From Candidatus Bathyarchaeia archaeon (GTDB taxonomy: Archaea > Thermoproteota > Bathyarchaeia > Bathyarchaeales > Bathycorpusculaceae): a stretch of 11,006 nt of DNA. The stretch spans positions 1 through 11,006 of the forward strand of contig JAVZLK010000045.1 in the NCBI GenBank assembly GCA_038883795.1, read 5' to 3'. This document shows positions 1 to 11,006 of the stretch, piece after piece. The position numbers and the translations under genes are program-made. Within the stretch, counting starts at the first letter, position 1, and each line of letters opens with the position of its first letter. The notes beneath the pieces are model-generated. The model made no database searches. It had not been told where the DNA came from and was given only the letters and a program-made list of their open reading frames with translations.

Positions 1-379
1 CATAACCATAACAAAAATCGAGTTCCAACTAAAACAAGAATGGTTTACACTTCAAGAACCTCTTCCCAAACAAGCTTCAAGAGGCATGGAAACCATAGGA
101 ACAGCCACAATCCAAGCGCAATTAAAAACTCCCGAAAACGTGCAAGGCTACTACAGCATACCCTTCATCGTAACCGCCACTACGCCTCAAGACCTAACAA
201 TAACAACTGCGTCATACATAACATTCACCATAACCGCAACACCACAAACATCAGAAACAACCCTAACAGCAGGAGGATTCATAGAAACCATACAACGCCT
301 ACTAGGCAACCCAATACTGCTACTGCTCCTTATAGCCTTAATAATATGGCTAGCAAGCTACTCACTCAAAAAACACTAA
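1..379 (+). CDS. 3' end of a membrane-anchored protein (beta-rich ectodomain, Thr-rich linker, C-terminal TM helix); 5'-truncated by the window edge
   Basis: The frame of ORF 86..379 is open back to position 2 (ITITKIEFQLKQEWFTLQEPLPKQASRG-METIG...). It ends in hydrophobic ILLLLLIALIIWLASY followed by KKH and TAA. Confidence 0.8.
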   Translation, partial: ITITKIEFQLKQEWFTLQEPLPKQASRGMETIGTATIQAQLKTPENVQGYYSIPFIVTATTPQDLTITTASYITFTITATPQTSETTLTAGGFIETIQRLLGNPILLLLLIALIIWLASYSLKKH

Positions 380-396
380 CTTTGCAAATAACTCAT

Positions 397-424
397 TATT
401 CCGTTAAACGTTACTAACAGAATA
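397..424 (-). repeat. dif/Xer-like recombination site A (11-6-11)
   Basis: + strand TATTCCGTTAA-acgtta-CTAACAGAATA; near-perfect inverted arms; intergenic; matches four other copies. Confidence 0.85.
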
Positions 425-458
425 GCGAGATGAAGATGGGCAATGAAAATAATGCGCC

Positions 459-908
459 TTAGCGAAGTGGACCAAGCCACCATTCGGGCCAGTGAAATTT
501 CTGTTTATTATAAATTTTTTCTCCATATACAATGAGCACGGGAACGATATCGTCGAATTGAATTCCTTCATTGTTTAATGCTTGCTCGAAACATTTAACT
601 TCTTGGTCGAGTTGATTCCAATTTGGTTTGGCATGCTTTACTTCAACCGGGTAATAGACATTGCCCTTGCGGAATAGTAAATCAAGCCTATGAGGTTGCC
701 CCTTTTTCAGCCACGGATGATATAGTTCTCCAACCCCCAAGAGTTCCAAGTTTGGCTCTATCTTATCGGGGTGCTTCACCAAATACGTCCATACTAGAGG
801 CTCTCCCCATTTTTCAGCTACTTTGTAAAATAATCCCAGTTCTTCCTTGATATCCTTCTCAGGGATCTCTATCAATAGCGCATACTTTTTATCCAAAAGA
901 TAATGCAC
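459..908 (-). CDS. Small PD-(D/E)xK-superfamily nuclease (restriction endonuclease-like fold), 149 aa
   Basis: Motif pattern E..LWTYL / E-Y / RLDLLF...YPVEVK...QL..E; purine-rich GAGGAAGG directly before the GTG start. Confidence 0.75.
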   Translation of the reverse strand: MHYLLDKKYALLIEIPEKDIKEELGLFYKVAEKWGEPLVWTYLVKHPDKIEPNLELLGVGELYHPWLKKGQPHRLDLLFRKGNVYYPVEVKHAKPNWNQLDQEVKCFEQALNNEGIQFDDIVPVLIVYGEKIYNKQKFHWPEWWLGPLR

Positions 909-944
909 CCTTCCTCTAATTCAATAAATCTTTTTGTTATATTG

Positions 945-972
945 TTTTCTGTTAATGTCTCCTAAAAGAACT
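945..972 (-). repeat. dif/Xer-like recombination site B
   Basis: + strand TTTTCTGTTAA-tgtctc-CTAAAAGAACT; reverse complement is AGTTCTTTTAG-gagaca-TTAACAGAAAA. Confidence 0.8.
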
Positions 973-1077
973 TCATTGGAAAATGGTTACTAATAAACTG
1001 TTGGTGCTTCCAGTTTTCTGATGATGTGAAAATTTTAATAGGTTCATTTTGTTTTCAATTTTAGGGATGTATAAGGA

Positions 1078-1515
1078 TTGAAGCCGAGGGCAGTATTCTT
1101 CGATGGCATGTTGTTTTTATTATGGGTTTTGATATGCTTTTTTGATTCAACAATCGTTAGTTTTAATGTAATTCTCAGCGGTCTTGGAGTGATTTTCGGT
1201 TTGGGTTTAGGAGTTGTGATTGTATGGAGGCAAACTCGTTGTCTTGAAATTAATGGCGAATTCAAGGCGACTCTTAAAACTTTGATGCTGACTTTACTCG
1301 TTGGTGTGCCCATGGTGCTTTGTTTAGTTTTCCTGCTCTTCAGTTTCGGTCCAGCAGTGGGAGTGCCTATGGTTAGTTTTCTTCTTCCGGCGGTTCCTAC
1401 TGCCTATGCAGCTAAAATAATTTTCTTCTTGAATTGGGAGAGAAAAAATAAAAAGCTAATACTTTATGACTTTCGTTACCTCAACCGAATTTACGCTACC
1501 CAAAAAGATACTTGA
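1078..1515 (+). CDS. Hypothetical integral membrane protein with about 4 TM helices, 145 aa
   Basis: Four hydrophobic segments and a basic C-terminal tail (WERKNKKLI); fills the interval between sites B and C; TTG start is uncertain. Confidence 0.75.
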   Translation: MKPRAVFFDGMLFLLWVLICFFDSTIVSFNVILSGLGVIFGLGLGVVIVWRQTRCLEINGEFKATLKTLMLTLLVGVPMVLCLVFLLFSFGPAVGVPMVSFLLPAVPTAYAAKIIFFLNWERKNKKLILYDFRYLNRIYATQKDT

Positions 1516-1554
1516 AAGGGAAAATGTCCAAAATACCGCAAGAAATCTTGGATG

Positions 1555-1582
1555 ACTTCTCTTAGTCATCGTTAACAGAATA
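1555..1582 (+). repeat. dif/Xer-like recombination site C
   Basis: ACTTCTCTTAG-tcatcg-TTAACAGAATA, located between convergent genes. Confidence 0.85.
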
Positions 1583-1659
1583 CGAAGATGCTGTGGTAAG
1601 AAAGCCCAAAAATGTTTTAATTCTATGAAATGGAGGGAAGAGAAGGTTGAAGTGGGTTT

Positions 1660-4017
1660 TCACTGTTTGAGCATGTTGCATCCTTCGATTACGAAGATGT
1701 AGTTTTTTATTTTGCTGATTGGGTATGGCGCCATGAATGTTAGGTCTATGGTTTCTAGAAGTAGCATTTGCGTTTTATAGTCATCGCTTAATAGTAGTTG
1801 TGGCAGAACGTTTCCAAGCCTGCTATGTTCAGCCTTTAGAAGCGCGCATAAGTGGCTTTTTCCTTGGCTGTCAACAGCGTAAAGCCTCACTTGATCTATG
1901 AATGATTCTGAAAAGTTTAGCCCAGGCCAGCCTTCTACGAGTATGAAGCGAGCTTTATAGTTGGCTATACCCACATATTCTTTTTGTATCTGCACATGCC
2001 TTACCACGTCCTGATTAGTATCTGTGTGAATGTTTATGACGTGGAAGCTTATGTAAGTGCTACCGTTTCATATGAGCAGGGTTGGACAAGGAAATGTTTC
2101 GCCATCGCCTGTAGCATTAGTGAAGTAAGCTGTTAACGAGAGCGGGGCGTCCATCAGCACGCTTATCGGATTTACAAAATGAACTGCCCCGTCCAAGGTC
2201 CAGTGAGTGAAGATGAAGCCTTCTGATGCCACTGCTGTTACCGTTATATTGCTTCCCTCAACATGTTCATATGTTCCAGGCGTTGGATAGGTTGTTCCAC
2301 CACCATACGGTATTGAGACAGCATATATAGTGAGGTTGTAGTATGCTTTATAACGTGCCTCTATGTTTAAGTCGCATGTTAGCTGTATTGTTTTTGGATT
2401 GTCAGCGGAACCCTCTGCCCATTGGTCAAACTTGTATTTTATGGAGTTTATATAAACTGGAGATTGAACCTTGATTGTGTGTGTTCCCTCCGGCAGGATT
2501 AAGGAGAGTATCGGCGTGGAGTACTCGTTGCTATCTATCCAAACTTTAACGCCTGCTACTTCTCCTAATTTACTAAAACTAGTATGGATATCCATGTAGT
2601 GTGCACCCGTATACATATTCAAAGTTACTGATGTAGAAACGGTATAACCTTCAAGCCTGTCAAAATCGTAGTATAATGCCTCAGCCGTTATGGTTAGAAC
2701 ATGATCTGCGTTGTTTGAATCCATAAATGACCACTCAAACGTGCTGGCTAACGAGGCATCAAACGGCTCCCCTTGGACTTCCTGCCCACCTCCAGGTTCT
2801 TCGGCTTTACATATTGCGTAGACGAAGGATTCATTGTCTTCTGTTCCAGCCGCTTTATAGCGTTGTGTGGCGTTTGAGAATTTGGCCGATGCATAAGCCG
2901 CTGTAACATCATAAAGAACGAGTAGACCCCCTATAACCATCCCTGCACCTGACATTATTACACCAGCCCATTCAGCCCTAGAGATCAATACTTCTGCGGC
3001 GCCTTTTACACAAGTAGCCCAAAAATCTCCATAAGGATTTTCGGTGCTAAGTAGTTCAACGTTGTATCCGCTAATATATGAAATTAGTGGGTCCACCTTT
3101 GCTTTATTATCGTTTTTTGTTAATTTTATTTTTAGTTCTATCAATCTGCTTCCTTCATTTTGAGGGTATACGCCAAAATAACCGCTATTCTTGATTTCGC
3201 CGCTGTTTAAGCTGATGGAGTAACCTTGTAAGCCTAGCTGGTTTTCTACACCTATTGATGTTGGCAAGTCCTTGGTTATGCTTTTGTATTGAAAGAAGAT
3301 TTTATTATGGAAAACATCGCTACCCCATCCTCGTCTCTCTTGTATGAGCAATTGGAAGGTCTGTGGATTGCCGTTGGCATCTAGAACATTGTTCCAGCTC
3401 ACCACAAAATAATAATTACCATCCTCGCCGTTGAAGATTTTCTTGCCATACGTTATTGAGCCGCCATGATTGGGCTTTAAGTCTCTCCAAAAAGGCGCAA
3501 TCACCGCATTTGGGGTGCTGTTGCTGGGGATGGATTGCGGATTAGCCTCAGCAGATTCGGATGTTAAACTTATGAAGCCATTGCTGCAAACCCATATGCG
3601 CCAATACTCCACGCCATAAAAGAGGAACGGAAAGCCTAGCTCAAGCCACACGCCCGCATCATCACCAGTTATGCCCGTCAGATTAGAAACTTCAAGCTAC
3701 TCAAAACCATGAACAGGAGGATTCCAAACATAGTCAATACCTCTACGAGTATTAGCAGAAACACAAACTTTTAAGCTCAAATGGTCTGCATTATAGGCAG
3801 GATCATTTTCGCTATATTTGCCAACTGTGACACCAATTGCTACTGCAGCCTCACCATCTGTAGAGGCTCTTTCAATAGTTTCATTAAACATTCTATCAGT
3901 TGACGGTCTGGGCTTTGACCAATCATAGTTTTCAGCATATGCCGGTAAAATGATAAACAGCGCTTGCAGCGCCAACAAAATAATTAACGTACTGCCTACA
4001 AGGCGCCTTGTTTTCAT
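1660..4017 (-). pseudogene. Large secreted/surface protein (785 codons in one frame) interrupted by in-frame TAG (3697-3699) and TGA (2068-2070). Signal peptide, nidogen/NIDO-like domain, hydrophobic hairpin, PEGA-like and divergent InlB B-repeat-like domains, CPTL..WNG C-terminal domain
   Basis: ORFs 3697..4017, 2068..3651 and 1660..2007 share one frame. The gaps translate cleanly: GFE*LEVSNLTGITGDDAGVWLELGFPFLFYG and CPTLLI*NGSTYISFHVINIH. NIDO-like motifs: DD...LGFPFLFYG, VCSNGFISL, IAPFWRDL, TFQ. B-repeat-like motif: GGTTYPTPG...VTAVASEGFIFTHW. Confidence 0.8.
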
Positions 4018-4991
4018 GGATATGCCACCGGGGGTTCAAGCTTCCTATAACTTACATGGAAAATTATGTCTTCATCGACGTTTACGGTTATGTTTGGTGT
4101 TAGGAAATTTGCTTCTGATTTGTAGAATACCCCGTCAAATTGGTATGTTGTAGAATTCAATTCTAATTGGGGTGGGAAGCTTATTTGATGCACTCCCTCT
4201 CTAACGAATATGATGATAGGAGTTTCATAGGTTACATGATCAACTGAAACATTAACACTGACAGAACGACCCTCACCCACAATCACTGCATCATTAAACG
4301 TAAGAATATGATAACCAGCATAGAAAATAAGACGGAAAGGCTGAATCAAGTTCTTATAAACAGATCCGTTGTAGTACACGATTTCGCATGTAATCTCCCT
4401 TTGATGAGTTTTATTATTCTGTGTGAAAAGTTCCCATTCAAATGAGCCTTTAAAATAACACCAGCTAGGGTTATTGGTGCCGGCTAAACTGATGTGGGCA
4501 GTTTTGCCGAAGCCAAAACTTGTCTTGGACAGATTCTCTAAATCAAACTCCGTTAGGAGCCAATCTACTTTAGATTTTTCGCTATCGTTCTTTACGTTAA
4601 AGTAAATGTTCTCAATGCGAGCATTTTTGCCGAACACTGCGACATTAATTTTAATGATCAGAGAAATTATATCAGCATAGTTATAAGCGACATCATCGTT
4701 ACTATAGGTTCCAATTGTTAGGCTAAATGAGGATAAGCATTCGGCATCAGAATATGTATTGCTTAGCAAGTCATCAATATAGTAAAAGCTACTGGTTGGT
4801 CTTGGGAATGACCATTCTTTTATTGGCAGTTCTTTTGTTTCGGCTATTGTTATTGGTTCTTTTATTATTCCTGTCAGTTTGAATGTTGTTAGTAGGCTTA
4901 ATGGCACTATTATTGATAGCAGAAAGGCTGTTTTCCAGCTTTTCAGACCGTTCATCTGCAAAGCCAGTTTCTCCAAAACTTTGAAGTTCAA
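4014..4991 (-). CDS. N-terminally membrane-anchored beta-rich protein, 325 aa; paralog of the downstream surface protein
   Basis: N-terminal TM segment (AFLLSIIVPLSLLTTF); its stop overlaps the next start (ATGA at 4017-4014); collinear motif similarity to 1660..4017. Start is TTG 4991 or ATG 4955. Confidence 0.85.
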   Translation of the reverse strand: MNFKVLEKLALQMNGLKSWKTAFLLSIIVPLSLLTTFKLTGIIKEPITIAETKELPIKEWSFPRPTSSFYYIDDLLSNTYSDAECLSSFSLTIGTYSNDDVAYNYADIISLIIKINVAVFGKNARIENIYFNVKNDSEKSKVDWLLTEFDLENLSKTSFGFGKTAHISLAGTNNPSWCYFKGSFEWELFTQNNKTHQREITCEIVYYNGSVYKNLIQPFRLIFYAGYHILTFNDAVIVGEGRSVSVNVSVDHVTYETPIIIFVREGVHQISFPPQLELNSTTYQFDGVFYKSEANFLTPNITVNVDEDIIFHVSYRKLEPPVAYP

Positions 4992-5013
4992 CTAATAATT
5001 ATATCGCAATTCA

Positions 5014-5027
5014 TTTTTAAGGCTTTT
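5014..5027 (-). promoter_or_regulatory. Putative archaeal BRE/TATA promoter for the surface-protein pair
   Basis: Minus strand AAAAGCC-TTAAAAA about 25 nt upstream of TTG 4991, consistent with a leaderless transcript. Confidence 0.5.
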
Positions 5028-5061
5028 GTATTTGTCCTCTAGAATAATCATGAGCTACCCT

Positions 5062-5642
5062 TTAAGCGTTCAAAATTGTCACCGTCTCTATAACCGCTGC
5101 AAAAAAGAGAAGCAAAGCGATAAATCCGTAAAATCTCAAACACTCTTTTAGCCCCTTTTGAAAGCTTCAAACTTAGATAACCCACCCCCATATGCCCGCC
5201 TTGGATTAAGCCAAGAAAACCCAACAACAGTTCCAGCCAGAGCAGCAATCACATACGCTTCACCCTCAAGAAAAATTACTGGCAGAGCAAACAAAAATAA
5301 AGAATTAGGCATGGCATAAACAAGTAAACCCCACAAAAAAGCCCTAAACAAAAGTGACACAGCAGATAACGGGAAAAACACAAAGCCTGGCAAAGTTATC
5401 ACAACGAAAGCTGCAACAGCCAAATTAAACAAGAAAACCACAAACAGCGAAAAAACCCCAAAACGAGCAACAACCCCTGTAATGTCAAGCGTCCAGCCCG
5501 TAAAAACCGCAGAAAAAAACATGAAATGCGCATATGCAGCCACTGCAAAAATACAGCTGAAGAACAGCAAATTAAACAAAATAAATAGTTTCCTTCTAAC
5601 AAAAAACATCTCTAAAACACAATCGAAAGAGTCTCCAAGCAT
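5062..5642 (-). pseudogene. Stage II sporulation protein M (SpoIIM/DUF95)-like membrane protein with a 1-bp deletion near 5152-5155 (about 193 aa if repaired)
   Basis: Multi-TM protein with FLFNL..A, LPG and LP...LEGEAYVIAALAG motifs. After ...FKRG the shifted frame gives LKECLRFYGFIALLLFFAAVIETVTILNA*, supplying the family-like final LL..AA.IE helix. Confidence 0.75.
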
Positions 5643-5676
5643 GTAGTTTTACCTAAAGAAATAAAAATGCAAGCAA

Positions 5677-5688
5677 CATAAAAGCTTA
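5677..5688 (-). promoter_or_regulatory. Putative TATA box for the SpoIIM-like gene
   Basis: Minus strand TAAGCTTTTATG about 36 nt upstream of ATG 5642. Confidence 0.4.
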
Positions 5689-5695
5689 ACCTAAT

Positions 5696-5723
5696 ATTTC
5701 TGTTAGTCGCTGTTAACAGAAAA
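5696..5723 (+). repeat. dif/Xer-like recombination site D
   Basis: ATTTCTGTTAG-tcgctg-TTAACAGAAAA; 9-bp perfect inverted core TTTCTGTTA/TAACAGAAA; located between divergent genes. Confidence 0.88.
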
Positions 5724-5739
5724 GGTAGTTTATATATAA
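5719..5739 (+). promoter_or_regulatory. Putative BRE/TATA promoter for the RM gene, abutting site D
   Basis: GAAAAGGTAG-TTTATATATAA; a GGTGG Shine-Dalgarno-like sequence lies at 5804-5808 before TTG 5814. Confidence 0.5.
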
Positions 5740-5813
5740 CCGAATTTCCGTGGGATAAACTTAAAACTAATGAGAAAAGTTCCTATTTATTGTTAGTTTG
5801 ATGGTGGTATTGG

Positions 5814-8763
5814 TTGTCGGGTAGAATTACGGAACGCACACTTTATCCTTTCATCGGCAAGGTTTTTGAGAGTTTAGGCTGGCGTTATTTTTCTGAAACC
5901 AGTTTAGATGAGCGCTTTCCTGATTTAGTTCTGGAAAGCGACGGCGCGAAGGTTATTTCTGAAGTTAAAATTGATTCTGAGATTCAGTTGACTAAGGCAA
6001 TTATTGATGCTGACCAAAAGGCACGGAGACTCGGAACTCGTAATGCCGTTGCCCTGCTCTTTCCGAGCTATGTGCGTGGTATCCCTTTAAGCGAGTTAGA
6101 GCGAAACTATCCTCGCATGAAAGTTTCTGCTTTGGTTTTGACGGATTGGCTTGCTGAAAGAAAAGAATTAACTCTTGAAGATTTAGCAGAAGCGTTTACA
6201 ACATCCTTCAAGGATTGGCTTGAAACTAAGAAGACCAGGGTTAGTTATGATTTGGTTGTCGATGTTGCGCGCGATTCTATTCGAGAAATTGCTGGCTATT
6301 TGCGACAAGGTCTCTCCCAAAAACCTGTTTTTGACAGTGCAATGGCTGTTGTGGGACGTTTTGACATTTACAAGAGTCTGCTTGAAGATTTTTCTGGTGT
6401 AAAAGAGGATGAAGCAAAATTATACATTGCGGATATAACGGCATACATTTTAGTAAATCAGCTTCTCTTTTACCACATCGTATCAGAAAAGCTTGGATAC
6501 GATAAGCTGCCTGATGTTGACCCGTTAAATCCACCAAAGGATTTCCTCGACATTTTGGATGAAACTTTCAAGAGGGCCAGGGAGACTTATCCGCATATTC
6601 TTGGTTTCGATTTATTTCCTGTTCTCCAGGGCGATTATAGGATCGTTTATTCCATTGCAAGAATATTGTCAACTTTGAAGGCACTTCGTCCACAGCATAT
6701 CCGAGAGGACCTTTTTGGCAGACTTTACCATGAAACTATCCCACCTGAGACTAGAAAGAATCTTGGCGCTTTTTACACCAAACCTGAAGCTGCAAAGCTT
6801 TTGGCTGCGCTTGCCATCGACTGGTGGTATGCAAAAGTTCTTGATCTTGCGTGCGGTTCTGGAACACTTTTTAGTAGAGGCTTATCATCGAAAGGCGCAA
6901 TTAGCCCCACCTATGACCCGCGAAGAGCTACATAAACGCTTAATCAATGAGATTTACGGAATTGACGTTATGCACTTCGCATTTCACATGACCTCCATGA
7001 ACCTAACAGCTCAAGATATAGATGTCCCTCTGAAGCCTCATGTAATGAGCCAAGATGGAATAAAGGTGATGATTCAATCAGCCCAAGAAAGTCAAAGTGC
7101 CAATGACCCACCAAAAAGGGCTGAACAGTCAATTGCTAAATGGTTAGAAATAATGAAAGAAGAAAGGATACCGAAAGATTTTGATGTCGTTATCATGAAT
7201 CCGCCTTTCACGAGACGGGAACGCATCCCTGCCAAAAAAGAAGATCTAGAGCAGCTGGTTCCAGAGGTTAAGGGGAAAACCGGATACTGGGCATACTTTG
7301 TAGTTGCGGCAGACAAACTGTTGAAGGAGGATGGTGTGCTTGCCATAGTTATACCCGAGGAATTCTTCGTTGGAAGATCCGCTCAAAGTATTAGAGAATA
7401 TCTTTTTGAAAGAGGATACACCATCAGACATATTTTGAGAAGCGCTGCAGAAGTTGCGTTCAGTGAATCAGCACATTATCGGGATTATTTGATCATATTG
7501 CAAAAAGGTTCAAAAGATAGGCCACTTGTTCTTTCCGTCTTGAAGAAGAAACTAGATGACATACGTGAAAAAGTCGATACATTAGCACTCAAAATCCGAG
7601 AATTTGAAACCTCTCCTGATAAGAGGCTGAATCTAGAGGAAATAGTTTCGCTTAAAATATCTAAAGCAAATGACTTTGTGAGGCGGCATATTGGCAATTT
7701 AAAGCCCCTTGTAGGATTCAACTCGGCGAAAGCATATGCTCTCGTTTTAGAATTATTGGATCAATTGAAAGATAGCCCTACAATGGAAGATTTTGTAGAA
7801 AATAAAACAATCGAGGTTAAAGTCTACAATCCTGGGCAATTCACCATAAAAGGAGTTGAAAAGTTCGCCCGCAAACTCTTCATAAGCAGATATGGCGCTA
7901 GAAGCCCTAACACAGTTTTCTTTCTAGATGGCATAAAAGATAGAACTGTATTTCTAAAAGTTAGAAAAACAAAAATGACCTTCGAAATTCCAGAGAGCGC
8001 TACAGTATTTTCGCTAAAAACCTATAGCAAAGTGAATCATATGGATATAACAGACGAGGAAGAACGCGCAATAATCGATGCTGAATCGATACCTCAGGAA
8101 ACGCTAAAATTGGCAAGTCTTCTTCCATTAAACAATGCAATTAGAGCGGCAAATGATGTATCCTCTGCATACAAAAATATTTCTGGTAACATTTTGTTGG
8201 TTAGAAAAGTAAGGTTAACATCACCAGATTTGTTTTGGACGGCCTTTTTGTCGAAAAATAAGATGCTAGGAACAACGTCAGCATTACTTAACATGAATAT
8301 AACAGATGCTACACTGGCGGTTCCATTAGTTCTATACCTTAACAGCACAATCACCTTCTTGCAACTAATCGCTTTTATGGCAGAAACAGAAGGCGCATGG
8401 GTTACATTCCATGGAAAACAGGTATGGAGCCATCTCTACATGCCAAAACTTGAAAAACTACAAAAAGCAATAAAGAAAGCACAGGAACTCTTTAAAAATA
8501 TTCGCAAAATTGATGCTAAACCTCTTTTCAGGCGTATCAAGGAGCATGACACTATCCAGAGAGCTATCGATGAGCCGGCGCTAGAAATGCTTGGGCTCGA
8601 GGAGTGGAAACCACGTCTAGATGAAATTTATGACGCCACAGCAAAAGAACTAGAAATCATGCACAAAATCCTAGAATCAACAGGAAAACCGTTCAAAAAA
8701 CCAAAAACAACAATAGAAAAGAAAGGAGAAGCTGAAACCATAACAAAATGGCTAGAGAAATAA
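5814..8763 (+). pseudogene. Type IIG-like fused restriction endonuclease / amino (N6-adenine) DNA methyltransferase, about 982 aa if repaired; +1 frameshift in a T5 run at 6868-6872
   Basis: N-terminal nuclease motif (TE...FPDLVL...SEVKID); RKNLGAFYTKP (motif X); VLDLACGSGTL (motif I); IYGID; FDVVIMNPPF (motif IV); LAIVIP. Removing one T joins ORFs 5814..6935 and 6715..8763 as GSGTLLVEAYHRK. Confidence 0.9.
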
Positions 8764-8777
8764 ATAATGAATCAACC

Positions 8778-8805
8778 AATTCTGTTAGTTGCAATTAGAA
8801 GAACG
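8778..8805 (+). repeat. dif/Xer-like recombination site E (right arm more divergent)
   Basis: AATTCTGTTAG-ttgcaa-TTAGAAGAACG, starting 15 nt after the RM stop codon. Confidence 0.78.
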
Positions 8806-8971
8806 AGTATATCTGCAACTCCTGTTTATGCTACCGGCGCTTTCAATAACCACGCGACAAGAATAGTCTTGCATAAGCATACGAAAATACTCGAATAAGG
8901 AGACGCTGATTCACCTATTCTTTGACCATGCGCTTGGCAAATATGAAGCACACGTTGATATGTCCGTTTTT

Positions 8972-9014
8972 GGATACTGTCCATTGCGAGCCTCGCCAAA
9001 GGATACTGTCCTTT
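8972..9014. repeat. Two copies of GGATACTGTCC (8972-8982 and 9001-9011), each the centre of a short palindrome
   Basis: TGGA-tactg-TCCA and AAAGGA-tactg-TCCTTT, 29 bp apart, upstream of the integrase. Confidence 0.5.
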
Positions 9015-9183
9015 GCTAGCGGCAGAAAATTCTTGTGGTTTTCTGGTGAATGTGTAATGGGGCATGGGTTTGATGGTTGAGTTTGTTGTTGGCGTTAATC
9101 GGCAAAGGATTGTGTATATGACCACTGAGATTGTCGGAAATCTAGTTACGATTGGACTATGGTGCCCTGTACAGCCTAATTAA

Positions 9184-10644
9184 GTGGCAAAAATGACTGT
9201 TGTGGCAGCGGGAGAAAAGCTTGGTCTTCCACAAGCGCCTTCCGGCGCAGCTCGGCAAAAGCGAGTTAAAAATGGGAAGTCCGCTGAGAAGAGCGGCTCG
9301 CACAAGGCCTCTATACGCTGCCCAGAATGCGCATCGCAACGCGTTTGGAAGGATGGTCTTCGTAAGACCGGTAGGGGTAAAGTGCAAAGGTGGCTATGTC
9401 GAAGCTGTGGCTTTAGATTCAGCGAGTCGACTGCGAACAACCAAGTAAAGGTCGACGTCTTCGGCCAACCCTTTAAACAGTCGGATGCGCGACAGGGTCT
9501 TCTGCAGTCGGATGTCTTTCAAAGTGAGTTTTCCGTCGAGCCATCCTTGGAGAACTGTCCTCTCAAGAGGTGTGAAGATATAGGTTCGCATATCTCATCG
9601 AAAAAGACTATGACAGAGAAAACTATATATGCCTTTTCAGACTATAATAGAGATCGCCGAGTATGCGTCTCGGAAGCCGAGGCGAAAAACTTGGCTGCAG
9701 TCGAATCCCGACAGGAAGTAGCCCAGCGGGAGGGCACAACGCAGTCAACAGTCAGCATTGAAGGTGAAATACTACGCTACTTGGTCTGGCTGAAGAATCA
9801 AGCCTACAGCCATTATACAATCAGAAGCAGAGCCAATCTTTTGAAAAGTTTCGTCAAAATGAAAGCAAATTTGAGTGATCCTGATTCGGTCAAGGAAGTA
9901 ATAGCCAATGCAAACAATTGGAGCCAAACAACGAAACTTCTCGCGACAACAGCTTACGACAGTTTTCTGAAGTGGCAAGGCAAAACTTGGATTTCCCCAA
10001 GATATAGACAAACCCAAAAATTGCCCTTCATTCCAACTGAAGAAGAGCTTGATGCTTTGATTACTATATCTGGAAAGAAACTTGCAACAATGCTCCAGAT
10101 CCTAAAAGAAACAGGTGCCAGACTCGGTGAAGCCTTCAAACTTGAGTGGACTGACATCGATTTCGAACGCTCCACATTAAGAATCAATCATCCAGAAAAG
10201 GGAAGCAACCCTCGAATTCTGCCGATTACCAAGAAACTTGCCAGTATGATAAACACGCTTCCAAAAAAGGGTTCAAGAATCTTTGGTGGCGGAAGCCTTA
10301 GAACCTTCGAAACATCCTTCTGGAATCAAAGAAGGAGAGCAGCCGCCAAACTTCAAAATCCACGACTGAAAGCCATTACTTTCCACACTTTCCGACATTG
10401 GAAAGCAACAATGGAATACCACAAAACGCATGACATATTCCACGTTCAGAAACTTCTCGGACACAAAAACATCCAGAACACAGCAATCTACATTACCCTG
10501 GAAAACAGTGTATTTCAAACAAAAGAAGACGACTTTCACGTTGCAGTCGCCAAAACACTGGAAGAAGCATGCAAACTAGTGGAAGTAGGCTTTGAATACG
10601 TCTGTAGCATGGACAATGCGAAAATCTTCAGAAAGCGAAAATAA
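9184..10644 (+). CDS. Tyrosine recombinase/integrase with an N-terminal IS1/InsA-like C4 zinc ribbon; possible internal start at TTG 9691
   Basis: Complete catalytic set: ETGAR (R), PEKGS (K), FHTFRH (HxxR), LLGH (H), TAIY (Y). Zn ribbon CPEC-x22-CRSC at 9319-9408. Confidence 0.95.
   Translation: MAKMTVVAAGEKLGLPQAPSGAARQKRVKNGKSAEKSGSHKASIRCPECASQRVWKDGLRKTGRGKVQRWLCRSCGFRFSESTANNQVKVDVFGQPFKQSDARQGLLQSDVFQSEFSVEPSLENCPLKRCEDIGSHISSKKTMTEKTIYAFSDYNRDRRVCVSEAEAKNLAAVESRQEVAQREGTTQSTVSIEGEILRYLVWLKNQAYSHYTIRSRANLLKSFVKMKANLSDPDSVKEVIANANNWSQTTKLLATTAYDSFLKWQGKTWISPRYRQTQKLPFIPTEEELDALITISGKKLATMLQILKETGARLGEAFKLEWTDIDFERSTLRINHPEKGSNPRILPITKKLASMINTLPKKGSRIFGGGSLRTFETSFWNQRRRAAAKLQNPRLKAITFHTFRHWKATMEYHKTHDIFHVQKLLGHKNIQNTAIYITLENSVFQTKEDDFHVAVAKTLEEACKLVEVGFEYVCSMDNAKIFRKRK
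9394..9591 (-). CDS. Small basic helical protein (65 aa) nested antisense within the integrase N-terminal extension; candidate regulator or directionality factor
   Basis: ATG start with an ATATATAG TATA-like element 32-39 nt upstream. Amphipathic helical pattern (FTPLERTVLQGWLDG...LSRIRLFKGLAEDVDLYL). The opposite-strand integrase segment reads like an unstructured linker. Confidence 0.6.
   Translation of the reverse strand: MRTYIFTPLERTVLQGWLDGKLTLKDIRLQKTLSRIRLFKGLAEDVDLYLVVRSRLAESKATAST
9613..9693. promoter_or_regulatory. Putative bidirectional promoter and RBS inside the integrase ORF
   Basis: CAGAGAAAA-CTATATAT (BRE plus TATA, readable on both strands, 9614-9630); GAGGCG at 9679-9684, 6 nt before the in-frame TTG 9691. 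Confidence 0.5.
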
Positions 10645-10730
10645 AAGATAAAGATGAAAAATAAAAGGTAAAGTTTAAAATGTTCTGAGTAGTAGAAGTG
10701 TTCACAAATCTGAATGTTACGAGGGAAAAA

Positions 10731-11006
10731 TTGATGAACCTCTCGCTTAAAAAAATTAAATCTATAATAATTTTGTTCTTAATCATATCAACAATCACAA
10801 CTATCTCGCTTATGCCAAAAGTGAATGCGGAAGTAACAATTTCCATAGAACCAACTGAAGGGTATGTTGGCGCAAACGTCACATTAACAGCAAACATAAC
10901 AACTCCTAATGGACGATACGAAATTTTGTTTGATGGAAACTTGTTGCTAAGCGATAATGCGACTGGAAACAGCGTGGAAACGTCAATTACTATTCCTCCA
11001 GCGCCT
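10731..11006 (+). CDS. 5' end of a secreted/surface Ig-like-domain protein; 3'-truncated by the window edge
   Basis: GAGGG RBS, TTG 10731/ATG 10734, open to the end of the window: MNLSLKKIKSIIILFLIISTITTISLMPKVNA-EVTISIEPTEGYVGANVTLTANITT... Signal peptide, several N-x-T sequons, TTTAAA box at 10674-10679. Confidence 0.85.
   Translation, partial: MMNLSLKKIKSIIILFLIISTITTISLMPKVNAEVTISIEPTEGYVGANVTLTANITTPNGRYEILFDGNLLLSDNATGNSVETSITIPPAP

Follow-up and report, generated by a model that had tools for sequence, protein, structure and literature searches.

The stretch of 11,006 nucleotides analysed here (the window, contig C45) opens with the 3' end of a surface-protein gene (2..379, plus strand), which is cut by the contig start, encodes a C-terminal membrane anchor and gave no Pfam match. 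It is followed by five short palindromic sites, a to e, which divide the downstream sequence into slots. Slot a-b holds a gene for a 149-aa protein (459..908, minus strand) and slot b-c a 145-aa ORF (1078..1515, plus strand) where a hydrophobic sequence was read by eye from the translation; neither gave a family match, and the 3' part of the latter ORF is common to the window and contig C65 at 99.45% identity. Slot c-d (1660..5642, minus strand) contains three ORFs, namely a secreted protein in a 786-codon frame (1660-4017) with NIDO, PEGA and InlB-B-repeat-like domains and two in-frame stops, a paralogous secreted protein of 325 aa (4014-4991) and a 164-aa ORF without a family match (5148-5642). 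Slot d-e (5814..8763, plus strand) carries an Eco57I/N6-adenine DNA methyltransferase-like gene (PF07669, 3e-18; PF02384) which this assembly shows in two frames (5814-6935 and 6715-8763); at 6868, within this gene, one base is absent from contigs of runs X2 and X3. Beyond site e, two 20-nt direct repeats starting GGATACTGTCC (8972..9020, plus strand) precede the gene of a 486-aa tyrosine recombinase with an N-terminal zinc ribbon (9184..10644, plus strand), whose Arg, HxxR, His and Tyr residues fall on catalytic positions of XerA in the alignment. A single copy of the GGATACTGTCC-type repeat was also observed on contig C6, about 1.5 kb from the sites of that contig. The window closes with the 5' end of another surface-protein gene (10698..11006, plus strand), cut by the contig end and 81% identical in DNA to the gene of a 705-aa anchored protein on contig C1.

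The five sequences listed in the earlier note on this DNA were found at the positions it gave, and the arm pattern TTCTNTTAG-N6-TTANNNGAA, with at most one mismatch, has exactly five matches in the window, where 0.01 are expected and none of 200 shuffles reached five. The conserved unit is not the 28 bp of that note, as it spans 24 bp of the form TTCTGTTAR-N6-YTAACAGAA. Site a (399..422) reads TTCCGTTA-AACGTTAC-TAACAGAA and belongs to core class ACGTTA, site b (947..970) to class TGTCTC, site c (1557..1580) to class TCATCG and site d (5698..5721), which has perfect arms, to class TCGCTG. The weakest site is e (8780..8803; core TTGCAA), whose right arm has two mismatches. The gene contexts were also described correctly: the ORFs around sites a and c converge, those around sites b and d diverge, and site e is located 17 nt past the stop codon of ORF 6715-8763. 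Site a is overlapped only by a 55-aa ORF (404-571, minus strand) which is probably spurious. The common orientation proposed previously, which used TTAG versus TTAA to place the first two sites on the minus strand and the other three on the plus strand, is not the meaningful one; whether this position is G or A does not depend on the core. When core class is used, all five sites share one direction, on the plus strand, and succeed one another as a, b, c, d, e.

About 50 further sites were found in the same metagenome-assembled genome (MAG; G000), and hundreds in related Bathyarchaeia and in metagenome contigs. The arms are common to all sites, and the central 6-mers can be grouped into a small number of classes, namely a (ACGTTA), b (TGTCTC), c (TCATCG), d (TCGCTG) and e (TTGCAR), together with several "head" classes. 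Arm matches with 0, 1 and 2 mismatches numbered 12, 18 and 20 in G000, against expectations of 0.002, 0.08 and 1.6. Fifty of the 57 sites in this genome are on contigs of at most 31 kb, which make up 35% of it, and 19 are found no more than 700 bp from the end of a contig, a zone that amounts to 5.2%. The core classes were defined on G000 and then met again in other genera; among metagenome contigs 124 of 144 sites were classifiable, where by our own calculation about 8% would be expected. Class a is represented by 31 distinct sites with the same core and arms and unrelated flanks, and class b by 61, while arrays in G012, G294, G402 and G406 have a class-e site at their far end.

Conservation coincides with exactly these 24 bp. 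The core is conserved to the same degree as the arms, and just outside the unit the information content drops to about 0-0.4 bits (209 distinct sites; flanks of classes a-d), the flanks being unrelated right up to the limit. Arm changes on both sides (9 and 10, against 8.4 and 11.3 expected) are mostly not complementary, and no compensatory change between arms was seen in the arm covariation test. This independent variation fits two protein half-sites on duplex DNA. The 9-6-9 layout has the size of simple tyrosine-recombinase sites such as Xer/dif, for which an 11-6-11 layout is given in the relevant part of PMC2958812.

The arrangement of the sites was found to be highly regular. All 51 neighbouring pairs are co-oriented and 49 of them follow the order head-a-b-c-d-e, whereas 2000 shuffles gave a mean of 14.9 and a maximum of 26 fitting pairs. 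Nearly all of the 34 metagenome loci with at least two sites show the same order, and only two metagenome loci (L101 and L132) have inverted site pairs. This slot-specific use of cores in a fixed order is a feature missed by the earlier note. In addition, direct duplicates of one class were observed around a cassette (d-X-d, b-X-b or c-X-c) in C32, L047, L049, L059, L078, L099 and L113.

The proposal that the sites delimit gene modules is borne out by other contigs, genera and metagenomes, where gene content changes exactly at the sites, and comparison of cassette proteins shows the same cassettes elsewhere with flanking sites. When breakpoints were taken as internal ends of homology of 85% or better, 16 of 135 fell inside a site (15 distinct pairwise events), where 0.60 would be expected if ends were uniform and 4.69 if all were intergenic; since many contigs are MAG or metagenome fragments and possibly related, these counts, like the others given here, do not represent independent events. 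As an example, C65 is 99.45% identical to the window over 1400-1580 and the homology ends at the last base of site c. A breakpoint at site d was observed across genera between C74 and G012 (97.4% identity), and in C48 a d site precedes a sequence homologous (79% identical) to the methylase side alone. Rare arm variants go with the homologous flank of their own side (L041/C74, C46/C48, L040/L038 and C34/L048), and the break can therefore be located in the core; in two of these pairs, C46/C48 and C34/L048, the cores differ. Homologous cassette proteins with at least 60% identity occupy the same slot type in 93 of 133 informative pairs; under shuffles the share averaged 17% and never exceeded 31%. 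No read or contig gave an unambiguous recombination product, as every candidate joint has a short side of less than 30 nt. The cargo itself is highly diverse, with 140 Pfam families in 111 ORFs.

The setting of a complete array is seen in the 98%-complete relative G012, where h-a-b-c-d-e fills a 33.4-kb element bounded by tRNA-Glu and a 24-nt repeat of the 5' part of tRNA-Glu, and where the class-e site lies 113 bp from the attL repeat. This element encodes an integrase 20 bp from tRNA-Glu, a PrimPol/PriCT protein, a Cdc6-like protein and F1, a small putative DNA-binding protein; the best match of the PrimPol in the plasmid collection is partial, at 26% identity, and none is close. With its tyrosine integrase, primase-polymerase and tRNA repeat it resembles the tRNA-integrating archaeal elements of PMC8371274; in the passages of that paper on these elements, however, module exchange is ascribed to homologous recombination and junction sites with ordered cores are not described. 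The sites of the window are best read as junctions between cargo modules of an integrative, plasmid-like mobile element of Bathyarchaeia.

The adjacent zinc-ribbon integrase had been suggested as the recombinase of the sites, which the comparison speaks against: its family occurs in 34 of 41 relatives, with or without sites, and members lie 20-42 bp from a tRNA gene on contig C1 of G012 and on contig C59, the G012 integrase adjoining the tRNA-derived att repeat, whose sequence is unlike the sites. The g-class heads have a recombinase gene some 100 bp away from the site, in divergent orientation to the F1 gene. F2, a 305-aa XerA-like recombinase found beside some head sites, was detected in 11 of the 41 relatives. 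The site-bearing G012, G001, G003 and G010 gave no F2, and G015, G020 and G037, where no sites showed, do have it. Serine replaces the XerA catalytic Arg I in 10 of 10 full-length F2 homologues. No recombinase family tracks the sites when F2 and the zinc-ribbon integrases are compared across the 41 relatives. The only gene consistently beside arrays is F1, which occurs in both head types and in 15 ORFs of 80 metagenome loci, is always directed away from the head site, and starts about 100-240 bp from it in the elements measured.

We consider it moderately probable (about 0.58) that the sites are heterospecific recombination sites for slot-by-slot exchange of modules, belonging to neither an integron nor a pdif system. 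A dimeric recombinase would bind the arms (8-9 bp, inverted repeat TTCTGTTAR / YTAACAGAA), and the exchange would presumably be carried out by this site-specific enzyme, with strand exchange in the 6-bp core and a need for matching cores as with tyrosine recombinases. Each core is specific to its array position (a-e after the head), and a would recombine with a only, b with b only and likewise for the other classes. The partners could be two related elements that share a cell, or an incoming element and a copy already integrated; one event would exchange everything beyond one junction, and a second event at another junction would give the net exchange of a single slot. A one-site circle could also insert at a matching site to form x-cassette-x. 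Slot order and orientation would be kept automatically by core matching. Candidate enzymes are F2, the zinc-ribbon integrases or an enzyme acting in trans. Engineered cassette exchange, as outlined in PMC2875000 and PMC3333864, works with heterospecific lox or FRT sites where the arms are identical and spacers recombine only with their like, and swaps the segment between unlike sites with order and orientation kept. That system is man-made and has two sites, whereas the present one would be natural, with at least five classes in series and a putative enzyme.

The possibility proposed in the earlier note, in which host XerA at dif-like sites or an integrase of the integron type captures the cassettes, agrees with the palindromic layout around a 6-bp centre, with XerA being the nearest relative of known structure for both candidate recombinases and with the x-cassette-x duplicates, which resemble single-site insertion. 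We regard a true integron or Xer-dependent pdif/IMEX-type system as highly improbable since several defining features are contradicted. TIGR02249 gave 77.9 bits against a cut-off of 265 with no IntI signature, and the arms show no covariation of a folded hairpin. The attC sites of integrons are folded and 57-141 nt long, whereas the sites here are 24-bp duplex palindromes with position-specific, ordered cores, and the cassettes are often multi-gene, in either orientation and slot-bound. With the pdif modules of Acinetobacter plasmids and with Xer-exploiting elements the modules here share their occurrence in different contexts and their borders, short dif-like sites where two arms enclose a 6-bp centre, but no XerC/D or XerA was found over the cut-off (for XerA, in G000 and G012), the sites are co-oriented rather than alternating and their centres form a fixed ordered series. 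Moreover, genomes carry about ten sites each, every one of them within a mobile element, and not a single site at a replication terminus. Shufflons and other multiple-inversion systems (Rci/sfx, Min, Hin family) also create diversity at one locus with one recombinase and many short sites; those sites are inverted, share one common core and yield inversions, in contrast to the direct sites with unlike cores observed here. What integrons, including the archaeal ones as described in PMC9668308, do have in common with these loci are arrays of accessory genes, short recombination-type sites and a tyrosine recombinase nearby.

A genome-wide promoter element is ruled out by the confinement of the motif to mobile-element contigs. 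It is unlikely, too, that the palindromes are operators or insulators bound by an element-encoded protein, most likely F1, which would control or insulate module transcription, homology breaks falling at the sites simply because these mark intergenic module borders. The constant company of F1, its beta-alpha-alpha-like N-terminus, the independent half-sites and the lack of a recombinase that tracks the sites are in line with this idea, although the F1 fold gave no significant PDB match and its ribbon-helix-helix nature is only putative. The idea leaves unexplained why cores are conserved like arms, in few classes and in one order and orientation across genera with unrelated flanks. Fixed promoter geometry is absent, as the spacing between site and start codon varies from about 20 to 850 nt and, of the 78 sites flanked by ORFs on both sides, 21 have convergent genes around them; methylase paralogues outside arrays (C31 and C2) have no site upstream, and the breaks within the 24 bp exceed the intergenic-only null. 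Quite unlikely, in our view, is the further reading that the units supply brief stretches of identity where modules meet, as in Botstein's modular theory, and that exchange proceeds by host homologous or microhomology-mediated recombination or by a relaxed integrase needing only identical DNA. It accounts for breakpoints, slot fidelity and order as well as site-specific exchange does, and no dedicated recombinase was pinned down among the candidates. As reported in the relevant parts of PMC8371274, the pTN3 integrase recombines identical segments with low sequence specificity and homologous recombination swaps modules between tandemly integrated archaeal elements; the shortest segment quoted there for pTN3, however, is 104 bp, far longer than 24 bp. 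Arms common to all junctions would also favour out-of-register exchange and are sensible only as a protein-binding element, and the strict dyad symmetry and the 24-bp limit of conservation point to recognition by a dimer.

Our literature search found no published description of a system of heterospecific sites for slot-by-slot exchange. If this reading is true, these Bathyarchaeia elements would swap gene modules by a mechanism so far undescribed.

A total of five matches to the pattern TTCTNTTAG-N6-TTANNNGAA were found in the window when one mismatch was allowed, where 0.01 would be expected and none of 200 shuffled sequences reached five. They are located at 399..422 (site a), 947..970 (b), 1557..1580 (c), 5698..5721 (d) and 8780..8803 (e), and their arms form the inverted repeat TTCTGTTA ... 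TAACAGAA. All five sequences listed in an earlier note on this DNA were recovered in place, and our map of open reading frames agrees with the contexts it had described, which are between convergent genes, between divergent genes and after a stop codon. The window makes up the whole of contig C45 in a metagenome-assembled genome of 2.18 Mb and 81 contigs (G000), which was scanned for the two arms with any 8-nt spacer and graded by arm mismatches. Matches at 0, 1, 2 and 3 mismatches numbered 12, 18, 20 and 30 against 0.002, 0.08, 1.6 and 20 expected, and chance or low complexity as the source of the sites is ruled out by these expectations together with the shuffled windows. Of the 57 sites in G000, 50 are on contigs no longer than 31 kb, which together account for 35% of the assembly, and 19 lie less than 700 bp from a contig end, in sequence that amounts to 5.2% of it. 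Two variant or decayed sites, at C25:1468-1490 of G000 and at 17170-17195 of metagenome locus L033, escaped the scan, one having a spacer of 7 rather than 8 nt and the other four arm mismatches; site counts are therefore lower bounds.

A conservation profile was built from 209 distinct sites of G000, its relatives and metagenome contigs. The conserved stretch is exactly 24 bp, and in classes a-d conservation drops to about 0-0.4 bits one base outside, so the unit is 24 bp and not the 28 bp proposed earlier. It can be read as 9-6-9 or alternatively as 8-8-8. Variable arm positions are 4-5 and 20-21 together with 9 and 16, where the two sides were observed to vary independently. Double changes at the paired positions 4/21 and 5/20 were found 9 and 10 times against 8.4 and 11.3 expected, and they are mostly non-complementary. 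This independence is evidence against a hairpin of RNA or single-stranded DNA, and it would fit two protein half-sites on duplex DNA. A hairpin or terminator was rejected because the arms show no compensatory changes and because no Rfam family matched the whole window at E<=1, a database that may hold no attC model. Descent of whole homologous loci was also rejected as the reason for site conservation, since the flanks of same-class sites are unrelated in classes a-d; the open reading frames of the slots, the stretches between neighbouring sites, are mostly unrelated as well.

The cores fall into classes that were defined on G000 and then sought elsewhere: ACGTTA (a), TGTCTC (b), TCATCG (c), TCGCTG (d) and TTGCAA/G (e), with CATTTA (f), ACCTCT (g), TTCACG (h) and TGTTTG (i) found in the heads ahead of site a. 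Read by their cores, the window sites form the series a, b, c, d, e in one common direction, and the mixed orientation that had been assigned from TTAG versus TTAA does not hold. The same classes were found again in 10 of 40 related genomes, other genera included, and in arrays from them. On 80 metagenome loci, 124 of 144 sites could be assigned to a class, where our own calculation gives about 8% for a random 6-mer within one mismatch. All 51 neighbouring site pairs in G000 and its relatives are co-oriented and 49 of the 51 follow the order head-a-b-c-d-e (mean 14.9 and maximum 26 in 2000 label shuffles), counts that include related sequences, so that the events are not independent. Of the two pairs that depart from it, one depends on how the near-palindromic e core was oriented. 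The order is also kept by nearly all of the 34 metagenome loci with at least two sites, the exceptions being loci that repeat part of the series in tandem, and two inverted pairs.

With no more than one arm mismatch allowed, G000 holds 30 sites versus 3-6 in its congeners. The related genome G012, which is 98% complete, holds 10, every one of them within mobile-element regions. In a class-wide sample, 35 of 401 genomes had a match, and genomes with several sites belong almost entirely to the family of the window (22 of its 103 genomes). Four sites with the same arms, TTCGGTTAA and TTAACAGAA, and other cores were observed in a genome of the sister family (G232:C14:12178-63279), where the cores may represent a second set of site classes.

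The earlier note had proposed to test whether gene content changes exactly at the sites, and such changes were seen. For example, contig C65 is 99.45% identical to window positions 1400-1580 and all likeness is gone past the last base of site c. Megablast alignments between site-bearing sequences (at least 85% identity over at least 150 bp) have 135 internal ends, which are concentrated in the sites: 16 lie inside a site and 19 within 5 nt of one, against uniform expectations of 0.60 and 0.86, and 4.69 would be expected inside a site if all ends were intergenic. These in-site breakpoints represent 15 distinct pairwise events, some between different genera. Contig C74 of G000 and G012, which belong to different genera, have 1041 bp in common at 97.4% identity, ending at site d. 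Rare arm variants were found to accompany the homologous flank of their own side, which places the break in the core. Homologous cassette proteins (at least 60% identity) occupy the same type of slot in 93 of 133 informative pairs (mean 17% and maximum 31% in shuffles), and several of the apparent exceptions are head genes with an intermediate site undetected. Direct duplicates of one class around a single insert (d-X-d, b-X-b, c-X-c) occur repeatedly. At C32:8545-8612 of G000 an a site is preceded, 21 bp upstream, by a d-like site, and the array ends with another d site at 18031. Entry at a d site of a circle carrying sites a, b and d would be expected to give this layout.

Contigs of four hot-spring sequencing runs were compared with the window. 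Pieces of these contigs have an end within or at site a, b, d or e (from 393 in run X1, from 399 in X3, and with ends at 8793-8797 in X1, X2 and X3), and the piece from 399 carries 54 unlike letters ahead of site a. From these ends it follows only that other assemblies branch at the sites. All site-to-site joints, such as 1580>5697, 970>5696 and 422>947, have a short side of 20-30 nt, which is a site matching another site, and they are therefore not evidence of deletion or circle forms. Cover over 1836-5500 was almost absent in runs X2, X3 and X6 and low in X1, as judged from contigs only, and we draw no inference from it.

Two kinds of conserved head were observed ahead of site a. The first consists of a TFIIB-zinc-ribbon protein (F3) with a small putative DNA-binding protein (F1) across the site, and in some cases has a 305-aa XerA-like tyrosine recombinase (F2), which lies some 100 bp away from a g-class site. 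The second consists of F1, an h-class site adjoining a, and a backbone of primase-polymerase (Prim-Pol/PriCT), Cdc6-like ATPase and a zinc-ribbon tyrosine integrase of the window type. The two-contig assembly of G012 has one array within its 1.46-Mb contig C1, where a 24-nt repeat of the 5' part of tRNA-Glu (903515-903538) is followed by sites e (903652), d (906402), c (908780), b (912907), a (928038) and h (931156), then by F1 and the primase-polymerase, the integrase (935887-936831) and tRNA-Glu itself (936851-936926). The integrase thus lies beside tRNA-Glu and the tRNA repeat at the other border, and the array enclosed between them is cargo of a 33.4-kb tRNA-integrated element. On C59 of G000 the integrase ends 42 bp ahead of a tRNA-Ser. 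No tRNA was found in the window, whose contig ends 362 bp past the integrase gene, and a tRNA-derived att inside it was accordingly rejected.

An identical tRNA-Ser(GCT) gene is present on at least four contigs of G000 (C4, C19, C29 and C59), each time in a mobile-element context. A shorter part of it was seen on C17, and a 16-nt piece at C12:39575, 162 bp from a d site. The repeated gene and the excess of sites suggest that G000 combines several strain variants of such elements, or of one integration locus, binned together, which would also explain the many contig breaks at sites. Upstream of the integrase gene, the window has two copies of a 20-nt unit starting GGATACTGTCC (8972-9020), and a single copy of this type is located at C6:2834 of G000, near the sites of that contig. 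In three runs the contig depth summed over 8985-9042 exceeds that of the neighbouring stretches many times over, so this stretch is common to many molecules there. A viral origin was rejected, since only 5 single matches were found among 2.9 million viral contigs and none in a phage collection, as was a known plasmid family, since the primase-polymerase has distant partial matches only.

The cargo is varied. A total of 111 slot reading frames match 140 Pfam families, with NosD/beta-helix surface proteins (8), SAM methyltransferases (6), CARDB (4) and PD-(D/E)XK nucleases (2) among them, and single matches to the RuBisCO large chain (7e-55), NAD synthase (3e-65) and a family-5 solute-binding protein (1e-67). 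Defence models match a minority, with mad2 in 7 frames and a few restriction-modification models. Slots reach about 20 genes, as in the a-b slot of G012. In the window, slot a-b holds a 149-aa unknown protein, and slot b-c a 145-aa frame whose translation, read by eye, contains a hydrophobic sequence. Slot c-d encodes secreted proteins and a 164-aa frame with no family match. One of its secreted-protein frames (1660-4017, minus strand, 786 codons) is interrupted by TAG near 3697 and TGA near 2062 with no frameshift, and since the two stop codons differ, decay or sequence error seems likelier here than recoding; this stretch has low cover in the likely source run. Slot d-e carries an Eco57I-type DNA methyltransferase gene (5814-8763) that is split into two overlapping frames in this assembly with a break around 6868. 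Contigs of runs X2 and X3 are without one base at 6868 and may allow a single frame, and the break is either an assembly error or a genuine frameshift in this variant. No site was found beside the paralogues of the methylase on C31 and C2.

Two tyrosine recombinases of G000 are candidates for acting on the sites. XerA is the closest among solved structures both to F2 and to the window integrase (9184..10644, plus strand, 486 aa). The catalytic set of tyrosine recombinases is R-K-H-R-H/W-Y, and an alignment of the window integrase with XerA places its Arg I, HxxR, His and Tyr at the XerA catalytic positions. F2 was found at C58:6555-7481 and C25:19702-20616 of G000, with homologues on metagenome loci L031-L034, L102, L127, L130 and L136. 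Serine replaces Arg I in all ten full-length homologues, and HxLR, His and Tyr are kept. F2 was sought in G012 and not found. A 31-codon remnant of its 3' end (87% identity) lies beside the head site at G007:C52:7894-7986, where the recombinase gene has been lost and the sites kept. Zinc-ribbon integrases are present in 34 of 41 relatives, and the copy in the G012 element adjoins a tRNA-derived att repeat unlike the sites. Co-occurrence with F2, F1 or the zinc-ribbon integrase across the 41 relatives gave no clean partner for the sites, in a test that is weakened because such genomes are incomplete.

We favour, at a probability of about 0.6, the reading that these are heterospecific sites of a simple tyrosine recombinase. 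It is drawn from the shared dyad arms, the equally conserved position-specific cores, the fixed order and orientation, the breaks within sites and the slot-bound cassettes. In the core sites of Cre, FLP or Xer, inverted binding arms surround a 6-8-bp crossover region that must be identical between partners, and both the architecture and the class-restricted exchange pattern would fit such a site. The arms would bind the enzyme, and crossing over would take place in the core, which would have to be the same in both partners. Only like sites could then exchange, and the order of slots would thereby be kept, with related elements trading single slots or circles inserting at a matching site. The enzyme could perhaps be an unusual recombinase that lacks catalytic Arg I, or else an integrase of dual specificity.

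The sites could instead be regulator or insulator sites for F1, which lies across the site in one kind of head and next to site h in the other. The predicted structure of F1 has a mean pLDDT of 75.7, and its fold assignment is tentative because a Foldseek search of the PDB found nothing at E<=0.001, and among ribbon-helix-helix-like rows DinJ came first (E 4.6). Genes flank the sites in all four orientations (-- 24, +- 21, -+ 17, ++ 16) and the distance from site to start codon ranges from about 20 to 850 nt, unlike the promoter-linked transcription-factor motif upstream of housekeeping genes that the earlier note had considered as its refutation. This reading leaves the ordered cores unexplained, and we regard it as rather unlikely. 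Alternatively, the sites could be 'linker' patches for general recombination or for a relaxed integrase, which would also place breaks at junctions but leaves unexplained why the arms are common to all of them; we consider this improbable. A true integron or pdif system, the affiliation suggested earlier, is very improbable, as it failed several defining tests (IntI, XerA, orientation and hairpin covariation). Integron integrases have an IntI-specific additional domain, and the window integrase scored 77.9 bits with TIGR02249 (cut-off 265) and 44.4 with NF011946 (cut-off 435), while F2 matched no IntI model. No XerA above the cut-off of 220 bits was found with NF040815 in G000 (best 173.7) or G012 (best 109.8), where control genomes were positive.

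In layout, too, the arrays differ from integrons and pdif modules. attC sites are imperfect inverted repeats recombined as folded single strands, and integron cassettes are mostly single, co-oriented, promoterless reading frames at any array position, whereas here the unit is 24 bp with arms that lack hairpin covariation, gene orientation is mixed, slots often hold several genes, and most cassettes keep to their slot type. A replicon has one dif near its terminus and pdif sites alternate in orientation around modules, in contrast to the 10 sites in the mobile-element regions of G012 and to the co-orientation of all 51 neighbouring pairs. The site is of the same size class as dif, whose 11-6-11 layout is given in a passage of PMC2958812, and its arm sequence would appear to be unlike that of dif. 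Integrons, pdif modules and shufflons are the closest natural systems, and engineered cassette exchange between heterospecific lox or FRT sites is the closest in logic; none of them is known to have the succession of unlike cores in a set order, with arms in common, that was seen here. No description of such ordered sites was found in the literature searched, which included passages of PMC2958812, PMC8371274 and PMC9668308. The chances seem about even that recombinase-mediated cassette exchange has a natural counterpart in these archaeal integrative elements, one separate from integrons, pdif modules and shufflons, with at least five heterospecific sites that share arms and differ in slot-specific cores. 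The array would merit the rank of a system of its own if the mechanism were confirmed.

If the recombinase reading holds, it would be a new way for mobile elements to organise gene exchange, in which unlike sites form a fixed scaffold on which populations can recombine modules while these stay in order. The cargo so exchanged would include surface proteins, methyltransferases, nucleases and metabolic genes. Such exchange would account for the fragmentation of these Bathyarchaeia regions in metagenome assemblies and for identical cassettes in different genera, such as a d-e cassette that is 97% identical between G000 and G012. Hot-spring archaea would then offer a natural set of five or more mutually orthogonal variants of the site of one recombinase, which would be of practical interest for genome engineering. 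Botstein is said to have put forward a 'linker' idea for modular evolution; the arrays would be a site-specific implementation of such evolution, and that idea would become directly testable in an archaeal system.

Follow-up and report, generated by a model that had tools for sequence, protein, structure and literature searches.

Can one stretch of archaeal DNA serve as the coding sequence of two proteins, one on each strand? Long overlapping genes in antisense orientation are a contested subject in prokaryotes, since the majority of candidates are young, restricted to a lineage, and backed mainly by expression data. The question is raised here by a contig of a Candidatus Bathyarchaeia archaeon (GenBank assembly GCA_038883795.1, contig JAVZLK010000045.1), of which positions 1–11,006 were analyzed and are referred to as the window. 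In this window, an initial annotation had described a small open reading frame (ORF) lying wholly inside an integrase gene on the opposite strand and had proposed that it is a real overlapping gene.

The integrase ORF (9184–10644, plus strand; GTG at 9184, ATG at 9193) encodes a protein of 486 amino acids and about 55 kDa, arranged as a Zn ribbon, a long linker, and a XerA-like core. The recombinase core (residues 188–486; 9745–10641, plus strand) is predicted with pLDDT above 90 and contains a Phage_integrase domain (PF00589) at residues 285–439 (E = 3.9e-22, 79.3 bits against a cut-off of 27.1), and Arg404, His405, His427, and Tyr436 are invariant in 58 sequences. The domain match above the curated cut-off and the catalytic residues identify the host gene as a tyrosine recombinase. 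The matches to the XerA-like model NF040815 (3.7e-31) and to the IS1/IS1595 Zn domain (1.6e-5) are below the cut-offs of those models, as are the Zn-ribbon models at residues 42–80. The Zn-ribbon domain (residues 42–82; 9307–9429, plus strand), with the signature CPEC...CRSC, is assigned from these weak models together with predicted strands at residues 54–80 (pLDDT 74–83) and conserved cysteines, Cys46, Cys49, Cys72, and Cys75 being invariant or nearly so. The linker (residues 83–187; 9430–9744, plus strand) is predicted to be disordered, with pLDDT under 50 and no secondary structure, and it shows no sense-frame codon periodicity. These ~105 residues contain the putative antisense gene, its promoter zone, and a segment conserved at the DNA level.

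The small ORF occupies 9394–9591 of the minus strand (stop included), consists of 65 codons plus the stop, starts with ATG, and begins MRTYIFTPLER. Its coordinates, strand, and start agree with the initial annotation, and the plus-strand frame is open throughout 9184–10644. The codon boundaries of the two frames coincide exactly, so that sense position 1 is antisense position 3, and the small ORF covers integrase residues 71–136, which take in the final Cys pair of the Zn ribbon and linker sequence. The encoded 7.5-kDa protein is basic (pI 10.1; family median 10.4), and AlphaFold predicts three helices (residues 8–18, 27–37, and 42–63) and no strands with a pLDDT of 87.6, which agrees with the basic helical character first proposed for it. 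The MRxYIFTxxER proteins that the initial annotation associated with Bathyarchaeia do exist: 13 homologues of 61–65 amino acids were found, two of which are named as Bathyarchaeota hypothetical proteins by NCBI. A second copy of the small gene was not found in the window's own genome.

Taken in the window alone, the small ORF is no more than chance would provide. The integrase gene has just 9 codons (TTA, CTA, or TCA) that stop the small antisense frame; when the integrase codons are shuffled synonymously, 1251 of 2000 trials give an ATG-started antisense ORF of at least 65 codons. What goes beyond chance, judging from the relatives, is the conservation over related loci. Of 92 related Bathyarchaeia loci, 90 keep the integrase frame, which is the register-antisense frame of the small ORF, free of stops across it, while the other two antisense frames contain 1–12 stops in each of the 92. 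The exceptions, L021 and L056, have stops in the integrase frame within the small-ORF span, and two copies (L017 and L085) have a frameshifted small ORF. The aligned start, counted in 93 sequences including the window, is ATG in 82, TTG in 6, and TGA in 2, and coincides with a contig end in the remaining 3, and 85 of 87 complete small ORFs are 58–67 amino acids long. These loci encode 70 distinct small proteins with identities down to 39% and conservative replacements. Most loci were recovered using the small protein itself as the query and the sample therefore favors conserved copies; the sequences also share kinship, so that the counts are not independent events. A less biased check is provided by loci recovered with an integrase peptide outside the small ORF, and the four of these that have the same linker type all keep the small ORF.

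Codon-position diversity was calculated at sense positions 1/2/3 for 58 distinct full-length genes. The values are 0.41/0.32/0.64 in the Zn ribbon and 0.42/0.34/0.64 in the recombinase core, while overlap residues 85–136 give 0.53/0.19/0.30, a pattern with the periodicity of the small frame. Bootstrapping the difference between positions 1 and 3 yields an interval of 0.17 to 0.29 in the overlap, excluding zero, and of −0.24 to −0.20 in the core. Sense residues 71–84 show integrase periodicity (0.33/0.17/0.51). For this reason, the C-terminal ~12 residues of the small protein, which are the antisense of the Zn-ribbon motif CGFRFSE and where the integrase frame dominates, may be passengers. Residues 1–52 are the site of the protein-level constraint. 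OLGenie-style counts in both frames give dNN/dSN of 0.10–0.14 and dNS/dSS of 0.15–0.39 for the small frame, and dNN/dNS of 0.33–0.48 and dSN/dSS of 0.64–0.95 for the integrase frame in the overlap. The direction of constraint is clear, with the embedded gene prevailing and the host linker accommodating it; the overlapped integrase stretch is only weakly constrained in sequence, yet it is kept stop-free.

The small proteins extend beyond the integrase loci. A profile search retrieved 137 cluster representatives at E ≤ 1e-3, nearly all of 54–66 amino acids. The small gene is nested in an integrase in more than 100 loci, and 11 of the 12 loci recovered with a long-form alignment have no integrase within 1.5 kb. 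These free-standing homologues adjoin ABC/SMC-like ATPases and a REase_MTES_1575 protein, and one cluster of relatives carries a fused winged helix (HTH_5, 7.8e-5). A viral origin was considered and set aside, as none of 33 pattern matches in IMG/VR was confirmed as a relative. The small protein was not assigned to any family when compared with Pfam, PHROGs, NCBIfam, and PDB sequences, and by this measure the small proteins are a new, unannotated family. Because the family of the small gene also includes free-standing members, it is more likely that the small gene is older and that the integrase linker is the younger reading. A pre-existing small gene with its own BRE/TATA-like promoter would have become lodged in the integrase linker, and the integrase would then have come to be translated across the antisense strand of the small gene.

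A conserved control region has been identified upstream of the small ATG. The TATA-like element claimed earlier is present on the minus strand as the run CATATATAG (9623–9631, 32–40 nt upstream of the ATG). It forms part of the BRE/TATA-like element GAAAAGG-CATATATAG (9623–9638, minus strand, 32–47 nt upstream), which is conserved among 66 distinct upstream regions; in about 33 of the 66, the most A/T-rich 8-mer begins at −41 to −39. We infer that this element is the promoter of the small gene. It is flanked by two direct repeats, AGACTAT(G/A)A(C/T)AGAGA, at 9605–9619 and 9639–9653, both of which are conserved; of the 66 upstream regions, 40 have the motif at −27 and 33 have it at −63. The repeats are candidate operator sites. 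The Shine–Dalgarno-like GATGA (9595–9599, minus strand), located 3 nt upstream of the ATG, presumably has a role in translation. It also includes an in-frame TGA, which bounds the small frame on its upstream side, and its bases double as codons of a conserved Ser–Ser of the integrase.

Explanations that do not require two translated frames have to be weighed against these observations. The small ORF could be a chance product of the integrase codon composition, or the constraint could act on an antisense RNA or a DNA site and not on a protein. The register-antisense frame is the most often open frame, the shuffles readily give an equally long ORF in the window, and the adjoining stretch 9592–9744 is conserved at the DNA level without codon periodicity, all of which speak for such an origin. 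As far as sequence comparison goes, however, it is already contradicted by the three-base periodicity that follows the small frame, by a small-frame dN/dS of about 0.1, and by the existence of free-standing protein homologues. The conserved start and length, the conservative replacements, and the confident fold prediction also argue against it, and we consider it extremely improbable. A second possibility is that the small gene is real while the integrase is not truly translated through the overlap, the Zn ribbon and the core being separate or the N-terminal part unused, and the open sense frame being a by-product. The weak constraint on the sense frame of the overlap (seen in its dSN/dSS), the predicted disorder of the linker and its lack of a codon periodicity of its own, and the core-only integrase ORFs that occur in the family are consistent with this. 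Against it stands the avoidance, in the nested small ORFs, of the three codons that would stop the integrase. In 74 distinct nested ORFs, TTA and CTA account for 7 of 732 Leu codons and TCA for 2 of 351 Ser codons (9 of 1083 together), compared with 22 of 104 and 1 of 17 (23 of 121) in the free-standing homologues, and the antisense frame is stop-free in 2 of 10 free-standing homologues. Such avoidance makes sense solely if read-through matters. The sense frame is also open in nearly all of the loci, and members of the family without the small gene likewise join the Zn ribbon and the core in one ORF. Furthermore, there is no conserved in-frame start downstream of the overlap. This speaks against a short integrase isoform; a long isoform distinct from a short one, as envisaged in the initial annotation, is not supported, as conservation does not extend to the in-frame Met at residue 143. 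A lack of read-through is thus judged very unlikely.

Sense codons able to stop the small frame are avoided as well, making up 0.43% of the codons in the overlap and 4.0% of those in the core. The low shares of TTA plus CTA and of TCA in the nested ORFs compare with 29% of the Leu codons and 20% of the Ser codons in the core. The open frames, the periodicity, the dN/dS ratios, and the stop avoidance bear out the proposal of a real overlapping gene in dual-coding DNA. The initial annotation had named antisense stops in relatives and a lack of purifying selection as grounds for giving this proposal up; in the relatives that have the linker, the frame is kept open and purifying selection is detected. 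Together with the relatives, the predicted fold, and the putative promoter, this evidence leads us to regard 9394–9591 (minus strand) as, very probably, a genuine nested antisense gene within the integrase gene of a Bathyarchaeia genomic island, with selection maintaining the two readings of one DNA, a rare situation.

The function of the small protein is more tentative, and so are the repressor or excisionase-like role and the antisense silencing of the integrase that the initial annotation proposed. One possibility, with odds somewhat below even, is that the protein serves the integrase module as a DNA-binding accessory factor, either a regulator or a directionality factor. It may act at the two repeats that flank its promoter. 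Transcription of the small gene would run head-on into that of the integrase, and as a result the integrase and the small protein would tend to be made alternately. Alternatively, the protein may be real and nested but unrelated to integration, representing other cargo (e.g. a defence, anti-defence, or maintenance factor) that happens to occupy a tolerant linker and travels along with the N-terminal module. The neighbors of the free-standing homologues, which are ATPases and a REase_MTES_1575 protein and not integrases, suggest this reading, as do the absence of the small gene from most integrases of the family and the lack of any resemblance found to known excisionases: the excisionase and recombination directionality factor (RDF) models in Pfam and PHROGs gave no match to the small protein (E ≤ 1 or 0.1). 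On the other hand, more than 100 loci have the gene physically tied to the integrase, the two having a conserved control region in common, the protein is small and basic, as many recombination accessory factors are, and one relative carries a fused winged-helix DNA-binding domain. We regard the cargo reading as somewhat less probable than an accessory factor.

Fold comparisons of the small protein gave no hit in Foldseek at E ≤ 0.001 against the PDB and BFVD (best E values 4.2 and 0.57), and the best Z score in a wide VIA-align search, 4.6, is within noise. Weak fold leads were noted in the Atlas. With respect to the winged-helix or MerR-like helix-turn-helix fold of excisionases and RDFs, the small-protein model offers three helices and no strands. 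Some likeness to the LuxR/GerE type has been observed: the first-helix motif FTxxERxxLxxWLxG resembles LTxRExxVLxLxxxG, the Atlas's own model was aligned to a GerE region (TM 0.76 by query), and a LuxR-type domain appears once among the VIA rows (Z 3.8). The helix spacing in the small-protein model differs, however, and the GerE/LuxR helix-turn-helix (PF00196) was rejected, with an hhalign probability of 0.8% over 15 columns. The PF00196 HMM had no match among 70 members of the small-protein family at E ≤ 0.1, and the GerE search of the window's own genome had none at E ≤ 1e-5.

The linker also contains a DNA segment (9683–9740) with a GC hairpin, GCCC-N7-GGGC, that is conserved among paralogous integrases. 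The segment has 79–88% DNA identity to four paralogues, whose proteins are 46–50% identical over the aligned C-terminal two thirds. Mosaic breakpoints are located at 9653–9810, and contigs of two runs (labelled metatranscriptomic, probably DNA) break at about 9655–9700. The segment sits where N-terminal modules and cores are exchanged, and the N-terminal module, consisting of the Zn ribbon, the linker, the small gene, and its promoter, is shuffled between different integrase cores. When integrase loci were picked by core similarity, 2 of 36 carried the small gene and 34 did not, and it follows that the gene is not a general requirement of the recombinase.

An SSV-type integrase, in which attP lies inside int and the gene is split on integration, had been suggested by the conserved segment, by the contigs that break at that place, and by the copies consisting of the core alone. 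The host gene does not qualify as one. In six related loci, a coordinate check places a tRNA gene 37–59 nt past the 3′ end of the integrase, intact integrase genes are present in chromosomal contigs of 244 kb, 414 kb, and 1.9 Mb, and the internal segment matches no tRNA; in the window's own genome (87% complete) it matches paralogous integrases alone. Rfam gave no match in 9100–11006 at E ≤ 10.

A broader scheme that would combine these elements is a portable module, which we offer speculatively. An older regulator gene would lie with its promoter antisense in the disordered linker of a tRNA-targeting integrase, the linker would be a de novo reading of the opposite strand, and the N-terminal module would be swapped at the ~56-nt conserved segment. 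The head-on arrangement would act as a switch between the integrase and the small factor (a directionality factor or repressor) that decides whether the island stays or moves.

Antisense embedded ORFs for which purifying selection and translation have been reported, and which are described as evolutionarily young, include olg1 and olg2 of Pseudomonas aeruginosa (PMC8850804) and antisense genes of E. coli O157:H7 (PMC9927249). The small gene resembles them in being wholly embedded antisense and under purifying selection. It differs in that its family spans more than 130 diverged cluster representatives, some of its relatives are free-standing, and its host is an archaeal mobile-element integrase. 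Translation is reported for the bacterial cases, whereas the case for the archaeal gene is a comparative one; the one run of raw RNA reads contained none from this stretch and so does not bear on its expression. The comparative signal is unusually clean, as more than 100 diverged loci keep two opposite-strand frames open, and the free-standing homologues serve as an internal control for the nested copies. The locus is a natural system for studying gene nesting and a disordered linker read from the back of another gene, and it invites the question of whether island mobility is controlled by transcription running head-on within a recombinase gene. No published description of such an arrangement was found in a literature search that covered articles mostly from outside the subscription journals.

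Excisionases and RDFs of the lambda Xis type are small, basic proteins that are encoded at the integrase gene and bind DNA near att/int control regions. The small protein is likewise small, basic, and encoded at an integrase gene, and similar DNA binding would be expected of it. In contrast to these factors, to which no sequence or fold similarity was found, it is encoded nested and antisense instead of adjacent, and most integrases of the family to which its host belongs lack its gene. The integron platform has its cassette promoter Pc within intI but on the other strand, and IS10 uses the antisense RNA-OUT to control its transposase. As in these systems, a putative promoter within the recombinase gene would fire against it, with head-on interference or antisense pairing of mRNA as the outcome. 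Unlike in these systems, the embedded transcript would encode a conserved protein, with its coding region inside the recombinase ORF.

The host gene itself resembles the tRNA-targeting tyrosine integrases of archaeal genomic islands in its PF00589 core and the invariant HxxR...H...Y pattern, and adds to these an IS1/IS1595-like N-terminal Zn ribbon and the disordered linker. The tRNA gene past the 3′ end in the six related loci fits this comparison, while none was found near the window's own copy. The setting is the uncultured Bathyarchaeia, in which the integrase family is very common, being present in 174 of 401 sampled genomes at E ≤ 1e-40. The window's own genome has 23 integrase matches, its own copy and partial fragments included. 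Synteny of the flanks is limited to 8951–9180 and is common to the closest relatives alone.

The initial annotation had placed an ATG-started ORF of 65 codons at 9394-9591 on the minus strand, inside an integrase gene whose frame stays open across it, and both placements are confirmed. The integrase ORF (9184-10644, plus strand, 486 aa) has a Phage_integrase domain (PF00589) at residues 285-439 (E 3.9e-22) and weak matches to a Zn ribbon at residues 42-80. In NCBIfam, the core resembles XerA and the Zn domain the IS1/IS1595 type, neither match reaching its cut-off. The coordinates place both frames in exact codon register, with sense (integrase-strand) position 1 opposite antisense position 3. 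In this register, TTA, CTA, and TCA are the only sense codons that stop the antisense frame, and the window integrase has nine of them. An ATG-started antisense ORF of at least 65 codons appears in 1251 of 2000 synonymous-codon shuffles of this gene. In the window alone, the small ORF is within chance expectation and unremarkable; therefore, the case for it rests wholly on comparison.

Thirteen homologues (61-65 aa, 62-91% identity) came from a word-indexed protein search, and two of them are named Bathyarchaeota hypothetical protein. Their alignment has 18 invariant columns and the replacements are conservative. Twelve loci were obtained from species-representative genomes by back-translated pattern scans, and the best 80 of 117 confirmed relatives from the JGI metagenomes were used. 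The small gene occurs only once in the window's own genome. Most loci were collected with the small protein as the query, which biases the set toward copies that conserve it. A less biased sample was obtained using integrase residues 137-192, which are outside the small ORF, against 401 genomes of the class. All four hits of the same linker type, a small number (L152, L155, L156, and L162), keep the small ORF (HMM E 4e-27 to 2e-20). The L153 locus has a linker of another kind, without the small ORF.

No stop interrupts the integrase frame across the small-ORF match in 90 of 92 loci, that is, in all but L021 and L056, and the remaining two antisense frames contain 1-12 stops in each locus. Among 93 aligned sequences, including the window, the start codon is ATG in 82, TTG in 6, and TGA in 2, and is cut by a contig end in 3. 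The length is 58-67 aa in 85 of the 87 complete small ORFs. Nucleotide diversity at sense codon positions 1/2/3 has been calculated for 58 distinct full-length integrase genes. It is 0.41/0.32/0.64 in the Zn ribbon, 0.42/0.34/0.64 in the core, and 0.53/0.19/0.30 in the overlap (sense residues 85-136). The bootstrap interval for position 1 minus position 3 is 0.17 to 0.29 in the overlap and -0.24 to -0.20 in the core. The overlap thus has the pattern to be expected from amino-acid constraint on the small frame. Sense residues 71-84 hold the sense pattern (0.33/0.17/0.51); they encode the Zn-ribbon motif CGFRFSE, opposite the last ~12 residues of the small protein.

OLGenie-style counting, a form of the dN/dS check proposed for both frames in the initial annotation, gives dNN/dSN of 0.10-0.14 for the small frame, indicating purifying selection. 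Within the overlap, the integrase frame has dNN/dNS of 0.33-0.48 and dSN/dSS of 0.64-0.95. Codons that would stop the integrase are scarce in the nested small ORFs (TTA and CTA, 7 of 732 Leu codons; TCA, 2 of 351 Ser codons). The same codons make up 29% of Leu and 20% of Ser codons in the integrase core, and 22 of 104 Leu and 1 of 17 Ser codons in free-standing homologues, of which only 2 of 10 are free of stops in the antisense frame. In the opposite direction, 0.43% of sense codons in the overlap are of kinds that would interrupt the small frame, versus 4.0% in the core. Stop-making codons are thus avoided in each direction, and selection maintains both frames. The proposal that the overlapping gene is real and the DNA dual-coding has strong support in this comparative evidence, namely the open frames, codon-position diversity, dNN/dSN, and stop-codon avoidance.

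An AlphaFold2 model of the small protein (70-sequence alignment) has a mean pLDDT of 87.6, with helices at residues 8-18, 27-37, and 42-63. The protein is basic, with a pI of 10.1 (family median 10.4). In the integrase model, pLDDT is 74-83 for the Zn ribbon (residues 42-82) and above 90 for the core (residues 188-486). The linker between them (residues 83-187) has pLDDT below 50 and no secondary structure. The back of the small gene is thus predicted to be a disordered linker in the integrase reading, which fits the weak constraint on the sense frame.

Upstream conservation was judged in 66 distinct regions, in the orientation of the small gene. A conserved hairpin, CCGAG-N7-CTCGG, covaries to GTCAA/TTGAC in two loci (L012 and L013). 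It is followed by a repeat (CTCT..ATAGTC), an A-rich stretch, a TATA-like element, and a second repeat copy, downstream of which are a conserved GATGA, 3 nt, and the ATG. The most A/T-rich 8-mer begins at -41 to -39 in about 33 of the 66 regions, and the repeat copies are at -63 (33/66) and -27 (40/66). In the window, this conservation locates a BRE/TATA-like element at 9623-9638 (minus strand), flanked by repeat copies at 9605-9619 and 9639-9653. By analogy with archaeal promoter architecture, we infer that this element is the promoter of the small gene. Diversity in the control zone (sense residues 137-160) is equal at the three positions (0.32/0.28/0.30), as would be expected of coding sequence superimposed on DNA signals.

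The same N-terminal arrangement is found with different integrase cores. The core is present in 174 of the 401 sampled genomes at E<=1e-40, often in multiple copies, and the window's own genome has 23 integrase matches, its own copy and partial fragments included. This Zn-ribbon family is greatly expanded in Bathyarchaeia, the 23 matches with fragments lying in a 2.2-Mb genome. Loci picked for a similar core (7 paralogues from the window's own genome and 29 others) have the small gene in only 2 of 36 cases. Non-carriers also join Zn ribbon and core, but through a linker that is some 45-50 residues shorter and has an unrelated sequence. The closest core to that of the window (L111, 74% identity) is without the small gene, while the window's N-terminal part has 85% DNA identity to two loci with differing cores (L023 and L025). 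Codon periodicity is absent at sense residues 161-187 (0.39/0.43/0.41). The N-terminal module, small gene included, is exchanged between cores, because carriers are interleaved with non-carriers in the core tree, mosaic boundaries fall within 9653-9810, and about 56 nt of the integrase linker at 9683-9740 have 79-88% DNA identity to four own-genome paralogues (46-50% identical as proteins over the aligned C-terminal two thirds). Contigs from two hot-spring sequencing runs, X1 and X2 (probably DNA), also have breaks around 9655-9700; their depth is 5.8 and 8.4 on the left side and 19.9 and 56.1 on the right. Over 9000-10700, word depth in the core part is 3-7 times that in the N-terminal part, so other N-terminal modules are probably joined to the same core in that community. 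A GC hairpin inside 9683-9740 (GCCC-N7-GGGC) covaries with GCTC/GAGC in L011.

The small-protein family also occurs outside integrases. Searching 1.84 billion representatives with a profile gave 137 proteins at E<=1e-3, of which 59 reach E<=1e-10; almost all are 54-66 aa long and begin with MR(S/T)YIFT. One cluster (P0089/P0153, 160-200 aa), with Baldrarchaeia named for one member, has an extra C-terminal winged helix (HTH_5, 7.8e-5), and relatives of 130-158 aa have an added helical tail (70-100 aa). Among 12 loci from a long-form alignment search (L140-L151), only L149 is nested; the other 11 lack an integrase within 1.5 kb. Free-standing copies have neighbours such as ABC/SMC-like ATPases and a REase_MTES_1575 protein; in two such loci, an ABC/SMC-like ATPase, the small homologue (81 aa), and an 85-aa ORF follow one another in an operon-like order. 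Occurrence outside integrases argues that the linker reading is younger than the small gene. One carrier on a 2.9-kb contig (L014, JABXJW010000352.1) is binned as a Desulfobacterales MAG, probably through mis-binning rather than transfer, because every other named record is Bathyarchaeia.

The small protein matches no family in Pfam, PHROGs, NCBIfam, or PDB sequences, and Foldseek and VIA-align found nothing beyond noise for its fold. A GerE/LuxR relationship suggested by an Atlas lead failed a profile-profile test (probability 0.8%). We tentatively favour a putative DNA-binding factor accessory to the integrase module, a regulator or directionality factor, because the protein is small and basic, its gene is locked to that of the integrase and shares a control region with it, a relative is fused to a winged helix, and the two genes would be transcribed head-on. 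The main rival, only slightly less likely, is that the gene is unrelated cargo in a linker that tolerates it. The closest known cases are bacterial antisense overlapping genes; in the literature available to us, including part of PMC10541130, no antisense small gene inside an integrase linker is described.

tRNA genes flank 22 of 35 core-selected loci, and lie 37-59 nt beyond the integrase 3' end in six loci checked by coordinates; among 60 carrier loci, 11 have a tRNA gene adjoining that end. No tRNA gene was found near the window's own copy. Of 37 contigs that carry a complete integrase C-terminus and extend no more than 4 kb beyond it, 25 terminate 28-198 nt past the stop codon. These positions mark the genes as tRNA-side island integrases; an SSV-type attP inside the integrase gene was considered and rejected, the tRNA genes standing at the 3' side. 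In L017 and L085, a decayed copy (about 3785-4150) has a one-base insertion that frameshifts the small ORF; the promoter zone is replaced, a tRNA-Gly(GCC) gene is about 95 nt upstream, and the integrase frame is open over 80-100 codons only.

Upstream of the integrase start, direct repeats GGATACTGTCC(A/T)TTGC are located at 8972-9020 and 9099-9115, 29 nt apart, each holding the palindrome CAAAGGA-N5-TCCTTTG. A similar unit forms a loose end in X1 at 9021, and 8951-9180 is conserved at the DNA level in the closest relatives only. The repeats could serve as binding sites for the recombinase or the Zn ribbon, or could mark the promoter region of the integrase. An Eco57I/N6_Mtase-like restriction-modification gene (5814-8763) lies close upstream of the integrase, in keeping with a defence island; it appears as a pair of overlapping ORFs (5814-6935 and 6715-8763), perhaps because of a frameshift or a programmed split.
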